Shown here: positions 1-39,024 of the stretch, one piece after another
How the letters are laid out: each line of letters opens with the position of its first letter
Position numbering within the stretch: the first letter of the stretch is position 1
DNA from: a virus
DNA length: 39,024 nt
Reading direction: 5' to 3' (one strand)
Virus record (IMG/VR): IMGVR_UViG_3300029858_000025
Translations under genes and position numbers: made by a program
The notes under the pieces: model-generated
Database searches by the model: none
What the model saw: only the letters and a program-made list of their open reading frames with translations
Told to the model about the DNA's origin: nothing

Positions 1-110
1 GCACGATTTGTGCAACATTGTTGAGCGCAGTCCCCCTTATGGTACTCTCATACAAATTCCCCCTTTCTTTTTGAATCTAACGTGTTATTATCAAAACAGA
101 ACAAGTGTTT
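1..110. repeat. Direct terminal repeat, left copy (identical to 38915-39024)
   Basis: Base-by-base comparison: gcacgatttgtgcaac...aacaagtgttt occurs at both ends. Confidence 0.95.
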
Positions 111-122
111 GGAGGTAGAAAG

Positions 123-260
123 ATGACTGAACATGAAAAAGAACGAGCTTTTATTGAAGCTTTAAAAGACCCCGAAAAATTCAAAGCTATTTTTGCGATA
201 ATACAAAGTGATCGACGAGAACGCGGGCTTCCTGAGATAATTCTCTGTAAGCCAGTATAA
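123..260 (+). CDS. Small hypothetical ORF (45 aa, MTEHEKERAFIEALKDPEKF...), antisense to the 3' end of the repressor gene
   Basis: ATG at 123 lies 7 nt after GGAGG (111-115). Below the ORF-track cutoff. Overlaps 187-260 on the opposite strand. Confidence 0.25.
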   Translation: MTEHEKERAFIEALKDPEKFKAIFAIIQSDRRERGLPEIILCKPV

Positions 261-504
261 GCTTATACTCGTTTTCGGACACAAGCCTATGAAGGTTCTC
301 GACCTCTTGACGCCCATACAGGTAATCCATATCAACGTTGTATATGTCGGCTATCGTTTCGAGCAATTCATCATCAGGACGACGCTCATTGCGCTCGACC
401 ATGGAGATTGTGCTTCTTGACACCCCGACAAGTTTCGCTAATTCATCCTGAGTATGGCCATGCTCTGTTCTCAAACGCTTAATTCGGCTACCAAATAAAG
501 CCAT
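187..504 (-). CDS. XRE/cI-like HTH repressor
   Basis: 105 aa with an N-terminal HTH_3-type signature (IKRLRTEHGHTQDELAKLVGVSRSTISMVERNERRP). Divergent to the cro-like gene. Confidence 0.85.
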   Translation of the reverse strand: MALFGSRIKRLRTEHGHTQDELAKLVGVSRSTISMVERNERRPDDELLETIADIYNVDMDYLYGRQEVENLHRLVSENEYKLILAYRELSQEARVLVDHFVLSQK

Positions 505-522
505 TTATATCACCTCGACACC

Positions 523-551
523 ACTATAACACAGAGAGTGACAAATGTAAA
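523..551 (-). promoter_or_regulatory. Candidate repressor promoter TTTACA-17-TATAGT with TGn extension
   Basis: Read on the minus strand: -35 at 546-551, -10 at 523-528, 17-nt spacer. Upstream of the RBS and ATG at 504. Confidence 0.5.
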
Positions 552-572
552 TAAAAAATGTTACAAATAGTG

Positions 573-602
573 TTGACACGTTTAGTGTCATGGTGCTATA
601 CT
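573..602 (+). promoter_or_regulatory. Candidate early rightward promoter TTGACA-18-TATACT (TGn extended -10), overlapped by palindrome TGACAC-N5-GTGTCA (574-590)
   Basis: -35 at 573-578, -10 at 597-602. A perfect 6-5-6 inverted repeat covers the -35 and spacer, consistent with an operator. Confidence 0.6.
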
Positions 603-634
603 TAAAACACAGAAAAGAATGGGAGGTGAAAATC

Positions 635-847
635 ATGCCCACGCGAGAAGAAATAGGACGTAGGTTGCGTGAATGCCGCAAGACAAAAGGTATAAGTAGC
701 GAAAAAGCAGCTATTGAAATGGGGCTTACGGCATCGTCCTTGCGAAAATATGAGAGCGGCGAAAGAACGCCTCGTGATGAAGTCAAAATCACAATCGCTG
801 ATTATTATGGTATGAGCGTACAGGCAATTTTTTTTGATGTAGCATGA
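635..847 (+). CDS. Cro-like XRE-family HTH regulator
   Basis: ATG 635 follows GGGAGGTGA. HTH signature: IGRRLRECRKTKGISSEKAAIEMGLTASSLRKYESGERTP. Confidence 0.85.
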   Translation: MPTREEIGRRLRECRKTKGISSEKAAIEMGLTASSLRKYESGERTPRDEVKITIADYYGMSVQAIFFDVA

Positions 848-894
848 CACTATACGTGTCAAAAAGCGAACAGACAACATAGGAGGTGAGCGGC

Positions 895-1056
895 ATGATG
901 AACCTTGAACAACTGGAAGCAACAGAAAAGAAAGTGGCTGCCATATTAGCGGAATCCGGCGCCACTCTCCCCGAAGTGGAGTACATCTTAGCACATTGCA
1001 AATGTTACCTTACTGCCTCGTATTACGAGATTCCAGAACATCAGCAATCCGATTAA
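895..1056 (+). CDS. Hypothetical protein, 53 aa
   Basis: ATG 895 lies 4 nt after AGGAGGTGAG. Hand translation MMNLEQLEATEKKVAAILAESGATLPEVEYILAHCKCY... ends at TAA 1054-1056. Confidence 0.5.
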   Translation: MMNLEQLEATEKKVAAILAESGATLPEVEYILAHCKCYLTASYYEIPEHQQSD

Positions 1057-1070
1057 GAAAGGAATCAGCC

Positions 1071-1403
1071 ATGGATAACTTTAACAAACTCCTGCGGGAT
1101 ATGATAACCGCCGCCGTGGACGAGCGTATAAACAGCGTTGAAGCGCTGGAGGAGCGCATGGTGAAGATGCACGGCGAGTATGTCACCACCAAGCGGGCAT
1201 CCGAGATCATCAACGTAGACCCCGGCACCATACGCGCCATGTGCAGGGATGGGCGCCTCATGGCGACCGCCGCCGACGGCCACGCTCCCCTCATACTGGT
1301 GCGGAGCATGGCCTCCATGGTAGAGGATAAGACGGCGGATCAGCCCAGGGTAAAGGCTGCCCGCCGCCATAAGTACGACGATTGTAAATACAAAGTGCAG
1401 TAG
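1071..1403 (+). CDS. Excisionase/MerR-like HTH DNA-binding protein (110 aa)
   Basis: Internal ATG 1071 of ORF 996-1403. VTTKRASEIINVDPGTIRAMCRDGRL resembles the HTH_17/Xis-type motif. Confidence 0.5.
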   Translation: MDNFNKLLRDMITAAVDERINSVEALEERMVKMHGEYVTTKRASEIINVDPGTIRAMCRDGRLMATAADGHAPLILVRSMASMVEDKTADQPRVKAARRHKYDDCKYKVQ

Positions 1404-1713
1404 TTCCCCACGCGAAAGGGGAGAGCAGAGGGCGGCATCTTGGGCCGGTGTCCGATGGGCAGAGTTTATAATCTCCTTTTTGATATACACAGACCACCTG
1501 ATATGTCCGACAAAACGCTGCTTCTGCTCACCGCCCTCTGCTGTCTCCTTTCGCCGGAGGTGATGCGAATGACCTAACAATCCCACAACAGCACGTTAGC
1601 AACTCGACCGGGCGAGTATAAACAGGATTCAGGCCCGGTGCGCCTCTGGTGGGCGGCTTTGCCGATAGCCCGCGCCGCCGGAGGGTATCAGATCATAAGG
1701 AGGACGCAAAACA

Positions 1714-2343
1714 ATGCAATTAGGAGAAATGACATTCGGGGCAAACATCAAAATCCCCGAGCGCCGCGAGGATGGAACCTACGAGCTGGCTGACTACACC
1801 CTCGGTTGCCTCAATAATTTTGACGTAGGCACCGCAGGGCTTGCCCGCGAGGAGATACACAGCCGGTGCTGGTTTGGCGACAGCGCGGAGTACGCCGGAT
1901 CAGACCTGGACAAACGCATGACGGAAATATACAACAGCTACCCCAACGAGCTTAAAGAACTGATTATCCCCAGCACGATCCCGCTGTATAACGGCAGCGG
2001 CGCCAAGAATATAGCCCGAAAAGTATTTGCCCCCACGTTGACCATGGTATGCGGCGGCGACAATCACGGGATAGAAGAAGGCTTAACATGGCCTATATTC
2101 GCGGGAAGAAATAGCCGCAAAAAGACCTTTAATGGCTCGACAGCCTTCTGGTGGCTTTCCTCGCGGTACTCCTCTGACGGCGCCTGGTGCGTCTACGCGG
2201 ACGGCTCCGCCCACGACTTCGACTTGTGTTTCACGTTTGGTGTTGTCCCCGCTTTTATACTCCCTCAATCGGTGCAGATTGACGACACACCGGATAATGA
2301 CGGCAGCTACAGATTGACGGAGCTGCAAAGCTATTGCTCGTAA
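1714..2343 (+). CDS. DUF6273-like protein, paralogue A (209 aa)
   Basis: RBS AAGGAGG. Family pattern present: KVFAPTLTM ... WWLSS ... AW.V..DG ... GVVPAFILP. Paralogue of 3401-4030. Confidence 0.75.
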   Translation: MQLGEMTFGANIKIPERREDGTYELADYTLGCLNNFDVGTAGLAREEIHSRCWFGDSAEYAGSDLDKRMTEIYNSYPNELKELIIPSTIPLYNGSGAKNIARKVFAPTLTMVCGGDNHGIEEGLTWPIFAGRNSRKKTFNGSTAFWWLSSRYSSDGAWCVYADGSAHDFDLCFTFGVVPAFILPQSVQIDDTPDNDGSYRLTELQSYCS

Positions 2344-2350
2344 AAAAGCC

Positions 2351-2671
2351 ATGAAAAGCAAACGCACAAAAGCATGCGAAATACCTCTCAAAGTCAAGCG
2401 GTATGTATGGGAGAGGGACCATCATTGCTGCGTCCTGTGCGGCAGGCCCGGCAACCCGGACGCGCATTTTATTCCGCGCTCCCATAACGGGAAGGGAATA
2501 GAAGAGAACATCGTCACCCTGTGCCCTGAGTGCCACAGGGATTACGACAATTCAGAACGCAGGCCGGAGATCAGAAAGGCCCTCCGGGCGTACCTCATGG
2601 CCAAATACCCGGATTGGGACGAGGAAAAGCTGAGATACCGTAAGTGGAGGAGTGATTACATATGCAAGTAA
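2351..2671 (+). CDS. HNH endonuclease
   Basis: Cys pairs plus His/Asn/His: CCVLCGRPGNPDAHFIPRSHNGKGIEENIVTLCPECHRDYD. Confidence 0.85.
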   Translation: MKSKRTKACEIPLKVKRYVWERDHHCCVLCGRPGNPDAHFIPRSHNGKGIEENIVTLCPECHRDYDNSERRPEIRKALRAYLMAKYPDWDEEKLRYRKWRSDYICK

Positions 2672-2886
2672 GGGAGCTTTTACCCATAATCGCCCTGCTG
2701 AAAACACAACGGGTACGACTGTACCACTCGCCGGACGGGGCGCTGATCGGAGACTTCAGGAGGGAGGATATTCTTCCCGCCGTCTGCGGCAGAACGGTAG
2801 CCGCCCTGCTCGATGCGTCCCTGCTGTGCATGGATGCCAATAACAACTACATCAATTTATACGTTGCAACGGGAAAGGACAAATGA
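2662..2886 (+). CDS. Hypothetical protein (74 aa)
   Basis: ATG follows GTGGAGGAG. Overlaps the HNH stop by 10 nt, consistent with operon packing. Confidence 0.55.
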   Translation: MQVRELLPIIALLKTQRVRLYHSPDGALIGDFRREDILPAVCGRTVAALLDASLLCMDANNNYINLYVATGKDK

Positions 2887-2979
2887 TATGTGGGGAGCAT
2901 TTTTCAGCTGGGGAGTGCCGATGTTTGTTATAGGCGTAATGGCGGGCGTTGCATTCGCACCCCACAAAAGGAGATAGAC

Positions 2980-3372
2980 ATGGAAGCGTGCACAACCGGA
3001 CAAACCCTGTGCTGGCGTTGCCGAAGAGCGACCAACGCCCCAGGCATGGGCTGCAGCTGGTCTCGCCGCGCCGATCCCGAACCCGTTGAGGGCTGGGAGG
3101 CAAGGGAGACAACGCTGAAGGGCAGCGACTATTACCACGGCAAAAACTACACGACAATTATACAGTCCTACGTCATCCGCGCCTGCCCGCTGTTTTTGCC
3201 GGACGGGAAAAGCGAGCCGCCGCGTATATACAGGAAGTGGATCGTCGAAGTGGACGGCGAGTGGCTGACAATGCAGGAGACGAGGGAGCGGCTGGGCATC
3301 GACAGACACGAAATATACAAACTGATCGAGCGCGGCAAGCTCAACGCCAGACAAGTGGAGCAAATGAGCTAA
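2980..3372 (+). CDS. Zinc-finger plus C-terminal HTH protein (130 aa)
   Basis: ATG 2980 follows AAAGGAG. Contains CWRC...C.W and a C-terminal LTMQETRERLGIDRHEIYKLIERGKL. Confidence 0.55.
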   Translation: MEACTTGQTLCWRCRRATNAPGMGCSWSRRADPEPVEGWEARETTLKGSDYYHGKNYTTIIQSYVIRACPLFLPDGKSEPPRIYRKWIVEVDGEWLTMQETRERLGIDRHEIYKLIERGKLNARQVEQMS

Positions 3373-3400
3373 AAACATATCATAGGGAGGACATAAAAAA

Positions 3401-4030
3401 ATGAAATTAGGAGAACTACCATTCGGAAGCAACATCAAAATCCCCGAGCGCCGCGAGGATGGAACCTACGAGCTGGCTGACTACACCCTCGGTTGCCTCA
3501 ATAATTTTGACGTAGGCACCGCAGGGCTTGCCCGCGAGGAGGTACACAGCCTGTGCCGGTTCGGCGACAGCACGGAGTACGCCGGATCAGACCTGGACAA
3601 ACGCATGACGGAAATATACAACAGCTACCCCGACGAGCTTAAAGAACTGATTATCCCAAGCACGATCCCGCTGTATAACGGCAGCGGCGCTGAGGATATA
3701 ACACGGAAAGTATTTGCCCCCACGTTGACCATGGTAGGCTGCGGCGACAACCACGAAGCAGAAGAAGGCTTAACATGGCCTATATTCACGGGAAGAAATA
3801 GCCGCAAAAAGACCTTTAACGGCTCGGCAGCCAACTGGTGGCTTTCCTCGCAGAACTCCTCTGTCAGCGCGTGGTACGTCTACACGGACGGCTCCGCCTA
3901 CTACAACTTCCCGTCGCTCTCGTATGGTGTTGTCCCCGCTTTTGTAATCCCTCAATCGGTACAGATTGACGACATACCGGATAATGACGGCAGCTACAGA
4001 TTGACGGAGATGGAAAGCTATTGCTCGTAA
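3401..4030 (+). CDS. DUF6273-like protein, paralogue B (209 aa)
   Basis: Same length as 1714-2343. 111 nt are identical (3431-3541 = 1744-1854). The C-terminal WWLSS..GVVPAF segment is diverged. Confidence 0.75.
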   Translation: MKLGELPFGSNIKIPERREDGTYELADYTLGCLNNFDVGTAGLAREEVHSLCRFGDSTEYAGSDLDKRMTEIYNSYPDELKELIIPSTIPLYNGSGAEDITRKVFAPTLTMVGCGDNHEAEEGLTWPIFTGRNSRKKTFNGSAANWWLSSQNSSVSAWYVYTDGSAYYNFPSLSYGVVPAFVIPQSVQIDDIPDNDGSYRLTEMESYCS

Positions 4031-4070
4031 AAAGACTGCTAAAAACATATCAAAGGAGGACAAACGAAAA

Positions 4071-4523
4071 ATGGAAACAACTGAAAAGACTTTCGGCGTT
4101 TGCCGCTACTGCGGGCAACTGCTCAATATCAAGAGCTATTTGGCCCTACACCCAAACATCGACGACCCGGACGAGGACACGATAGCTACCCTTATATGTG
4201 ACTGCAAGGAGGCCAGACGCGACCGCGACACTCATGTGGCTGCCCTTCGGGGAGAGAGCGACCGCATTGAAGCCCTGCAAAAAGCAAATGACGTGATCGA
4301 GGAGCTTTTTACCGGCAATCCGCACCAGAAGCGCATGGCCGTGGACGAGCAGACATGGGAGATATTGCAGCAGCTTGCCGAGCGGGTGTACGGCGGTTTT
4401 GTGGACAAAGCGGTCATCACCACCACGGACGGAGTTAAGGCCACCGTAAAGAGCACCGGCTCCGCCGCTACCAGCATAGTTATAGAGCGCAGCGAGACCA
4501 AAAAAAAGAAAAAGGAGATATAA
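4071..4523 (+). CDS. Hypothetical protein with N-terminal CxxC / CDC motifs (150 aa)
   Basis: RBS AAAGGAGG. ORF-track product with a lysine-rich C-terminus. Confidence 0.6.
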   Translation: METTEKTFGVCRYCGQLLNIKSYLALHPNIDDPDEDTIATLICDCKEARRDRDTHVAALRGESDRIEALQKANDVIEELFTGNPHQKRMAVDEQTWEILQQLAERVYGGFVDKAVITTTDGVKATVKSTGSAATSIVIERSETKKKKKEI

Positions 4524-4526
4524 CCC

Positions 4527-5033
4527 ATGGAAAGCCGGGAGATATATGACATGCTCCTGCGCGCCATAGGGGAGCACGTGGACACAAAAGGCCGGGCCAC
4601 TGTCAGCATCAACGGCAGGCCCGCCCTGATAGTAACGATAAACCGGGAGACCGGAGAGGTTACCGCCCGCAATGCGATCACCGACACGACCGCCGCCGAC
4701 GCGGTAATAGACTACCTCAACACTGTTGCTGGTACTAAATACCAAAAAACGCCGAAAAACCGCAGCTATATCAACGCCCGCATTGCGGAGGACCATACGC
4801 CGGAGGACTGCCGCCGGGTAATAGACAGCCGCTGGGCAGCGTGGAAGGGGACAAAGATGCAGGAGTATATGCGCCCCTGCACCCTGTTCAACAGCGAAAA
4901 ATTTGAGGGCTACCTGTCGGCGGCAAAAACCAACATCAAAAAAATCGCTGGGAGTTATTTTATGAACCACATTCAGCGCCAATACTCCGCCGACGAGCTG
5001 GCGAAAATAGGCGTTGATCTGCTGGAGGACTAA
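4527..5033 (+). CDS. Phage conserved C-terminal domain protein (DnaD-like replisome organiser type)
   Basis: YINARIAEDHTPEDCRRVIDSRWAAWKGTKMQEYMRPCTLFNSEKFEGYL matches the pattern remembered for the phage DnaD-associated C-terminal domain. Confidence 0.55.
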   Translation: MESREIYDMLLRAIGEHVDTKGRATVSINGRPALIVTINRETGEVTARNAITDTTAADAVIDYLNTVAGTKYQKTPKNRSYINARIAEDHTPEDCRRVIDSRWAAWKGTKMQEYMRPCTLFNSEKFEGYLSAAKTNIKKIAGSYFMNHIQRQYSADELAKIGVDLLED

Positions 5034-5036
5034 AAG

Positions 5037-6360
5037 ATGCGACACCTGGGCGACATAACAAAAATCAACTGGGACGAAGTCGAGCCGGTGGATTGCGTCA
5101 CCGGCGGCAGCCCATGCCAGGATTTATCCATTGCCGGGAAGCGGGTCGGGCTTGCCGGTGAGCGGAGCGGCCTATACATGGAGCAAATACGATGCGTAAA
5201 GGAGTTGCGGAAAGCCAGTGAACGAACAGGCAAAATTCGACCTCGATATATGGTCTGGGAAAATGTGCCGGGAGCCCTTAGCAGCAACGGAGGAAAGGAC
5301 TTTGCGACAGTGCTCGAAGAAGCGGTCAAAATCGTCGAGCCGCAAGCCCCCTCTATTCCTGCGCCTGCAAAATGGCCCACAAGCGGGTGCCTCATGGGTG
5401 GAGGATGGAGCATTGCTTGGCGAGTACACGACGCGCAGTTTTGGGGAGTGCCCCAACGAAGAAAACGTATCGCGCTTGTCTGCGATTTTGGAGGACACAC
5501 CGCACCCGAAATATTATTTGAGCGCAAAGGCTTGCGCGGGGATACTGCGGAGGGCGGAACGGCACGGGAAGAAATTGCTGGAGCCGCTGAAAGCGGTTTT
5601 AATCCAGCAGTCGCAAGGAGCCTTACCGCAAGAGCGGACGGAAGCCCCTGCGCCGACAGAGGCCCCAACATCGTATGCAGCCCGCATCAGGGGGGGCGTG
5701 GCCGTCGGCATCGGCAACGGACAAGCCCATGAGGCCATGACCATGGCGCAGGAGGTTAGTCAAACGCTAAATACAATGCACGACAAACAGGCGATTTTAT
5801 ATCAGCCCAAAAGTATGATGGAAGAAAACTGGGCAGAAAGCGAAACGAAGAACGCATTACGCGCAGGAGAAAGTAAAGTGAGCCATGCGGTGTTGTGCAG
5901 CGCCGTTGATTGCCGGAATTTCACCGAGGGCGGAGAAATAAACGGAACCCTGCAAGCGAAAGAAAGCGGCGGGCAAAGCCTGAACCTGAATAATACAGTG
6001 CGGCAAAACATGATGGTGCGCCGGTTGACGCCGCTGGAGTATGAGCGATTGCAGGGTTACCCTGACGGATGGACTGACATAGGCAAGTGGAGAGACAGCA
6101 ACGGGAAAAAACATCGATCCAGCGACAGCGGCAGATATACAGCCCTGGGTAACTCAATAGCGTTACCGTTCTGGTTTTGGCTACTGCGGAGGATATCAGC
6201 GCAATATGAGCGGCCCGCCACGCTCGGCAGTCTGTTTGACGGCATCGGCGGATTCCCGCTCTGCTGGGAGCGGTGCAACGGCAAGGGGACGGCGCTGTGG
6301 GCGAGTGAAATTGAGGAGTTCCCTATGGCGGTAACAAAAAAGAGATTTGGGGAGGGATAA
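5037..6360 (+). CDS. DNA cytosine-5 methyltransferase, circularly permuted motif order, reading frame switches at a G7 run
   Basis: Frame A carries PCQ 5112-5120, ENV 5259-5267 and QRR 5454-5462, and stops at 5732. Frame B (open 5218-6360) carries RRLTPLEYERLQGYPDGW 6019-6072, GNS 6148-6156, FDGIGG 6235-6252 and SEIE 6304-6315. Confidence 0.85.
5690..5696 (+). repeat. G7 homopolymer at the frame junction of the methyltransferase
   Basis: Counted in ...cccgcatcagggggggcgtg.... Removing one G fuses ...SPHQGG to VAVGIGNGQ... Confidence 0.9.
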
Positions 6361-6361
6361 A

Positions 6362-6643
6362 ATGAAAACTATGAAAAAGAAGAAACTACCCACCTACACC
6401 GTCCTGATCCGCACACCCGCCGGGACGCAGACCGTTATTGAGACCAACGACTTTGCGAAAGCCAGACGGACATATGCCCAGTACAAGGGCTCATGCCGCC
6501 TGTGCATCGACGGGCGGGAGCTGCATATCCTTGAGGCGGACGAGCTGATGAACGACCACAGCGACAAAGTAATGGAGCAGATATTTATCCCGCGCCGCAC
6601 AAAGAAAACCGAGGACATACACGCATTAAAGCCTGCCCGGTAA
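6362..6643 (+). CDS. Hypothetical protein (93 aa)
   Basis: ATG 6362 follows GGGGAGGG. Starts MKTMKKKKLPTYTV... Confidence 0.6.
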   Translation: MKTMKKKKLPTYTVLIRTPAGTQTVIETNDFAKARRTYAQYKGSCRLCIDGRELHILEADELMNDHSDKVMEQIFIPRRTKKTEDIHALKPAR

Positions 6644-6653
6644 CACGGGCAGG
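6632..6653 (+). terminator. Stem-loop (8-bp stem cctgcccg/cgggcagg) overlapping the stop codon. A second hairpin lies at 6667-6687.
   Basis: Perfect inverted repeats read directly. The T-run is weak and displaced, so terminator function is uncertain. Confidence 0.35.
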
Positions 6654-6800
6654 ACTTGACCTTTTGCCGGGTGCGGCAATCACCCGGTCCTCCATTATGA
6701 TAGGGTGGCGGCAGGTGCGGCCAACGGGAAAACGCCCGCACTGCAAACCACCGCCCCCGGCAAAGGGCCAAGACATGATTATTAAAAAAAGGAGGCCGCC

Positions 6801-7526
6801 ATGCAGCGGGTACGGCGTGATATATATTCCGGCGTGGTGCTGGAGCGGATCATATACTCCGTGGGCGACAGGACGCAAAAACCCTACCGCCCGCGAAAAC
6901 CGAGGTTTAAGACGGACGAGGAACGGGCGCGGTTTAATTTTGAGGTAGCCCGCCGGGCCCATACCCGGCTGGTCAACGAAAACTTTACCCCGGCCTCGAT
7001 GTACAGCACATTGACCCAGGACGACGAGCACGAGGTACACGATTTTAAGGATTTCCGCCGCCTCTGCGTCAACTTCCGGCGCCGGCTGCTCTACGCCTAC
7101 CCCGAGGCAAAAATCGTTATCTACATGGGGCGCGGCAAAAACACCCACCGCATACACGCCCACATGCTGACGGACGGCATCCCGGAGGAGGCCATACGCA
7201 AACAATGGACGCTGGGCAGCGTCAATCGCTGCGAGCACCTCCGGGCGCACATCCACTATGACGGCATAGACCACGGCCCGGACTATACGGGGCTGGCCAA
7301 TTACTTGTTTAGTCACTGGACGCCGGAGCAGGGCGGGCACCATTACATGGCGACCCGCAACCTTGCCCCCTGCGGCAGGGAGCAGACAAAACCAATAAAA
7401 CGCAACTACACGCCGGCCAAACCGCCGCATACACCGAGGGACTATATCCTCGTCGAGAGCGGCGCGACAGAGTTCGGCTTTACCTATTTCAAGTATGTCA
7501 AAATCCCGCCCAAGCGGCGGTGTTAA
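6801..7526 (+). CDS. HUH-type rolling-circle replication initiator-like protein
   Basis: RBS AGGAGG. Ordered RCR-like motifs: YSTLTQ (motif 1), RIHAHMLTD (HUH) and ANYLFSH (Tyr motif). Confidence 0.55.
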   Translation: MQRVRRDIYSGVVLERIIYSVGDRTQKPYRPRKPRFKTDEERARFNFEVARRAHTRLVNENFTPASMYSTLTQDDEHEVHDFKDFRRLCVNFRRRLLYAYPEAKIVIYMGRGKNTHRIHAHMLTDGIPEEAIRKQWTLGSVNRCEHLRAHIHYDGIDHGPDYTGLANYLFSHWTPEQGGHHYMATRNLAPCGREQTKPIKRNYTPAKPPHTPRDYILVESGATEFGFTYFKYVKIPPKRRC

Positions 7527-7608
7527 GCGGCGCAAAGCGCAAGGCTTTTGCCGGGGCCTTGTAAATGCGTCGGATTTTACGACGATATCAAAAAGGAGGT
7601 AAAAACAA

Positions 7609-8058
7609 TTGCTGAAAGACTACACCATGACCCTCAACCGGGCGGGTATACCCGTATGGCGGCCTGCCCAACCGGTAATAGGCAAAGAGGACGAGCACCA
7701 GACCGCCCTGACCAACTGGGCGCGGATGATGCGGACGCAGTATCCAGCCCTGACGCTCTACCACCACATACCCAACGGCGGCTTACGCAATAAGCGCACC
7801 GCTGTGCGGCTGATGTGGCAGGGGGTACATTCCGGCGTACCGGACGTATTTATCCCTGCCGCCCGGGGCGGCTACCACGGCATATACGTCGAGCTCAAAA
7901 CTGGCGACAACCGTCCGACCCAAAATCAAAACGAGTTTATGAGCGGCGCCATGGCCGAGGGCTACTATTGCGCGGTCTGCTACGGCTGGCCCTGCGCCGC
8001 CGCGGTGATCGAGGACTATTTACAGATGGGCAAAACAGGAGGTGAGCGGCATGACTAA
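7609..8058 (+). CDS. VRR-NUC domain nuclease
   Basis: PD-(D/E)xK core GVPDVFI...GIYVELK. A TTG start lies 9 nt after GGAGG (alternative ATG at 7627). Confidence 0.75.
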   Translation: MLKDYTMTLNRAGIPVWRPAQPVIGKEDEHQTALTNWARMMRTQYPALTLYHHIPNGGLRNKRTAVRLMWQGVHSGVPDVFIPAARGGYHGIYVELKTGDNRPTQNQNEFMSGAMAEGYYCAVCYGWPCAAAVIEDYLQMGKTGGERHD

Positions 8059-8248
8059 CCACGAATACCTAAAACAGCAATCCGCCGAATGGCTGGCGGA
8101 CAAACTTGCCGAGATAGTGGACTGCGACTACTGCCCGGCGGCGGTTTATTGCGCCCGATGCAATGGACCATTCTACGAACTGGACATATCGGAATGTCGG
8201 AGAATGCTGGAAAACTGGCTGGGCACAGAAAGGACAGATAAACAATGA
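8051..8248 (+). CDS. Hypothetical Cys-rich protein (65 aa)
   Basis: ATG 8051 follows AGGAGGTGAGCGGC, an initiation region identical to that at 881-898. Confidence 0.55.
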   Translation: MTNHEYLKQQSAEWLADKLAEIVDCDYCPAAVYCARCNGPFYELDISECRRMLENWLGTERTDKQ

Positions 8249-8490
8249 GTGATTACATTAGTCTAAAAGTGCTTATAGCCAAGGTGGAAAAACAAAATTG
8301 CAACCCATGTAAGCGGCGAGGTGTTTACCTTGATGGAGAACAGTGTCGTTCTTGTGTGCTCAATAGGGTGCTTAAACAGTTACGAAGGATGCCTACCGTT
8401 GATGTTGCCCCGATGCGGTATGGGAAGTGGGTAACCAGGAATAAAAAGAAAAATACTGCCCCCAACCACGAGGCTAAGATGGACGAATAG
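8245..8490 (+). CDS. Hypothetical protein with the PTVDVAPMRYGKW module (81 aa)
   Basis: ATGA overlap with the upstream gene. CxxC pairs. Shares the motif with the three following genes. Confidence 0.6.
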   Translation: MSDYISLKVLIAKVEKQNCNPCKRRGVYLDGEQCRSCVLNRVLKQLRRMPTVDVAPMRYGKWVTRNKKKNTAPNHEAKMDE

Positions 8491-8506
8491 TGACAGGAGA
8501 ATAATT

Positions 8507-9196
8507 ATGGACGAAGTAAAAAACTACCCGCCTTATTTGGATTACCCAAAGTCATACACAGCGAGTGCAGATGAGCACAAACACAAAATAAAAACATCAT
8601 TCGCCAGAATTATTGTGGAAGGGACACCTGCAAAGCCATATTACAACATTGAATACTTTGACCCAACGGATAAGGAATACCATATTGGGTTTGGCTCGTA
8701 CTACCTCGATAATGTGTTTAATTGGTTTGCAGAGGAATTCGAGATCACAGAATCCCACACAGACACTGACACTGACTACATCAGCAGAGCAGCGTTGCTT
8801 GCTCGATACGATGCAGAGCACGTTGGCCCACCGGGCAGAGCAAGGGAATTGATTGCAACTGCTCCCGCCGCCGATGTTGTCCCCGTGGTGCATGGGGAGC
8901 TTACGGAGCGTATTCGTGAATTACTCCAGGCAGAGCAAGACGGACGGCTGTTGGTGCTCCCGTGCAAGGTCGGGGACAGAATATATCGAGTTATTGATGA
9001 TTGCACATTCCCCGGAGATTGCGGAACAAAACGGATGTGTAAAGGGTGCGAATATCGAAATTTGTTTATTGAAAAAACCACATTCCGCATGTATCTACTT
9101 ACTGATGAAGGGAAGTTACGACGAGGTTACTACCGTACCCGTGAAGAAGCCGAAAAGGCATTGAAGGATAACGCAGAAAGGACGGAGGGACAATGA
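8507..9196 (+). CDS. Hypothetical protein with the PAADVVPVVHG module (229 aa)
   Basis: RBS AGGAG. ORF-track product. Confidence 0.65.
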   Translation: MDEVKNYPPYLDYPKSYTASADEHKHKIKTSFARIIVEGTPAKPYYNIEYFDPTDKEYHIGFGSYYLDNVFNWFAEEFEITESHTDTDTDYISRAALLARYDAEHVGPPGRARELIATAPAADVVPVVHGELTERIRELLQAEQDGRLLVLPCKVGDRIYRVIDDCTFPGDCGTKRMCKGCEYRNLFIEKTTFRMYLLTDEGKLRRGYYRTREEAEKALKDNAERTEGQ

Positions 9197-9546
9197 GCAA
9201 AGAATATAAAGAGCATATAGAGCGCGAAGCGGCTAAGGAACGGCTTAGAATATGGATCACAGATTGCGTATTAGACGGGGACAATGAGGCGGCAGACTGT
9301 TTTAGGGACTGCATAGACCTCCTTGACAGTATTCCCGCCGTCGATGTTGCTCCGGCTGTGGAACTTGAAGATTTGAGGGCTAAGTATCAGGCACTCGTTG
9401 CTGAAAAAGCCAAGAATAGCGGAGACACGGCCGAAACGTATACAACGGGGTATCGCTATGGCCACAGAAACGGGCAGATTGAATTGCTCCAACAGATTTT
9501 GGGCATTTTCGATGGTGTAGGCGAGCCGGAGGAAACAAATGAGTAA
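9193..9546 (+). CDS. Hypothetical protein with the IPAVDVAPAV module (117 aa)
   Basis: ATGA overlap. N-terminal MSKEYKEHIEREAA resembles the next gene's MSKEYIDREKA. Confidence 0.65.
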   Translation: MSKEYKEHIEREAAKERLRIWITDCVLDGDNEAADCFRDCIDLLDSIPAVDVAPAVELEDLRAKYQALVAEKAKNSGDTAETYTTGYRYGHRNGQIELLQQILGIFDGVGEPEETNE

Positions 9547-9823
9547 AGAATATATAGACCGCGAAAAAGCGATATTGGCAGTAAGACACGCATGGGCAAA
9601 GGGGCTTGAGCCGACGCAATACATCGAGCAAATCCCCGCCGCCGATGTAGTGGAAGTGCGGCATGGACGGTGGGTTAGCGTACAACATAAACTTGCGAGG
9701 GTATGCTCGGTGTGCAATCGCGATGAACCGTACAAATTCGCTGATGTTGATGCAGATGTGTATAATTACTGCCCCAACTGCGGGGCGGAAATGGATAAGG
9801 AGGAAACTGATGAGCGAATTTAG
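9539..9823 (+). CDS. Hypothetical zinc-ribbon protein with the IPAADVVEVRHGRW module (94 aa)
   Basis: CSVC...CPNC zinc ribbon. Overlapping start. Confidence 0.65.
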   Translation: MSKEYIDREKAILAVRHAWAKGLEPTQYIEQIPAADVVEVRHGRWVSVQHKLARVCSVCNRDEPYKFADVDADVYNYCPNCGAEMDKEETDERI

Positions 9824-9998
9824 CAAAGGCGATATTGTTTGCAACAAATATGCTGGTTCAAATAACCCATGCCGATATTTGATGTATTTGGGCATTAGAG
9901 AAAATGACCCTTTGTATTTGGTGGGGCATTTGCCGGAGCTTCATAGTTTTTTAGCAGCATTGAGAGAGTTGAAGGATTTTAAGGAGGAGGAAAAATGA
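9810..9998 (+). CDS. Hypothetical protein (62 aa)
   Basis: ATG 9810 follows AAGGAGG. It is the internal start of ORF 9663-9998. Confidence 0.5.
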   Translation: MSEFSKGDIVCNKYAGSNNPCRYLMYLGIRENDPLYLVGHLPELHSFLAALRELKDFKEEEK

Positions 9999-10225
9999 AA
10001 CGAGTAATAGCAATAACAATATTAACCCTGCTGACCCTCGCCTTGTGCGGGTGCGGAAAGGCCGAAGCTGGTACTTACAGACTGCGAACGCTGGAAACGG
10101 GTGCATTGTATACGATATATGTCGATAACCTCACGGGCATACAATACCTAAAAACATACCAAGGCGGTGTGTGCGTAATGGTAGACGCAGAGGGAAGGCC
10201 GCTGATATGGGAGGGAGAAAAATGA
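9995..10225 (+). CDS. Small secreted lipoprotein candidate (76 aa)
   Basis: Signal peptide MKRVIAITILTLLTLALCGCGK with Cys after the hydrophobic core. RBS GGAGGAGG. Confidence 0.6.
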   Translation: MKRVIAITILTLLTLALCGCGKAEAGTYRLRTLETGALYTIYVDNLTGIQYLKTYQGGVCVMVDAEGRPLIWEGEK

Positions 10226-10566
10226 TAACGATCCACAACAACGAAGAGCCGCTGTACAAGTCGGCGAAGGAAATACACGAAAACGCCGTTACTCATGGCT
10301 GGTGGGACGAGCCTCGCAACCTGCTGGAGATTGTCGCCCTTTGCCATAGCGAACTGTCCGAGGCGGTAGAGGAATACCGTGCCGGCCGCGACATGATTTA
10401 CCCCGGCGTGGGCGGCAAGCCCGAGGGCATAGCCGTCGAAATGGCCGATTGCCTTATTAGGATACTGGACTGGTTCGGGCATGAGGAGCTGGACGTGGAC
10501 GAGATTGTGCGACAAAAGATGGCCTATAATCGTGGGCGGCCCTATAAGCACGGAAAGAAGTACTGA
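10222..10566 (+). CDS. MazG-like nucleotide pyrophosphohydrolase
   Basis: HSELSEAVEEYR and EMADCLIRILD metal-binding helices. ATGA overlap with the upstream gene. Confidence 0.75.
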   Translation: MITIHNNEEPLYKSAKEIHENAVTHGWWDEPRNLLEIVALCHSELSEAVEEYRAGRDMIYPGVGGKPEGIAVEMADCLIRILDWFGHEELDVDEIVRQKMAYNRGRPYKHGKKY

Positions 10567-10567
10567 A

Positions 10568-11044
10568 ATGAATGATAGAGAAAAGCGTTGGAGGGTTCGG
10601 GGGCAACTCCGCCGGTGGGGGAACACAGCAAACCTGTGCCGGAGGAAACAGGCCGAAATCGCGGAATATATCGGGCTGATCGATGCCGCTGTTGACACAC
10701 TGGGCGCACAGATCATTAGCGGAGTGCCGCGTGGGACGGATACGAGCGACCCCACAGCGTGGGCGGCACAAAAGGCGGAGGCACTGAGGGAAGCCTATCG
10801 CGGGCGGATAACCGAATTGCAAATTGATATATGCACTGCCCTGGATTTGGCGCGGCACATGGACGAGATCGTAACCGAGCTGCCCCCCGACCAACAGGAG
10901 GTTATCGACAAACGGTATAAGCGCCGCTGGGGGTGGGGCAGGATAGGCGCGAAATTATACATCAGCGATAGGCAAGCACAGCGCGTGGAGGCGGAGGCGG
11001 TCACGAGGCTTGCGGAATATATGGATTTTGAGCGGATGGAATAA
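10568..11044 (+). CDS. ArpU/RinA-like (sigma-70 region-4-like) late transcription regulator
   Basis: C-terminal LPPDQQEVIDKRYKRRWGWGRIGAKLYISDRQAQRVEAEAVTRL. It is the last gene of the early operon. Confidence 0.55.
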   Translation: MNDREKRWRVRGQLRRWGNTANLCRRKQAEIAEYIGLIDAAVDTLGAQIISGVPRGTDTSDPTAWAAQKAEALREAYRGRITELQIDICTALDLARHMDEIVTELPPDQQEVIDKRYKRRWGWGRIGAKLYISDRQAQRVEAEAVTRLAEYMDFERME

Positions 11045-11075
11045 AAAAAGGGGCTGCGTTGAGCGGCCCCTTTTT
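11043..11075. terminator. Bidirectional rho-independent terminator
   Basis: A7 run, 8-bp GC-rich stem (ggggctgc/gcggcccc, one G-U pair), T5 run. Lies between convergent units. Confidence 0.8.
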
Positions 11076-11104
11076 GCTGCGTTGTATCCTCGGACAACTT
11101 GAAA

Positions 11105-11290
11105 TCATATCGGCCGGAAGTTCCCGATCGTCTCCCAAATGACCCCCAGCCGGAAATCATATATCCCCACGCCGTCGCACTCTCGGCGGTAGATACGGGC
11201 GGCGGCGCGAGCCTGGGCGAGGGTGCTAAACTCCCGCCGCTCGTCGTGCCCCTCGTCCCTCGTCCATGTAATAACCTGATAACGCATCAT
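11105..11290 (-). CDS. Hypothetical protein (61 aa)
   Basis: ORF track. Its start overlaps the stop of the upstream gene (ATGA-type coupling). Confidence 0.5.
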   Translation of the reverse strand: MMRYQVITWTRDEGHDERREFSTLAQARAAARIYRRECDGVGIYDFRLGVIWETIGNFRPI

Positions 11291-11514
11291 GCTATGCCCT
11301 CCGTGTAAATGCTCGTCCCGTTACGTTTAAAGCACTCATTCCAATAATCCGCCAGCTCTTCAGCGGCTTTTTTTGTTGCACAGAGGTTAGCGGCCTGCAT
11401 TCCGGCGATCCTCTGCGAGATGTTCATAATGTTATCATTGCTGCTGACTGTCATAGTTCCTGCCCAATACTTACCGTTCTGCTGCGCAGAAAACGCGATA
11501 TAAAAGTTTTTCAT
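11287..11514 (-). CDS. Hypothetical protein (75 aa, MKNFYIAFSAQQNGKYWAG...)
   Basis: ATG 11514 follows AGGAGGTACAAT on the minus strand. Confidence 0.6.
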   Translation of the reverse strand: MKNFYIAFSAQQNGKYWAGTMTVSSNDNIMNISQRIAGMQAANLCATKKAAEELADYWNECFKRNGTSIYTEGIA

Positions 11515-11544
11515 ATTGTACCTCCTTAAAATCATACGGCGGCT

Positions 11545-12309
11545 TTACGCCGCCACAACCGTTATATTGCGGTAAAAATTTGTGTCGAAATAGTCAACCA
11601 TGCTATTGCTGCCGTCGTGGTGGTATGCGTCCAGCACTGCGTTAATCCGGTGCAGCTTTGCGCGGAACGCCTCAGTATAGATTTTATTGTCATCAATCCT
11701 GTAATGGTTAATGTCAGTTCTACCGGAAACGGCGGAATCATACTCGCGGGCGGCGTGGCTCCTGATTATGCGATGCTGCTCCTCATTACTGTATTTATCG
11801 CTGAATAGGGCGGTGTGGTGTATGCTCTCTCCGTCCTCGGTGACGAACCAGGCGGCGCGAAGGCCATATTTTCCAGCGTCGTAATCATTGATGTATTTCT
11901 CGCGGCTGATGAAGTCCTCGGCGGCGGCCTTAACCTTAACCGTGATTTCCTGCCCGCCGGTGAATGTTTTGCAGCTGACGGAAACGCCCTTAACGCCCTG
12001 CCGCTTCAGCTCCTCGCGAATCGCCTTTGACAGTTCCGCGCCGTGCAGGTATTTACCGGACTTGTTGCCGTCCCAGCGGGTAGCCCCTAAATAGCCCTCG
12101 GAGATCGTGCCGCCCAGCTCGTTATCATGCTCACCGATAGCCGCTAATATGTCATCCTGAGCGGCGAACCCGTACCAGCAGCCCTTCTTTGGGTTCCAGC
12201 GCATTTTCAGACCGCGAAGAGCGGTTAAAACCTCGGCGGCGGGTTTGCTTTCAAAATATATTTCATTGCTGTTATATTGTGCGTTCTTCTCGATTCTGTA
12301 GCTTGCCAT
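11545..12309 (-). CDS. Polyvalent-protein-associated / DUF3560-like domain protein (254 aa)
   Basis: N-terminal IYFESKPAAEVLTALRGLKMRWNPKKGCWYG pattern, typical of plasmid and phage accessory proteins. RBS GGAGG. Confidence 0.6.
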   Translation of the reverse strand: MASYRIEKNAQYNSNEIYFESKPAAEVLTALRGLKMRWNPKKGCWYGFAAQDDILAAIGEHDNELGGTISEGYLGATRWDGNKSGKYLHGAELSKAIREELKRQGVKGVSVSCKTFTGGQEITVKVKAAAEDFISREKYINDYDAGKYGLRAAWFVTEDGESIHHTALFSDKYSNEEQHRIIRSHAAREYDSAVSGRTDINHYRIDDNKIYTEAFRAKLHRINAVLDAYHHDGSNSMVDYFDTNFYRNITVVAA

Positions 12310-12354
12310 TTTGTAACCTCCATTGTTCGGGGTGGTTCCCCTTTCGATGTCTCT

Positions 12355-12383
12355 ATTATATACCGGTGCCAGTATATAGTCAA
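12355..12383 (-). promoter_or_regulatory. Consensus promoter TTGACT-17-TATAAT (minus strand) with TATATAC-N8-GTATATA palindrome in the spacer/-10
   Basis: -10 at 12355-12360, -35 at 12378-12383. Shares GGTATATAATAnAGACA with the promoter at 13678-13706. Confidence 0.65.
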
Positions 12384-12427
12384 CTAAAATATTGAGGGAA
12401 AAGCCTTAAAGAATTAGGTATATATAC

Positions 12428-12456
12428 TTGCACCGTGATATGAAAAATGATAGAAT
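12428..12456 (+). promoter_or_regulatory. Promoter TTGCAC-17-TAGAAT with TGn extension, for the RHH gene
   Basis: -35 at 12428-12433, -10 at 12451-12456. GGAGGTGA RBS and ATG 12475 lie downstream. Confidence 0.55.
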
Positions 12457-12474
12457 CTAATCGGAGGTGAGAAC

Positions 12475-12654
12475 ATGGGAACGGCTGCAACACGCGCAAA
12501 ACGGCGGTACGATGAAAAAACGTACAGCCGGATAATAATCAGGGTGAAAAAAGGCGAAGAAGAAAAAATAAAACAACGGGCGGAAAAATTAGGAAAAAGC
12601 GTTAACGCCTATATAACCGACCTGATCTATGAGGACATGGAAAAAGAGGGCTGA
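12475..12654 (+). CDS. Ribbon-helix-helix (CopG/Arc-like) DNA-binding protein, 59 aa
   Basis: Hand-translated: MGTAATRAKRRYDEKTYSRIIIRVKKGEEEKIKQRAEKLGKSVNAYITDLIYEDMEKEG. Shows beta-strand then helix-helix (KSVNAYI..LI). Below the ORF-track cutoff. Confidence 0.7.
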   Translation: MGTAATRAKRRYDEKTYSRIIIRVKKGEEEKIKQRAEKLGKSVNAYITDLIYEDMEKEG

Positions 12655-12665
12655 TATAGCCCTCT
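12641..12665 (-). terminator. Hairpin agagggc/gccctct followed by T5 on the minus strand
   Basis: Perfect 7-bp stem with a 7-nt loop. Sits at the stops of the convergent genes 12475-12654(+) and 12665-13138(-). Confidence 0.55.
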
Positions 12666-13138
12666 TATATCATTATTCCAAACTTTGCCGCGAGCAGTTC
12701 CCGCCGCGCTTGCGGTATCGGCTTGACCCCGGCACACCACGAATGCACGGCGGCCTTGCTCACCTCGCAGGCCTCGGCGGCCTGCTCCAGCGTCAGGCCA
12801 CGGGCCTTAAGCTGATCCCGCAAATACTCGCCGTCGCCGAGCACGGGAGCACACCGGCCCTGCATATAGGCAAGCTCCCATATGCCTTGCTGGTTGAGCG
12901 GCAGCGCGTGCTCGTCCTCGGTTATATCCTCTGCGCCTTGCAGCGCGTCCCGTATGGCTCTATCGACCTCCGGGGTAAGCTTGCGGTTAATAATCATATA
13001 CCGCAAGCCCTCACCCAGCCCACGGATGGGCCACATATTAGCTGTTTGCACCCGGCAGTGCGCCCCGACTATTTCGGGGAGCTGCGCCGCCATTATACCA
13101 TACGCCCGGCCCAGGGCCTTAACCGTGTTGTCTGTCAT
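12665..13138 (-). CDS. Protein with C-terminal XRE-like HTH (157 aa), an Aca-like candidate regulator
   Basis: C-terminal GLTLEQAAEACEVSKAAVHSWCAGVKPIP. It is the third gene of the leftward unit. Confidence 0.65.
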   Translation of the reverse strand: MTDNTVKALGRAYGIMAAQLPEIVGAHCRVQTANMWPIRGLGEGLRYMIINRKLTPEVDRAIRDALQGAEDITEDEHALPLNQQGIWELAYMQGRCAPVLGDGEYLRDQLKARGLTLEQAAEACEVSKAAVHSWCAGVKPIPQARRELLAAKFGIMI

Positions 13139-13163
13139 GTGCTCACCTCCGTTAATCCTGCGA

Positions 13164-13391
13164 TTATATTAGTCTTGGCCGCATCAAAGCGGCTAATTTT
13201 TGCGCGGGTTTGTAACCTCTGTCCTTTACCGCCTGATAGAGCGCCCGGATTTCTTCGGGTCTGCCGGTCGTAAACGTAACCGCCCCCCGTGGGGTGATGT
13301 CCACAAACCGCACAGCGGGGCAAAAACCGAGGTCATAACAGACCTCATCATATGTCATCTCAATTTTTTCACCGTTTTTCACTACCTGCAT
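13164..13391 (-). CDS. Hypothetical protein (75 aa)
   Basis: RBS AAGGAGGATAAG before the ATG at 13391. Confidence 0.6.
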   Translation of the reverse strand: MQVVKNGEKIEMTYDEVCYDLGFCPAVRFVDITPRGAVTFTTGRPEEIRALYQAVKDRGYKPAQKLAALMRPRLI

Positions 13392-13467
13392 TTTCTTATC
13401 CTCCTTTTTTGCCGCCGGGCTTGTGACCGGCCTGCCGCATTACCGCCCTCGCGGGCGTCACTCTGCA

Positions 13468-13647
13468 TTACTTGTATATCTTGACCGTCTCCCAACCGTC
13501 TATCGCGGCAGTAGTATTTAGCTCCTTTACGGGCAAGCGCTTGATTACGGCTATGCCCTGATTGATGATGCATTCATATTCATAACGGTAGGTTTTGGTG
13601 TCTACTGTCAATTCCTTCTTTACACGGTTCTCAAATGCTTTAGTCAT
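13468..13647 (-). CDS. Hypothetical protein (59 aa, MTKAFENRVKKELTVDTKTYRYEYECIINQG...)
   Basis: Hand-translated. GAGAGGAGATAAAAGCA precedes the ATG at 13647. Below the ORF-track cutoff. Confidence 0.55.
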   Translation of the reverse strand: MTKAFENRVKKELTVDTKTYRYEYECIINQGIAVIKRLPVKELNTTAAIDGWETVKIYK

Positions 13648-13677
13648 TGCTTTTATCTCCTCTCTTGTTATGTCTAT

Positions 13678-13706
13678 ATTATATACCTGTCAGATTAAAA
13701 AGTCAA
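13678..13706 (-). promoter_or_regulatory. Consensus promoter TTGACT-17-TATAAT (minus strand) driving the leftward island
   Basis: -10 at 13678-13683, -35 at 13701-13706, about 30 nt upstream of the first gene. Confidence 0.7.
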
Positions 13707-13767
13707 CCGAAAAGATAAACAAACTAAAATAATAAGGCAAATACTTTTGATACGAGAACCTAAAACC

Positions 13768-13799
13768 TGTCGTGAAATGTCGTGATCCATGCGCTATGA
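13768..13799 (+). promoter_or_regulatory. Tandem TGTCGTGA repeats (13768-13775, 13778-13785) next to a TATGAT -10-like hexamer (13794-13799). Candidate activator-dependent late promoter.
   Basis: Direct repeats are spaced 10 nt apart. No good -35 is present. Located upstream of the first late gene. Confidence 0.3.
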
Positions 13800-13866
13800 T
13801 TGCAGCATAGAGATGGGCCGCACGAGATGAGCGGCCTGTAAGCTTTATGGGGGCGCTAAAAGAACG

Positions 13867-14148
13867 ATGTATAAATGCAAAAGCTGCGGCGAGGTATTCG
13901 CCTCGCCGGTTGAAACGGAGGATTACCAACTATACGCAGAGCCGTTTGATGCCTGCCCGAAGTGCCGGAGCGAGTGGATCGCAGAATATGACCCCTGCCC
14001 GGTGTGCGGCAAAAATGAGCGCATGGACAGCCTGCCGGTATGCCGGGAGTGCGCCATAAAAGAGCTGGAGGCCATGGAGCGCGAGGGTAAGCTCTTCGGC
14101 GGCATTTGCCGCGGGGCACTGCTGCAACTGCTCAGGGGGCAGATATGA
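13867..14148 (+). CDS. Zinc-ribbon protein (93 aa)
   Basis: Four CxxC pairs (CKSC, CPKC, CPVC, CREC). Confidence 0.6.
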   Translation: MYKCKSCGEVFASPVETEDYQLYAEPFDACPKCRSEWIAEYDPCPVCGKNERMDSLPVCRECAIKELEAMEREGKLFGGICRGALLQLLRGQI

Positions 14149-14678
14149 GCGTATACGAGCGCATAGCGGCGGTAATGGCCGATGTTACCTATCTCACGCG
14201 GGATTGCGATATGGGCGATTTTTGGACGTTGAGCGACGAGAGGGTAACGAGCGCGGTGAGGGCCAGCCTGATAAAAAATGGCCTGGTGATTATCCCCATA
14301 GCTACCGAGACGCAGACCAAGGACACGATAGCCGCCACCATCACATACAGGATACAGGGCATCGACGACGACGGCATAAACGTCTGCATGAGCGGCAGCG
14401 GCGAGACGCTGGGGGCCGCCCTCACAAACGCCCACAAATATATGCTATTGCAGGTTTTTAATATCCCCAACGGCATGGAGCAGATGGGAACGGGTGAGCG
14501 GCCCAAAACTGGCAGGGGGCGGGCATTACTCAACGCGCTAAAAAAGATGTGCCCGGACGAGCAAACGCTAAACGCCATGAGCGGCAACCTATACGGCCGC
14601 CCCGTGGCAGAACTGACCGAGGACGAGCTGCAAAAAATGGCAAACGAGATTGACAGATTGAGAGGTGATAGAGCGTGA
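14145..14678 (+). CDS. ERF-like single-strand annealing protein (177 aa)
   Basis: VYERIAAVMADVTYLTRD ... VRASLIKNGLVIIP ... GSGETLGAALTNAHKYMLLQVFNIP resembles the ERF family pattern. ATGA coupling with the upstream gene. Confidence 0.55.
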   Translation: MSVYERIAAVMADVTYLTRDCDMGDFWTLSDERVTSAVRASLIKNGLVIIPIATETQTKDTIAATITYRIQGIDDDGINVCMSGSGETLGAALTNAHKYMLLQVFNIPNGMEQMGTGERPKTGRGRALLNALKKMCPDEQTLNAMSGNLYGRPVAELTEDELQKMANEIDRLRGDRA

Positions 14679-15052
14679 GGGATAACGAGTATTTCGACGA
14701 GATCAAAACCGGCGGCAGGCCGAAAATGGTCATCAACAAGCGCGGTCTGAAATTGGTCACCGACCTGTCCAAAATAATGTGCAGCAATGAGGAGATAGCA
14801 ACCTCCCTCGGCGTATGCGTCAATATGCTGACCAACGCCAATAACGCCAAATTGTTTAACCAGGCCAAGGCCGCCGGACAGAGCGACGCTAAAAAGAGCC
14901 TGCGCCGCAAACAGTTCGCATTGGCGGCGAAAAACGCGAACATGGCGATATTTTTAGGCAAAAACTACCTTGACCAGCGCGACAAACAGGAAATCGAGAG
15001 CACCATCAGCGGCGGCGTATCCCTGGGATTTGATGATGATCTCATGGGGTAA
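14675..15052 (+). CDS. terS: Terminase small subunit
   Basis: GGRPK...NEEIATSLGVCVNML...SLRRKQFALAAKNANMAIFLGKNYLDQRD is a typical TerS pattern. GTG start. Confidence 0.8.
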   Translation: MRDNEYFDEIKTGGRPKMVINKRGLKLVTDLSKIMCSNEEIATSLGVCVNMLTNANNAKLFNQAKAAGQSDAKKSLRRKQFALAAKNANMAIFLGKNYLDQRDKQEIESTISGGVSLGFDDDLMG

Positions 15053-15060
15053 ATATATCG

Positions 15061-16386
15061 TTGGGGCTGCCGCCGAACCCTAAACAGATGGAGTTTTTCC
15101 GCGCCCGTGGGCGGCACGTTGCGTATGGCGGCGCCAGGGGCGGCGGCAAGAGCTGGGCCATGCGAACCAAATTGATCATGCTGGCGGTCAAATATCCGGG
15201 CATACAGATGCTGCTCCTCCGTCGTACTATGCCACAGCTTCGCGAAAACCACATCGTCCCCATGCTGTCCACCCTCAAGGGGATCGCCCAATACAAGAGC
15301 CAAGAAAAGGTATTTGAATTTTACAACGGCTCCCGTATCGTGTGCGGCTACTGCGCCGCCGAGACCGACGCGCTCAACTATCAGGGCCAGTCATACGACA
15401 TTATAGGCATGGAGGAGGCCACACAGTTTACCGAGCAACAAATGGACTGGATCGTCTCTTCTAACCGTCCATCCGGCCCCGGCTACCCGACGCGCATGTA
15501 TTACACCTGTAATCCCGGAGGAGTAGGACACGCATGGGTAAAACGATTATTTATCGACCGCGACTACCGCAACAGTGAGCGGCCTGAAGATTATGATTTT
15601 ATCCCGGCAAAGGTATACGACAATTACGTCCTCATGGGGCGCGACCCGGATTACGTCCGCAAACTGGAAAACCTACCTGAGGACATGCGCCGGGCGCACC
15701 TGGACGGCGATTGGGATTTGTTTGTCGGGCAGTATTTCACGGAGTTTCGACGCGATATACACGTTGTCACACCGTTTGCAATACCCGATTACTGGCAGCG
15801 GTACAGGGCGTTTGACTACGGCTTGGATATGTTGGCCTGCTATTGGGCGGCATTTGACGAGCTGGGCAACTGCTACGTGTATAACGAGTATTGCGCCCCT
15901 AACCTCATCATCTCAGAGGCGGCGCACCGAATATTGGAGCGCACGCCGGAGGAAAGCAAAATAGAGTGTACATTTGCGCCGCGCGATATGTGGGCCACCA
16001 ACAGGGCCACGGGCAAATACCAGGCGGAGATATTTGAGGAAAACGGTTTGCGGCTAACACCAGTGAGCAACGGGAGAGTGGCAGGATGGCAAAATATAGC
16101 GGAGTGGCTGCACCCTGTCCCCGATGGCGTGGGCGGCACCCAACCCCGCCTGAAAATATTTAGCAACTGTACGGAGCTGATAAAGGATTTGCCGCTGCTC
16201 CAGCATGACGACAAAAACCCGAGCGACTGCGCGACAGAGCCCCACGACATAACCCATGCCCCGGACGGATTGCGTTATCTGCTGGACGGCAGACCGCGCC
16301 CGGCGGAAATACTCGCCCCGAAGGACGAGGACGAGCCGCTGGAATTTGACGACCAGATAGAGAATTTTATGGATTACGGAGGATAA
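15061..16386 (+). CDS. terL: Terminase large subunit
   Basis: Walker A GGARGGGKS. 441 aa. TTG start is uncertain (alternative ATG at 15088). Confidence 0.9.
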   Translation: MGLPPNPKQMEFFRARGRHVAYGGARGGGKSWAMRTKLIMLAVKYPGIQMLLLRRTMPQLRENHIVPMLSTLKGIAQYKSQEKVFEFYNGSRIVCGYCAAETDALNYQGQSYDIIGMEEATQFTEQQMDWIVSSNRPSGPGYPTRMYYTCNPGGVGHAWVKRLFIDRDYRNSERPEDYDFIPAKVYDNYVLMGRDPDYVRKLENLPEDMRRAHLDGDWDLFVGQYFTEFRRDIHVVTPFAIPDYWQRYRAFDYGLDMLACYWAAFDELGNCYVYNEYCAPNLIISEAAHRILERTPEESKIECTFAPRDMWATNRATGKYQAEIFEENGLRLTPVSNGRVAGWQNIAEWLHPVPDGVGGTQPRLKIFSNCTELIKDLPLLQHDDKNPSDCATEPHDITHAPDGLRYLLDGRPRPAEILAPKDEDEPLEFDDQIENFMDYGG

Positions 16387-16387
16387 A

Positions 16388-16606
16388 ATGGAATACCTCA
16401 TAGGCGCTGTGATAGGCGCTATTTTGTTTTTTGGCGGGTATCTGACCGCCTACAAATTGGCGCTGCGAAAAAAATACGAGCCTGACGATGACCTACAAGT
16501 GCAGTACGACGATACCCGCCGCACACGGGCCGACAAAATGAATATGCAGATGTATAACATGCTGAATTATACAGGGAGAGCACAGAATGACGATTACGAA
16601 GACTGA
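16388..16606 (+). CDS. Small membrane protein (72 aa)
   Basis: N-terminal TM segment LIGAVIGAILFFGGYLTAY. RBS GGAGGA. Confidence 0.55.
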   Translation: MEYLIGAVIGAILFFGGYLTAYKLALRKKYEPDDDLQVQYDDTRRTRADKMNMQMYNMLNYTGRAQNDDYED

Positions 16607-18287
16607 CCCCCAAAGCGTATGGGAGGAGTACCAGCAGGGCAGGCGATACAAAGAGGCCATAAACCTGTACGAGGACGTGCGACTTAATGAAAATTTCTAC
16701 CTTGGGCGGCAATGGGAGGGGCTGAACGCTCCCGACCTGCCTAAGCCCGTGCTCAATTTTCTCAAGCGCGTCGTTACCTACGTTATCGCCACCATATCCT
16801 CAAACGATATAGCCGTATCCCTATCACCCCACGAGAGCGACCGGGACAAGGAAATGACCGCCAAAGCCGTAAGCAGGCAACTTGAGAAGGTCATTGAAAA
16901 CACAAAATTTAAAAACGCGCTGCGCCAACGGATACGGGATAGCGCAGTAGACGGCGACGCATGTATGTATTTTAGATTTGACCCCGAAATAGCGACAGGA
17001 CAGGCCGCACAGGGCGATATAGCGTGTGAGGCTATAGACAACATCAATGTGATATTTGGCAACGCATACAACCGTGATGTGCAGTCACAGCCCTATATCA
17101 TCATTTGCCAGCGCAAAAAGGTGAAGGAACTGAAACGCGAGGGCAAGGCCGCCGGCATGAGCGACGCAGAAATACAACTGATACAGGCCGACACAGATGC
17201 ATATCAGCGCGAAAAGGGCGACGATGCAAACCTCTGTACCAAACTGATAAAACTTTGGAAGGAAGAAAACGGCGAAATCTGGTACACGAGCACAACGGAA
17301 AAGGCGACGATAAACAAGCCCACCAATACGGGCCTAAAACTCTACCCCGTGGCATGGATGAGCTGGGACGAGGTAAAGAGCAGTTACCACGGGCAAGCAC
17401 TCCTCACCGGCCTCATCCCCAACCAGATAGAGGTCAACAGATTGTTCGCCTGTTATGTGCGGTCCGTCAGCATGAACGCATTTCCGAAGATCGTCTATGA
17501 TTCCGACAAAATCAAGAAATGGACAAACAAGGCCGGAGAGGCCATAGCGACAAAGGGCATCGGCGTAGGACGGGTAAACGATTATGTAACAGCCATACGC
17601 GGCGGCGATGTATCCTATCAGGTCATGGAGGTCATACAGCAGATCATAACCATGACCCGCGATTTTATGGGCGCCTCTGACGCCGCGCTCGGCAACGTCA
17701 AACCCGATAACACCTCCGCCATTATCGCCGTGCAGCAGGCCTCGTCAATGCCGTTGGAAATCCAGCGGATGAACCTATACCAATTTACCGAGGATTGCGT
17801 GCGGATAATGATGGATATAATGCGGGCGTATTACGGCGTGCGCATTGTCACGCTGGATGAGGCCGTCCCCGCCATAGAGGACGGCGCCGCGCTTGACACC
17901 ATGGGCAACCCGACAGGGGAGAGCATCAATAAAATACAGCTCGATTTTTCAAACTTTGACACCATCAACTACGATACAAATGTTGATGTGGGCGCGTCCT
18001 CGTACTGGTCTGAGCTGATGCAGGTACAGACCATGGATAACCTGTTTACAAAAGGGATAATGACCGACGCGGTGCTGTACCTCGAAAGCATACCGAGCAA
18101 ATACCTGAAAAACAAGGATAAGATAATCGCCTCGGTGAAGGAGCAGCAGGCCATGATGGCACAGCAGGCCGCCATGCCCGCGGAAGCCCCGCCCGCAGAA
18201 ATGCCAATAACTGATACAGCGGCGCAGGAGCTTGTGAACCAGGTTGCCGAAGCACGGCGGGAAATAATGAATCAATCGCGACAATAG
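16587..18287 (+). CDS. Portal protein
   Basis: 566 aa immediately after terminase. Contains the NENFYLGRQWEG motif typical of SPP1-type portals. Confidence 0.85.
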   Translation: MTITKTDPQSVWEEYQQGRRYKEAINLYEDVRLNENFYLGRQWEGLNAPDLPKPVLNFLKRVVTYVIATISSNDIAVSLSPHESDRDKEMTAKAVSRQLEKVIENTKFKNALRQRIRDSAVDGDACMYFRFDPEIATGQAAQGDIACEAIDNINVIFGNAYNRDVQSQPYIIICQRKKVKELKREGKAAGMSDAEIQLIQADTDAYQREKGDDANLCTKLIKLWKEENGEIWYTSTTEKATINKPTNTGLKLYPVAWMSWDEVKSSYHGQALLTGLIPNQIEVNRLFACYVRSVSMNAFPKIVYDSDKIKKWTNKAGEAIATKGIGVGRVNDYVTAIRGGDVSYQVMEVIQQIITMTRDFMGASDAALGNVKPDNTSAIIAVQQASSMPLEIQRMNLYQFTEDCVRIMMDIMRAYYGVRIVTLDEAVPAIEDGAALDTMGNPTGESINKIQLDFSNFDTINYDTNVDVGASSYWSELMQVQTMDNLFTKGIMTDAVLYLESIPSKYLKNKDKIIASVKEQQAMMAQQAAMPAEAPPAEMPITDTAAQELVNQVAEARREIMNQSRQ

Positions 18288-18361
18288 GCCTAAAGGGCCT
18301 TTTGCTATATCAGCGCCGACCATAGCGCAACCGGCCGACCATAGCCGGAGAAAGGATCAAC

Positions 18362-19192
18362 ATGGATAACAACATTTTTGACGGCTCTGATCTGTTTGTG
18401 GACGAGGAGATTGCCCCGGAGACACCCGAGGAAACCACCGAACCGGAAACAACGGAACCAACTGAACCCGAACAGCCCGAAAGCACCGAGAAGGCCGACC
18501 AAGCCGCAGAGCCGGAAGCAGACAAGCCCGGCGTTATCCGCGTGAAATATAAGGGCGAAGAGCGGGAGCTGTCGGTGGAGGACGCTGTCGTATACGCCCA
18601 GAAGGGCATGAACTACGACGTGATCTATAACGAGCTTCAGACCGCAAAAGCAGAAGCCCAGGAGATCGCCCCTTTTTTACAGGAGGTTGACTATTGGGCT
18701 AAAGAGAACGGGATGACCCGCTCCGAATATCTGAGCTTCCTCCGCGAAAACCGCCAGACCCAAATGCTCCAGAATGAGATGAGCGGCATCAAGGCCCAGT
18801 ATCCCGACCTGCCTGACGAGGTAGTAAAGGAGATGGCCGAGCTGAGATGCAAGGGCAAGGAGGCGGAAAATATCAGGCTGGAAGAGCAGCAAGCGCAGGC
18901 ACAAAAGGACGCCGAGCTTGCGCCGTGGCAGAAGTTTATCGAGGTTTACGGCATAACCGACCCGGAAAAAATACCGCCCGATGTGATGGCGGACGTGGGA
19001 AACGGGCTATCCCCCGTTGAGGCTATGCAAAAGCACGAGATAAACGAGCTCAAAAAACAGCTTGAGGCAGCTAATACAAAAAAACAGATAGAGGAAAAAC
19101 ACGAGGAAAACAAAAAACGCGCAATGCCAAGCGCGGCAACACAGGCCCAGCCGGAAAAGGAGGACAGCTTCCTTGCAGGCATGGGCTTTTAA
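18362..19192 (+). CDS. Scaffolding protein
   Basis: Acidic PE-rich N-terminus, coiled-coil-like and lysine/glutamate-rich. Lies between the portal and capsid genes. Confidence 0.7.
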   Translation: MDNNIFDGSDLFVDEEIAPETPEETTEPETTEPTEPEQPESTEKADQAAEPEADKPGVIRVKYKGEERELSVEDAVVYAQKGMNYDVIYNELQTAKAEAQEIAPFLQEVDYWAKENGMTRSEYLSFLRENRQTQMLQNEMSGIKAQYPDLPDEVVKEMAELRCKGKEAENIRLEEQQAQAQKDAELAPWQKFIEVYGITDPEKIPPDVMADVGNGLSPVEAMQKHEINELKKQLEAANTKKQIEEKHEENKKRAMPSAATQAQPEKEDSFLAGMGF

Positions 19193-19216
19193 TCTACTGA
19201 AAGGAAAAAGTGAATA

Positions 19217-20278
19217 ATGGCTATCAATCTACACGAAAAATACTCCGACAAAATCAAACAGGTCTATACCCACAACTCTTTTGTCGAGGGAAAAACCAAC
19301 CAGGAATACTCTTTTGTCGGCGTCAAAACCGTCAAAATCCCCAATCTCATTACCCAGGACCTTAACGACTACCAGCGCACCGGCACCAACCGTTACGGCA
19401 CTCCCAACGAGTTGCAGGACGCCATACAGGAGCTGAGCGTTACTCAGGACAAGTCCTTTGCCATCACCATCGACAAGGGCAATAACGTCGAGCAGCAGAT
19501 GATGAAGCAGGCAGGCCGCGTCATGGAGGCGGAGATGCGCGAAAAGGTAACGCCCACCTCCGATAAGTACGCCCTCGCTCAGTACGCCGCCAATGCAGGC
19601 CATACCATAGCCTATGACGCTGCCGTGGCCAAGAGCAACATAATCTCTAAGCTGCTTGATATAGAGGTCTACTTCGAGGATAGCTTTGTCCCCACCGACC
19701 GCCGCTATGTGTTTGTGAAAAACACGCACATTGCCATGATAAAGCTGTCCAGCGAGTTCCAGTACGCCGACAGCGCGGTGGATAAACTGCTCATGAAGGG
19801 CATTGTAGGCAAGATAGGCACTCTCAACATCGTAGGCGTACCCGCCGCGTATATGCCTACCAACGTAGAGCATATCGCGTTCCAGTCCAATTCCGTTATG
19901 CTGCCCTTCAAGATCAAGGACAGCCGCATACATCAGGACCCGCCCGGCCTGTCCGGTCACCTGCTGGAGGGCCGCTTCATGTACGACGCATTTGTCATAG
20001 GCGCTATCTGCGACGGCGTTGTAGTTGTTGTGGCCAAGGAAAAGAAGTGCGCTGCGCCCACCGTGACCAAGGGCACCACGACCACCATAACTACTACCAC
20101 CTCCGACGCAGAGGTCTACTATACCACCGACGGCTCTGATCCCCGCTGGTCTACTACCCGAACCAAGTACAGCGCCGCCATTGCCAATCCCACCGCAGGG
20201 ACCATCATTAAGGCATACGCGACCTATATTAGCGGCGGTATGTATCCCTCCGATGTAGTCACCCACAAGTGCGTTTAA
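19217..20278 (+). CDS. Major capsid protein with C-terminal Ig-like (Fn3-associated/CHB_HEX_C-like) domain
   Basis: Position after the scaffold gene. C-terminus is T-rich linker TTTTITTTT followed by YYTTDGSDP...YSAAI... Confidence 0.75.
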   Translation: MAINLHEKYSDKIKQVYTHNSFVEGKTNQEYSFVGVKTVKIPNLITQDLNDYQRTGTNRYGTPNELQDAIQELSVTQDKSFAITIDKGNNVEQQMMKQAGRVMEAEMREKVTPTSDKYALAQYAANAGHTIAYDAAVAKSNIISKLLDIEVYFEDSFVPTDRRYVFVKNTHIAMIKLSSEFQYADSAVDKLLMKGIVGKIGTLNIVGVPAAYMPTNVEHIAFQSNSVMLPFKIKDSRIHQDPPGLSGHLLEGRFMYDAFVIGAICDGVVVVVAKEKKCAAPTVTKGTTTTITTTTSDAEVYYTTDGSDPRWSTTRTKYSAAIANPTAGTIIKAYATYISGGMYPSDVVTHKCV

Positions 20279-20288
20279 CAAAATCATA

Positions 20289-20310
20289 GTGGGGCGGGCA
20301 ACCGCCCCAC
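20289..20310 (+). terminator. Perfect 9-bp GC stem-loop after the capsid gene (attenuator/RNA stabiliser; no T-tract)
   Basis: gtggggcgg-gcaa-ccgccccac read directly. Confidence 0.4.
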
Positions 20311-20328
20311 CTTACTAAGGAGGAACCC

Positions 20329-20715
20329 ATGACAGGACAACAGATATACGAGCTGGCCTCGTCATTCCTGTACGAGATAGACGGCGAAGATGAGGATTCA
20401 AAACGATTTGCCGTCGGGTTTATAAATATACTGCTGCAGGAGTGCCTTAACTGCGAAAACAGTATGCGGCTTTTCCGCGGAAAAGAAACGCTGAACGAAG
20501 CGCCGTACATCAAATCGCTTGCCGAGGAGATACCGTATCAGCCGGAGCTTACCCGCGTTGCCTTCCCGTATGGCGTGGCCTCGTGGTTTTTCCAGGAAGC
20601 GCTCGACAATTTCCAAGCTGAGAATTACCGCAGCAAGTACCTGTCCGCTGTTAGCGAGGCAAGTAAACTCAACAGCGGCATAGCGGAGGATTATTATTCA
20701 TGCCTGAGTCTGTAA
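20329..20715 (+). CDS. Virion structural protein, head-tail connector candidate (128 aa)
   Basis: RBS AAGGAGG. Assigned by position after the capsid gene only. Confidence 0.5.
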   Translation: MTGQQIYELASSFLYEIDGEDEDSKRFAVGFINILLQECLNCENSMRLFRGKETLNEAPYIKSLAEEIPYQPELTRVAFPYGVASWFFQEALDNFQAENYRSKYLSAVSEASKLNSGIAEDYYSCLSL

Positions 20716-22601
20716 CCCCGAAAAAAATAGCGGCGACGAAAACCTACCAGCGCACATACGACAAATTCAGAGGCGTCGATTTCTCTACCGACCCCACACA
20801 GGTAGCGGATTTCCGCTCTCCGTATGCTGTCAACCTCATATCCGACCTCGCCGGATTCCCGGAAAAGCGCCCCGGCTGGCGGACGCTACTGACCGTGGCA
20901 AATGAGCGGATCAACGGCATATATTACTGCGTATTCAAAAGCGGCGCCACCGCAAGGCTCGTCCACGCCAAAAACAAACTCTACAAATGGAACGACGACG
21001 ATACCGTTACCCTTGTGTTTACCGGCATGAACGACCAGCGCAGCGCGGCCTTTGCCCATGGCGGCAAACTGTATATGCTCGACGGGCTGAAATACCGCGT
21101 GATAACGGAGAACAACGGCGCATACACGGTGCAGAACGTAGAGGACACGGCGGCCTTTATACCGACCACCACCGTAGGCGCAGACCCAACGGGCGGCGGC
21201 ACACACCTGGAAGCGGTCAATATGCTGTCCACCGGGAGAATAAACTCTTTCCATTCCAACGGTAACGATAAGACCTACTATCTCGACACGCAAAACATCA
21301 CCGCTGTAACAAAGGTGCTCGTGGGCGGCACGCTGAAAACACCTACGACGGACTACACCGTAGACCTTGCCGCCGGAACAGTGACGTTTACCGAAGCCCC
21401 GGCAGACAGCAAGGGCGTTGATAATGTGGTTATCCATTTCACCGCCACGGTAGAGGGATACGCCGACCGCGTGAACAAATGCACCTTGTTTGCTTATTAC
21501 GGCTACAACAACGACAACCGCGTGTTCATTTCCGGCAACCCGGAATATAAAAATTGGGACTGGCAGAGTGGCTTGGATGATCCCACATATTTCCCGGATA
21601 CGGGATATACGCAGATAGGCTCCGACACGTCCTCCATAATGGGCTACATCAAACAGTACGATTCCCTCATGGTGGTCAAGGATGATAACCAGCAGGATGC
21701 GGAAGTGTTCCTCCGCACTGCCGAGATGCAGACGGACGGAACGGTGATATTCCCCATCAAACAGGGCATAAAGGGCGTAGGAGCCATATCCAAGTACGCC
21801 TTCGACACCCTCAGAGATGACCCGCTCTTCTTGGCAAGGGAGGGAGTTTTCGGCATATCCTCGACCTCTGTACAACTGGAACGCAACATACAGGACAGAA
21901 GCTATTTTGTCAACACGGAACTGACTAAGGAAAGCGGCCTTGATGAAGCCGTATCCGTAGTATGGAACGGCTATTATATCCTGTGCGTCAACGGAAAGTG
22001 CTTCGTAGCTGACAGCCGCCACAGGAGCGCAAAGACGGACGGCGGCGCAAGCTATTCCGAAAGCGGCTCGTATGTGCAGTATGGGTATGAATGGTACTAC
22101 TGGACGAACATTCCCGCAAGGGTATTTTTTGAGCAGGACGGCAACCTTTTCTTCGGCACGGCTGAAGGGAAGATATGCCGCTTTAACACCGACCGGGGAA
22201 AAATGAACAAATATAACGACGACGGGCAGCCTATTACTGCTATCTGGTCTACGCAGATGGACAATTACGGCACTATCACCCGCAGGAAGTCCCTGACGAA
22301 AAAGGGATGCGGCGTGATGATAAAGCCGTATACAAGATCGTCGGTCAAAATACTCGTGGCTACTGACCGCATACATGATACTCAGATACGCTCCAAGGCT
22401 ATGGACATACTGGATTTCAGCGATATCGACTTTGAACGCATAACCTTTAACACGCTGGACACGCCACAGGTTATCGCGTTCAATAAAAAGGTCAAGAAAT
22501 TCATCGTCCTACAGATCATCTTTAAAAACGACACGCTCGATGAGGGCTTTGGCATATACGGCGTACAAGTCCAATACGTCGTGGGCGGCTATGTCAAATA
22601 A
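20700..22601 (+). CDS. Large virion structural protein (633 aa; tail/adaptor candidate)
   Basis: Long ORF in the late operon. Function is assigned by position only. Confidence 0.6.
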   Translation: MPESVTPKKIAATKTYQRTYDKFRGVDFSTDPTQVADFRSPYAVNLISDLAGFPEKRPGWRTLLTVANERINGIYYCVFKSGATARLVHAKNKLYKWNDDDTVTLVFTGMNDQRSAAFAHGGKLYMLDGLKYRVITENNGAYTVQNVEDTAAFIPTTTVGADPTGGGTHLEAVNMLSTGRINSFHSNGNDKTYYLDTQNITAVTKVLVGGTLKTPTTDYTVDLAAGTVTFTEAPADSKGVDNVVIHFTATVEGYADRVNKCTLFAYYGYNNDNRVFISGNPEYKNWDWQSGLDDPTYFPDTGYTQIGSDTSSIMGYIKQYDSLMVVKDDNQQDAEVFLRTAEMQTDGTVIFPIKQGIKGVGAISKYAFDTLRDDPLFLAREGVFGISSTSVQLERNIQDRSYFVNTELTKESGLDEAVSVVWNGYYILCVNGKCFVADSRHRSAKTDGGASYSESGSYVQYGYEWYYWTNIPARVFFEQDGNLFFGTAEGKICRFNTDRGKMNKYNDDGQPITAIWSTQMDNYGTITRRKSLTKKGCGVMIKPYTRSSVKILVATDRIHDTQIRSKAMDILDFSDIDFERITFNTLDTPQVIAFNKKVKKFIVLQIIFKNDTLDEGFGIYGVQVQYVVGGYVK

Positions 22602-22610
22602 GGAGGAAAT

Positions 22611-23423
22611 ATGCTCGAAACAAACATAAAGAAAGTGGCTACACAGGTTCCTACACCCGTCACGCCCACCACGCCGCAAAGCCCGATAAGCGGCGGCACA
22701 TACACCGTGGGCGGCAACCATACCGTTGACAACTCCGCGTATGCCGCCGGCACCGATGCAAACGCCATAGCCCTGCAAACCTATGACAAACAGCTTGCTG
22801 CATATAAGGCGGCGCTCCAGGCGGGGTATGACGCACAGGCGAATTCGATAGCCGCACAGGCGGCAAAACTGAAGGATCAATACAACACGTCCCGCAACGA
22901 CGTGTATACAAACTCCCGCCTGTCTGCAATCGGCAATAATGAGCGGCTTGCGGCTCGTGGGCTTGCCGGCAACCTCTACGACTACGCCCGCAGCGGGACC
23001 AGCGAGAGCAGCAGGATAGCCCAGGACATCGCCATGCGAAAGGCCCTTGCCCAGCAGAACAACGCGGAGATAAGCGCGAACAACGACCTCAGCCTTAAGC
23101 TGCTTGAAGCGCAGAGGGAAGCTGACGCGAAGTACGCCGAATACGCGGCAAGGAATGAGGAAAGCAAAATACCTTACCTTATGGCCCTCGCGAACGCCGC
23201 CAACATGAGCAGTGGCGGAGGAGGCGGAGGAGGCGGCGGCTATTATGGAAGCGCTAAGAAGTCCAGCAAGAAATCAGGAAGGAAGAGCGGAAGCGGAAGC
23301 AAAAAAACGTCTGCGACCACTAAAGGCAATAATATACCGGGCGATCAGAGCACCAGCCGCATTCTGGTAAACCCGAAAACCGGAAAGGAAACCAAAAACA
23401 GAATTTCTGGCATGGTCAAATAG
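22611..23423 (+). CDS. Virion protein with a Gly9 tract and basic S/K-rich tail (270 aa)
   Basis: RBS AAGGAGG. Contains SSGGGGGGGGGYYGSAKKSSKKSGRKSGSGSKK. Confidence 0.65.
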   Translation: MLETNIKKVATQVPTPVTPTTPQSPISGGTYTVGGNHTVDNSAYAAGTDANAIALQTYDKQLAAYKAALQAGYDAQANSIAAQAAKLKDQYNTSRNDVYTNSRLSAIGNNERLAARGLAGNLYDYARSGTSESSRIAQDIAMRKALAQQNNAEISANNDLSLKLLEAQREADAKYAEYAARNEESKIPYLMALANAANMSSGGGGGGGGGYYGSAKKSSKKSGRKSGSGSKKTSATTKGNNIPGDQSTSRILVNPKTGKETKNRISGMVK

Positions 23424-23435
23424 GGGTAAAATCGC

Positions 23436-26400
23436 ATGGCAAAGACTCAAGCAGAAGTAAGGGCGGCAAAGGACGCAAAATTAGGCATAAACAGAAATAT
23501 CCAAACGACAAAAAACACAACGAAATATAACTCTGCACCGAGCAACATCAAGGAACAGCGCGACCGTAAAGACGAGGCACTTGGCATTACCCGGCGCGAG
23601 GGCAGCACCTGGAATACCGGCAAAACCTATACAAAACCTACAGCGCAGTCCCTGCTCGACCAGTATAATGCCAATGCAAAGAAGCGTATTGAAGAAGCCA
23701 ATGCGGCCACACAGAAGGCAAAAAAGGAATATGACGATTATATTGCCAAGGAAGGCCGCATATACCAGAAGAACTACGGTGCGCCATCCGACAAGGCCAA
23801 CGAGCTGCAAAACAAGCTTAATCAGGCCCGTCTCGCCCAACGGGACGCAGAGAACGAGGCGACTATAACACGCCTTGCCCAGACATCTACACTGTACAAG
23901 GACAATAAGAACAAGAAGTCTAAGGTGGATATTGGCAGAACGACGGAGCTTTCCACAGGCATAAGGGCAAAAGAAGGTAATCTCACATGGGATACTGATA
24001 CCTATAAAGCCATGACCGACGAAGAGGTATCCGTCTATAACCGCCTCGCCAAGAACGGCAAGGAAAAGGAAGCAGAAGCCTTTCTGAAAGCGATAACCCC
24101 TACTCTGAACGCAAGGGTAACGCAGAACCGCCTTGAATCGGCACAGAAAACGGCGCAGGACGGCGTAATGGGCGGTGTGGGTGCATCTATCGCATCGTCC
24201 CTGCTAAAGCCTGTCACGGCCTTACAGGGCGGGATAAAGACTGTATGGGATTTTGCCACAGGCAAACCCATAGACACCAACGCCCCCGAATATTATGCCT
24301 CCAACCTCGCCAATACCTTGCGCAGTTCCGTAGCCGAAAAGATCGAGAACGGTGTGTACGAATCCACAAAGGGCGACTACACATACGACAGAACCGGTAC
24401 CCGGCGCATGACTACCGAGGGCGAGGCAAAGAACAACGGCAAGATTGCTTCATTCCTCTATCAAACCGGCATGAGCATGGCGGATATGCTGACCATGACT
24501 CCCTTCGGGCCTGTCGGCATGCAGGTAATGATGTCCTCCAACGCCGGCGTAGACACCATGATAGACGCGAAGAACAACGGCGCGACAGATGATCAGGCCA
24601 TGGCGCTTGGCATTGTATCCGGCGCAGCGGAGGCACTCTTTGAAAAGTTCTCCATAGAAAACCTGTTTCACGGCGGCGTATCTAAAAGTACTATCCTCGC
24701 GGCTCTCAAACAGGGCGGCATAGAAGCGTCCGAGGAAATGGCTACCGAGATAACTAATATCCTTGCCAATGAGGCCGTTATGGGTAACCAGTCTGACTTC
24801 AAGAAGGCCGTGGCTGAGTATAAAGAAATGGGCCTCGACGATAAGGACGCTAAGACAAAGGCGCTTGAGGAAAAGCTGCTCCAGGTGCTTGAAGCGGGCG
24901 CAGGCGGATTCCTGAGCGGCTTTGGCATGGGCGCGGCGGCGGATGTGATGAATACACAGTCCGCAGGGGCAGCCCTCATAAACGACTATGCCAACACTAT
25001 AGCAGAGGGCATGGATATAAACACATACCTCGAACAGGGTATGAGCGAGACCGAAGCAAATAGGGCAAGGCTGGCAGACGCAAAAAAACAGGCTATTCAG
25101 GAACTGTCGGCGGAACTTCAGGCAGAAGGCGCAGAACTTGAAAAAGGGACCGTTGCAAACAGACTATCCAATAAAGCATACACGAGCGAAAGCGACATAG
25201 GCCGGCAGTTCCTTGCCAATACCGAGGGAATGAGGCTTTCCAGCGGGAAAAGGGCTGATACTGATAACGATCTTACCAATGTTACTCCGGCGACCCGCGA
25301 GACGGCCAAGAGCCTTGATATGCTCGACAAGAGCAATATTGCGCGATACATCAACGAGATAACCGCGGCTCTGGACAGAAGCGCTGCGACTGGCAAGAAG
25401 ATACTTATCGGAAAGCCGTCCGGCATTCTTGCGGAGCAGATGAATTCCGATAACGTCTTACAGATGGATCAGTCTGTTGCGAGAAAGGTCGCTTTTGCTG
25501 ACAAAAAGGACGGCGGCAAACATAACCTTGGACGCGGTGTACTGGATGAGCTTCCATATCAACTTGCCGACCCTATGATAATAACGGGCAACACCACTGA
25601 CCATATTTCTAAAGGGGATACCAACAGCGTTGTTGTGTGGACGGACTGGCAGACCGAAAACGGCGATTCCGTCATAGTCCCCATTAGGATAGACGTAGAT
25701 GGCGCTATAGAACCATACAACAGCGTAAATTCCGTGTTTGACGCTTATAATCCTGCTTACGTTGCAGACCTGTTGAGAGATGAGAACATAAGGTACACGC
25801 GAAATAATAAAAGCGTCGAAGAGCTTCTTTCCAACAGGCGACAAGTGCCTGCCGCGACTCGCTCGGTCGACGCTTCCGACACCGAGGGGCTTCTTTCCAA
25901 CGGGCGAGAAGTGCCCGCCGCGACTCGCACCTCTGATGTCAATAACACCGTATCACAGGAAAGTGTTCGCGTCAAGGAGTACCTTGCGAATTTACGCAAG
26001 CCCACCGCACAGGAAACGTTAGCAGCTATTGCAGACGACCCCACGAAGGCGGAGGAACAGCTTAGCTTATCCGAAAAGGAACAAAACTTTGCCAAAAATC
26101 TCAGCCAGGCCGCACAGAACCTCAACATGGTCAACGCCGAGACCAAGGCTTTAGGGCGCGAATACTATACGCATTCAGAGGAAATGCCCTCCTTGCAGGA
26201 CATTCAAAAGAAAAACATAGAGGACTTTACCAGTGAGGATTTCAGCGTGCTGGCAAAGAATCTGCTCGGCAGCGGCAAGCAACGCCTTTATACCAAAGAA
26301 CCTTCCCGCGTATTCGATACGGTAGCCGGCAATAATAAGGCCCTGCGCAATACGCTGTATAACCTGTTCGAAAAGCCTTTTAACGAGGCGGGCGGCAATT

Positions 26401-29400
26401 ATGGCAAATCCCTTACTTCCTCAGTAGAATCCTATAAGGAGATCATGCGGAAGTATGACATAAAGCCTAAGAGCAAAGAAGATATAGCTGCCCAGCGTTA
26501 CGGAGAAGGGCAGTATCAGGGGCCGGACGGTGAAATGATGGAATATACCCTCGCAGACCTTCAGCGGGATTGTCCTGACACATGGGAGAACGTTAAGGGC
26601 TTCGCCGAGGCCAATAGACGGGTGTACGAAGATTACCTTAACCGCATAAATTCCATGATGGAGACCATCTACCCTAACATACTTGAGAATGCCGAGGAAG
26701 AATATCAAACTGCGGTATCCCGGCGCGACGTGGCGCAATCCAAGGTTGACGCCATGACCAGAGCCATAACCGAAAAACAGAACCGCATACAGCGGCTGCA
26801 GGACACCCGCAACAATAAACAACGGACCGACACGAAGGCTTTCGCCAAGATCGAGGGCAGTATAGCAGCAGAACAGGCGAAAGTAGACAGCATGAAAACC
26901 GAGCTGGTACAGCTGGAAAAGAAACTGCGCGTAGCGGAAATGAATGCGCAGGCTCAGCGGGCAGCGATAGACAGCGGAGCCATATATGAAGGCAAAAGGA
27001 TAATCCCCCGGAAGGACTATTTCCACCACGCGCAGGAAATGCTGAGCGATTACAGCGTGCTCGACTTCCTCAGGCCCAAAAACGTGACCGAGGATGTATC
27101 CCCCGCGCTGGCTGGCGTATCCGACCAGACAAAACCCAAATCCCGCTGGTGGGGAGCAATGTTCCACCGGGGGCGGGGGGCATACTTTGAGAGCGCCTCG
27201 AACGCCATGGCGAGTTATATCGGCATGGCGGAATACAAACTCGCGTATGACCCGCTTACCAACTATTATCGCAAACTGGAAACGACGATACGCGGCAGCG
27301 CAGATACCATCAACGCAAAGAACGCCTCAGGCTTTATCGAATGGGTTAAGGACTGGACGGACGGCATGAGCGGCAAAAGCGACCACGTTATAGACCGCGG
27401 TGTACAGAAGATACTTTCCCGCCAGACCTTGAACAGCCTGAATAATCTCAACAAGCGGGTACGTGCCAATAAGGTAATGGGCAATATCCGTACCATGATT
27501 GTGCAGGCATCAAATCTGCCTAACGCAATGAGCTATGTGACCAGCCCCAAAGCGTGGGCGCAAGGCATACAGATGCTTGCGGATTATCATCACAATCCTG
27601 ATTCCGAGATAGCCAAAGCAAGAGGACAATCTCAATTTATGGCCCAGCGCTACGGCAGCAACGCAATGGAGATTCTGGAAAGCGACGGGCTGAGCGCCAA
27701 GAAGCTCGCCGGCAAGGGCATGGAACTGCTTCAACACTGGGGTGATGAGCTTACATGGTTCTCTGCTTTTGCGCAGTATAACGAGAACCCACAGGCGGCC
27801 ATGTCCGGCATGAAGCGCACCTATGACAACGCCATAGACTATGCGGACGACATAACCCGCCGAAGCGTGGCAGGCCGAGGCGTAGGCGAGGGTGCACTGG
27901 TTAATAATTCAAAGGTGGTCAATCTGATCGCCCCGTTTCAGACCGAAATACTCAACCAATGGAATACATTTTTTGAGCACGTGAAGGATCTGAAGGCGAG
28001 CCCGCAGGCGCGAGCACGTGCCGCTGCCGGTCTCGCGATGTACGAGGTTACGGCCTTTGCATTCAACACGTTAGCACAGGCAGTGCTCGGTGACAAAGTC
28101 GTGGGCTTAGATTTTATAGGCGCTCTGGTAGATACCATAACGAACGCCATAAATGACGATGACGAGGACGAAGAAAAGGACGCCCTTGATTATGCCAAGG
28201 AACTGGGGCAGGCTTCTCTCGGAACTGTAGTGGACGCTGCTCCGTTTATAAACATAATCACCAGTTTCATGGGCGACGAAACCAGTAAAAATTTATTCGG
28301 CGAACATTCGCCTACCCGTTACGGCACCGGCAACATAGGCATACGGGCTGCGGCTGATGCCATGATGTGGGGCAAGGATACCGTTGAAACTCTTATCGAC
28401 ATGGCAGGCGGTAAAGCTACGGCCAAAGACCTGGACTGGGAGGGCGGCCTTGAAACCGCCGGCAATTTCGTAACGCCGTGGGGCGGCACACAGCTCGCGA
28501 GGACTGTCAAGGGCCTTGATACCTTCTTCAGGGGCGGCAAATACGACAAGAAGGGCAATCTGCAATACGCCGTGGCGAAAACCCCGTTCAACTTCCTTCG
28601 CGCCGCTACTCTCGGCCGCAGCATGCTGCCGGAGCAACGGGAGTGGGTAGCCAAGGGATTCCCCACGCTTACCCCGGAGCAGACCAAAGCGTATGGCGAA
28701 TTTAAAAAGGCGGGCGGCAACATAACCGCGTTTACGGACTTCAAGGCCAAGTATGATGAGCTCAAAAACAGCATCGGAGCGGACAACAGAGAGATAAGCA
28801 AGCTCGCCGACGAGATAGAAGCGGCCAACCCCATGCTGTCAGAGGCTCAGGCTAAAGAGCGGGCGCAGAACCAGCTCGGCAAGAAATACCGCAACGCCGA
28901 TAACGAATACCTTACCCTTGTTGCCGACAGCGACATGACGGACGAGCAGAAGCTTGCCGCCATGATGGCAATAGGAATGTCCGATGATGACATAAACAAG
29001 GTCAAGGGGCTTGTGAAAAACGGCGTTACCGTTGGCGAATACTTGAAGTACCAGAACCTTTACAGTTCTCGCGGGTCTACAAAAACCGAGGACAAAAACG
29101 CGCTCGTATCCGCGCTCATGGCTGATAAGACGCTCTCCGAGAATGAGAAGACCATGCTTGCCAACAGGATAATTGATGGCGATTGGGTGGTGGACTTCAG
29201 CAGCCAGGCGGCAAACGACATACTTACCCAGCACGGCAAGAGCAGTTATAACAAGTATCAGAAGGCCAAGACGGAAGCCGGGATATCCGCTGAAACGTAT
29301 CTCAGCTACGCAAATAAGAGCGATAACTTCATAAGCGACTACGACCAGTACGGCACGAGCATAAGCTACAGCAAAAAGGCTAAAGTAGTCGATTACCTCG

Positions 29401-29555
29401 AAAAAATCGATGCAAGCGAGGAACAGAAAGAATATATGTTCCATGAACTGTTCGGCTATACTTCAAGCTATCAGGCCCGCTTTAAGAAGCTTAAAGAAAT
29501 CGACGGCGTCTGGTGCTACGAGCACAACGGCGAATGGATAAGACCTACTTACTAA
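23436..29555 (+). CDS. Giant (2039 aa) virion-associated polyvalent/ejection or tape-measure-like protein
   Basis: Single uninterrupted ORF with coiled-coil stretches and glycine-zipper segments. Segment ~25390-25800 resembles polyvalent-protein nuclease-like modules. Confidence 0.8.
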   Translation: MAKTQAEVRAAKDAKLGINRNIQTTKNTTKYNSAPSNIKEQRDRKDEALGITRREGSTWNTGKTYTKPTAQSLLDQYNANAKKRIEEANAATQKAKKEYDDYIAKEGRIYQKNYGAPSDKANELQNKLNQARLAQRDAENEATITRLAQTSTLYKDNKNKKSKVDIGRTTELSTGIRAKEGNLTWDTDTYKAMTDEEVSVYNRLAKNGKEKEAEAFLKAITPTLNARVTQNRLESAQKTAQDGVMGGVGASIASSLLKPVTALQGGIKTVWDFATGKPIDTNAPEYYASNLANTLRSSVAEKIENGVYESTKGDYTYDRTGTRRMTTEGEAKNNGKIASFLYQTGMSMADMLTMTPFGPVGMQVMMSSNAGVDTMIDAKNNGATDDQAMALGIVSGAAEALFEKFSIENLFHGGVSKSTILAALKQGGIEASEEMATEITNILANEAVMGNQSDFKKAVAEYKEMGLDDKDAKTKALEEKLLQVLEAGAGGFLSGFGMGAAADVMNTQSAGAALINDYANTIAEGMDINTYLEQGMSETEANRARLADAKKQAIQELSAELQAEGAELEKGTVANRLSNKAYTSESDIGRQFLANTEGMRLSSGKRADTDNDLTNVTPATRETAKSLDMLDKSNIARYINEITAALDRSAATGKKILIGKPSGILAEQMNSDNVLQMDQSVARKVAFADKKDGGKHNLGRGVLDELPYQLADPMIITGNTTDHISKGDTNSVVVWTDWQTENGDSVIVPIRIDVDGAIEPYNSVNSVFDAYNPAYVADLLRDENIRYTRNNKSVEELLSNRRQVPAATRSVDASDTEGLLSNGREVPAATRTSDVNNTVSQESVRVKEYLANLRKPTAQETLAAIADDPTKAEEQLSLSEKEQNFAKNLSQAAQNLNMVNAETKALGREYYTHSEEMPSLQDIQKKNIEDFTSEDFSVLAKNLLGSGKQRLYTKEPSRVFDTVAGNNKALRNTLYNLFEKPFNEAGGNYGKSLTSSVESYKEIMRKYDIKPKSKEDIAAQRYGEGQYQGPDGEMMEYTLADLQRDCPDTWENVKGFAEANRRVYEDYLNRINSMMETIYPNILENAEEEYQTAVSRRDVAQSKVDAMTRAITEKQNRIQRLQDTRNNKQRTDTKAFAKIEGSIAAEQAKVDSMKTELVQLEKKLRVAEMNAQAQRAAIDSGAIYEGKRIIPRKDYFHHAQEMLSDYSVLDFLRPKNVTEDVSPALAGVSDQTKPKSRWWGAMFHRGRGAYFESASNAMASYIGMAEYKLAYDPLTNYYRKLETTIRGSADTINAKNASGFIEWVKDWTDGMSGKSDHVIDRGVQKILSRQTLNSLNNLNKRVRANKVMGNIRTMIVQASNLPNAMSYVTSPKAWAQGIQMLADYHHNPDSEIAKARGQSQFMAQRYGSNAMEILESDGLSAKKLAGKGMELLQHWGDELTWFSAFAQYNENPQAAMSGMKRTYDNAIDYADDITRRSVAGRGVGEGALVNNSKVVNLIAPFQTEILNQWNTFFEHVKDLKASPQARARAAAGLAMYEVTAFAFNTLAQAVLGDKVVGLDFIGALVDTITNAINDDDEDEEKDALDYAKELGQASLGTVVDAAPFINIITSFMGDETSKNLFGEHSPTRYGTGNIGIRAAADAMMWGKDTVETLIDMAGGKATAKDLDWEGGLETAGNFVTPWGGTQLARTVKGLDTFFRGGKYDKKGNLQYAVAKTPFNFLRAATLGRSMLPEQREWVAKGFPTLTPEQTKAYGEFKKAGGNITAFTDFKAKYDELKNSIGADNREISKLADEIEAANPMLSEAQAKERAQNQLGKKYRNADNEYLTLVADSDMTDEQKLAAMMAIGMSDDDINKVKGLVKNGVTVGEYLKYQNLYSSRGSTKTEDKNALVSALMADKTLSENEKTMLANRIIDGDWVVDFSSQAANDILTQHGKSSYNKYQKAKTEAGISAETYLSYANKSDNFISDYDQYGTSISYSKKAKVVDYLEKIDASEEQKEYMFHELFGYTSSYQARFKKLKEIDGVWCYEHNGEWIRPTY
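25823..25928 (+). repeat. Two 40-nt repeat units (37/40 identical) spaced 66 nt apart inside the giant gene
   Basis: gcttctttccaac(a/g)ggcga(c/g)aagtgcc(t/c)gccgcgactcgc at 25823-25862 and 25889-25928, encoding LLSNRRQVPAATRS / LLSNGREVPAATRT. Confidence 0.9.
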
Positions 29556-29566
29556 AGGAGGGACGC

Positions 29567-30598
29567 ATGGCAATACAGGACAACAAAATAACCACCTGGA
29601 CAAACCCCATCGTCAACGAAGCGGATCGCCCCCAGCGGTCCGCTGCTGACATGAAGGCGATATTCGACAGCAACAGTAACCAGCTCAAGAAAGCACTGAA
29701 CGGCCTCATAGACGCGCTCACTCAATCCGGCGGCGGCGACATAGGGGCAAGCGTTGAGGGCATGGCCGGAAACAACGTGCAGGCCCTTATCGCGGAGCTG
29801 AAGGGCTTGATAGACGCGATAGAGGAATACACGGACAGCCTTAAAACGCCCAGCGGCGCCGCCAACGTGGGCGCAAAGGTGAGCGGCATAACCGGCAACA
29901 ACATAGCCGCCGTCCTCGCCGCGCTGAAAACCCTCTGCGACAGGGTAGATACCACCGGCGACGGAGACCTGTTTTTAAAGAACGACGGCACTTATGGCCT
30001 GCCCACCGTGGGCAGCGCCGCAAACGGCCTTCCCATAGGCGGCAAGGCGGGGCAGTTCCTGAAGAAGGCCAGCTCCGTCAATTTCGCGGGATACTGGGGC
30101 GGCATTGTAGACGAGGCCCTTTCCGGCCTGCTGAAAGCCTCCAATGGGGAGTTGGCGGCGGCAGAGGCGGGCGTTGACTACCAGACCCCCCTTGTTTCCG
30201 GGACGGACTATCAGCCCCCCATAGCTTCCGGCACTTACGCCACCCCGGACGATGTTTCCGGGGCCGTGTCGGGGCATAACAGCGCAAGCAACGCACATTC
30301 CGCGCTGTTCAACAAAAAGCAGACCGCGCCCGCCCTCGCTTCCTCCCTCCCCGCCAGCGGCGCGGCGCTGACGGCAAACACCATATATAACGTATCCTCT
30401 CCTGTGGGTACATATGTGTTTACCCCGCCCGCTTCCGGCTGGGCGCACGGCACATTTAGCACGGCGGCCTCGGTTGCGGTGTCGTTTGTGAGCGGGGCGA
30501 ACTATTTAGGCGAGGCTCCGGCAATAGAGGCAAGCAAAACCTATGAATTTGACGTATACAACGGTGTGTGGGCAGTACAGGAGGTTGTGAGTGCATGA
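29567..30598 (+). CDS. Tail fibre protein (343 aa)
   Basis: ATG 29567 follows AAGGAGGGA. Internal repeats GASVEGMAGNNVQALIAELKGLID / GAKVSGITGNNIAAVLAALKTLCD are typical of fibres. Confidence 0.7.
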   Translation: MAIQDNKITTWTNPIVNEADRPQRSAADMKAIFDSNSNQLKKALNGLIDALTQSGGGDIGASVEGMAGNNVQALIAELKGLIDAIEEYTDSLKTPSGAANVGAKVSGITGNNIAAVLAALKTLCDRVDTTGDGDLFLKNDGTYGLPTVGSAANGLPIGGKAGQFLKKASSVNFAGYWGGIVDEALSGLLKASNGELAAAEAGVDYQTPLVSGTDYQPPIASGTYATPDDVSGAVSGHNSASNAHSALFNKKQTAPALASSLPASGAALTANTIYNVSSPVGTYVFTPPASGWAHGTFSTAASVAVSFVSGANYLGEAPAIEASKTYEFDVYNGVWAVQEVVSA

Positions 30599-30957
30599 TA
30601 GCTATGCTACGAAGGAGGCTGATGGGCGAAAAAAAGCCAAAGGAATACACATTGACTGTGAAGTGGAATTCCGATCCTGTTAACTGGTTCAGAGTGATAT
30701 GCGATGGTATACAATATGGTTATAAAGACGGAAATAAAACAATCAAAATCACAGAAGGATCAACGTTAGCTATATCTGCTAATCCGGTGAGTCACATACA
30801 TTATATTTACTTTAATAATCAGCTTGTTAAGATGTATGATGCAGATGATGTCAAATCCTACACTTGGTATTTCCCTTATGCTATTACGGGAGATATTACC
30901 TTCACCTTTAGGACGGAATCCAGCACCAAGTACAGCTACATAAATTGGAAAATGTGA
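30595..30957 (+). CDS. Fibre-associated small protein A (120 aa), low-GC cassette
   Basis: RBS AGGAGG. N-terminus MIAMLRRRLMGEKKPKEYTLTV is shared with the next gene. Confidence 0.6.
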   Translation: MIAMLRRRLMGEKKPKEYTLTVKWNSDPVNWFRVICDGIQYGYKDGNKTIKITEGSTLAISANPVSHIHYIYFNNQLVKMYDADDVKSYTWYFPYAITGDITFTFRTESSTKYSYINWKM

Positions 30958-31033
30958 AAGGAATAAGTGCACTATGCGTAAAATAATTCTATCGGGGGGG
31001 CAGCCTCCGTAAAATAAAAAGCGCCTATGCGCT

Positions 31034-31414
31034 ATGATACCCTTACAGTTTGCCTTACGGCGCAGAATGATGTCAAAGAGCAAACCTAAAACATTTACAG
31101 TTACGTTGACTGGGCAACATACTACCAGTATACGCGCCAATAATGCAATAAGATATAATGGCGCAGTTTATACCGGAGGAAGTTTTATTGTAGGCGCAAA
31201 TGAGGTCATAGGTGTTGATTATAGTACCTCTGAAAGAGGTTGGCCTACTGGCGGTGGCCTCGTAACAGTAGATGGTGCTGTTAAGGTTCCTGCTGGGGGA
31301 ATAAAACACGGAACATACAATTATACTGTAACGTCAGATATTACCATTCGTGGTGAATATCATTTAAGTTATGACGATTTCGACTTTGGTGCGAACTATA
31401 TTACTACTCTATAA
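31034..31414 (+). CDS. Fibre-associated small protein B (126 aa), low-GC cassette
   Basis: N-terminus MIPLQFALRRRMMSKSKPKTFTVTL parallels 30595-30957. No clear RBS. Confidence 0.5.
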   Translation: MIPLQFALRRRMMSKSKPKTFTVTLTGQHTTSIRANNAIRYNGAVYTGGSFIVGANEVIGVDYSTSERGWPTGGGLVTVDGAVKVPAGGIKHGTYNYTVTSDITIRGEYHLSYDDFDFGANYITTL

Positions 31415-31426
31415 AGGAGCAATACA

Positions 31427-31750
31427 ATGCTAAACACAAACTATGCCAAACTGGTGGGGGAGTATCCCGAATATTTACGCCTGCCGGTTGAGTTGCAATC
31501 GCCGCTTATAATCAACGGTGTGACGCACCCCGCAGGGGCGCACCTCTCCACCAATGACGATGCGGCAATAAAGGAGCTGGGCTATAAGCCCGTGACCCGT
31601 TCCCCCATGCCCTCAAAGGAGGGCTTTTATTATACGGAGAGCTGGACGGAAACCGACACGGCTATAGTGCAGGAGTGGGAAGAACATGAACAGCCCCCGG
31701 CTACTGACTATACCGAAGTCCTCGATATTATGACAGGAGAAAAAGCATGA
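31427..31750 (+). CDS. Hypothetical tail-module protein (107 aa)
   Basis: RBS AAAGGAG. ORF track. Confidence 0.6.
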   Translation: MLNTNYAKLVGEYPEYLRLPVELQSPLIINGVTHPAGAHLSTNDDAAIKELGYKPVTRSPMPSKEGFYYTESWTETDTAIVQEWEEHEQPPATDYTEVLDIMTGEKA

Positions 31751-32157
31751 TAGTACGCACGGCAGAAGAAGCAAGAGTATGGCGGGCGCAACTTGAAAAA
31801 GCACTGCCCGCCGTACCCGATAAGGACGCAAGCGGTTGCGTAGACCTCTATCCAACCTTAAAACAGAGCGGCAGTCTCATAAAAGCCGGAACCCGTATCA
31901 ACTGGAACGGCTGGCTCAAACAGGCCACCGTAGACCTATGGGATACCGAGGCCAACGACCCCGACCATGCACCTAACCTGTGGGTGAAGATAAACTATAA
32001 GGATGGTGTTCGGGTTATCCCTGACGTAATCTCAGCAGCCGAGGCATTTGCACTTGATGAGCTTGGCTGGTGGAACGGTGCGATATACAAGAGCCTCATA
32101 GCCGCCAACGTCTACACCCCAGACGCATACCCGCAGGGATGGGAACTTCAGGATTAA
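31747..32157 (+). CDS. Hypothetical tail-module protein (136 aa)
   Basis: ATGA overlap with the upstream gene. Confidence 0.6.
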   Translation: MIVRTAEEARVWRAQLEKALPAVPDKDASGCVDLYPTLKQSGSLIKAGTRINWNGWLKQATVDLWDTEANDPDHAPNLWVKINYKDGVRVIPDVISAAEAFALDELGWWNGAIYKSLIAANVYTPDAYPQGWELQD

Positions 32158-32158
32158 G

Positions 32159-32178
32159 GAGCCGCACGGCTCTTTTTT
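32159..32178 (+). terminator. Rho-independent terminator (gagcc-gcac-ggctc + T6)
   Basis: Stem-loop directly after the stop at 32157, followed by tttttt. Confidence 0.65.
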
Positions 32179-32219
32179 CATAATTAAAAAAACAAAAACA
32201 AAGAAAGGAAAAAATCAAA

Positions 32220-32774
32220 ATGAAGAAACTCACTTGTATCCTCGCGGCAATGCTCATGCTGTGCCTTTGCACCATAGCCTACGCTGCAGACCCCGTAACT
32301 CTGGATATAACCGCGCTGGACTACCAGACCGGCAAGGCGGTATCCAAGACCTACGTCAACAACGAGCTTTTCCTACTCGAGGTGGACCTGGGCATACCCC
32401 GGTTTTTCGACCTGACCGATATGGAGCTTATAATCGAACTGGACGGCGTAAAGCTGGACACAAACGACCTGAGATTGGAGGCTGGAACATATTACCTGAG
32501 CGGCATAGTTACCGACCAGCCCGCCGCTCTCCGTATAACCGTCAAGGACAAGGCCTACGAAAACGCCACCACGGCAGAAGAACTCTACAACGCCATGCAG
32601 AAAAACAGGACTGTAAGCAAGACCTACTATTTTAACACCGCGCAACCCGCCGAACAGCCCATTGCAAAAAATCCCGTGGTGATACCCAAGACCGGCGGCG
32701 CCTCCGTCCTCGCATATGCGGTATCCATAGCCCTGATAGGGTTCGGCCTTGCGGTAGCAGGTAAACGCAAATGA
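32220..32774 (+). CDS. Secreted cell-wall-anchored surface protein (sortase substrate, IPKTG motif)
   Basis: Signal peptide MKKLTCILAAMLMLCLCTIAYA. C-terminal sorting signal is IPKTGG (32682-32699) + hydrophobic ASVLAYAVSIALIGFGLAVAG + KRK. Confidence 0.8.
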   Translation: MKKLTCILAAMLMLCLCTIAYAADPVTLDITALDYQTGKAVSKTYVNNELFLLEVDLGIPRFFDLTDMELIIELDGVKLDTNDLRLEAGTYYLSGIVTDQPAALRITVKDKAYENATTAEELYNAMQKNRTVSKTYYFNTAQPAEQPIAKNPVVIPKTGGASVLAYAVSIALIGFGLAVAGKRK

Positions 32775-33544
32775 ACAGAATAGACGGTTTTATCGCCTAC
32801 CTGGAATCCCACGTAGGCGATATGTATGTATGGGGAGCGCAGGGACAGCAGGTTGACAGCATGAGCGACCCCTACGCATGGATAGAACGGCGCGAAACCA
32901 GCGACACGAATTACAACCGCGCCGTGAAATTCATGGAGAAGGCCGAAAAACGGCCTCTCTATGCGTTCGACTGTTCCGGCCTCATCGTACACTACATCAG
33001 CGACATAAAGCACTGGATGAAGGGCGACACCAACGCCCAGGGGCTTTACCGTATGTGCGGCGAAAACAGGGGCTACGCCGGGAAAACCCCCATATGGCCG
33101 GGCGACCTCGTATTCAAGTACAGCGAAAGCAGCAAGAAAATGGTACATGTCGGCGTATACGTCGGCGGCGGCTACACCATAGAGGCGAAAGGCCGCGACG
33201 ATGGCGTATGCAAGCGCAAGCTGTCCGATGGCAACTGGACGCACTGGGGGCGGCTTGCCCTGCTCCAGCAGGAGGAAGAAAAGGAGGAGGAAAAGGCGCG
33301 GAAGATCATAACCCTGACGAGCCCCATGATGCGGGGAGACGACATCAAAGCCTTGCAAACCGCACTCAACGCTCTGGGCTATGACGCGGGGGACGCGGAC
33401 GGCATAGCGGGCAAAAACACCATTGCGGCCATACGGCGATTTGCGGGCGACTATGCAAACGCCGGGGAAACGGAACTGCCGGACGTGCTACAGGTATCCG
33501 TGTCCGTTGACGGCAAAATATACGTAGGCACAGCCAAAAGATAA
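32771..33544 (+). CDS. Endolysin: NlpC/P60 peptidase + PG_binding_1 domain
   Basis: Catalytic FDCSGLI and HVGVYVG. C-terminal GDDIKALQTALNALGYDAGDADGIAGKNTIAAIRRF. Confidence 0.85.
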   Translation: MNRIDGFIAYLESHVGDMYVWGAQGQQVDSMSDPYAWIERRETSDTNYNRAVKFMEKAEKRPLYAFDCSGLIVHYISDIKHWMKGDTNAQGLYRMCGENRGYAGKTPIWPGDLVFKYSESSKKMVHVGVYVGGGYTIEAKGRDDGVCKRKLSDGNWTHWGRLALLQQEEEKEEEKARKIITLTSPMMRGDDIKALQTALNALGYDAGDADGIAGKNTIAAIRRFAGDYANAGETELPDVLQVSVSVDGKIYVGTAKR

Positions 33545-33558
33545 GGAGGAAAAACAAA

Positions 33559-33996
33559 ATGAACATATCTGAATGGATCAAAACTATTGCCGCCGCTGTA
33601 GGCGGCGCACTTGCGTGGCTCTTCGGCGCCTGGGATCCCCTGATAATGGTACTGGTGGCGGTGATGGTGTTGGACTACGTCACCGGCGTAGCCGACGCAG
33701 CAGTGACCGGGACCCTCAGCAGCGCAGTAGGATTCAAGGGATTGCTGAAGAAAATCTTTATACTAATACTGGTGGCACTGGCGGCCCTACTTGACAGGCT
33801 TGTGCCCGCCACCAATGGGGCGGTGCGCAGCGCGGTGTGCATGTTCTACATAGCCAACGAGGGCCTATCCATACTGGAGAACGCCGGCACGCTTGGCCTG
33901 CCGCTGCCCGAGGCGCTCAGAGGGGCCCTCCAGAAGCTCCACAACAAAGGCAACGCAATAGAAGATACCGAACCTACCGACAAAACAGCACAATAA
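33559..33996 (+). CDS. Holin (phage_holin_4_1-like)
   Basis: Multiple TM segments. Contains VLDYVTGVADA...GFKGLLKKIFILILV, typical of the family. Confidence 0.8.
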   Translation: MNISEWIKTIAAAVGGALAWLFGAWDPLIMVLVAVMVLDYVTGVADAAVTGTLSSAVGFKGLLKKIFILILVALAALLDRLVPATNGAVRSAVCMFYIANEGLSILENAGTLGLPLPEALRGALQKLHNKGNAIEDTEPTDKTAQ

Positions 33997-34038
33997 AACA
34001 GTACAATCTCATCCCACGTTCGGGATTCCCTTTCAATT

Positions 34039-34066
34039 GCCCCCCTTAATTGGGGGGCGTATTTTT
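34039..34066 (+). terminator. Rho-independent terminator (gcccccc-ttaatt-ggggggc + T-rich tail)
   Basis: Perfect 7-bp GC stem read directly after the holin gene. Confidence 0.8.
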
Positions 34067-34108
34067 ATAAAGGAGGTATAGGCTTTTGGAGAAGCGGGCC
34101 CCTTTGAA

Positions 34109-34342
34109 ATGGATAAAGCATTGCTTAATTCCCGTTCCCGCACGGAATGGGAAGCACTCATACACGAATGGATACATAACGAAAAAGACCGCTGGCTGAT
34201 AACCCGCCGCCTTTTAGACGGGGTGTCATACGACGCTTTGACGGGCGAGTACCAGCTTAAATTTGAAATACCCCTTGAATATGACCAGATACGAAGGCGG
34301 TGCAAGGCTGCCGAAAAACAACTGAAAACGCACTGTAAATAG
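34109..34342 (+). CDS. Small putative DNA-binding protein (77 aa), stand-alone unit between two terminators
   Basis: ORF track. RRLLDGVSYDALTGEY resembles a region-4-like HTH. Weak RBS. Confidence 0.45.
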   Translation: MDKALLNSRSRTEWEALIHEWIHNEKDRWLITRRLLDGVSYDALTGEYQLKFEIPLEYDQIRRRCKAAEKQLKTHCK

Positions 34343-34351
34343 CCGATAAAT

Positions 34352-34386
34352 AGCCGATGGGAGCAATCCTGTCGGCTCTTTTTTTA
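34352..34386 (+). terminator. Rho-independent terminator (agccga...tcggct + T7)
   Basis: Stem 34352-34357 / 34372-34377 followed by cttttttt. It contains the ATG 34357 that the ORF track used as a start. Confidence 0.65.
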
Positions 34387-34419
34387 TGCCAAAATTCAGG
34401 TAGAAGGGAGCGTGAAACA

Positions 34420-34773
34420 GTGTATCCATACCAACCTTATTTTAACCAGCAAACCCAATATCAGCGAACCGAAGTAGTCAAAGTGAACGGCGAGGGCGGC
34501 GCAAAGGCGTATCAAATGCCCCCTAATAGCTCCGTTCTTCTGTTGGACGAAACGGCCCCCATAGTGTGGCTTAAAACAACGGACGGGGCGGGGTTCCCCT
34601 CTCTCTCGCCTTACAGCATAACCCCGTATAAACCCGCTCCGCCTGTCGATGTGAACGGCCTTGAACAGAGAATAGCCAGATTGGAGGAAATGATAAATGC
34701 CAAACCCGATACTACAAATGCTAAGCGGAGGAAGTCCGAGGAAACTCAACCCACAAATGATAGCGCAGGCTAA
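34420..34773 (+). CDS. Hypothetical protein (117 aa, VYPYQPYFNQQTQYQ...)
   Basis: GTG 34420 follows GAAGGGAG. The start was moved downstream of the terminator. Confidence 0.5.
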   Translation: MYPYQPYFNQQTQYQRTEVVKVNGEGGAKAYQMPPNSSVLLLDETAPIVWLKTTDGAGFPSLSPYSITPYKPAPPVDVNGLEQRIARLEEMINAKPDTTNAKRRKSEETQPTNDSAG

Positions 34774-34909
34774 ACAGATGATGTCCGTTCCTGGGCAAAT
34801 ACAGAAGATAAAGCAGATGATAGGCAACGGCGACCCTAAACAGATGTTTTATGCGGCCTGCAAGCAATACGGGATAGACCCCGAGGATATTCTTTCTGAA
34901 TTAAGGTAG
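34697..34909 (+). CDS. Hypothetical protein (70 aa, MPNPILQML...)
   Basis: ATG follows TGGAGGAAATGATAA. Overlaps the previous gene by 77 nt in another frame. Confidence 0.55.
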   Translation: MPNPILQMLSGGSPRKLNPQMIAQAKQMMSVPGQIQKIKQMIGNGDPKQMFYAACKQYGIDPEDILSELR

Positions 34910-34966
34910 ACCATTACCCGAAGCGCGCGCGGGATTGGAATATAAATCGAAAGGAACTTTAGAACT

Positions 34967-35548
34967 ATGGATAATATGCCCTCTCTCGCGGATATAGCCG
35001 CGGTAACTGATGGCAAGACTGACGGCTTCAACGGAGGCTTCTGGATATTCGCCCTTATCATACTTTTTGCTATGATGGGCGGCGGCTTTGGCGGCTGGAA
35101 CCGCCAGGGCGAATTTGGACAGTATGCCACCGCTGCGTCTCAGCAGGAAATTCTCTTCGGTCAGCACTTCGGCCAGATCAATGACCGCTTGACTAACATC
35201 GGCAATGGTATATGTGATTCCACCTTCGCGCTGAACAACGCTATCACCACCGAAGGCCGAAACCTGTCCAGCCAGCTCGCAAACTGCTGCTGTGAACAGA
35301 GGCTCGGTATAGCTAACCTTTCAGCGCAGATGAACCAGAACACCTGCGACATAACCACCGCTATCCACGCCGAGGCCGAGGCCACCCGCTCCCTGATACA
35401 GGCGAACGAAATGCAGGCTCTCAGGGACAAAGTGTCCAGCCTTGAGATGGATAACCGCATGTACGGAGTAGTCCGCTATCCCAACGGTTACACCTACAAC
35501 GCGGGGAACTCCCCCTTCTGTGGTAATAATTGCGGCTGCTGCTGCTAA
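34967..35548 (+). CDS. Membrane-anchored coiled-coil protein with Cys-rich C-terminus (193 aa, 10 Cys, ends CGNNCGCCC)
   Basis: Gly-rich TM segment GGFWIFALIILFAMMGGGFGGW. Contains NCCCEQ and ends FCGNNCGCCC. Confidence 0.65.
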   Translation: MDNMPSLADIAAVTDGKTDGFNGGFWIFALIILFAMMGGGFGGWNRQGEFGQYATAASQQEILFGQHFGQINDRLTNIGNGICDSTFALNNAITTEGRNLSSQLANCCCEQRLGIANLSAQMNQNTCDITTAIHAEAEATRSLIQANEMQALRDKVSSLEMDNRMYGVVRYPNGYTYNAGNSPFCGNNCGCCC

Positions 35549-35616
35549 TTCCGGCTATGCCGTGATATATCGGGGCGGCGTATGCTGCCCCTTGATTTTT
35601 GAAAGGAGCATAAAAA

Positions 35617-35997
35617 ATGGCTTGTAAAAATGTATGCAAACTCTGCCCCAACCTTATAATCTCCCAGGCCGTTACCTTCACGGCGGGAACCGGGCTGATA
35701 ATCAACCTCCCGGCAGGCAACTATAACGATAATCAGAAATACTGCATCGTGGTAGCTCAGTCTATCCCGGCGGCTACCACTATAACCGCGCCCGTGTTTG
35801 TCACCATAGGCGCCGGCACGGAGCAGTACCCGCTGATAAATAGCTGCTGCGCCCAGGTCACAGCTTGCGCCATACGCACCCGCACCAGGTATGCTACCAT
35901 CGTCAAGACCAACGCCACGGGCGGCAGTTTTAAACTGCTCAATAAAACTTGCACACCCACTAACAGCCTTGCAAGCATTAACGGAGGCGCAGAGTAA
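35617..35997 (+). CDS. Cys-rich small protein (126 aa, 8 Cys, N-terminal CKNVCKLC)
   Basis: RBS AAAGGAG. No signal peptide. Confidence 0.7.
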   Translation: MACKNVCKLCPNLIISQAVTFTAGTGLIINLPAGNYNDNQKYCIVVAQSIPAATTITAPVFVTIGAGTEQYPLINSCCAQVTACAIRTRTRYATIVKTNATGGSFKLLNKTCTPTNSLASINGGAE

Positions 35998-36428
35998 TGA
36001 GCTTTAAGGAGATCATAAACCTGATATCCGAAAGACACGGCGACATGACGGAAGTAACCGATGCGCTCTCTGATATGATGCACACGGTAAAGGACCGTCT
36101 GCCGGAAGTGTACAAGGAAACAATGTATTGCCTCGAAGAAATAGCATATCGGATAACTCCCGAAGAGGCGCGGCAGATAGTCAAGGGTATGCGCCCATAC
36201 GGTCAAAAATGGGACTATGATACCATCAAGGCGTTTCTGGCGACGAAGGGCATAACGGCGGTATGCAAATACTATCTGTGCATGAATATGTACTACAACG
36301 ACAGTCACGATACCGCCGAAATGGTAGGCAGGGGAGAAGACCCGGAGTTTTATTTCAGCCTTGCAAAAGATTTCATTAACGACATAGACGGTAAGGATTT
36401 CAAGGTTGAAAAATATTTTACTGCGTAA
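35997..36428 (+). CDS. Hypothetical acidic protein (143 aa)
   Basis: TAATG start/stop overlap with the upstream gene. Confidence 0.65.
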   Translation: MSFKEIINLISERHGDMTEVTDALSDMMHTVKDRLPEVYKETMYCLEEIAYRITPEEARQIVKGMRPYGQKWDYDTIKAFLATKGITAVCKYYLCMNMYYNDSHDTAEMVGRGEDPEFYFSLAKDFINDIDGKDFKVEKYFTA

Positions 36429-36429
36429 C

Positions 36430-36463
36430 TGGCAACCTTCCGGCAACTTTCTGGCAACCTTTT
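36430..36463 (+). repeat. Three tandem YGGCAACYTT repeats (candidate integrase arm-type sites, left arm of attP)
   Basis: tggcaacctt c cggcaacttt c tggcaacctt. The 22-nt ggcaactttctggcaacctttt (36442-36463) is repeated at 36662-36683. Confidence 0.5.
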
Positions 36464-36578
36464 ATTTCAAGCCCTAAAACGAGCGTAAACGGAAAATATA
36501 GATAAACAGCCGCTTTTTACGGACGAAAAACTGCGAGGAACTGAATAAAAAACGGGTAGCCGCCGGATACCAAACATC

Positions 36579-36607
36579 AAAAACGCCTGTGCTACACGGG
36601 CGTTTTT
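36579..36607. terminator. Bidirectional terminator (A5-stem-loop-T5)
   Basis: aaaaacgcctgtg-cta-cacgggcgttttt, 12/13 complementary. Lies between the convergent moron cluster and the integrase gene. Confidence 0.7.
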
Positions 36608-36641
36608 CTTAGGTATTTAGGGCTTTTTCGCTTGCTTGTGC

Positions 36642-37754
36642 TCATTTTGTGGTTTCGCTCTGGCAACTTTCTGGCAACCTTTTTTTGAAAGCGTCCATAA
36701 CCGCGCCCGCGCTTGCGTCCTCTTTTTCCTTTGAAAGGTGTGAATAAATTTCAAGCGTTACCTTTACGTTGGCGTGGCCAAGGAATTTCTGCGCGGAAAG
36801 CACGTCAACGCCGGCATTATAGAGTATGGAGGCGTAATTGTGCCGGAAGTAGTGCGGCGTGAGGATAGAGGCGCCGTCCTCTCTCGTTTCTATGTCGGGC
36901 CCCAACTCTGCCATGCGCTCCATCAGCGAACGCCATAGCCTATTTGAAGAGGAATTGCGATAGTATGTGCCATCGGGGGCGGGGAATACAAACGCCTGCG
37001 GGAATCCCCGCACGAGCATTTCCGCCAGCTCGTCCGGCAGGGGTATATCCCGTATGCTCTCCTTCGTCTTGGGCGGAGTTATCATGCCCTTCCTTAAATT
37101 GACCTGCTGCCGGACGTGTATGACCTTCTTCCTGAAATCTACACATTCCCATTGCAGGCCGAGGGCTTCGCCGAGCCTCATTCCGGTATAGTATAGCAAT
37201 GCCACCAGCAGGCCGTTTTCCTCCTGCATCAGCTTCTTTGCCGCTTCTTCCTCCGCTTCCGTCAGCGCCCGGCGGCTTGACTTTTCTTTCGTGGGCTTGA
37301 CCAGCCCCACGGTCACGTCCCGCTGGATTATCCCCTCGGAGTATGCCCGCTTAAAGACGGATTCTAACACATGATGTACATTTTCGATTATGGTTACGCA
37401 CGTATCGCCCTTGGAGTTAAGCAGCTCCTGCAAATCCATAGTGGATATTGCGGTGAGTCGCTTGTCCCCCAGAACAGGCAATATGTGCTTGTTGAGTGCC
37501 GTCTTATATCCGCTCTGTGCCGATTCCTTTATGTTCGGCTTTTTGTAGACATTATACCACTGTATGGCGTATGGGCCGAAAAGCGCGTCCTTCTGTGCGG
37601 TGCGCCCGGTGATGAACTCTTGTTTGACCGCCTCCTTCGCGGCCTCCAGCTCCTTCTTTGTGCGCCCGGATACATATTTTATCACGCTGCCGCCGTTCAT
37701 ATCCTTACCGACGGTTACTTTAGCCCTATACCTCCCGTCACTTTGCCTTGCCAT
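36642..37754 (-). CDS. int: Tyrosine integrase
   Basis: 370 aa. C-terminal catalytic region TPHYFRHNYASILYNAGVDVLSAQKFLGHANVKVTLEIYSHL, with upstream GMRLGEAL (Arg). Confidence 0.9.
   Translation of the reverse strand: MARQSDGRYRAKVTVGKDMNGGSVIKYVSGRTKKELEAAKEAVKQEFITGRTAQKDALFGPYAIQWYNVYKKPNIKESAQSGYKTALNKHILPVLGDKRLTAISTMDLQELLNSKGDTCVTIIENVHHVLESVFKRAYSEGIIQRDVTVGLVKPTKEKSSRRALTEAEEEAAKKLMQEENGLLVALLYYTGMRLGEALGLQWECVDFRKKVIHVRQQVNLRKGMITPPKTKESIRDIPLPDELAEMLVRGFPQAFVFPAPDGTYYRNSSSNRLWRSLMERMAELGPDIETREDGASILTPHYFRHNYASILYNAGVDVLSAQKFLGHANVKVTLEIYSHLSKEKEDASAGAVMDAFKKRLPESCQSETTK
36660..36683 (+). repeat. Two tandem TGGCAACYTT repeats (right arm), inside the integrase 3' end
   Basis: Exact 22-nt copy of 36442-36463. 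Confidence 0.5.
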
Positions 37755-37784
37755 TTACAAAAACCTCCCGTTGTGCTAAAATCG

Positions 37785-37806
37785 GAGGCGGAGAAGCATC
37801 CGCCTC
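37785..37806 (-). terminator. Perfect 8-bp hairpin between the lipoprotein gene and int
   Basis: gaggcgga-gaagca-tccgcctc. The minus-strand tail cgatttta is only weakly T-rich. Confidence 0.35.
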
Positions 37807-37844
37807 TGATCCCCCTTGCGCTGCACCAACAGCCGGGGGATTTT

Positions 37845-38303
37845 TTACCTTAAACCCCTGCCCTTAGGCATATATTCACGCCATCCGGCGCAGGTACTGT
37901 CCACATATTCTGCAAATGTGTCACTGTCACAATACATTTCAAAAAAATCATAAAAAAATTCGGTTCGTTCTTCGGTATCGTTAAAAATCGCACGTCTATA
38001 ATCTTCTTGGCCTTGCTCATACCCTTCATACCATCCACCAGACTGCGCGTCTCCATCAAAGCAAAACTCCTCAACTGCTGACTCGTATCCATCGTTCTTG
38101 CCTTCGGAATATCCGACATTGTATCCTTTGTCGTATTGGACGCTTGCTTCCGTACTTGCTCGTTCCTCCGCAGCTCTGGCCGCCTTCTTGTCTATTATAT
38201 AATCATCTTCAAAAGGACCGTCGACGCAAGCTGCAACCAAATATAATATAAATCCTACGGCAAGGATTATCTCCGTCACCTTACCAGACTTGTTATTAGC
38301 CAT
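37845..38303 (-). CDS. Lipoprotein (152 aa), superinfection-exclusion candidate
   Basis: Start moved to ATG 38303. Signal + lipobox MANNKSGKVTEIILAVGFILYLVAAC. Acidic, Y/E/D-rich ectodomain. Confidence 0.6.
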   Translation of the reverse strand: MANNKSGKVTEIILAVGFILYLVAACVDGPFEDDYIIDKKAARAAEERASTEASVQYDKGYNVGYSEGKNDGYESAVEEFCFDGDAQSGGWYEGYEQGQEDYRRAIFNDTEERTEFFYDFFEMYCDSDTFAEYVDSTCAGWREYMPKGRGLR

Positions 38304-38308
38304 ACCTC

Positions 38309-38725
38309 TTACAACCTCCCATCTAAAAACCCGCTTCTCATCAGTCCCGTTATCCACCCTTTATCGAGGTGCATCATATCATATACCAGCATTCCTATGA
38401 CCGCCGCCATAACAATAAAAGTAAATACTGCTATTATCATTATCGTGCGTTCCAGCTTCTTTATCTTCCGTTCCCTGTACTCTAACCCTCTCTCGTATAA
38501 CTGCGTCAATCCTTCCGGCTCACACACCCTATCCTCGTCCAGATCGTTCAGGCTCCCGCCCATGGCCTTTACCAGCTTGCAGACCGTATCAAACCCCGGA
38601 TTTTCCGTTAAGCCCTGAAGCACACGGTTTACCGTGGCAACGGGCACACTGCTTTTGTCCGCTATCTGCTGCGCCGTCATATTACTTGCGTCCTTCATGG
38701 CGCGTAAATGTTCATATAACAACAA
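38309..38725 (-). CDS. Membrane-tethered XRE-family HTH protein (138 aa)
   Basis: N-terminal HTH MTAQQIADKSSVPVATVNRVLQG. C-terminal TM segment IMIIAVFTFIVMAAVIGMLVY. TTG start. Confidence 0.65.
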   Translation of the reverse strand: MLLYEHLRAMKDASNMTAQQIADKSSVPVATVNRVLQGLTENPGFDTVCKLVKAMGGSLNDLDEDRVCEPEGLTQLYERGLEYRERKIKKLERTIMIIAVFTFIVMAAVIGMLVYDMMHLDKGWITGLMRSGFLDGRL

Positions 38726-38914
38726 ATAGTATCACCTTCTTCATTTATGTGTGGCGAAAAAACAAGAATGTTAGCGAATCACCTATTATGAGTATTTGAT
38801 TTGAGCGGCAAAGTTGCTATTATCAATTCAGGACGGTTCACAAGATGCTTCTCCACCGTCTTAGGCGGAGGTGAGCGGCTCCCGCTCCCTCTGCCGGTTA
38901 AAGGCGAAACCGAG

Positions 38915-39024
38915 GCACGATTTGTGCAACATTGTTGAGCGCAGTCCCCCTTATGGTACTCTCATACAAATTCCCCCTTTCTTTTTGAATCTAACGTGTT
39001 ATTATCAAAACAGAACAAGTGTTT
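38915..39024. repeat. Direct terminal repeat, right copy (identical to 1-110)
   Basis: Base-by-base comparison. Confidence 0.95.

Follow-up and report, generated by a model that had tools for sequence, protein, structure and literature searches.

The locus at positions 5037–6360 (+ strand) of the window, a 39,024-nucleotide stretch of viral DNA (IMG/VR record IMGVR_UViG_3300029858_000025), very likely (probability about 0.88) belongs to a large, naturally occurring gut-phage family of C5-cytosine DNA methyltransferases with circularly permuted chains. This is the best explanation of the locus; activity is inferred, because there are no enzymatic or methylome data for any member. The motif order is III-IV-VI-VIII-TRD-IX-X-I-II, and we conclude that the gene is a true circular permutation with the break between motifs II and III. 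We found no earlier description of such a permuted phage family.

Circular permutation of the methyltransferase gene

The features of the locus are listed in Table 1. The 440-aa translation obtained by removing one G matched PF00145 in four stretches (E = 7e-33, 114.8 bits, cut-off 22). In a phmmer search against PDB chains, M.HhaI residues 16–55, containing motifs I-II, aligned with query residues 398–439, and M.HhaI residues 59–130 aligned with query residues 5–86. When the window was searched by tblastn with a canonical relative (P0267), residues 47–264 of the latter matched positions 5037–5675, residues 361–457 matched 5893–6213, and residues 4–44 matched 6220–6348; this search found no second C5-methyltransferase locus in the window. 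In the canonical topology motifs I-II are N-terminal and motif X is C-terminal, whereas in the window gene the I-II block lies downstream of everything else. The gene has instead the Type B arrangement, with its N-terminus between motifs II and III and the motif X helix joined to motif I by about 13 residues. It does not have the Type H, or zeta, arrangement, in which IX-X stand ahead of I-VIII.

The two ends of the gene correspond to adjacent residues of the canonical relatives, which read ...VTK.RFP.M.HVGDITK across this point; the window gene terminates with VTKKRFGEG and a stop codon. Alignment of the junctions of canonical and permuted loci showed that its ATG is the conserved internal Met of the canonical RFP.M.HLGD. 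The permutation is therefore unit-length, starting at the conserved Met and stopping a few residues before the canonical position of that Met.

Table 1. Features of the permuted methyltransferase locus and its neighbors
Feature	Position	Strand	Details and basis
Replication protein, phrog_428 / Phg_2220_C type	4527–5033		PHROGs
RBS GGAGGA (5024–5029) and ATG start (5037)	5024–5039	+	read on sequence
Whole permuted C5-cytosine methyltransferase gene	5037–6360	+	440 aa after deletion of one G from 5690–5696
ORF-A, frame 0, motifs III-VIII and first TRD-like module	5037–5732	+	231 aa; ORF list, sequence reading
Motif III MRHLGDITKI	5037–5066	+	ORF-A
Motif IV PCQ	5112–5120	+	ORF-A
Motif VI ENV	5259–5267	+	ORF-A
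Motif VIII QRR	5454–5462	+	ORF-A
First TRD-like module ARSLTARADGSPCADRGPNIV	in ORF-A, before the G7 run	+	sequence reading
Embedded +1-frame ORF (altORF) region	5197–5607	+	sequence and comparison of relatives
altORF, +1 stop TAA	5197–5199	+	
altORF, Shine-Dalgarno AAGGAG	5199–5204	+	within frame-0 VKELR
altORF, GTG start	5218	+	
altORF, conserved C-terminal helical domain SRLSAILEDTPHPKYYLSAKACAGILRRAERHGKKL	5464–5607	+	
ORF-B, frame +1, GTG start	5218–6360	+	380 aa; ORF list, sequence reading
G7 homopolymer at junction of TRD modules	5690–5696	+	sequence reading
Variable target-recognition region downstream of G run	5697–6018	+	comparison of relatives
Motif IX	6019–6072	+	ORF-B
Motif X GNS	6148–6156	+	ORF-B
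X-to-I linker	6157–6219	+	ORF-B
Motif X helix, ~13-residue linker (..RRISAQYERPA), relocated SAM-binding block (beta1/motif I, beta2/motif II)	6157–6360	+	ends RFGEG (stop)
Motif I FDGIGG	6235–6252	+	ORF-B
Motif II SEIE	6304–6315	+	ORF-B
Replication protein, phrog_3584	6801–7526		PHROGs

The catalytic and cofactor motifs are all present (I, FxGxGG; II, the acidic residue; IV, the PCQ cysteine; VI, ENV; VIII, QxRxR; IX, RxxTxxExxxLQGFPD; X, GN) and do not vary across 57 permuted relatives. More than 100 relatives at 70–94% identity span the full length of the methyltransferase. Within the relocated block, residues S399, L400, F401, D402, G403, I404, G406, F407, W422, S424, and E425 are invariant in the 57 permuted proteins (50–90% identity), and homozygosity at the three codon positions of the block is 0.75/0.79/0.40 (22 loci). 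Because of these invariant residues and this codon-position pattern, we conclude that the relocated I-II block is under purifying selection.

Everything that the original prediction proposed from the letters alone was upheld. The permuted motif order held in both the M.HhaI and the P0267 searches; all of the motif coordinates were exact; the proposal that the termini are adjacent residues of canonical enzymes held in the junction alignment; a short linker does join X to I; and the profile and M.HhaI segments fell in swapped order as predicted. Two of the three observations named as capable of refuting it also failed to appear: the 3' segment does align with motifs I-II of M.HhaI, and there is no intact canonical dcm copy elsewhere in the window. 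What the prediction did not include was the large family, the conserved dual-coding stretch at the frameshift, and plant DRM as a further permutation.

That the permuted chain could fold, also claimed, is supported by an AlphaFold model only. The model had a pTM of 0.66, with pLDDT above 85 for residues 1–165 (except 33–43) and 330–440; over residues 330–440, which include the relocated I-II block, pLDDT was 88–97. In the variable TRD stretch pLDDT was below 50, and there is no usable model there. The best Foldseek matches were M.HhaI, M.MpeI, and M.HaeIII (probability 1.0); the TM-scores were modest because Foldseek is unable to align across the permutation. The predicted structure corresponds to a two-domain fold like that of M.HhaI, confidently so for the catalytic domain, the TRD not being modelled. 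The motif X helix, a neighbor of motif I in the normal fold, would run through the linker of about 13 residues into beta-strand 1, and the new chain ends would sit in the loop that connects motif II to motif III. With the X helix beside motif I and the ends in that loop, an ordinary two-domain enzyme fold would be expected; this too is a model prediction.

Distribution and proposed origin and function of the family

All 120 best homologues have the order III..X-I-II, as do 22 GTDB species genomes; among 1.84 billion representatives of 50%-identity clusters, 140 of the top 150 have it too. The IX-X-I-II junction was found in ten phage records, including the cultured Faecalibacterium phages FP_Toutatis and Lelie. 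At one locus, from a Flintibacter muris isolate (L039), the motif III start was present and the I-II block was not detected. A megablast search of phage records with positions 4500–6700 gave two partial matches only, neither bringing annotation. Family genes are usually annotated as generic, fragmentary, or hypothetical, as in FP_Toutatis (two separate CDS) and Lelie ("hypothetical protein"); because of this, methylome predictions for human-gut phages miss or mis-split them.

Canonical-order relatives exist beside the permuted ones. A neighbor-joining tree built from the concatenated core placed all 20 canonical sequences in one clade, with 143 permuted sequences and 4 of a third topology on the other side. 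This is a distance tree with midpoint rooting and not a tested phylogeny; resting on it, a single origin of the permuted genes is likely. The third topology is represented by P0122, a complete gene in three independent assemblies with the order TRD'-IX-X-I-II-III..VIII-TRD''. It retains both the permuted X-to-I linker and the canonical junction RFPGMKHLGD, and we consider it likely that a fused intermediate has left its trace here, as expected under permutation by duplication. In such a pathway a canonical phage Dcm-type gene (order I-X) would have been duplicated in tandem and fused in frame, and the fused duplicate would then have been trimmed, with translation from the pre-existing Met before motif III and a stop just after motif II. 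Permutation by duplication had been proposed in the original prediction and is supported by the canonical relatives and P0122. The full tandem-duplicated intermediate was not found; long TRD arrays or inteins, and no second methyltransferase copy, were seen in the longest members of the family. Because canonical genes, Type B genes, and a third form with both junctions all fall within it, the clade is a natural record of permutation by duplication.

By inference from family membership, the window enzyme would make 5-methylcytosine using SAM and the PCQ cysteine, and its modular multi-TRD region would set the target sequences, although specificity has not been demonstrated. The target-recognition modules GIGNGQAHEA..VSQTLNTMHDKQAILY and ..INGTLQAKESGGQSLNLNNTV are shuffled among near-identical relatives (comparison of P0001, P0002, P0004, P0007, P0010, P0018, P0022, and P0053). 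The G-run junction itself varies between very close relatives, reading QGG-VAV-GIGNG in P0002 and QGG-CDG-GIGNG in P0018. The gene lies in the replication module of a temperate phage. A PHROGs scan of 3401–9196 gave no restriction-enzyme family match among the neighbors, so the locus does not have the makeup of a restriction-modification system, and a 93-aa ORF at 6362–6643 had no PHROGs match. The likely role, again inferred from family membership, would be shielding of phage DNA from host restriction.

The G tract and the embedded reading frame

The window copy of the gene is split. The one close relative with the same junction, P0002, which is encoded on the independent contig L001, matches the window exactly across the site except that it has G6 and a single reading frame; over 1.7 kb the window is 94% identical to the intact relative. 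The proposal that one G at 5690–5696 must be removed was thereby confirmed. The extra G divides the gene into ORF-A (motifs III-VIII) and ORF-B, which contains in order the embedded-ORF peptide, a linker, the TRD modules, motifs IX and X, the X-to-I linker, and motifs I and II. Past the G7 run, ORF-A continues out of frame with the tail RGRRHRQRTSP. A true shift near 5480, where the +1 translation looks protein-like, was considered and rejected: comparison with relatives places the indel at the G run and shows two genuine frames near 5480. A reading of the sequence around the frame-0 stop only revealed no recognizable site for programmed +1 ribosomal frameshifting.

A conserved dual-coding stretch ends where the frameshift falls. 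The altORF is a conserved frame of about 150 codons, in the +1 frame over motifs VI-VIII (5218 to about 5640), and in the G7 allele of the window its frame stays open to 6360. It was also found in the C5-methyltransferase genes of P1/P7 and of Vibrio, Pseudomonas, Mycobacterium, and Streptococcus phages, and it was conserved in the checked phages of Firmicutes, Actinobacteria, and Proteobacteria hosts, including P1/P7 Dmt. Across phages it has about 130–165 codons with its own RBS and ATG and spans VI-VIII plus about 30 further codons, with the helical-domain consensus ..LSQILE..(K/R)Y(Y/F)LS.KAC.GILRRAE.RGK.LP..L..AL. The product had no Pfam or NCBIfam match and one weak match, to PHROG 16143; a low-confidence model of it gave no structural match in Foldseek. 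We found no earlier description of a +1-frame gene in phage-type C5-methyltransferases. A bolder reading, to which we give slightly less than an even chance, is that the altORF is an ancient second gene, translated into a product that acts alongside the methyltransferase, either as a small subunit or as a regulator; both translation and function are inferred. If it is translated, it would rank with the most broadly conserved of the long overlapping genes on the same strand in phages, and it would bear on the working of the well-studied P1 Dmt.

On this bolder reading, because both frames are open across the overlap, one-base slips such as G6/G7 would make a two-chain enzyme rather than destroy the gene. 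Three accounts of the split were weighed. The first, that the homopolymer of a single-chain enzyme was misread in sequencing or slipped very recently, is as likely to be right as wrong. A separate suggestion, that the large terminase is also split, as in a homopolymer-error-prone assembly, was rejected; the upstream ORFs are an Erf-like protein and a small terminase, so there is no evidence of that kind from a terminase.

The second account, to which we give rather less weight than an even chance, is a genuine two-chain enzyme made from overlapping ORFs, with alpha' carrying III-VIII and beta' carrying the embedded-ORF peptide and TRD-IX-X-I-II. Translation of the beta' chain would begin at the ribosome-binding site of the embedded ORF itself, and the chains would then assemble; possibly, poly-G slippage might toggle the gene between single-chain and two-chain states. 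In its favor, seven other lineages (L013, L014, L017, L028, L035, L036, and L044–48) also have the downstream half in the +1 frame, where it is fused to the embedded ORF; the +2 frame occurs in L030 and L039 alone, which makes the ratio about 8 to 2. The L044–48 lineage comprises five separate assemblies with one common split, and L017 has a G8 tract at the equivalent place. Natural two-chain C5 enzymes are known, as in M.EcoHK31I (PMC2836561); M.AquI is a second. Because the +1-frame downstream half recurs in relatives, the frameshift cannot simply be edited away. Against it, frame 0 of the window lineage conserves the first TRD-like module ARSLTARADGSPCADRGPNIV, and the same DNA in ORF-B encodes a low-complexity linker; the close relatives P0001, P0002, P0004, P0007, P0018, and P0022 are all single-frame; the ORF-B start is a GTG 13 nt after the Shine-Dalgarno sequence, weaker than the ATG of relatives; the exact ORF-A product is not on record in other assemblies; and pattern scans for the G-run junction found no further copies in viral or metagenome contigs.

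The third account, that a real frameshift has killed the enzyme in a prophage and left a decaying relic of the permuted family, is unlikely. Among the 22 species genomes, nine have a permuted copy that is broken or split, so many family copies may be decaying, and other frameshifts occur in FP_Toutatis, P0284, P0368, and P0188. However, the window copy has no second lesion, both ORFs being open to their ends, and the +1-frame bias among split copies argues that many are tolerated and not dead.

Weakest is the idea that the 3' I-II block is a misassembly of 6215–6360, the remaining refuting observation named by the original prediction, or the stump of a second downstream methyltransferase gene; it rests on the unusual topology alone, with no support found, and can be set aside because hundreds of independent contigs carry both new junctions (motif X joined to motif I, and the start at motif III, in relatives as distant as about 50% identity), because the block is in frame with a purifying-selection codon pattern and unvarying FDGIGG and SE residues, and because an additional N-terminal I-II block is absent from every permuted member.

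Comparison with known systems

Among the canonical relatives are prophage genes of Oscillibacter valericigenes (L026) and Chakrabartyella piscis (L031), a gene of Streptococcus phage Javan422, and, in P1/P7, the C5 domain of Dmt. Canonical relatives from species genomes are 47–61% identical to the window gene in the III-VIII core. The canonical phage Dcm-type genes share its motifs and its embedded +1 ORF but have an N-terminal I-II block, and their C-terminus, beyond motif X, is free. With close permuted and canonical pairs known, their kinetics can now be compared.

The C5-methyltransferases of Bacillus phages SPR, phi3T, rho11s, and H2 are multispecific, have no known partner restriction enzyme, and carry a tandem series of several short target-recognition modules between VIII and IX. 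The window gene resembles them in being phage-borne with tandem target modules, although multiple specificities of its modules are undemonstrated, and differs in that theirs is the canonical motif order. M.EcoHK31I and M.AquI consist of two polypeptides from overlapping frames, comparable to ORF-A/ORF-B and the embedded +1 ORF, but neither is permuted. The M.EcoHK31I beta chain is encoded in another frame inside alpha (PMC2836561). That chain carries motif IX, whereas the altORF is a helical domain of unknown role and the intact relatives of the window gene have all ten motifs in frame 0.

C5-methyltransferases are a textbook case for the origin of circular permutation. The original prediction held that only a break placing IX-X before I-VIII is classically described, and this is correct for the known natural permutants (PMC5944983), with plant DRM as a further permutation. 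In DRM the order is VI-X then I-V, with the break between V and VI. Chains of plant DRM2, likewise a C5 enzyme with rearranged motif order, were among the weaker PDB sequence matches; DRM is eukaryotic and of unrelated origin. The zeta-class, or Type H, enzymes (M.BssHII, M.Alw26I, M2.Eco31I, M.Esp3I, and M2.BsaI) are natural permutations of the same fold, explained by duplication and truncation. They differ from the window gene in that their break is in the variable region, so that IX-X come before I-VIII, and in that they belong to restriction-modification systems whereas the window gene encodes a phage enzyme. P0122 resembles them and is the only relative with IX-X-I..VIII.

The closest likeness is to laboratory enzymes. 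Type B topology was engineered by Slaska-Kiss et al. (2018), who measured the highest activity for it and reported that it does not occur in natural enzymes (PMC5944983); cp62M.MpeI and cp58M.SssI were the most active permutants, and cp62 fragments [62-279] and [280-61], split like the window gene, still gave partial methylation (PMC5944983). Directed-evolution permutants of M.HaeIII starting between II and III were also obtained (Peisajovich et al. 2006, as summarized in PMC5944983). Both sets share with the window gene an N-terminus between II and III and native termini joined directly or through a short linker. The break between II and III was the best tolerated in the laboratory, and its apparent absence in nature was ascribed to a presumed cost to SAM binding (PMC5944983). 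Because the window gene belongs to a large, diverse, and selected family with exactly this topology, that explanation needs to be revisited. Those Type B enzymes are laboratory constructs, whereas the window family is natural, diverse, and phage-borne, with multi-module TRDs.

Motif order at the methyltransferase locus

The window, a temperate tailed-phage genome, houses the methyltransferase locus in its replication module, between a phrog_428-type gene and a phrog_3584 initiator. Farther upstream, a 209-aa early-region ORF (3401–4030) matched a Hoc-like head-decoration PHROG, an odd location for a structural-type domain; the syntenic gene in contig L052 contains DUF6273. The locus is spanned by two overlapping ORFs, ORF-A (5037..5732, frame 0) and ORF-B (5218..6360, frame +1), and a good ribosome-binding site, GGAGGA, is located 8 bases 5' of its start.

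The original prediction was a C5-methyltransferase of permuted motif order (III-IV-VI-VIII-TRD-IX-X-I-II), interrupted by one extra G at 5690–5696. All of its motif coordinates were exact on the sequence. Removal of one G from this run of seven (G7) gave a 440-aa protein matching PF00145 (E = 7e-33). The permuted order also held, because both alignments performed were swapped. M.HhaI residues 16–55 (motifs I–II) aligned with residues 398–439 of the locus protein, and residues 59–130 with 5–86; for the canonical relative P0267, residues 47–264 aligned with 5037–5675, 361–457 with 5893–6213, and 4–44 with 6220–6348. When P0267 was searched against the window, no second C5-methyltransferase locus was found, so the canonical copy elsewhere that would have counted against the prediction is absent from the window.

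In canonical relatives motifs II and III are joined by the text "...WASEIE.FP.EVTK.RFP.M.HVGDITKL". The start codon (ATG or GTG) of the permuted genes is the Met of "RFP.M.HVGDITKL", and the permuted chains end 2–10 residues past "RF(G/P)"; the permuted chain is therefore unit-length, with nothing lost or redundant. At the new junction the motif X helix, "GNSIALPFW.W..RI.AQYERPA", leads directly into "TLGSLFDGIGG".

Two tests indicated that the relocated I–II block is functional sequence, although activity itself is inferred. FDGIGG, W422, S424, and E425 were invariant in 57 proteins with identity to the reference down to 50%, and codon position-wise homozygosity in the block (0.75/0.79/0.40; 22 loci) had the signature of purifying selection. 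An AlphaFold2 model made from the 57-sequence alignment (pTM 0.66), which leaves out the target-recognition region (TRD, 173–320), had pLDDT >85 at residues 1–165 except for loop 33–43, and 88–97 at 330–440. The expected beta1-alphaA-beta2-alphaB structure was predicted at the C-terminus, and the top Foldseek matches were M.HhaI, M.MpeI, and M.HaeIII (probability 1.0).

Both the observation and the interpretation were thus supported overall. We conclude that the locus is very likely (about 0.88) a frameshifted gene belonging to a large natural family of Type B permuted phage C5-methyltransferases, in which the chain now begins between motifs II and III; its activity and specificity are inferred.

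Coordinates of features in the window and in related sequences
Feature	Sequence	Coordinates	Remarks
Phg_2220_C / phrog_428-type gene	window	4527–5033	upstream neighbour of methyltransferase locus
Embedded ORF	window	5197–5607	+1 frame over motifs VI–VIII; ~130–165 codons
phrog_3584 replication initiator	window	6801–7526	downstream neighbour of methyltransferase locus
Large terminase	window	15061–16386	
Portal	window	16587–18287	
Major head protein	window	19217–20278	
Integrase	window	36642–37754	minus strand
P0122 gene	L055	1637–3259	
P0122 gene	L056	1556–3178	
P0122 gene	L057	132–1754	
Embedded ORF	L058	2216–2713	P7 dmt
Embedded ORF	L060	1974–2366	
Embedded ORF	L061	1273–1752	
Embedded ORF	L062	1261–1704	
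Embedded ORF	L063	1273–1731	
Intein	P0142	residues about 26–382	inside motif IV, at GGSPC
Intein	P0173	residues about 82–422	
Intein	P0226	residues about 36–295	

Breadth and origin of the permuted family

Among 5.8 billion proteins searched, >100 full-length relatives were found at 70–94% identity. All 120 listed closest homologues had the order III..VIII-TRD-IX-X-I-II and opened with M(K/R/Q)HLGDITK, and most finished with ..WASEIEEFPMAVTKKRFGEG. An exhaustive HMMER search was performed over 1.84 billion 50%-identity representatives, and the best 150 were sorted by motif order: 140 were permuted (III..X-I-II), 4 canonical (I..X), 5 had the order IX-X-I-II-III..VIII, and 1 was a fragment. Scanning bacterial genomes, one for each species, yielded 22 permuted loci, chiefly in Clostridia MAGs but also in the isolate Oscillospiraceae bacterium 44-5, and a roughly equal number of canonical ones, including those of Oscillibacter valericigenes and Chakrabartyella piscis. 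At L039, the locus of Flintibacter muris DSM 110149, the gene starts at motif III; no I–II block was detected in it. The IX-X-I-II junction was present in ten deposited phage records, some from human faecal viromes and others from cultured Faecalibacterium phages (FP_Toutatis and Lelie), in which the annotation gives either two separate "DNA-cytosine methyltransferase" CDSs or a "hypothetical protein". Because the permuted order recurs across homologues, cluster representatives, species genomes, and phage records, misassembly, which could have refuted the prediction, is all but excluded as its source in the window.

Several individual genomes deserve mention. The complete isolate genome of C. 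piscis BP5G carries the gene twice, in prophage copies (L031 and L032); the sequence at about 6600–6720 in these copies is, in other loci, found in the +1 frame. FP_Toutatis (L059, MG711466) is a cultured, published phage with the permuted type; its CDS at 1623–2228 encodes motifs III–VI and then follows the embedded-ORF frame, so that motif VIII is missing from that reading, and its CDS at 2270–3034 contains TRD-IX-X-I-II. In L050 the intact 542-aa methyltransferase ORF (2823–4451) is missing from the recorded gene calls, as in L051–L054; recorded instead are 3001–3456 (the embedded 151-aa ORF) and 3630–4451 (a 273-aa C-terminal fragment). Since such calls occur in several assemblies, automatic annotation systematically mis-splits the family. 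In some permuted members the N-terminal catalytic core is broken by inteins with Hint and LAGLIDADG homing endonuclease domains, and a canonical relative in Ruminococcus callidus ATCC 27760 (L043, 5157–6079) has an insertion of ~900 bp at the same site as the P0142 intein.

In a neighbour-joining tree of concatenated conserved blocks, all 20 canonical sequences formed one clade, with the 143 permuted and the 4 third-topology sequences all on the opposite side. The tree is consistent with one permutation event followed by broad diversification. The third topology is exemplified by P0122 (TRD'-IX-X-I-II-III..VIII-TRD''), a complete 540-aa gene with other genes on either side in three independent assemblies, in which the X-to-I linker of the permuted genes coexists with the canonical II-to-III junction "RFPGMKHLGD". 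This form would be expected if the same fused tandem dimer had been truncated differently; the dimer itself was not found among family members. P0209, P0215, P0231, and P0264 also have the third topology and fall in the same clade as the permuted genes.

The G tract and the embedded +1 reading frame

The independent contig L001, 94% identical over 1.7 kb, carries G6 in place of the window's G7 and encodes the intact protein P0002. The run sits at a TRD-module junction (QGG-VAV-GIGNG in P0002, QGG-CDG-GIGNG in P0018, and inserted modules in other relatives) that varies even among very close relatives, making the site a rearrangement hot spot. Across window 5580–6018, relatives with near-identical catalytic cores (P0001, P0004, P0007, P0010, P0018, P0022, and P0053 were compared) differ by entire TRD modules, with total lengths of 426–562 aa. 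These differences possibly reflect cassette-style shuffling of recognition modules, which would alter specificity.

In most of 62 loci tabulated for reading frame, every block was in a single frame. The downstream half was in the +1 frame in eight lineages (the window, L013, L014, L017, L028, L035, L036, and L044–48, the last being five separate assemblies) and in the +2 frame only in L030 and L039. In L017, a G8 tract occupies the equivalent site.

Within the methyltransferase gene, the +1 frame was open for at least 105 codons in 44 of the 46 loci, whether canonical or permuted, beginning ~165–175 nt past the motif III Met; it ran ~142–207 codons in intact single-frame genes and reached the end of the gene in loci with a +1 downstream half. 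The +2 frame mostly closed within 20–80 codons. In synonymous-codon shuffles, the median chance of the +1 frame staying open was 0.066 per locus, so chance alone would not be expected to keep it open. At nearly all loci an ATG lies 1–3 codons past the upstream +1 stop, and the frame-0 "VKE(M/L)R" codons (GTAAAGGAG) supply a Shine-Dalgarno sequence as well as that stop. Homozygosity at frame-0 positions 1/2/3 was 0.75/0.85/0.39 before the overlap, 0.67/0.74/0.52 inside it, and 0.41/0.58/0.70 at residues 166–200, the last being the pattern expected with +1 as the selected frame.

The +1 peptide family (~150 aa) comprises 564 database proteins, mostly of 140–170 aa and without a Pfam domain; gene callers at times choose the embedded ORF over the enclosing intact 542-aa ORF. 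Its hosts are phages of Firmicutes, Actinobacteria, and Proteobacteria, P1/P7 among them, and the same +1 ORF, with an ATG near its 5' end, occurs in P7/P1 dmt, Vibrio phage 1.046.O, Pseudomonas phage D14E, Mycobacterium phage Omega gp127, and Streptococcus phage Javan422. Across phyla, the +1 peptide was conserved over 48 residues and frame 0 over only the first ~22. AlphaFold predicted a poorly ordered N-terminal half and a C-terminal domain of three confident helices, conserved as ..LSQILE..KYYLS.KAC.GILRRAE.RGK.LP... No Pfam, NCBIfam, PDB, or structural match was obtained, and no description was found in the literature searched. We infer a second gene inside the phage-type C5 genes examined, including that of the window; its translation and function remain inferences. 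Natural fusions are of three kinds, among them the embedded ORF joined to TRD-IX-X in +1-shifted loci and motifs III–VI joined to the embedded-ORF peptide in FP_Toutatis, and suggest that the putative product may act with the methyltransferase.

Whether G7 is simply an error could be argued equally well either way. The alternative, a genuine two-chain enzyme, is slightly less favored, its expression and activity being inferred. It is supported by recurrence of the +1 configuration in eight lineages versus +2 in two loci. Against it, frame 0 conserves the first TRD-like module, which ORF-B reads as a low-complexity linker, the window's close relatives are single-frame, and no second G7 allele was found by pattern scans of viral and metagenome contigs or by exact look-up of the ORF-A product. 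Because the shift joins the downstream half to an embedded ORF with its own start, +1-shifted alleles can still express both halves. A dead window gene is unlikely. In Omega (L061), the methyltransferase halves gp127 (1104–1847) and gp128 (1854–2408) share a reading frame, with only a stop codon and one more codon between them, and may be a split enzyme or read-through.

Comparison with known enzymes

For the embedded +1 ORF, M.EcoHK31I serves, by analogy, as a precedent: its beta chain lies within alpha in another frame. For the permutation, Slaska-Kiss et al. (2018, PMC5944983) constructed circular permutants of M.MpeI and M.SssI, and "Class B", whose chain begins between motifs II and III, surpassed the others in activity by a wide margin; the paper also summarises prior directed-evolution work on M.HaeIII that gave variants with a start between motifs II and III. 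Their REBASE search identified 27 natural permuted C5 enzymes, all 27 broken in the variable region, whereas the window family is broken between II and III. A classification of prokaryotic methyltransferase topologies (last revised December 2025) lists only canonical and zeta m5C enzymes, and no account of a natural Type B enzyme came up in full-text literature searches. The family's sequences are abundant in public data, yet have gone unrecognised as such. With no prior report found and no place in the classification, we take natural Type B to be a new variation on a known permutation theme, one in which the window's phage gene has the same breakpoint as the engineered Class B enzymes.

What the first reader, a model, noticed from the sequence alone, without database searches (positions are those of the whole stretch)
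5218..5732. Frame switch at a G7 run plus a 157-codon open +1 frame across the methyltransferase catalytic motifs
The frame carrying PCQ/ENV/QRR ends at TGA 5730-5732. The frame carrying IX/X/I/II is offset by +1. The two meet at GGGGGGG (5690-5696). Deleting one G gives one continuous 440-aa product (...NIVCSPHQGG-VAVGIGNGQAHE...). With G7 as written, the enzyme is either split or needs a +1 shift. Separately, the +1 frame is already stop-free from 5218, which is 157 codons upstream of the run and directly over the most conserved part of the gene. At a rough 3-5 percent stop frequency per random codon, this is expected well under 1 percent of the time. Possible explanations: a homopolymer sequencing error; slipped-strand phase variation of a phage methylase; programmed frameshifting; a two-subunit enzyme with overlapping ORFs (as known for M.AquI); or a genuine overlapping gene.
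Basis: partly seen in the sequence, partly recalled or inferred. Interest (0 to 1): 0.65.

Follow-up and report, generated by a model that had tools for sequence, protein, structure and literature searches.

The report
Hidden gene inside phage methylase
The long open second reading frame across this gut phage's DNA cytosine methylase is a real, widely conserved and so far unannotated overlapping gene (also present inside the dmt gene of phage P1), and the run of seven Gs is a length-variable switch that joins that hidden gene to the back half of the enzyme.

Summary
Both parts of the observation are real.

(1) G tract. The G7 tract at 5690-5696 ends the frame carrying PCQ/ENV/QRR, and removing one G gives a 440-aa product. 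Among about 100 related gut-phage contigs the same tract is G6, G7, G8 or G9. About half are in frame, about half are shifted by +1 like the window, and only two are shifted by +2. One G7 contig has flanks 100% identical to two G6 contigs. This looks like a slippage-prone switch rather than a one-off error.

(2) The +1 frame is not open by chance. It encodes "ORF-X" (about 130-165 aa), embedded in the +1 frame of phage C5-methyltransferase genes of Firmicutes, Proteobacteria (P1 dmt, Vibrio, Caulobacter) and Actinobacteria phages. Evidence:
- It stays open in every homologue examined.
- Its similarity is 4-13 SD above synonymous-codon shuffles.
- Synonymous variation in the methylase frame collapses beneath it.
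- Most copies have an ATG and a Shine-Dalgarno-like sequence.

A profile search found 4,672 clusters. There is no Pfam, NCBIfam or PADLOC match.

In the G7 state ORF-X is fused to the TRD-IX-X-I-II half, giving a two-chain enzyme. The same layout is fixed, without any G tract, in other relatives.

ORF-X function is inferred, not shown. It has a disordered N-half that often starts with a QLSLF-like (clamp-binding-like) motif, followed by a small helical module.

The parts
5037..5732 (+). ORF-A. This is the N-terminal (alpha-like) chain of a circularly permuted C5 cytosine methyltransferase. It holds motifs III/IV (PCQ), VI (ENV) and VIII (QRR), then an EILFE tail and a first TRD module, ARSLTARADGSPCADRGPNIV. 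In the G7 state it stops at TGA 5730-5732.
   Evidence: Pfam PF00145 scores 79.9 bits against a cutoff of 22. tblastn finds 1533 phage records.
5218..6360 (+). ORF-B (+1 frame, 380 aa). It consists of ORF-X fused to the remaining TRD and to motifs IX, X, I and II, forming the beta-like chain.
   Evidence: Pfam PF00145 scores 37.9 bits on residues 178-325. Twenty-four diverse 50%-cluster representatives have the same ORF-X::TRD-IX-X-I-II layout.
5218..5625 (+). ORF-X proper, the conserved overlapping gene in the +1 frame over methylase motifs VI-VIII. Its N-half is predicted disordered. Its C-terminal helical module (about 5473-5613) reads LSAILE...KYYLSAKACAGILRRAERHGKKLLEPLKAVL.
   Evidence: tblastn of the +1 translation hits 132-166 phage records, all inside methylase genes and all at offset +1. 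Shuffle tests are and synonymous-site suppression. A profile search finds 4,672 clusters. AF2 gives pLDDT 78-94 for residues about 88-132.
5198..5204 (+). Shine-Dalgarno-like AAAGGAG, 13 nt upstream of GTG 5218. It is formed by the methylase codons for K-E.
   Evidence: An SD-like sequence lies 5-16 nt upstream of the ORF-X start in 59 of 68 genome loci, and 55 of 68 starts are ATG.
5626..5689 (+). Dual-frame linker. In the +1 frame it is a P/A/T/E-rich stretch (GALPQERTEAPAPTEAPTSYAAR) that stays open up to the tract. In frame 0 it encodes most of the TRD module ARSLTARADGSPCADRGPNIV (5613-5675) and the residues that follow it.
5690..5696 (+). G7 homopolymer, the length-variable frame switch. 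G6 gives a single-chain enzyme plus a free ORF-X. G7 truncates ORF-A and fuses ORF-X to the C-terminal half. It is also the breakpoint of a TRD deletion specific to this window.

Best explanation
The region is a phage C5 cytosine methyltransferase gene with two layers of unusual coding.

Layer 1 (shown): a second protein-coding frame, ORF-X. It is overprinted in the +1 frame on the part of the methylase gene that encodes catalytic motifs VI-VIII and the linker after them. It is under its own purifying selection. In most relatives it is a separate protein of about 130-165 aa with its own start, SD-like sequence and stop.

Layer 2: a poly-G tract at the boundary of a TRD module changes length by slippage. 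That the tract is polymorphic across related contigs is shown. That it varies within a single phage population is inferred.
- With G6, the methylase is one chain and ORF-X ends 16 codons after the tract.
- With G7, as in this window, the methylase frame stops and the ORF-X frame reads on into the rest of the TRD and motifs IX, X, I and II. Two overlapping ORFs result: alpha = III-VIII, and beta = ORF-X + TRD-IX-X-I-II.

Inferred: the two chains reassemble into an active enzyme, as in M.AquI and in artificially split C5 methylases. The evidence is that the same layout is fixed in many relatives without any G tract, and that the +1 state is far commoner than the +2 state.

ORF-X function (inferred, weakest step): it acts as an accessory subunit or domain of the methylase. 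Its disordered N-terminus often carries a QL[ST][LIM]F motif resembling the bacterial sliding-clamp-binding motif, and its basic three-helix C-module is what becomes fused to the TRD half. It may tether methylation to replicating DNA.
For: Frames and tract.

ORF-X conservation in homologues:
- The +1 translation finds 132-166 phage records, E down to 1e-47.
- In Javan422, NatCom_9291, P1 dmt, Caulobacter BL94, Mycobacterium Dove and a Vibrio phage the match lies inside the annotated methylase CDS at offset +1.
- In 9 diverse genes the longest +1 open stretch (130-177 codons) always spans ENV to about 50 codons past QRR.

Shuffle tests: synonymous shuffles give 2-4.8 stops there, P(open) is 0-7% per gene, and ORF-X pairwise scores are z = 4-12.7 above the shuffles. 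For NatCom versus P1, ORF-X scores 172 against 148 for frame 0.

Synonymous-site suppression:
- The synonymous-difference fraction falls from 0.48-0.62 upstream to 0.01-0.19 under the ORF-X C-module, while frame-0 amino-acid divergence rises.
- An independent set of 43 species-level genes shows the same: 0.62-0.73 falling to 0.16-0.29, with 0.64 in the IX-X region.

Starts: ATG in 55 of 68 loci and an SD-like sequence in 59 of 68.

Spread: 4,672 50%-identity clusters and at least 519 loci in species-representative genomes.

Fusions to the beta half occur in several lineages.

G tract:
- L003 shares G7.
- IMG/VR set: 19 in frame (plus 2 more whose frame 0 then hits a TGA), 28 shifted +1 including the window, 1 shifted +2.
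- ENA set: 31 in frame, 23 shifted +1, 1 shifted +2, with tract lengths G6 to G9.
- L016 (G7) differs from L041/L045 (G6) only at the tract across 617 + 600 nt of flank.

N-terminal motif: present in 98/264, 30/120 and 23/68 homologues, against 1 background hit in about 63,600 residues. Its spacing from the downstream GK differs by clade.

Structure: the helical module has pLDDT 78-94 and the N-half is below 50.
Against: - There are no expression data (proteomics, Ribo-seq) for ORF-X in any phage.
- ORF-X matches nothing of known function.
- The clamp-motif reading rests on resemblance to a consensus recalled from the literature. The motif is present in only about 25-37% of homologues and is degenerate in this window (EQAKFDLD, GTG start).
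- No reads are available, so G7 in this particular window could still be an assembly error.
- No other contig shares the window's junction (CGTGGCC after the tract).
- The window's TRD is much shorter than in relatives (a deletion ending at the tract), so this copy could be inactive.
- G7 is short for a classical phase-variable tract.
- The IMG/VR and ENA contig sets partly overlap, so their counts are not independent.
- Activity of the two-chain form is inferred from analogy and prevalence only.
Confidence: 0.7

Rival explanations
1. The G7 is a homopolymer sequencing or assembly error. The true gene has G6 and encodes one 440-aa permuted methylase. ORF-X would still exist as an embedded gene that ends shortly after the tract.
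For: Deleting one G restores a clean 440-aa ORF. G6 alleles exist in close relatives. No second contig with the window's exact junction was found.
Against: The +1-shifted state occurs in about half of the related contigs, which come from many independent, mostly SPAdes/Illumina-style assemblies. The +2 state is almost absent and G5 was never seen, which random homopolymer error would not predict. The same two-ORF layout exists without any G tract (L063/L064).
Confidence: 0.12
2. The G7 allele is decoded as a single chain, either by programmed +1 ribosomal frameshifting or by transcriptional slippage on the G run.
For: A +1 slip on GGG GGG would give the continuous product. In L003-type alleles an in-frame UGA lies two codons after the run.
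Against: The sequence after the run differs completely between the window (CGTGGCC..., stop 12 codons later) and the L003 type (CTGTGA), so no conserved stimulator is present. G6 alleles that need no shift are equally common. The +1 frame has its own conserved start and SD-like sequence upstream, so no frameshift is needed to translate the C-terminal half.
Confidence: 0.08
3. The methylase in this window is a decaying pseudogene: a frameshift plus a TRD deletion. The ORF-B reading is an accident of the ORF-X frame happening to be open.
For: The TRD is strongly shortened relative to L003 and L008. The ORF-X N-terminus is degenerate and starts with GTG.
Against: All invariant residues of motifs IX, X, I and II are intact, and there is no stop in the 221 codons after the tract. 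The +1 state is common and the +2 state rare. ORF-X::beta fusions are evolutionarily persistent across diverged clusters.
Confidence: 0.1
4. The open +1 frame is a compositional by-product of a conserved methylase sequence, not a gene.
For: Part of the +1 sequence (GKM.(R/P)E...) is forced by the invariant W-E-N-V-P-G codons.
Against: Shuffles that keep the methylase protein and its codon usage destroy both the open frame and the +1 similarity. Synonymous sites are frozen exactly under the ORF-X C-module, while the methylase amino-acid sequence there is poorly conserved. LSQ(I/V)LE is kept between P1 and Firmicutes phages although frame 0 differs there (ASARTD versus ADFGG).
Confidence: 0.02

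Closest known systems
M.EcoHK31I (alpha/beta C5 methyltransferase; beta encoded in another reading frame inside the alpha gene; PMC2836561)
   Same: A C5 methylase gene carries a second polypeptide in an alternative frame of the same DNA, translated from internal starts. The two products work together.
   Different: EcoHK31I beta supplies motif IX. ORF-X shows no detectable similarity to the motif IX-X region (hhalign probability 0.14), and the methylase frame keeps its own motif IX. ORF-X lies over motifs VI-VIII.
M.AquI and artificially split C5 methyltransferases (PMC5944983, PMC3404938)
   Same: The enzyme is split into two chains between motif VIII and motif IX, within the variable region (here after the first TRD module rather than before the TRD). 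The two genes overlap. Such halves are known to reassemble.
   Different: Here the overlap is about 170 codons and is itself a conserved gene. The enzyme is also circularly permuted, so motifs I-II sit on the beta chain. The split is toggled by a G tract.
Phase-variable DNA methyltransferases with simple-sequence repeats (bacterial mod/R-M genes, e.g. Campylobacter and Neisseria; PMC6321876)
   Same: A homopolymeric G tract inside the coding region, with length polymorphism that changes the reading frame.
   Different: The tract is carried by a temperate phage and is short (G6/G7). The 'off' frame is not a dead end: it connects a second gene to the enzyme's C-terminal half, so the switch is between two architectures rather than simply ON/OFF.
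Natural circularly permuted C5 methyltransferases (M.BssHII, M.Alw26I, M2.Eco31I, M.Esp3I, M2.BsaI; PMC5944983)
   Same: Motif X precedes motif I in the primary sequence.
   Different: Those enzymes are all permuted in the variable region, with the new N-terminus after motif VIII. Here the new N-terminus lies between motifs II and III/IV, giving the order III/IV-VI-VIII-TRD-IX-X-I-II.
Bacterial sliding-clamp-binding proteins with a QL[SD]LF motif (own knowledge of the consensus; review PMC9690074)
   Same: A Q-[LVM]-[ST]-[LIM]-F pentapeptide at the extreme N-terminus of a disordered region.
   Different: This is motif resemblance only; binding is untested. The motif is absent or degenerate in many copies, including the window and P1.

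Membership tests
C5 cytosine DNA methyltransferase (PF00145) | Pfam score above the gathering cutoff | tested here: met
   ORF-A scores 79.9 bits and ORF-B 37.9 bits, against a cutoff of 22.
C5 cytosine DNA methyltransferase (PF00145) | Catalytic and AdoMet-binding motifs present: IV PCQ, VI ENV, VIII QxRxR, IX, X GNS, I FxGxG | tested here: met
   All are located, and they are invariant in the alignment.
C5 cytosine DNA methyltransferase (PF00145) | Canonical motif order I to X on a single polypeptide | tested here: not met
   The order is III/IV-VI-VIII-TRD-IX-X-I-II, and in this window the motifs are spread over two overlapping ORFs.
Heterodimeric (alpha/beta) C5 methyltransferases, M.AquI type | Two ORFs split between motif VIII and motif IX, with the genes overlapping | tested here: met
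   ORF-A is 5037-5732 and ORF-B is 5218-6360. L063, L064 and six genome loci have the same layout.
Heterodimeric (alpha/beta) C5 methyltransferases, M.AquI type | Both chains are required, and together sufficient, for methylation | not testable with these tools
   This needs co-expression and a methylation assay.
M.EcoHK31I-type (second chain in an alternative frame inside the methylase gene) | The second polypeptide is encoded in another frame within the methylase ORF | tested here: met
   ORF-X is fully embedded in single-chain relatives such as L001, L002, L004, L008 and 43 genome loci.
M.EcoHK31I-type (second chain in an alternative frame inside the methylase gene) | The second polypeptide carries motif IX | tested here: not met
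   hhalign of ORF-X against the motif IX-X region gives probability 0.14. Motif IX stays in the methylase frame in single-chain relatives.
Overlapping (overprinted) protein-coding gene | The alternative frame is open and conserved beyond what the primary frame imposes | tested here: met
   (z = 4-12.7; P(open) 0-7% per gene).
Overlapping (overprinted) protein-coding gene | Suppressed synonymous variation in the primary frame across the overlap | tested here: met
Overlapping (overprinted) protein-coding gene | The product is expressed | not testable with these tools
   Only indirect evidence is available: an ATG start in 55 of 68 loci and an SD-like sequence in 59 of 68.
SSR-mediated phase-variable gene | An in-ORF homopolymer whose length differs between otherwise near-identical sequences | tested here: met
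   L016 (G7) differs from L041/L045 (G6) only at the tract, with 100% identical flanks. G6 to G9 are seen overall.
SSR-mediated phase-variable gene | Length heterogeneity within one population, and reversible switching | not testable with these tools
   No reads were available.
Programmed +1 ribosomal frameshift site | A conserved slippery site with a conserved stimulator (adjacent stop or rare codon, or upstream SD) | tested here: not met
   The downstream context differs between the window and L003-type alleles.
Sliding-clamp-binding proteins | A QL[SD]LF-like motif in a disordered terminus | tested here: inconclusive
   The strict motif is present in 25-37% of ORF-X homologues and strongly enriched at the N-terminus. 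It is degenerate in the window copy, and binding is untested.

The most novel reading that the evidence does not exclude
ORF-X is a previously unrecognised accessory subunit or domain of a large family of phage, prophage and plasmid C5 methyltransferases, including P1 Dmt. It was created by overprinting on the enzyme's catalytic core. Its N-terminal QLSLF-type motif would dock it on the host beta sliding clamp, so that nascent phage DNA is methylated at the fork (a bacterial-virus analogue of DNMT1-PCNA). A slippery G tract would let the phage population alternate between a free ORF-X and an ORF-X covalently fused to the DNA-recognition half of the enzyme.
Probability: 0.3. Interest if true: 0.85.

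Novelty: new variant of a known kind. Interest (0 to 1): 0.8.

Why it matters
- Long, deeply conserved same-strand overlapping genes are rare in dsDNA phages and are usually missed by gene callers. This one sits in thousands of methylase genes, including that of the classic model phage P1, where it is easy to test genetically. It has no family assignment in Pfam, NCBIfam or PADLOC, and only weak matches to two PHROGs families labelled 'DNA methyltransferase'.
- Methylase annotations that treat these loci as frameshifted or split pseudogenes may be wrong.
- Phage orphan methylases, which matter for evasion of restriction and for epigenetic marking of gut bacteria, may have an unrecognised partner protein.
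- A simple G-tract switch can re-wire which polypeptide that partner belongs to.
- The locus also adds a natural circular-permutation topology of C5 methylases that a 2018 survey of REBASE did not find.

Tried and rejected
- **Wrong early inference about the junction.** I first inferred from L003 ('VRIRGGCDGGGKG' resembling NatCom 'LKIRSGCEGGGKG') that the frame junction lay upstream of the G run. G6 alleles then showed that the intact protein reads ...CSPHQGG|CDGGGKG... in frame 0, so the run itself is the junction.
- **Motif IX paralogue idea.** I tested whether the ORF-X C-module (KYYLS.KAC.GIL) is a paralogue of motif IX (RRLTP.EC.RLQ). hhalign gives probability 0.14, so this is not supported.
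- **Canonical post-motif-VIII segment.** The idea that the module corresponds to the canonical 'L.DIL...KY.LS' segment of classical enzymes was recalled from memory. It found no support: there were no PDB sequence hits, including against solved C5 methylases.
- **Structure searches.**
  - AF2 of ORF-X alone: mean pLDDT 61.6.
  - AF2 of ORF-B: mean pLDDT 50.8.
  - Foldseek against the PDB gave nothing below E = 5.
- **Family libraries.** Pfam, NCBIfam and PADLOC give nothing for ORF-X. PHROGs gives only weak hits to families labelled 'DNA methyltransferase'.
- **Literature.** Searches for an overlapping gene in phage cytosine methylases, and for clamp-binding methylases, found no description of ORF-X. 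They found only the EcoHK31I precedent and out-of-frame HNH insertions in actinophage methylases.
- **EcoHK31I paper.** The original 1995 paper is not held, so homology of ORF-X to EcoHK31I beta could not be tested.
- **tRNA scan.** A tRNA scan of the window found none.
Full report
**1. The observation**

The window carries two overlapping ORFs.
- ORF-A runs 5037..5732 (231 aa). It carries GGSPCQDLS (5103-5129), ENVPG (5259-5273), QRRKR (5454-5468), an EILFE tail, and a TRD-type module, ARSLTARADGSPCADRGPNIV.
- ORF-B runs 5218..6360 (380 aa, +1 frame, GTG start). It carries motif IX (6019-6072), X (6148-6171), I (6232-6255) and II (6301-6324).

Both ORFs hit PF00145 above its cutoff. The G7 tract is at 5690-5696, and removing one G gives a stop-free 440-aa product. 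The +1 frame is open from 5200. The enzyme is circularly permuted, with the order III/IV-VI-VIII-TRD-IX-X-I-II. Its start, MRHLGDITKI, corresponds to what follows motif II in canonical relatives such as Javan422 and NatCom_9291.

**2. The +1 frame is a conserved overlapping gene (ORF-X)**

*Homologues.* tblastn with the +1 translation of 5218-5697 finds 132 phage records, with E down to 4e-47. A homologous +1 ORF from NatCom_9291 finds 166 records. Every match inspected lies inside an annotated C5-methylase CDS at offset +1. These are Streptococcus phage Javan422, NatCom_9291, P1 dmt, Caulobacter BL94, Mycobacterium Dove and a Vibrio phage. In nine diverse genes the longest +1 open stretch in the whole CDS (130-177 codons) always sits at the same place, from 15-60 codons upstream of ENV to about 50 codons past QRR.

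*Shuffle test.* I permuted synonymous codons within each methylase gene, which preserves the protein and the codon usage.
- The shuffles put 2-4.8 stops into that stretch.
- The stretch stays open in 0-7% of shuffles per gene.
- Observed ORF-X pairwise scores are 4-12.7 SD above the shuffles, and none of 200 shuffles reaches the observed score.
- For NatCom versus P1, the ORF-X score (172) exceeds the methylase-frame score over the same nucleotides (148).

- Among close relatives, the fraction of identical-amino-acid codon pairs that differ synonymously is 0.48-0.62 upstream of ORF-X.
- It falls to 0.15-0.34 under the ORF-X N-half and to 0.01-0.19 under its C-terminal module.
- It is 0.42 in the non-overlapped IX-II part.
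- An independent set of 43 species-level genes, not selected by the G-tract pattern, shows 0.62-0.73 falling to 0.16-0.29, with 0.64 in the IX-X region.

Under the C-module the methylase amino-acid sequence is itself poorly conserved. So ORF-X is the constraining frame there, while the methylase constrains the part under motifs VI-VIII. That part is where ORF-X is predicted disordered.

*Translation signals.* In 68 genome loci, ORF-X has an ATG start in 55 and an SD-like sequence 5-16 nt upstream in 59. The SD-like sequence is often the AAGGAG formed by the methylase's K-E-M codons.

*Spread.* A profile search finds 4,672 50%-identity clusters, of which 3,340 have E <= 1e-10. At least 519 loci are found in species-representative bacterial genomes, and the best 80 are mostly Oscillospiraceae and other Clostridia.

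*Annotation status.* Public names are only 'uncharacterised' or 'hypothetical'. There is no Pfam, NCBIfam, PADLOC or PDB match.

**3. What ORF-X looks like**

AF2 predicts a disordered N-half and a confident small helical module.
- The disordered N-half has pLDDT below 50.
- The helical module spans residues about 88-132, with pLDDT 78-94.
- The module corresponds to S.LSQILE...P.KYYLS.KAC.GILRRA.KRGK.LP..L..AL.

Many copies begin with Q-[LVMI]-[SDGT]-[LIMF]-F, for example MQLTMFDL..., ..IQLSLFGK.., ..GQVSLFDLD.. and Dove DQLDLF.
- The strict pattern occurs in the first 40 residues of 98/264 and 30/120 database homologues, and in the first 20 residues of 23/68 genome loci.
- Background is one hit in about 63,600 residues.
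- The distance from the motif to the downstream GK differs by clade (0, 6, 9 or 12 residues). This argues that the motif itself is maintained.

The pattern resembles the bacterial sliding-clamp-binding consensus QL[SD]LF. That consensus comes from my own knowledge, so the resemblance is a lead and not a test. The window's own copy is degenerate (EQAKFDLD).

**4. The G tract**

The closest phage record (L003) has G7 at the same site. A 22-nt pattern next to the tract retrieves 48 IMG/VR contigs and 58 ENA gut-metagenome contigs. The two sets partly overlap.

Tract states and their consequences:

| Tract and following sequence | Downstream frame | Result |
|---|---|---|
| G6+CTGTGAC, G7+TGTGAC, or one G9+CTGTGAC | frame 0 continues | one long methylase ORF, with ORF-X stopping 16 codons after the tract |
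| G7+CTGTGAC, G8+TGTGAC | +1 (ORF-X frame) continues | frame 0 stops within 9 codons, and the ORF-X frame runs on for 150-440 codons through IX-X-I-II |
| G8+CTGTGAC (2 contigs) | third frame continues | |

Counts by set:

| Set | In frame | +1 | +2 | Source |
|---|---|---|---|---|
| IMG/VR (including L003 and the window) | 19 | 28 | 1 | |
| ENA | 31 | 23 | 1 | |

Two further IMG/VR contigs (L029, L051) have an in-frame tract, but frame 0 then hits a TGA four codons later. G5 was never seen.

L016 (G7) and L041/L045 (G6) are 100% identical over 617 + 600 nt of flank.

So the tract length changes on short evolutionary timescales. The +1 state, which is the only shifted state that connects ORF-X to the C-terminal half, is tolerated about as often as the in-frame state.

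The window is the only contig in which the tract is followed by CGTGGCC... Compared with L003 it has lost about 650 nt of TRD modules, with the breakpoint at the tract.

**5. The two-chain layout is not peculiar to the G tract**

- L063 and L064 have ORF-A (195 aa, stops) and ORF-B (404 aa, ORF-X+TRD+IX+X+I+II) overlapping by 136 codons, with no G run.
- Twenty-four diverged cluster representatives share the ORF-X::TRD-IX-X-I-II layout, with unrelated TRDs and junctions.
- Proteobacterial and non-permuted examples also exist (P0307, P0227).
- In 80 species-level genome loci, 43 are single-chain with an embedded ORF-X and 6 are split with ORF-X reaching motif IX.
- Dove has the methylase split into two adjacent genes, plus ORF-X.

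Repeated, persistent fusion of ORF-X to the TRD/IX/X half is Rosetta-stone-type evidence that ORF-X works with the methylase.

**6. Mechanism proposed**

Shown:
- dual coding;
- the length-variable tract;
- the two alternative architectures.

Inferred:
- The G7 state yields an active alpha/beta enzyme. [quoted passage not shown]
- ORF-X is an accessory subunit or domain, possibly one that tethers the enzyme to the sliding clamp.

Programmed frameshifting is unlikely because nothing downstream of the tract is conserved between the window and L003-type alleles.

**7. Comparison with known systems and novelty**

- The locus is a member of PF00145, but with a non-canonical order. A 2018 REBASE survey found natural permutations only in the variable region (PMC5944983).
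- It works like M.AquI and M.EcoHK31I but differs from both. ORF-X carries no motif IX, it lies over motifs VI-VIII, and it exists alongside complete single-chain enzymes.
- It resembles SSR phase variation, but the switch is between two architectures.
- I found no description of ORF-X in the searchable literature.
- I rate it a new variant of known kinds (overlapping gene, split methylase, phase-variable tract) with high interest. The main reasons are its breadth and its presence in P1.

**8. Context**

The window looks like a complete temperate siphovirus-type gut phage of about 39 kb. It has an integrase, a large terminase, a portal and a 2039-aa ORF (23436-29555) that is probably a tape-measure protein, judged from size and position only. 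The methylase sits in the replication module, between two proteins that match replication-initiator families.

Noticed in passing
window 5037-6360: The methylase is circularly permuted with its new N-terminus between motifs II and III/IV, giving the order III/IV-VI-VIII-TRD-IX-X-I-II. Its C-terminal ...VTKKRFGEG would join onto its N-terminal MRHLGDITKI in canonical relatives. A 2018 REBASE survey reported natural permutations only in the variable region (PMC5944983). This topology is common in the gut-phage clade (L003, L008, L013, L063 and many P-hits).
   Followed up: partly
window 30994-31000: This is the only other G/C run of 7 or more in the window. The G7 tract lies in the 76-nt gap between two small, apparently paralogous genes (30568-30957 and 31034-31414) downstream of a tail-fibre-like gene. 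It may be a second variable tract, in a promoter or RBS region.
   Followed up: no
window 5690-5760 compared with L003 2970-3640: Relative to its closest relatives, the window has lost about 650 nt of TRD modules (CDGGGKGALVQ... up to ...GGNQVPLTY). The breakpoint is exactly at the G tract, which suggests that G-rich module boundaries are recombination or deletion hot spots for TRD shuffling.
   Followed up: partly
L004 (P1, AF234172.1 66728..67201, inside dmt 66412..68676): Phage P1 carries ORF-X with ATG and GGAG 7 nt upstream. It is unannotated in the P1 record, and near-identical E. coli entries are called 'Uncharacterised protein' (P0265, 46 member sequences).
   Followed up: partly
L006 (Mycobacterium phage Dove, CDS 107/108): The Dove methylase is split into two adjacent, non-overlapping genes (248 aa carrying I-VIII; 116 aa). 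It also carries a 159-codon ORF-X starting MTSDQLDLF.. inside the first gene.
   Followed up: no
P0238 (605 aa relative of ORF-B): A relative has an insertion of about 230 aa inside motif IX (after RLQGFP) that looks like a homing-endonuclease insertion (my reading of the sequence; not scanned against any family library). This recalls the out-of-frame or in-frame HNH insertions described in actinophage methylases (PMC11855218).
   Followed up: no
L029, L051, L065: Three contigs with an in-frame G6 tract carry a TGA four codons after it (CTGTGACGGATGAGG), so both frames end there. This is a different, nonsense-type truncation of the same gene.
   Followed up: no
window 1714-2343 and 3401-4030: Two paralogous 209-aa genes match a PHROG annotated as Hoc-like head decoration. 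They are located in the early/replication region rather than in the structural module.
   Followed up: no

Follow-up and report, generated by a model that had tools for sequence, protein, structure and literature searches.

A two-cassette accessory island of a probable gut Clostridia phage carries a twister ribozyme, a Cas11c-like helix-turn-helix protein and a ribbon-helix-helix gene

The viral DNA analyzed here (39,024 nucleotides, hereafter the window) contains a block at positions 11105-13706 in which most genes are oriented against those of their surroundings. This raises the question whether the block serves against host defence, as an earlier sequence-only reading had proposed from its acr/aca-like layout, and how its genes might be controlled. 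Taken as one joint claim, we consider it rather probable that the block represents a modular accessory island of two self-contained cassettes, opposite in orientation to the flanking genes and situated between a sigma-like late regulator and the packaging genes, in which cassette 1 would be directed against type I-C CRISPR-Cas and cassette 2 would be gated by a repressor.

Layout, promoters and terminators of the island

The genes flanking the island run rightward. A sigma/RinA-like gene (10481-11044, plus strand) lies on one side, convergent with cassette 2, and a zinc-ribbon gene, an ERF-like gene and the large terminase gene (from 13867, plus strand) lie on the other, in agreement with the rightward operons that the sequence-only reading had described. 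The six leftward ORFs of 59, 75, 157, 254, 75 and 61 aa were recovered at the positions given for them. The description of the whole block as lying on the opposite strand applies to these six genes but not to a gene for a ribbon-helix-helix (RHH) protein (12475-12654), which is located on the plus strand. An ORF of the size of an integrase gene was observed at the right end of the window.

Two sigma-70-type promoters of the form TTGACT-17-TATAAT, P1 (13678-13706, minus strand) and P2 (12355-12383, minus strand), each match the consensus at 11 of 12 positions. They are the sole two matches of this pattern in 39 kb (0.00 expected in shuffles) and have the extended string GGTATATAATAnAGACA in common, which confirms both the promoters and the shared string noticed earlier. 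P1 and P2 are conserved across dozens of related phage contigs, and P1 is located inside a conserved block of approximately 110 bp that reaches from an AT-rich upstream stretch to the ribosome-binding site and occurs in three phage backbones. The two terminators that had been proposed were found as well. Cassette 1 ends in a bidirectional hairpin (12639-12666, both strands; -15.9 / -16.1 kcal/mol, z-scores -4.1 / -3.7), which overlaps the 3' end of the RHH gene, and cassette 2 in a bidirectional terminator (11045-11075, both strands; -18.2 / -23.1 kcal/mol) that is common to the convergent sigma-like gene. Both hairpins fold well on either strand, with z-scores from -3.1 to -4.1.

Cargo and ribozyme of cassette 1

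Cassette 1 consists, in this order, of P1, g59, a twister ribozyme, g75a, g157 and the terminator. The first cargo gene, g59 (13468-13647, minus strand), encodes a protein of 59 aa with a pI of 9.1, and the second, g75a (13164-13391, minus strand), a protein of 75 aa. Homology searches of the six leftward proteins, which had been suggested with the first description, gave a Cas11c-like match for g157 and did not return DUF3560 for g254; for g59 and g75a no homologue with known function was found in Pfam, PHROGs and the PDB.

In related phages, cassette 1 was found at 90 loci (46 distinct sequences) in 11 architectures with 8 small cargo families. The promoter is constant and g157 is the last gene in all copies, while the cargo shuffles in between. 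One of the cargo families in these siblings is an AcrIC5 homologue (Pfam PF22147, 46.6 bits against a cut-off of 27; PDB 7yhr, E 1.2e-5), and its gene takes exactly the slot of g59, where P1 and the ribosome-binding site in front are identical. Where the siblings have AcrIC5, the gene directly 5' of the HTH gene is 95% identical to g75a. The g59 and g75a proteins are basic whereas AcrIC5 is acidic; by its position g59 is a candidate anti-CRISPR gene. The shuffled small genes upstream of an HTH gene constitute the guilt-by-association signature of acr-aca loci. Firmicutes are known to carry AcrIC5 orthologues, and new Acrs in clostridial phages came from AcrIC5 guilt-by-association chains.

Cassette 1 resembles acr-aca operons such as acrIC5-aca1 of Pseudomonas (León et al., 2021, PMC7913775) in its strong host-type promoter, its phage-borne location, its small shuffled cargo and its conserved 3' HTH gene, with an AcrIC5-family gene in the corresponding slot of the siblings. 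It differs from them in that its HTH protein, whose 157 aa include an additional Cas11c-like domain, is not detectably a member of any solved Aca family, in that a ribozyme is located inside the operon, and in that no inverted repeat was found at the promoter. The acr/aca layout put forward for the entire island is upheld for cassette 1 by the AcrIC5 siblings, the shuffled cargo and the Cas11c-like domain, and is unproven for cassette 2. The siblings' AcrIC5 and the Cas11c-like domain support the view that cassette 1 looks like an anti-CRISPR-type operon with type I-C CRISPR-Cas as its probable target; the anti-CRISPR link comes from a single sibling cargo family and a remote homology.

The 53-nt spacer between g59 and g75a is a predicted self-cleaving ribozyme of the twister type P5 (RF02684; 13415-13467, minus strand), to which the covariance model assigned 60.1 bits (Rfam gathering threshold 37.6 bits). 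The match is full-length (model positions 1-58 of 58, E 3e-10 for the whole window) and the conserved core is intact; the expected cleavage step between U and AA would lie near 13442/13441. The ribozyme starts 1 nt past the stop codon of g59 and ends approximately 10 nt before the ribosome-binding site of g75a, and this placement (stop codon plus 1 nt, twister, ribosome-binding site) is fixed across units. Sibling twisters score 64-65 bits and vary only in the loop and at one unpaired base. Since the sequences of P1 and of the twister are near-invariant, neither gives covariation evidence. A twister is also present 3' of AcrIC5 in an unrelated operon without g157, and in other phages one precedes g254, as it does the downstream genes of cassette 1. 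The location among phage genes agrees with reports on other phage-associated self-cleaving ribozymes (bacterial twister, hammerhead and pistol); in contrast to twister-P5 elsewhere, the context can be named here, between acr-type cargo and the regulator of the operon. No work tying self-cleaving ribozymes to anti-CRISPR or anti-defence operons was found in the literature searched. Pistol ribozymes occur in the same phages as the twister. Neither the ribozyme nor the Cas11c-like domain of g157 appeared in the sequence-only reading.

The Cas11c-like and HTH domains of g157

The conserved terminal gene g157 (12665-13138, minus strand) encodes a protein of 157 aa. Its C-terminal HTH, correctly recognized before, is an XRE-type domain (aa 103-154; 12677-12832, minus strand) matched by HTH_31/HTH_3. 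In the N-terminal part, approximately 100 aa show homology to the small subunit of the type I-C Cascade, Cas11c, and profile searches, hhalign and Foldseek located a Cas11c-like helical domain at aa 7-98 (12845-13120, minus strand). When the N-terminal profile was compared with the PDB, the top ten matches were all Cas11c or the C-terminus of Cas8c from three type I-C systems (E 6.3e-5 to 0.027), with residues 7-97 aligning to 11-114, and the next match followed at E 0.89. In hhalign, the domain matched Cas11c with 95.6% probability and 23% identity. Foldseek matched the g157 model (pLDDT 93) to the Cas11c chain 9jhb_B with a TM-score of 0.57, normalised to the target, and also to the Cas8c chains 8g9t_K and 8g9s_K. 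Of 20 family members, 5 also matched Pfam Cas_Csd1, with scores under the threshold of that Pfam family. The g157 sequence of the window alone gave no Cas11c match, the homology requiring the family profile (E ~1e-4). As g157 belongs to an accessory operon of a phage and not to a cas8c/CRISPR locus, and as it also contains an HTH, it is regarded as a viral homologue rather than as a cas gene, and its Cas11c-like domain ties the operon to type I-C CRISPR-Cas.

These features make g157 a candidate Aca and/or a candidate mimic of a Cascade subunit. With regard to the Aca families (Aca1-Aca14), PDB sequence searches gave generic XRE HTH matches only, Aca3 (9vt3, E 4.8e-4) being matched over the HTH domain only. 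No conserved inverted-repeat operator was found in the P1 block, nor any g157 site there, which leaves autoregulation by g157 unsupported. Fusion to an HTH domain, together with autoregulation, is known from several Acrs. The bifunctional Acr/autorepressors AcrIIA1 and AcrIIC9 resemble g157 in combining a DNA-binding HTH module and a second domain in one polypeptide of an acr locus. However, the HTH of AcrIIA1 is N-terminal, its effector domain is not a Cas homologue and there is no sequence relationship to g157. A parallel for the N-terminal domain is AcrIB4, a homologue of the C-terminus of Cas8b (Katz et al., bioRxiv 10.1101/2023.06.24.545427), which like g157 is a phage homologue of the C-terminal, Cas11-equivalent part of the Cas8 large subunit encoded outside CRISPR loci. 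AcrIB4, which targets type I-B, shares 38% identity with Cas8b, whereas g157 is a remote homologue, related to type I-C and fused to an HTH.

It is a serious possibility, although not the probable case, that g157 is purely a transcription factor, in which the Cas11-like bundle is an exapted oligomerisation or ligand-sensing domain, and that any anti-CRISPR activity resides in the cargo only. Small helical bundles are commonly reused, and the Cas11-derived one may serve here for nothing more than dimerisation; moreover, most Aca proteins are pure regulators, the HTH of g157 has a standard XRE fold and the homology to Cas11c is remote at 23% identity. Against these points, it is the type I-C small subunit, specifically, that the HTH is joined to, in an operon whose siblings carry an anti-type I-C Acr, and AcrIB4 is a precedent for a homologue of the Cas8 C-terminus/Cas11 region that acts as an inhibitor. 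In addition, 23 loci have a single cargo gene before g157, this being a family termed c1 in 18 and g59 in 5 of them.

In the mechanism that we propose for cassette 1, the host RNA polymerase would transcribe the operon at once from P1 and the twister would cut the transcript, so that the cargo mRNA would keep a GC-hairpin 3' end and the downstream regulator message would receive a 5'-OH end. By such a cut the two halves could be expressed at different levels. The g157 protein would then shut the operon via its HTH domain, and/or act as a faulty small subunit that enters or binds the type I-C Cascade. The full form of this proposal, in which phages of gut Clostridia use the twister to split the inhibitor mRNA from the regulator mRNA and thereby obtain a high inhibitor-to-repressor ratio, with the regulator itself mimicking the Cascade small subunit, is tentative and we hold it to be rather doubtful. 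In this form, the fusion would either poison the type I-C Cascade, or Cascade binding would be the signal that tunes repression of the operon. If true, it would give the first concrete biological role for bacterial twister ribozymes, and probably for the pistol ribozymes of the same phages too.

Cassette 2, its RHH gene and the spread of the island

The RHH gene (12475-12654, plus strand) is divergent from P2 and encodes a protein of 59 aa, which matched phrog_13890 (E 8e-19) and scored near the Pfam thresholds for HicB (21.0 against 21), NikA-like (26.7 against 27) and Arc (20.1 against 20.4). Its predicted promoter, TTGCAC-17-TAGAAT with an extended -10 (TGa; 12428-12456, plus strand), was recognized in the sequence itself, its strength falling below what the promoter scan tool reports; the layout is conserved. 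Pattern matching revealed two putative operators. O1 (12357-12378, minus strand), the quasi-palindrome TATATACTGGCACCGGTATATA, fills the spacer of P2 and overlaps its -35 and -10, and O2 (12421-12441, plus strand), TATATACTTGCACCGTGATAT, covers the -35 of the RHH promoter. The operator pattern has these two copies in the window, against 0.01 expected, and they are arranged head-to-head at the two divergent promoters. The RHH proteins form four classes, which differ almost wholly in the DNA-reading β-strand (SRIIIRV, ERLEITV, ERIVVFT and ERLFIAV), and the operator centres co-vary with them, matched in both copies (GGCACCG, CCCGTGAG, CTATAGAG and TGCGCACG, respectively). This co-variation could partly come from physical linkage, the gene and the sites lying within 120 bp.

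The RHH protein is a likely repressor of both P2 and the promoter of its own gene. A dimer of the 59-aa protein would occupy two copies of a 20-bp operator, in the P2 spacer and at its own -35, and would gate g254, g75b and g61. An RHH-type Aca, Aca14, was reported in 2026 to repress two anti-defence operons (NAR 2026, PMC13551039). As likened by description, it is also a small RHH protein and a predicted repressor, whose AT-rich inverted-repeat sites overlap core promoter elements, those of a neighbouring operon among them; here, by contrast, the gene is divergent from its target operon and not the last gene, and there are four specificity classes. A type II toxin-antitoxin pair with an RHH antitoxin was rejected, the RHH gene being divergent from g254 and its 59 aa being a bare RHH domain.

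The cargo of cassette 2 comprises g254 (11545-12309, minus strand; a conserved phage protein of 254 aa), g75b (11287-11514, minus strand; 75 aa, with the ribosome-binding site AAGGAGG) and g61 (11105-11290, minus strand; 61 aa). The sequence-only reading had taken the 254-aa protein for a DUF3560/polyvalent-associated protein, and from this domain had argued for anti-restriction cargo. Neither part could be maintained: g254 had no Pfam match at E<=1 alone and DUF3560 was matched by none of 46 family members, the tie being one 55-residue Foldseek match (E 0.1) to a phage protein so annotated, while the polyvalent domain LPD29 was matched by one of the 46 members at E 0.17. From the N- to the C-terminus, the protein has a small domain similar to HARP/DUF5710, a variable part and an invariant motif SNSMVDYFDTNFY, and its confident structure model (pLDDT 89.9) matched no solved fold.

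Our guess is that g254, g75b and g61 are also counter-defence or establishment cargo. That cassette 2 is instead a DNA-metabolism or establishment module without an anti-defence role, in which the N-terminal domain of g254 would bind DNA structures and the RHH protein would time expression, appears rather unlikely. It would fit the similarity of the N-terminal 45-55 aa of g254 to a HARP/SWI-SNF-like phage protein and to C-terminal domains in PHROG primase families (that to DUF5710 is weak, in 5 of 46 members), as well as the 215 homologues widespread in Clostridia phages and the adjoining RusA and SSB genes in one lineage. However, g254 is always counter-oriented or placed at junctions, its N-terminal domain is replaced by DUF6273 in some phages, in other phages a twister precedes it, as one does the downstream genes of cassette 1, and it is absent from siblings with the same replication genes and thus not essential. 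Furthermore, g75b, which has its 24-nt leader in common with c6, is in relatives either absent or swapped with the small family f116/c6, and this family is exchangeable cargo common to the g254 cassette and the acr-type cassette 1. The g61 gene was found in most copies of cassette 2.

The position of the island is a fixed hot spot, flanked by the sigma-like gene and the terminase genes, which holds the whole island or single cassettes in at least three phage backbones; among related phages, cassette 2 stands alone at 11 loci and cassette 1 at at least eight. Two autonomous, separately controlled cassettes are indicated, with the RHH protein assigned to P2 and its own promoter, in place of the joint control of both promoters by the HTH and RHH proteins that had been suggested. 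The weakest alternative, a generic prophage 'moron' or lysogenic-conversion island that aids the host (superinfection exclusion, anti-phage defence), is improbable: its counter-oriented block with sigma-70 consensus promoters and bidirectional terminators at both ends, its dispensability and movement between backbones, the integrase-sized ORF, cargo without known function and two sibling loci (L068, L070) on contigs of 124 and 274 kb, which far exceed a phage genome and would fit integrated prophages, are anatomy that cannot separate the two readings because Acr genes are themselves expressed from prophages, and the AcrIC5 cargo family and the Cascade-subunit-like terminal gene point to counter-defence. 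A PADLOC scan of the window likewise gave generic HTH matches (capH, mad1) and noise, and no defence system. The small proteins of the window had no match in Pfam, PHROGs, NCBIfam, PADLOC or the PDB, and no validated anti-defence protein was found among its products. Among 185,579 representative genomes no relative was detected. The sole pointer to the host came from relatives of g254 in metagenome-assembled genomes of Oscillospiraceae, Acutalibacteraceae and other Clostridia, and we take the phage to be a gut Clostridia phage.

Anatomy and distribution of the island

The island (11105-13706) had been read from sequence as a leftward block with twin consensus promoters. Both promoters were confirmed on the minus strand, P1 at 13706-13678 and P2 at 12383-12355. 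Each reads TTGACT-17-TATAAT, agrees with the consensus at 11 of 12 positions, and has no other counterpart in the whole 39-kb window (two matches, none in 100 shuffles). The string said to be common to the two, GGTATATAATAnAGACA, was present in both, and the six leftward ORFs with their ribosome-binding sites and the two bidirectional terminator hairpins were likewise found. The block is, however, not uniformly leftward, as the plus strand carries a 59-aa ribbon-helix-helix (RHH) gene at 12475-12654. Both flanks consist of rightward phage genes: a sigma/RinA-like regulator gene ending at 11044 on the left and, from 13867 on the right, genes for a zinc-ribbon protein, an ERF-like protein, a probable small terminase and the large terminase. 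Together with the HNH, methylase, Phg_2220_C, VRR-NUC and DUF6273 genes in the left part of the window, these flanks show that the source is a tailed phage or prophage. Two TGTCGTGA direct repeats with 10-bp spacing (13768-13785, plus strand) lie upstream of P1; they are particular to the phage backbone of the window and stand outside the conserved island.

At the DNA level nothing among 50,697 deposited phage genomes matched the island, including g254, the 254-aa protein gene of Unit 2. Relatives were retrieved from IMG/VR by protein search (65 loci with the 254-aa and 69 with the 157-aa protein) and further metagenomic contigs were added. Unit 1 (P1 through the 157-aa gene) and Unit 2 (the RHH gene, P2, g254 and the genes behind it) occurred jointly or singly, Unit 2 alone in eleven close relatives and Unit 1 alone in a family of 24 or more contigs. 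In each of at least three backbones the island occupied the same position, in counter-orientation, with a sigma-like gene on one side and the packaging genes on the other; a 43%-identical g254 relative in a more distant phage lies in a similar island of five counter-oriented genes. In the host search, g254 relatives were found in metagenome-assembled genomes of Clostridia only, and g157, the last gene of Unit 1, had none in the GTDB representative genomes. Beyond the sequence-only reading, the analysis adds a twister ribozyme within an acr-type operon, the Cas11c-like domain of the conserved HTH protein and a four-way series of RHH proteins and operators; cleavage, repression and CRISPR inhibition are in each case predicted activities.

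Candidate anti-CRISPR cargo and a twister ribozyme in Unit 1

Comparison of Unit 1 in 90 loci (46 distinct sequences) revealed a nearly invariant P1 block, which extends from around position -45 as far as the ribosome-binding site, and a last gene, g157, with 89-100% identity across copies. Between them lie eight small gene families in 11 architectures. In one of these, the first gene follows an identical P1 and ribosome-binding site, and its product is an acidic protein of 66 aa, which matched the AcrIC5 family of Pfam with 46.6 bits (cut-off 27) and the solved AcrIC5 structure 7yhr with an E-value of 1.2e-5. Next in this sibling operon are a gene of 67 aa, a copy of g75a (95% identical) and g157. 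The slot of AcrIC5 is occupied in the window by g59. AcrIC5 is a validated type I-C CRISPR-Cas inhibitor with orthologues in Firmicutes, and association chains starting from it have already yielded a new anti-CRISPR (Acr) in clostridial phages. The acr/aca reading proposed for the island is supported for Unit 1 by association; its extension to the window's own cargo and to Unit 2 is a reasonable guess. The products of g59 (59 aa) and g75a (75 aa) are basic, not acidic, and are candidate anti-CRISPRs by position only.

The small proteins had been described as lacking any recognised motif. Searches of Pfam, PHROGs, NCBIfam, PADLOC and PDB gave no usable relative of known function for g59, g75a or the Unit 2 genes g75b (75 aa) and g61 (61 aa), and nothing usable for the sibling cargo families c0, c1, c2, c4, f66, f116 and others. 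Very low E-values of g75a against designer PPR proteins were artefactual, since one weak 22-residue match had been summed over many repeats and no single stretch was significant. The ATTGAAAC motif of a solitary CRISPR-repeat (Racr-like) sequence was absent. Seven or more families of the shuffled cargo are candidates for new inhibitors (c0, c1, c2, c4, c6, g59 and g75a).

The ORFs of Unit 1 were as the sequence-only reading had laid them out, but the spacer between the first two genes had been overlooked as a ribozyme. Rfam identified it as a full-length type-P5 twister (13415-13467, minus strand), a rare type that makes up about 1% of annotated twisters. The score of 60.1 bits is well above the gathering threshold (37.6), and the E-value, computed over the entire window, is 3e-10. 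The twister was present in 63 fetched loci; differences among the copies, confined to the P5 loop, the flanks and a single unpaired base, thus give no covariation support. It starts 1 nt past the stop codon of a cargo gene (g59, the AcrIC5 homologue or a 167-aa gene) and ends 5-10 nt short of the next ribosome-binding site, which can be that of g157 itself. A 97%-identical AcrIC5 gene with the twister behind it was also found in an unrelated operon, under another promoter and without g157; cargo and ribozyme therefore travel as a unit. In that operon (L176/L177, 2442-3712), a zinc-ribbon protein and then a 165-aa protein are encoded after AcrIC5 and the twister. The C-terminus of the 165-aa protein is RHH-like in appearance (weak DUF6364 match), and the cassette thereby has a second kind of DNA-binding gene at its end.

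Solved twisters cut at the U-A step just 3' of their stem P1, and by analogy the expected cleavage point is near 13442/13441. This would leave the upstream mRNA with a GC hairpin and a 2',3'-cyclic phosphate at its 3' end and the downstream mRNA with a 5'-OH. In Firmicutes, a 5'-OH end opens the glmS message to RNase J1, which makes high expression of the cargo and low expression of the regulator a plausible effect of cleavage. We infer that the ribozyme may uncouple expression within the operon in this way. Reviews regard the role of bacterial self-cleaving ribozymes, and their clustering near the same phage genes, as unexplained (PMC6765202), and no paper linking such ribozymes to anti-CRISPR or anti-defence operons was found in the literature searched. 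Here the twister has a fixed, nameable site, behind an acr-type gene and before the next ribosome-binding site of an operon ending in a regulator, so that the question of its role becomes directly testable.

A full-length pistol ribozyme (RF02679; 52.2 bits, gathering score 34.5) was detected at 1602-1690 on the plus strand of the window, just 5' of a DUF6273 gene (1714-2343); one phage thus carries two ribozyme classes. A gene pair encoding an HTH_17 protein and then a 209-aa DUF6273 protein is duplicated there (996-2671 and 2890-4030, plus strand), and the first copy alone has the pistol ribozyme before it and an HNH gene after it.

A Cas11c-like domain on the terminal HTH protein

Pfam recognised in the g157 protein a C-terminal XRE HTH domain (residues 103-154) and nothing else. 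An exhaustive search returned a small family of relatives of about 157 aa with 23-37% identity, and the AlphaFold2 model built with them (pLDDT 93.1) consists of five N-terminal helices and the HTH domain. In Foldseek, the HTH domain matched DdrO, SinR and HigA, and the model also matched chains of type I-C Cascade over 107-113 columns. These included the 114-residue chain 9jhb_B (target-normalised TM-score 0.57), named "CRISPR-associated protein, CT1133 family", which is the label of Cas11c chains, and the Cas8c chains 8g9t_K and 8g9s_K. When the profile of residues 1-100 was compared with all PDB sequences, the ten top matches, from three different type I-C systems, were all Cas11c or the C-terminus of Cas8c (E 6.3e-5 to 0.027), and the eleventh, beyond this set, had an E-value of 0.89. 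The alignment covers the whole N-terminal domain (7-97 against 11-114). Five of the 20 family members individually matched Cas_Csd1 of Pfam, and hhalign gave 95.6% probability. The motifs in common begin with Y-x-LG-x-x-Y/F close to the start; a proline is also conserved, and L-x-QQG-x-W/F-x-x-GYY stands at the end. The N-terminal domain is thus probably homologous to Cas11c, a remote relationship that is invisible from the window protein alone. A search for a wider Cas11c-like family in a set of 5.8 billion proteins returned the same HTH-fusion family and nothing else.

AcrIB4, which is encoded by a Listeria phage and homologous to the final 90 residues of Cas8b, blocks type I-B Cascade (bioRxiv 10.1101/2023.06.24.545427), and several Acrs carry HTH domains and are autoregulating. 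Given these precedents, a function of the fusion as anti-CRISPR and/or autoregulator is plausible. No paper on a Cas11c-like Acr or anti-CRISPR-associated regulator (Aca) was found in the literature searched. If true, the fusion would carry the concept of Cas homologues serving viruses as anti-CRISPRs beyond type I-B into type I-C, and would tie such homologues to autoregulation. Of two candidate operators for g157 at P1, the sole inverted repeat, TTTATCT...AGATAAA on either side of the promoter, was rejected because it is lost where the other ribosome-binding-site leader is present, and the 9-bp palindrome yCTGnCAGr in the P1 spacer is too short to call.

Control and cargo of Unit 2

Unit 2 is predicted to be gated by the RHH protein as a repressor. 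A quasi-palindrome, TATATACTGGCACCGGTATATA, fills the P2 spacer (O1, 12357-12378), and a second copy (O2, 12421-12441) lies over the -35 element of the promoter upstream of the RHH gene (TTGCAC-17-TAGAAT with an extended -10 element). O1 and O2 are the only occurrences of the 20-nt operator pattern in the window (0.01 expected); they stand head-to-head, each oriented alike relative to its own promoter. The relatives fall into four RHH classes with proteins near-identical outside the N-terminal β-strand, the DNA-reading element of the RHH fold, and the centres of both operator copies shift with the class. The strand SRIIIRV of class A (window) goes with the O1 centre GGCACCG, ERLEITV of class B with CCCGTGAG, ERIVVFT of class C with CTATAGAG and ERLFIAV of class D with TGCGCACG. 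Agreement of the O2 with the O1 centre is partial, not exact (10 of 13 compared positions in class A, 7 to 9 of 11 in classes B-D), and is weakest in class B. Physical linkage could be behind part of this co-change; however, the concentration of change in the recognition strand and the parallel change at two separate sites are what co-evolving specificity predicts. With their matched operators, the four strand variants form a compact natural data set on RHH recognition specificity.

Control of P1 by the RHH protein was rejected, since the operator pattern is absent there at up to three mismatches. P1 shares the GTATATA half-site alone, in its -10 element, and the 7 copies of this heptamer in the window are no significant excess over the 3.6 expected. 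As a point of comparison, Aca14 (described September 2026; PMC13551039) is an RHH-type Aca reported to repress two anti-defence operons. In loci L042-L051 and L061, consensus promoters about 430-760 bp upstream of distant g254 homologues also hold palindromes in their spacers, e.g., TTGACTATTTGCGCAAATAGTGATATAAT, and repressor-gated strong promoters may be general in these islands.

The 254-aa protein had been taken for a DUF3560/polyvalent-associated (LPD) protein, a label described as typical of anti-restriction and establishment cargo. No Pfam match was found, so that the assignment, and with it the argument, was wrong. Its family contains at least 215 proteins of Clostridia phages and prophages with strongly conserved motifs. 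The structure model (pLDDT 89.9) matched no solved structure and the family profile matched no PDB sequence. The first ~50 residues resemble a small domain that occurs at the C-termini of PHROG primase families, in a HARP/SWI-SNF-like phage protein, in one protein annotated as DUF3560 and, weakly, in Pfam DUF5710. In two phages the N-terminal part is replaced by DUF6273. The resulting fusions of 373-375 aa (L040, 5407-6528; L041, same layout) join DUF6273 to g254 residues 75-254, and similar fusions appeared in the protein search (P0045, P0048, P0057, P0062).

An exchangeable small gene, f116/c6, lies behind g254 in some phages and within Unit 1 in others, and has the same 24-nt leader as g75b. 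In more distant phages, a type-P5 twister ends ~40 nt before the start codon of the g254 relative and a pistol ribozyme follows downstream in the same island. The shared gene and leader and the ribozymes near g254 relatives suggest that the cargo of Unit 2 is drawn from the same pool as that of Unit 1. In two such loci, with a 42%-identical g254 relative, the twister (41-42 bits) and the pistol (65-67 bits) lie at 5906-5963 and 8391-8457 (L043) and at 5916-5973 and 7917-7983 (L049), with a gut-2 RNA elsewhere in the loci. Within the g254 protein (gene at 11545-12309), variability among close relatives is far higher in the middle third (aa ~136-200) than at the ends, and overall identity falls to 64% against 85-98% for the neighbouring genes.

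Follow-up and report, generated by a model that had tools for sequence, protein, structure and literature searches.

The usual account of how phages lyse Gram-positive bacteria names two agents, a holin and an endolysin, and accessory lysis factors are known mainly for phages of diderms (the spanins) and of mycobacteria (LysB and Gp1). Ms6 Gp1, the spanins Rz/Rz1, the u-spanin and XhlA of Bacillus prophages all come from small lysis-cassette genes that adjoin or overlap the endolysin gene, a position shared by the gene described here. In the Ms6 lysis operon, the leader contains a terminator and gp1 lies directly before lysA (PMC6116114).

Temperate phages are also a source of sortase substrates, as in the case of SasX and SesI of phiSPbeta-like staphylococcal prophages. 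SasX is cargo that is expressed by the lysogen and acts in colonization. The sorting reaction itself has been described for C. difficile, whose SrtB cuts the PPKTG motif between T and G and links the product to mDAP, CD2831 being one such PPKTG protein (PMC4591827).

Here, we describe a family of small proteins with a predicted cell-wall anchor, encoded directly before the endolysin gene in phages of gut Clostridia. Our search of the literature found no report of an LPXTG/sortase protein conserved in phage lysis cassettes, nor any study of this family, and we know of no lysis protein that is attached by sortase. Prophage-borne LPXTG cargo and the accessory lysis genes of other envelopes are known; what is new is a predicted sortase substrate conserved within lysis cassettes.

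Layout of the Lysis Unit

The window, by which we mean the whole 39,024-nt stretch of viral DNA that was analysed (IMG/VR record IMGVR_UViG_3300029858_000025), belongs to a temperate phage with a terminase, a portal, a major head protein and a 2039-aa MuF_C-containing protein. The gene under study, called the anchored gene for the predicted fate of its product, lies among the following features:

29513..30598, tail-fibre-like protein
32158..32178 (about), + strand, terminator-like hairpin GGAGCC-GCAC-GGCTC followed by T6 (RNA fold)
32179..32219, + strand, A-rich leader (direct reading of the sequence)
32202-32210 (about), + strand, Shine-Dalgarno sequence AGAAAGGAA, 9 nt before the ATG
32220..32774, + strand, ORF of the anchored protein, 184 aa
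32220..32285, + strand, signal peptide, aa 1-22: MKK, hydrophobic core, AYA; predicted cut A22/A23
32286..32633, + strand, ectodomain, aa 23-138: seven-strand Ig-like beta-sandwich with two short helices (TAEELYNAMQ) as modelled by AF2
32634..32681, + strand, short stalk, aa 139-154, NTAQPAEQPIAKNPVV, modelled as disordered
32682..32696, + strand, putative sortase recognition pentapeptide IPKTG, aa 155-159 (conservation, motif)
32700..32774, + strand, hydrophobic segment, aa 161-181 (21 residues), KRK tail and TGA stop (sequence reading)
32771..33544, + strand, endolysin, NlpC/P60 + PG_binding_1 (Pfam, PHROG endolysin families)
33559..33996, + strand, holin, Phage_holin_4_1 / TIGR01593 (Pfam 8.2e-42; NCBIfam 7e-30)
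34038..34059, + strand, strong terminator-like hairpin of 8 pairs (7 G-C) followed by a T-run (terminator scan)
36642..37754, - strand, integrase, indicating a temperate lifestyle

The TGA of the anchored gene (32772-32774) overlaps the ATG of the endolysin (32771-32773), producing an ATGA at 32771-32774, and the GCAGGT codons (Ala-Gly) near the end of the anchored gene double as a Shine-Dalgarno-like sequence for the endolysin. The endolysin matches NLPC_P60 (6.9e-12) and PG_binding_1 (4.7e-9) in Pfam and has no signal peptide. The hairpin 3' of the holin has the top rank in the terminator scan of the region and closes a three-gene lysis unit consisting of the anchored protein, the endolysin and the holin. 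An initial annotation, made from the letters alone, had described a 184-aa ORF with a signal peptide and a sorting signal, an overlap of its stop with the endolysin start, and an upstream terminator followed by an A-rich leader; all of these were found in place, the terminator in the form of a hairpin with a T-run. The anchored gene comes right after the tail-fibre module, and a moron-like region with terminators of its own lies between the holin and the integrase (34109-36428).

A Conserved Sorting Signal

The N-terminus of the anchored protein, MKK-LTCILAAMLMLCLCTI-AYA/ADP, was judged to be a Sec signal peptide by inspection and conservation. Its -3 and -1 positions, A20 and A22, do not vary among 26 aligned homologues, which reach down to 40% identity, and residues 2-20 form a helix in the full-length AF2 model. 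We considered and rejected a lipoprotein signal: the Cys residues within the hydrophobic core vary among homologues and leave no conserved lipobox, and the signal is therefore one for signal peptidase I.

At the other end of the protein, I155-P-K-T-G159 and G160 precede 21 hydrophobic residues (161-181) and the terminal KRK, with residues 163-182 modelled by AF2 as a helix. P156, K157, T158 and G159 are invariant in alignment A1. More distant relatives carry the variants IPQTG, IPRTG, IPNTG, LPKTG and PPKTG, the last of which is found exactly in the family members P0100, P0121 and P0128, and the family-wide pattern xP[KQRN]TG is retained down to about 30% identity. The sequence of the hydrophobic segment drifts across the family while its hydrophobic character and basic end are kept, and all full-length relatives have both the segment and the basic tail. 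We also translated the window and 157 fetched loci in six frames and applied a regular expression for the sorting-signal C-terminus to every ORF of 90 aa or more; family members and one false positive were the only matches.

The curated HMM TIGR01167 gave the anchored protein 14.0 bits, below the cut-off of 15.9, a small shortfall consistent with I instead of L at the first motif position, and Pfam returned no match to the anchor domain PF00746. The same IPKTGG is present in the GBS pilus protein AP1-2a (PMC3186789). Judged from the sequence, the anchored protein is highly likely to be a real sortase substrate, as the initial annotation had read it. The main argument is that the whole sorting signal (motif, hydrophobic segment and basic tail) has been conserved family-wide while the hydrophobic segment itself has drifted in sequence.

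Ectodomain and Stalk

AF2 folded the trimmed ectodomain (alignment A4) with a pLDDT of 91.4 and a pTM of 0.82, predicting an Ig-like sandwich of seven strands accompanied by two short helices. Residues 140-160, covering stalk and motif, come out as disordered when the whole protein is modelled, the stalk having a pLDDT below 50; the stalk sequence is strongly conserved among close alleles (dN/dS 0.02-0.12) and variable in distant relatives. Searches of the ectodomain against Pfam, PHROGs and NCBIfam returned sub-threshold noise only, and a profile search of PDB sequences gave 0 matches at E <= 10. Foldseek, run with both the full-length model and the trimmed pLDDT-91 model, found generic Ig-like matches only, none of them with E < 1e-3 in PDB. 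The best compact structural neighbours were 4lba and 2l7q, lipoproteins of Bacteroides conjugative transposons, at a TM of about 0.5 and an E of at least 0.02, which is not significant; NEAT-like Foldseek matches were weak (E at least 0.06), and a Pfam match to Shr-like_HID had E = 0.1. The generic Ig-like fold, as modelled, points to no activity or partner. The stalk of just 16 residues, together with the presumed late synthesis, argues against an adhesin or a mask for a surface receptor.

Family and Carriers

A word-indexed search recovered 98 clusters, all metagenomic and unnamed, and an exhaustive HMM search of 1.84 billion representatives recovered 38 clusters only; a distant subgroup adds more than 380 further 90% clusters. 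Full-length members have in common a signal peptide, one domain, a short stalk, the xP[KQRN]TG motif, a hydrophobic segment and a basic tail, and two members contain an extra insert of ~110 aa. The UniProt entry A0A8S5MND2, from the metagenomic phage Myoviridae sp. ctI7W9, is 91% identical and is named 'LPXTG cell wall anchor domain-containing protein', a label that is automatic only.

Family carriers are (pro)phages of gut Clostridia throughout. We located relatives in Clostridia/Eubacteriales MAGs, including one of an Acutalibacteraceae bacterium, and many human-gut viral contigs also contain them. Among cultured phages, tblastn against INPHARED gave no match; blastn of the region matched only unannotated faecal phage contigs, and these outside the anchored gene, and searches of viral contigs with A2 and P0121 produced no confirmed match. 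All carriers seen are temperate or integrated, as indicated by the integrase in the window and by prophage ends in L001-L005 and L151. Their tail modules differ and include siphovirus-type Prophage_tail modules with diversity-generating retroelements.

Composition and Selection

The anchored gene has a GC content of 0.537 and a GC3 of 0.67, the latter to be compared with 0.62-0.72 for the core genes, and in composition it belongs to the phage core and is not foreign DNA. The ORFs at 30568-31414, unlike the anchored gene, look foreign by composition.

Across 60 distinct close alleles, dN/dS is about 0.18 overall and 0.15 in the ectodomain. In sliding windows of 15 codons the ratio never exceeds 0.55, and the strongest constraint falls on aa 116-150. 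Diversifying selection was thus rejected, and the absence of any window above 0.55 means that there is no arms-race signature. That the ORF is a product of chance, or a decaying gene devoid of function, is exceedingly improbable: nothing but the absence of database annotation speaks for it, and it is refuted by the 98 + 380 homologous clusters, the dN/dS of 0.18, the pLDDT of 91 and the conserved architecture and synteny.

Conserved Coupling to Endolysin Genes

We extracted the neighbours of the anchored gene from all fetched loci and limited the counts to loci with readable flanks. In every readable locus (about 100), the next gene is an endolysin whose start lies between -4 and +24 nt from the stop of the anchored gene, the 4-nt overlap being the usual arrangement. 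The initial annotation had placed the gene in a position to be expressed with the lysis genes, and the overlap or gap of at most 24 nt, found in every locus examined, bears this out. The endolysins following the anchored gene are of these types (Pfam):

NlpC/P60 + PG_binding_1: window group, L006, L010, L142
NlpC/P60 + SH3_3: L082
Peptidase_C1-like + PG_binding_1: L001-L005, L012, L013, L090-L093, L155
Amidase_2 + SH3_3: L009, L011, L088, L089
596-aa protein with Peptidase_C1 + 2x PG_binding_1 + NlpC/P60, joined by a 4-nt overlap: L151-L153, the most distant subgroup

The endolysin partners span three catalytic classes, and the holins belong to at least three families: Phage_holin_4_1, Phage_holin_Dp1 with an XhlA-like protein, and Phage_holin_1. 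In the 67 loci where the anchored protein reaches 84% identity or more, the downstream neighbours form 1 cluster and the upstream neighbours 8 unrelated clusters. Seen from the other side, the window's endolysin has 55 readable close relatives, and the anchored gene lies upstream of every one; 97-99% relatives of two other endolysin types likewise have it. In L169, an endolysin with a 60% identical amidase module stands without the anchored gene, which is consequently not generally required for lysis in related systems. L142 is a mosaic: its ectodomain is 39% identical, its sorting signal is identical to those of other close relatives (e.g., L083) and its endolysin is 74% identical to that of the window.

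The mosaic bears on the possibility that the wall-tethered Ig-like domain serves as a late exclusion or anti-readsorption shield, blocking or altering, on the dying cell and the debris it leaves, a receptor or a step of entry. By analogy with T5 Llp and Cor, such a shield might spare the progeny from adsorbing to wall fragments or block superinfecting phages. An exchangeable ectodomain with retained sorting signal and endolysin, as in L142, is what such a role could produce, and the anchored gene does follow the tail-fibre module. A sortase-anchored protein can serve as a phage receptor, and phage tails do adhere to debris, as illustrated by GamR and gamma phage (PMC4113786); the predicted product is a small envelope-tethered beta-sandwich from a mobile element whose nearest, nonsignificant structural neighbours are conjugative-transposon lipoproteins. 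However, a strict, translationally coupled site 5' of the endolysin is unexpected for an exclusion gene, and in close relatives it is the endolysin, not the tail genes, with which the gene is linked. The 16-aa stalk and late synthesis would moreover bury the domain in the inner wall, far from surface receptors, and no window of the gene shows diversifying selection. We regard both the shield and its progeny-sparing or superinfection-blocking variant as unlikely. A further suggestion, that the anchored protein decorates wall fragments, may also apply.

The depth at which the sorting signal is conserved, exceeding that of any other feature, could also mean that the sorting reaction is itself the function. 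An abundant late substrate might compete for sortase and for the acceptor amines of lipid II/mDAP and thus reduce cross-linking of the nascent wall, or the cleaved C-terminal membrane peptide might act in the membrane, for example on holin timing. The ribosome binding site GAAAGGA(A) is kept in all compared loci and, being strong, implies high expression, and the mDAP amine used by sortase also serves cross-links (PMC4591827). Against this, the ectodomain is under clear purifying selection and has many invariant residues, and the transmembrane segment varies without tracking the holin type. Covariation of the segment with the holin was rejected because the window and L080 share the same segment although their holins are Phage_holin_4_1 and Phage_holin_Dp1, respectively. 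We therefore see a function of the sorting reaction as very unlikely.

Upstream Hairpin and Promoter Search

The hairpin upstream of the anchored gene folds at -13.8 kcal/mol (z = -2.6) and, together with its T-run, recurs in loci where the protein is only 42-53% identical. The stem shows a compensatory change from A-T to G-C, seen as GAGCC/GGCTC and GGGCC/GGCCC, with the G-T intermediate GGGCC/GGCTC also present. A consensus terminator scan did not list the hairpin (about 32158-32178). In ~18 loci, the hairpin and leader are separated from the anchored gene by an inserted DUF6275 gene of 84 aa, and in L080-type loci the hairpin precedes this extra gene. The hairpin marks the 5' border of the lysis module.

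Scanning for sigma-70 promoters gave no candidate from the hairpin to the ATG, and no -35/-10 pair was found to be conserved across loci. The hexamer CATAAT stands directly after the T-run in the window; it is unconserved in distant loci and has no -35 element. A private promoter for the anchored gene was rejected on these grounds.

As a fallback, the initial annotation had proposed a lysogenic conversion factor. Such a moron would be expressed by the prophage as an adhesin, a receptor mask or an immune decoy on the lysogen. The carriers are indeed all temperate or integrated as far as seen, the upstream terminator and AT-rich leader resemble moron boundaries, CATAAT is at hand in the window, and prophage-borne LPXTG proteins such as SasX exist. 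Nevertheless, the gap between the anchored gene and the endolysin is too small for a terminator in any locus, and since no terminator intervenes before the endolysin and holin, a promoter active in the lysogen would drive these genes as well. The -10-like hexamer fails to recur in distant loci, the base composition equals that of the phage core, and presence/absence polymorphism is lacking, with 55/55 close endolysin relatives carrying the gene. The downstream partner is constant while the upstream neighbours fall in 8 unrelated groups, the moron-like region of the window lies elsewhere, and the short stalk speaks against an exposed adhesin. None of the hallmarks of a moron, that is, an own promoter, a downstream terminator, atypical composition and patchy presence in close relatives, was found. 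Conversion is accordingly disfavoured, and we hold it to be quite unlikely.

Discussion

The invariant synteny with the endolysin suggests that the gene, rather than being cargo, belongs to the lysis machinery as an accessory part that has not been described before. Co-expression of the anchored gene with the lysis genes is likely, and from gene order alone we infer that it is expressed late. The fuller reading, in which the lysis operon has the anchored gene as its first cistron and this gene encodes a late-made accessory envelope protein acting at the inner wall, has in our judgement about an even chance of being right. That the protein helps lysis is possible and somewhat doubtful. To anchor a protein in a wall that is about to be destroyed is a real paradox, and with endolysin and holin partners that vary, the 'lysis' role lacks a concrete mechanism.

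Sortase processing, burial in the wall and an accessory role in lysis are what we infer for the anchored protein, and they could be joined as follows. The operon would run from the hairpin and leader through the anchored protein, the endolysin and the holin to the terminator. The precursor would be exported by Sec, its signal peptide would be removed after AYA, and the C-terminal hydrophobic segment and KRK tail would retain it in the membrane. Host sortase would then cut IPKT/G and join the threonine to lipid II, through mDAP or a cross-bridge amine, so that the Ig-like domain (about 115 aa) would be built into the newest, innermost peptidoglycan. With a stalk of no more than 16 residues and with late synthesis, the domain would stay buried at the inner face of the wall, where the endolysin arrives after the holin fires. 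There, the protein would act on a component of the host wall, and lysis or the release of virions would gain in efficiency or timing. Given the variety of endolysin and holin classes, a specific protein-protein partnership with either is unlikely; a component of the host envelope is the likelier target because the phage partners (endolysin, holin and tail) are interchangeable.

The known accessory lysis proteins (Gp1, the spanins and XhlA) show no sequence or specific fold similarity to the anchored protein. Ms6 Gp1 is cytoplasmic and binds the N-terminus of LysA, whereas the anchored protein would be extracytoplasmic; with a signal peptide present and the endolysin partners mutually unrelated, we rejected a Gp1-like endolysin chaperone, although a leader terminator is common to both cassettes. 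Rz1 and the u-spanin share with the anchored protein the tethering to an envelope layer. Spanins need an outer membrane, and the hosts here are Clostridia; a conserved Cys or lipobox is also missing, and a spanin reading was rejected. The resemblance to the u-spanin is limited to the position in the cassette and the topology of a signal peptide plus a C-terminal transmembrane segment.

Among sortase substrates, CD2831 of C. difficile is like the anchored protein in its signal peptide, xPKTG motif, hydrophobic segment, basic tail and Clostridia host. It differs in being a large chromosomal adhesin with collagen-binding domains, as opposed to a 184-aa single-domain phage lysis-operon protein; the two have no detectable homology, and for the anchored protein cleavage and anchoring are predicted. 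SasX and SesI likewise come from temperate phages and have no sequence similarity to the anchored protein, whose gene, in contrast to theirs, is fixed before the endolysin, resembles the phage core in composition and is free of presence/absence polymorphism. T5 Llp, phi80/N15 Cor, TP-J34 Ltp and 4lba/2l7q are similar as small, secreted, envelope-tethered domains from mobile elements, but they are lipoproteins, expressed early or by the lysogen and uncoupled from an endolysin. Wall-buried substrates of the IsdC type share a single Ig-like/NEAT-like sandwich, a short linker and anchoring inside the wall; they are chromosomal and serve another function, and the anchored protein has no NEAT homology.

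If the anchored protein is an exclusion or conversion factor instead, its obligatory coupling to the endolysin still needs explaining. If genetics agrees, the anchored protein could represent a new class among lysis proteins. More tentatively still, and rather doubtfully, the family may represent a third class, next to holin and endolysin, in the lysis operons of phages whose hosts are monoderm gut Clostridia. Its members would be small Ig-like proteins, covalently installed by the sortase of the host in nascent peptidoglycan shortly before lysis and needed for efficient or timed wall breakdown or virion release. Such a class would be the monoderm counterpart of spanins or LysB in logic, not in ancestry. 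Were this true, a new functional class would be added to lysis cassettes, and a phage would be using a surface-display enzyme of its host during the lytic cycle. A signal peptide and xPKTG anchor directly 5' of a lysin would then also provide an easy genomic marker for the lysis modules of uncultured phages of gut Clostridia.

Variant anchored proteins and cassette arrangements

Among the loci related to the lysis module of this phage, one carries a mosaic allele of the anchored-protein gene (L142 2417-3004). Its ectodomain is 39% identical to that of the window protein, its sorting signal IPKTGDISIIAYAIPLSLIGFGLFVAGKRK is the same sequence as in close relatives, and the accompanying endolysin and holin are both of the window type. 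This combination of a divergent ectodomain, an identical sorting signal and window-type lysis partners suggests intragenic recombination, with the stalk as its site. Variation is also seen at the C terminus: the 201-aa proteins P0021, P0042, P0057 and that of locus L082 form a subgroup with a different hydrophobic segment, in which a long Lys/Gly/Cys-rich cytoplasmic tail (…ARKKGGKCGKGSKGGGC) replaces KRK. The partner endolysin in L082 has SH3_3 in place of PG_binding_1.

The head of the lysis module varies as well. In locus L080 (4729-4983) and about 18 others, the conserved hairpin/leader and the anchored-protein gene are parted by an inserted gene for an 84-aa DUF6275 protein. It lies 17 nt upstream of the anchored-protein gene and is a second optional small gene heading the module. 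In L001-L005, a SocA_Panacea/PemK toxin–antitoxin pair sits as an insert 5' of the hairpin. The anchored-protein gene is absent from the phage of locus L169, and the endolysin's N-terminal region there shows subtilisin-like motifs (DTGV, HGT and GTSAA), recognized by eye only. The MAG contig JAEDIC010000005.1 carries two copies of the anchored-protein/Amidase_2 endolysin cassette about 37 kb apart; these could belong to a pair of related prophages or be an assembly repeat.

Endolysin and cassette copies
L169, 1697-3511: endolysin, 604 aa; Amidase_2/PG_binding/SH3 part with an N-terminal region ahead of it
JAEDIC010000005.1, 52.8-65.4 kb: locus L009, with one cassette copy
JAEDIC010000005.1, 89.6-98.0 kb: locus L011, with the other cassette copy

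Reverse transcriptases and DUF6273 paralogues

Several lineages have a DGR-like reverse transcriptase (RVT_1) directly upstream of the anchored-protein cassette, together with a CBM_5_12-like protein. In the related loci L001-L006, DUF6273 adjoins a reverse transcriptase of a diversity-generating retroelement. The window has two DUF6273 paralogues; no reverse transcriptase was seen in it.

RVT_1 (DGR-like) and CBM_5_12-like regions upstream of the cassette
L001-L005, 5000-7787
L006, 4160-5938
L142, 643-2356
L155, 2277-3943

DUF6273 paralogues (domain matches)
Window, 1714-2343: 209 aa
Window, 3401-4030: 209 aa

Other ORFs of the phage

Window, 23436-29555: ORF, 2039 aa, MuF_C domain at residues 689-793
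Window, 30568-30957: small ORF, 129 aa, between tail fibre and lysis module
Window, 31034-31414: small ORF, 126 aa, between tail fibre and lysis module
Window, 34109-36428: six small ORFs between holin and integrase

The MuF_C ORF encodes a giant multi-domain protein, probably virion-internal; it occupies the expected tape measure position.

The holin–integrase interval, the classical site of lysogenic-conversion cargo, is distinct in place from the anchored-protein gene. Terminator-like hairpins at three sites, 34038, 34352 and 35572, divide its small ORFs, one of which contains DUF7841; one product, of 193 aa, has a Cys-rich C-terminal tail (…FCGNNCGCCC).

The base composition of the two small ORFs preceding the lysis module is far below that of the rest of the phage in overall GC (0.39-0.41), and their GC3 is 0.29-0.42 versus approximately 0.65 elsewhere. 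Their products are alike at the N termini (…LRRRLMGEKKPKEYTLTV and …LRRRMMSKSKPKTFTVTL). The two look like paralogues of recent acquisition and perhaps constitute a host-range cassette.

Follow-up and report, generated by a model that had tools for sequence, protein, structure and literature searches.

The window analysed here, virus record IMGVR_UViG_3300029858_000025, is a stretch of 39,024 nucleotides in which six open reading frames (ORFs) lie on the plus strand between positions 34109 and 36428. The first, p77 (34109-34342), encodes 77 aa. It is followed by a member of the p138 family (34420-34773, in an ORF that opens at 34357), which yields a 117-aa form from a GTG start at 34420 whose ribosome-binding site is GGGAG, and by p70 (34697-34909, 70 aa), which shares 77 nt with the p138 gene. 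p193 (34967-35548) encodes 193 aa with 10 Cys and p126 (35617-35997) encodes 126 aa with eight Cys. The last gene, p143 (35997-36428), encodes 143 aa (pI 4.9) and is translationally coupled to p126 by TAATG. Upstream of the cluster are a holin gene (Phage_holin_4_1, E 8e-42) and an NlpC/P60 endolysin gene, and the lysis cassette ends in a plus-strand terminator-like hairpin at 34038-34066 (stem 34038-34059, eight pairs of which seven are G-C, then a T-run). A second terminator-like hairpin on the same strand (34352-34386; stem 34352-34377, 11 pairs, T-run) separates the regulator from the operon. Downstream, an ORF on the minus strand (36642-37754) encodes a tyrosine integrase, the L090 equivalent of which has Phage_integrase Pfam matches. 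The ORFs, terminators, Cys counts, 77-nt overlap, TAATG coupling and att region had all been described in the original prediction, and every one of them was found in its stated place.

The attP boundary of this prophage has now been pinned down. Integrated copies in L087, L088 and L093 align to the window until approximately position 36575 and then continue in host DNA; the right boundary of the attP core (36551-36576) is where these copies depart into host DNA, after GGTAGCCGCCGGATACCAAA. A repeat search identified three tandem copies of the 11-nt repeat CTGGCAACYTT at 36429-36461 and two further copies at 36660-36681, so that three lie before the crossover and two after it. Judged by sequence, the triplet at 36429-36461 probably represents integrase arm sites of the P arm. 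An inverted repeat at 36579-36607 (AAAAACGCCTGTG/CACGGGCGTTTTT; arms of 13 nt that are 92% complementary, accompanied by an A-run and a T-run) resembles a bidirectional terminator and is located between the crossover and the integrase gene. The bidirectional terminator-like repeat that had been placed after the cluster is present, but in the prophage the cluster borders host sequence instead. The description of the cluster as bounded by terminators at the att-proximal prophage end agrees with both the hairpins and the integrated copies.

The same gene order was found in 80 genomes of gut Clostridia and in several metagenomic phages, namely a small sigma-70-region-4/Mor-like helix-turn-helix (HTH) gene, p138, p70, p193, a hairpin, p126 and a DUF7841 gene. 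Profile searches of 82 related loci and the window recovered p126 in 82, p193 in 79, p138 in 73, p70 in 57, the small HTH in 49 and DUF7841 in 48, and the order was invariant across all of them. This constant order and co-occurrence bear out the earlier suggestion that the cluster is one functional unit, and the six genes are one conserved, mobile cassette. At 90% identity, the homologues group into approximately 4970 clusters for p193 and 5330 for p126, and at 50% identity those of p193 leave 767 representatives; with hundreds to thousands of homologues per protein, the ORFs are not chance. At least 1000 contigs carry the exact p193 of the window, which is indexed in 2210 blocks of a public assembly collection, and the p193 family comprises thousands of variants from phages of human and animal gut Clostridia. 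All six proteins are labelled hypothetical in every source that names any of them. Family and profile searches of the cassette proteins found no membership in enzyme, defence, Ena or spanin families, as expected from the original prediction, in which no catalytic family had been recognised; the sole match to the PADLOC defence models, AbiEi (E 0.03), is at chance level. No signal peptide or lipobox was visible when the translated proteins were read by eye. The cassette appears functionally uncharacterised so far, and its role, as deduced here, appears structural.

In the window and in most loci, the cassette lies between the lysis genes and the integrase, and the HTH gene follows a lysin or holin gene by 1-26 nt in L013, L016, L024, L038 and L044. 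Other placements were also found. In Bajarodcaudo virus 2, the cassette sits with its HTH between the portal and capsid genes. Dulem virus 36 carries four core genes, lacking the regulator, directly behind the receptor-binding protein (RBP) gene, with the p138 start 11 nt past the RBP stop; this phage is apparently virulent, as no integrase is annotated in 50 of its 53.8 kb. One further phage has the cassette in a cargo region alongside HicAB and Bro-N genes. Linkage to lysis genes is absent in L001, Bajarodcaudo virus 2, Dulem virus 36 and Dulem virus 39. The backbones involved are unrelated and are labelled myo-, sipho- and podovirus, in line with the earlier description of the cluster as a moron, and the HTH travels with the cassette in temperate-type contexts.

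Both the prophage-end location beside att and the varied positions and backbones are those of a moron, and the cassette is mobile cargo, though not strictly lysogenic-conversion cargo. The cargo position originally assigned to it holds; lysogenic conversion as its general role does not, since copies are found in late structural operons and, for the core genes, in a phage that appears virulent. In genomic position, insulation by terminators and mobility between phages, the cassette resembles the lysin-attR cargo of staphylococcal and streptococcal prophages and lambda-type morons. Unlike cargo made up of one secreted toxin or enzyme, it comprises six genes, a structural set that includes a regulator, and it also occurs in structural operons and, as its four-gene core, in an apparently virulent phage.

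The small basic HTH protein p77 seeded an iterative profile that gathered a family from 11 loci, members of which match Sigma70_r4 (E 1e-4) and Mor (E 0.02), both under the Pfam cut-off; the p77 of the window itself gave no Pfam match. In 38 other loci the regulator slot is occupied by a Sigma70_r4_2 protein, and the slot proteins of L002 and Bajarodcaudo virus 5 exceed the Pfam cut-off. In agreement with its earlier designation as a putative regulator, p77 is probably the regulator of the cassette, of the sigma-70 region 4/Mor type. A hairpin with a T-run lies between the HTH gene and p138 in 18 of the 31 loci in which both genes are adjacent. In the window, this hairpin is followed on the plus strand by an extended -10-like element, TGCCAAAAT (34387-34395), 24 nt upstream of the p138 GTG start. 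The pattern TGN-NAHAWT was found 21-37 nt upstream of the p138 start in 11 of 73 loci, versus 2.6 +/- 1.6 in shuffled sequences, and the succession of hairpin, T-run, -10-like element and ribosome-binding site recurs in approximately 20 loci. TGCCAAAAT may be viewed as a putative operon promoter element. A G+C-rich plus-strand hairpin in the gap between p193 and p126 (35572-35599; stem 35572-35591, then TTGATTTTT) recurs in this gap in at least 50 of 75 loci but differs in stem sequence. Comparable hairpins were found at four of 54 p70-p193 junctions and at none of 45 p126-DUF7841 junctions. The p193-p126 hairpin could act as an internal terminator or attenuator. It was absent from the terminators listed in the original prediction.

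p138 has a Y/Q/P-rich N-terminus, a conserved beta-rich domain of approximately 55 aa, a coiled coil and a charged tail. It matches phrog_21718 (E 4.7e-12) and gave no family in a Pfam search, and its C-terminal part gave coiled-coil matches only against the PDB. The exact 117-aa sequence has been called on at least 1000 public contigs. p70 is probably a small, basic, helical protein, to judge from its sequence; many public gene calls prefer a 50-aa start, and its N-terminal NPILQ region is kept in L001. The last protein, p143, matches the Pfam family DUF7841 (32.3 bits versus a cut-off of 25.2), and a DUF7841 homologue was found in L002 (E 8e-23). p143 is an acidic, short form without the R/G/Y/D-rich disordered region seen in most of its relatives; the long DUF7841 forms bear the FRDRRGREHYDNGRYAP motif and, like p138, contain low-complexity disordered regions. 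The p126 and DUF7841 genes are separated by 0-18 nt or overlap by 4 nt in 43 of 45 loci. In L001, the final position of the cassette is occupied by a rubrerythrin-like protein (Pfam E 0.003).

p193 consists, in order, of an acidic N-terminal peptide (SLADIAAV), a Gly-flanked hydrophobic anchor, a helical or coiled-coil body and a Gly/Cys-rich tail. The body carries a CCC motif (NCCCEQ), the protein ends in FCGNNCGCCC, and a motif GVVRYP..TYNAG.SPF is conserved. p193 matches phrog_16490, and its matches in the PDB are of the coiled-coil type only. The hydrophobic segment, compared together with its flanking charges in 120 sequences, is universally conserved; its core is short, with 12-14 residues between Gly runs, and the topology signals are weak. 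The last 22 residues contain two to six Cys in all 78 loci examined, and at least three in 76 of the 78. No covariation was seen between the Cys counts of the p193 tail and those of the p126 N-tail (rho 0.17, p 0.14).

With its N-terminal anchor, coiled coil and cysteines, p193 has the outline of an i-spanin, and the cassette, like Rz/Rz1 spanins, stands behind holin and endolysin genes in the window and in many other loci. The N-terminus of p138 is also proline- and glutamine-rich, another likeness to Rz/Rz1, and small membrane proteins that look BhlA/XhlA-like by eye lie in or beside variant cassettes; the one tested had no Pfam family. A set of lysis accessories working with holin and endolysin at the membrane, for instance by setting lysis timing, disrupting the membrane or exporting the knob in a holin-like manner, is nevertheless quite improbable. 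The cassette is often unlinked from lysis genes (the four genomes named above), lacks a lipoprotein partner and comes with terminators and a regulator of its own. As monoderms, the Clostridia that serve as hosts have no need of a spanin. Spanin identity as such was rejected, as neither a lipobox nor a signal peptide was visible by eye in the cassette and the hosts are Clostridia.

p126 starts with MACKNVCKLCPN. An AlphaFold2 model based on 112 sequences is a basic eight-strand beta sandwich (pLDDT 77.5, pTM 0.71) with residues 1-8 disordered. Conserved Cys are found at positions 3, 7, 10, 43 and 78, the first three in or beside the N-tail and C43 and C78 in the core. The CX3CX2C spacing originally singled out did not hold as a pattern: CX2C plus two distal Cys (C7, C10, C43 and C78) are conserved, and distant relatives have C-x9-C-x2-C. 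A radical-SAM Fe-S site was rejected on the same ground, together with the lack of a radical-SAM match. Matches in the BFVD comprised members of the p126 family (E as low as 8e-16), long phage proteins annotated as tail fibre or collagen-repeat (TM 0.42-0.59, for matches of probability at least 0.95) and a protein annotated as C1q-domain (TM 0.30, probability 0.66). A crAss-like virus protein named DUF7841 also resembles the model (TM 0.56). Against the PDB, no match with E < 0.1 was obtained, including none to a solved BclA or C1q structure. p126, in which no fold had been recognised originally, thus models as a beta sandwich and would be a fibre-tip-like knob.

The p126 slot is exchangeable, since BclA_C-like knobs substitute for p126 in two phages. 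In L002, the slot holds a 132-aa BclA_C protein (E 2e-4, positions 2-126 of a 128-position profile). In Dulem virus 39, a 145-aa protein that is BclA_C-like by eye only lies 3' of p193, past a 79-aa ORF. p126 itself was rejected as a member of the BclA_C family, as it had no Pfam match and hhalign of the p126 family with the L002 protein gave a probability of 0.2%. Both the fold and this exchange suggest a knob, not a redox protein, which counts against a cytoplasmic set of metal- or Fe-S-binding proteins with a redox or metal-handling role, an idea that goes back to the metal or Fe-S binding suggested in the original prediction. Fe-S, ferredoxin, radical-SAM and metallochaperone families were also all without match, the CX3CX2C spacing is not conserved and the other cassette proteins are coiled-coil and disordered. 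Such a role, for which the four conserved p126 Cys, the CXC-rich, metallothionein-like tails of p193 and the rubrerythrin-like protein of L001 would speak, is therefore very improbable.

Bacillus endospore appendages (Ena1A/B, Ena3A, L-BclA and ExsL) self-assemble and have a flexible, cysteine-bearing N-terminal peptide. The cassette resembles them in subunits of approximately 120 aa, an eight-strand beta sandwich, a flexible N-terminal Cys peptide and conserved core cysteines; both an Ena-type N-terminal connector and core Cys are present in p126. A C1q-like BclA_C knob clustered with an anchoring protein and, as proposed for the cassette, self-assembly without secretion signals are further likenesses. 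In contrast, p126 has no DUF3992 or CotZ match and no structural match in the PDB, the cassette is phage-encoded, its anchor is a membrane-type coiled-coil protein and its Cys pattern is CX2C+C+C. An Ena/DUF3992 identity for p126 was rejected, since none of the 112 members matched DUF3992 at E up to 10, as was a jellyroll superposable on Ena1B, since eight strands are modelled yet no PDB match with E < 0.1 was obtained.

The cassette has also been considered as a source of spore-surface proteins of the coat or exosporium-like type, made in the mother cell and forming a cross-linked layer of knobs on the outer forespore membrane, with ExsY/CotY, BclA, Ena and CotVWXYZ as the analogues. Its Cys-rich, Y/Q/P-rich and R/Y/G-rich disordered proteins, its BclA_C-like knobs and the rubrerythrin-like protein of L001 match the composition of outer spore layers, and its proteins, like coat proteins, have no signal peptides. 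In the Ena and L-BclA literature, N-terminal Cys connectors can join knobs and jellyrolls into spore fibres. Similarly, the B. subtilis cotVWXYZ genes, which are under GerE, encode five small structural proteins with Cys-rich and helical members, and GerE is comparable to the small region-4/LuxR-like regulator of the cassette. However, no sequence relationship to cotVWXYZ was detected, and the DUF3992, CotZ/Y, Coat_X, GerQ and YjcZ models all had no match. Foldseek yielded no solved structure, Ena and BclA included if these are in the library. No sign of sporulation-specific promoters was seen at the cassette; the element upstream of p138 has a housekeeping, extended -10 look rather than that of sigma-K or sigma-E. 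The HTH gene abuts lysis genes in several loci, and a phage that appears virulent carries the core genes. Several of the host genera, namely Agathobaculum, Butyricicoccus, Oscillibacter and Pseudoflavonifractor, are described as non-sporulating. On balance, a spore-surface role is unlikely.

An accessory virion fibre is a possible, if doubtful, alternative, in which p193 would be the stalk, p126 or a BclA_C-like protein the exchangeable tip, DUF7841 the tip chaperone, and p138 and p70 the attachment to the particle. It would account for the resemblance of the p126 fold to tail fibre and collagen-repeat phage proteins, for the swapping of the tip slot and for the co-oriented, contiguous position of the cassette with late structural genes in Dulem virus 36 and Bajarodcaudo virus 2; moreover, assembly in the cytoplasm needs no secretion signals. 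As in lambda stf-tfa-type fibres, or in fibre tips borne on collagen or coiled-coil stalks, a knob gene is followed by a coupled partner, as a fibre gene is by its chaperone, the tip is exchangeable, and the cassette lies at the end of the late region beside att. The lactococcal neck passage structure and phi29 head fibres offer further parallels. Unlike in stf-tfa-type fibres, the cassette stalk and knob are separate small polypeptides, and the stalk begins with a hydrophobic segment of membrane type. The universal conservation of that segment argues against a virion fibre, as do the transcription factor that the cassette brings in temperate-type contexts, its flanking terminators and the long low-complexity P/Q/Y and R/G/Y/D regions. 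The unrelated myo-, sipho- and podovirus backbones offer no common attachment site, and the phage of the window already encodes a tail fibre protein.

The explanation preferred here, still held tentatively, is that this mobile accessory operon of gut Clostridia phages encodes a non-enzymatic, structural stalk-and-knob assembly at the envelope. p193 would oligomerise via its coiled coil and be anchored in the cytoplasmic membrane by its hydrophobic segment, so that its acidic N-terminus would face outwards and most of the protein would lie within the cell. The p126 knob, stabilised by a metal or disulfide site of the CX2C+C+C type, would dock on the p193 stalk, and its yield would be lowered by the upstream hairpin. 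DUF7841 may serve as a knob-specific partner or chaperone, and p138 and p70 as coiled-coil and disordered accessory subunits. Since the cassette proteins have no secretion signal, the complex would assemble inside the phage-carrying cell, the operon being expressed from its own promoter or via read-through from late genes. The likeliest role would be an altered display of the infected or lysogenic envelope, or of debris, to other phages or cells, and the effect would be exclusion or adhesion, not catalysis. Exclusion systems described so far consist of one small protein rather than a set of five genes, which counts against exclusion. As counterpoints to this envelope assembly, p193 has a short hydrophobic core with weak topology signals, its tail Cys do not vary in step with those of the p126 N-tail, the conserved Cys of p126 could make a purely internal site, and the RBP-adjacent and head-operon copies suit a virion component at least as well.

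A more speculative possibility is that the cassette specifies an undescribed, phage-borne, self-assembling appendage, with a membrane-anchored coiled-coil stalk, exchangeable knobs of the p126 or BclA_C type, held together by Cys tails or metal sites, and no secretion signals. If so, its mode of action would parallel that of the Ena/BclA spore fibres despite an unrelated sequence, and in thousands of phages of gut Clostridia it would serve to decorate the host cell, spores or lysis products. Should the product turn out to be an exclusion device, or an appendage of the surface or spore, lysogens of the abundant gut Oscillospiraceae would adhere, persist or resist other phages differently. A conserved, enzyme-free set with a regulator and a fibre-tip-like knob is a concrete and cheap target for learning what hosts or particles gain from temperate gut phages. 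The working family definitions supplied by this analysis cover two variants of the cassette as well as its exchangeable knob slot. In 15 variant-cassette loci, a gene for a papain-like-looking protein of 125 aa is present, and p70 is missing from all 15.

The six plus-strand ORFs of the original prediction were borne out at the positions it gave. These are p77 (77 aa, 34109-34342), a member of the p138 family (117 aa, 34420-34773), p70 (70 aa, 34697-34909), p193 (193 aa, 34967-35548), p126 (126 aa, 35617-35997) and p143 (143 aa, 35997-36428). The p138 member has a GTG start and a GGGAG ribosome-binding site, and its longest ORF runs from 34357. The 77-nt overlap of p138 and p70, the TAATG junction before p143, the 10 and 8 cysteines of p193 and p126, and the NCCCEQ motif and FCGNNCGCCC end of p193 were all found, and p143 is indeed acidic (pI 4.9). 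A hairpin search placed terminator-like hairpins 3' of the holin gene (34038-34059), 3' of p77 (34352-34377) and between p193 and p126 (35572-35591, or to 35599 with the sequence that follows the stem). Upstream, Pfam identifies a Phage_holin_4_1 holin together with an NlpC/P60 endolysin, and a tyrosine integrase lies downstream on the opposite strand. The core of the prediction, a single terminator-bounded system of small non-catalytic proteins in the classical cargo position, stands.

Scans of all six proteins against Pfam, PHROGs, NCBIfam and PADLOC returned only DUF7841 and unnamed PHROGs, and PDB sequence searches with single proteins and with profiles yielded coiled-coil noise only. None of the cassette proteins shows a visible signal peptide or lipobox. 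Wherever public sources name them, the name is 'hypothetical protein', and no mention of DUF7841 was found in the literature. All component families are uncharacterized; a phage cargo cassette is a known genomic kind, and this six-gene structural system is not among the known ones.

A pattern scan for the p126 family over species-level genomes yielded 80 loci. Their hosts are almost all Oscillospiraceae and other Clostridia, with some Lachnospiraceae, and include the genera Flintibacter, Pseudoflavonifractor, Oscillibacter, Acutalibacter, Anaerotruncus, Agathobaculum and Butyricicoccus; a few metagenome-assembled genomes labelled as other phyla probably represent mis-binning. The ORFs of the 80 loci, of two metagenomic phages and of the window (83 sources) were searched iteratively with profiles, which detected p126 in 82, p193 in 79, p138 in 73, p70 in 57 and DUF7841 in 48, together with a small helix-turn-helix (HTH) gene of the sig type in 38 and of the p77 type in 11. 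Absent members are accounted for in part by contig truncation. The order HTH, p138, p70, p193, p126, DUF7841 is invariable. Approximately 4970 homologues of p193 (phrog_16490; 767 representatives at 50% identity) and 5330 of p126 (phrog_31654) are known, and the extreme prevalence of the cassette in gut viromes makes it worth an experiment.

The first gene of the cassette resembles a regulator. The p77 family gave Sigma70_r4 (E 1e-4) and Mor matches, both below threshold, with no Pfam hit for p77 of the window itself; the other HTH type found in this slot scores above the cut-off for Sigma70_r4_2 or Sigma70_r4. The p138 protein (phrog_21718 match) has a Y/Q/P/N-rich N-terminus of variable length and a conserved domain some 55 aa long (V.S..EA…G….F.D…IY.K…G), with a coiled coil and then a charged tail after it; a member-by-member Pfam scan of 43 proteins of the family gave no consistent family. 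The small, basic p70 is probably helical. Its start is ambiguous, as public gene calls comprise 70-aa, 63-aa and 50-aa forms, and conservation of an N-terminal NPILQ in the related locus L001 favours the 70-aa form, with its overlap of p138.

The p193 protein begins with an acidic N-terminus bearing a SLADIAAV peptide. Its hydrophobic core of 12-14 residues lies between Gly runs, the N-flank has a net charge of -2.3, and K/R are scarce in both flanks. The helical body, with a CCC motif and a IHAEGEATRALIQ segment, resembles only coiled coils in the PDB, and is followed by the conserved motif GVVRYP..TYNAG.SPF and a tail. In each of the 78 loci examined, that tail carries 2-6 cysteines (at least three in 76 loci) arranged as CXC/CGC, with no significant covariation between its cysteine numbers and those of the p126 N-tail.

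Modelled at first by AlphaFold from 38 close sequences, p126 gave too poor a structure (pLDDT 54) for an informative Foldseek comparison. Ten divergent relatives (27-33% identity), reached through Bajarodcaudo virus 5, brought the alignment to 112 sequences, and the AlphaFold2 model then rose to pLDDT 77.5 with pTM 0.71. It is an 8-strand sandwich with residues 1-8 and 111-126 disordered. Foldseek found nothing significant in the PDB. In the BFVD structure set it recovered members of the p126 family itself (E down to 8e-16) and many long phage proteins named as tail fibre, T7 tail fibre, tail-collar fibre, collagen triple-helix repeat and trimeric adhesin stalk, with query-normalized TM of 0.42-0.59 at probability of at least 0.95. 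A protein named C1q-domain matched more weakly (TM 0.30, probability 0.66), and a 294-aa crAss-like virus protein named DUF7841 gave TM 0.56 and rmsd 2.4 Å over 93 columns. The model thus points to a fibre-tip-like fold for this Cys-rich protein. Cysteines C7, C10 and C43 are invariant, and C3 and C78 are present in at least 90% of members. The reading of CX3CX2C as a radical-SAM-like site had to be given up: the spacing varies in distant members, which have C-x9-C-x2-C, so that CX2C is the conserved element. That the cassette encodes metal or redox proteins is most improbable. Membership of p126 in the Ena family was rejected, since neither the member-by-member Pfam scan of all 112 sequences, which gave no consistent family, nor the PDB comparison supported it.

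The slot 3' of p193 does not always hold p126. In MT835537 it encodes a 132-aa protein that aligns with BclA_C along the entire domain, at a sub-threshold E of 2e-4, and in Dulem virus 39, past a small 79-aa ORF, a 145-aa protein that is BclA_C-like by eye only. Direct homology between p126 and such replacements was considered and rejected, as none is detectable. The gene in this slot, which we call the knob, is exchangeable and coupled to DUF7841. The p143 protein passes the DUF7841 cut-off in Pfam. Most of its relatives are 230-310 aa long and contain a disordered R/G/Y/D/E/M-rich region with the motifs FRDRRGREHYDNGRYAP and …NRIGF…; YDNGR(F/Y)AP also occurs in the last cassette protein of Dulem virus 39, between different flanking domains. 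The last slot of L001 encodes a rubrerythrin-like protein (Pfam E 0.003).

We tentatively favour, while granting it less than an even chance, a structural stalk-and-knob assembly that would be built within the phage-carrying cell and anchored by p193, the stalk. Such an assembly may act at the level of the envelope, in exclusion, adhesion or the masking of debris; this function is a model. The fold of p126, together with a chaperone-like partner, would also suit an accessory virion fibre, and some genomic contexts point the same way. In Bajarodcaudo virus 2, the cassette and its HTH gene lie between the portal and the scaffold/capsid genes. In Dulem virus 36, p138 starts 11 nt past the end of the receptor-binding-protein gene and no HTH gene is present; nearly all genes of this phage are co-directional, replication genes of its own are present, and the annotation of 50 of its 53.8 kb shows no integrase. 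The membrane-type segment of p193, the private regulator, the occurrence across morphotypes and the disordered proteins argue against a virion fibre, which we consider rather unlikely. The commonest context, in the window and most loci, is between the lysis genes and the integrase; elsewhere the cassette accompanies HicAB, Bro-N and a serine recombinase in a cargo region, follows reverse-strand genes (MT835524) or stands behind an integrase (Dulem virus 39). Neither temperate phages nor the att end are the only setting of the cassette, and its own regulator accompanies it in temperate-type contexts. In the complete genome of Bajarodcaudo virus 2, the p193 homologue (L083, 4988-5816) starts past the expected hydrophobic segment, which may mean that this variant truly lacks the anchor, or may stem from a frameshift or an assembly error.

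Of the 31 loci in which the HTH gene and p138 are adjacent, 18 have a hairpin with a T-run between them. Directly 3' of this hairpin, about 20 loci have a -10-like hexamer, often with TG upstream, 21-26 nt before the start codon; the candidate element of the window, found by sequence pattern, is TGCCAAAAT (34387-34395). A strict form of this putative element occurs in 11 of 73 loci, where shuffled sequences give 2.6 ± 1.6. The HTH gene of several loci adjoins a lysin or holin gene, so late transcripts are also likely to read through into the cassette. The housekeeping type of the putative promoter element and the link to late genes speak against a spore-surface module, as do the lack of any family match and the reportedly asporogenous hosts. 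Composition and an analogy with Ena, L-BclA and ExsL favour such a module, which we regard as unlikely; the 15 best-ranked of 280 papers on prophage-encoded spore-surface proteins offered no precedent. Less likely than either the virion fibre or the spore-surface module are a set of lysis-accessory proteins, which is improbable, and the metal/redox reading. At the p193-p126 junction, a G+C-rich hairpin followed by TTGATTTT is found in at least 50 of 75 loci, with stem sequences that vary in a compensatory-looking way; the same scan gave 4/54 at p70-p193 and 0/45 at p126-DUF7841. This pattern suggests programmed attenuation, by which p138, p70 and p193 would be made in excess over the knob and DUF7841. 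In 43 of the same 45 loci, p126 and DUF7841 lie 0-18 nt apart or share 4 nt. An Rfam scan of the region gave no match.

The cassette comes in two variants. The second was seen in L008, L011, L012, L018, L023, L026, L028, L031-L033, L036, L039, L046, L047, L078 and L080. A 125-aa gene lies 5' of p138 in 15 loci; p70 is missing in 15/15 assessable loci with this gene and DUF7841 in 14/15, which suggests that the 125-aa protein is a functional alternative to p70/DUF7841. The protein has a papain-type peptidase look (GDC…GHVV) and no Pfam match. A double-glycine leader at the p193 N-terminus, paired with this papain-like-looking gene, was also considered and set aside, given the poor fit of the hydrophobic spacing and the missing Pfam match. 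HNH/NUMOD homing endonucleases, integrases and other genes interrupt the cassette in some loci. Endonuclease-like inserts lie in L050 (3381-4136, minus strand; assigned by eye, no significant Pfam hit), L069 (1791-2780, plus strand; by eye) and L075 (4174-4845, minus strand; NUMOD4, HNH_3 and NUMOD1 domains). A protein of about 78 aa is encoded between p193 and the knob gene in L086 (7181-7414), L085 (6681-6920) and L079 (4790-5029). It is BhlA/XhlA-like by eye, a hydrophobic helix at the N-terminus preceding a coiled coil, and the L086 copy matched no Pfam family; such a holin-like partner could export signal-peptide-free proteins.

The exact p193 protein of the window is indexed in 2210 blocks of a public collection. 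Several long contigs match the window 3' of p143 up to about 36575 (…GGTAGCCGCCGGATACCAAA) and then pass into host genes, with at least two distinct host contexts represented. The window is thus the phage in circular or excised form; in the prophage, the cassette comes last before attR. Eleven-nucleotide CTGGCAACYTT repeats lie on both sides of the crossover (three at 36429-36461, two at 36660-36681) and look like integrase arm sites, and the bidirectional terminator (36579-36607) is on the integrase side. In contigs L087, L088, L092 and L093, one host context has cyclase/DUF2238 genes and the others PBP or aminotransferase genes, and a host terminator hairpin follows each junction. The same prophage in differing contexts suggests that it uses several integration sites or inhabits several host species.

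In the tail region of the window, a single 2039-aa ORF (23436-29555, plus strand) matched only the unnamed phrog_22978, and weakly. No tape-measure or tail-tube PHROG was found among ten structural ORFs scanned, and megablast of the structural region gave no match to phage records. Between the tail genes and the endolysin, a 184-aa protein (32220-32774, plus strand) has an N-terminal signal peptide and ends in IPKTG followed by a hydrophobic stretch and KRK, together a sortase sorting signal of the LPXTG type. Its gene is kept in 8/8 integrated or related copies, and the protein is a more conventional candidate than the cassette for a surface protein displayed by the lysogen.
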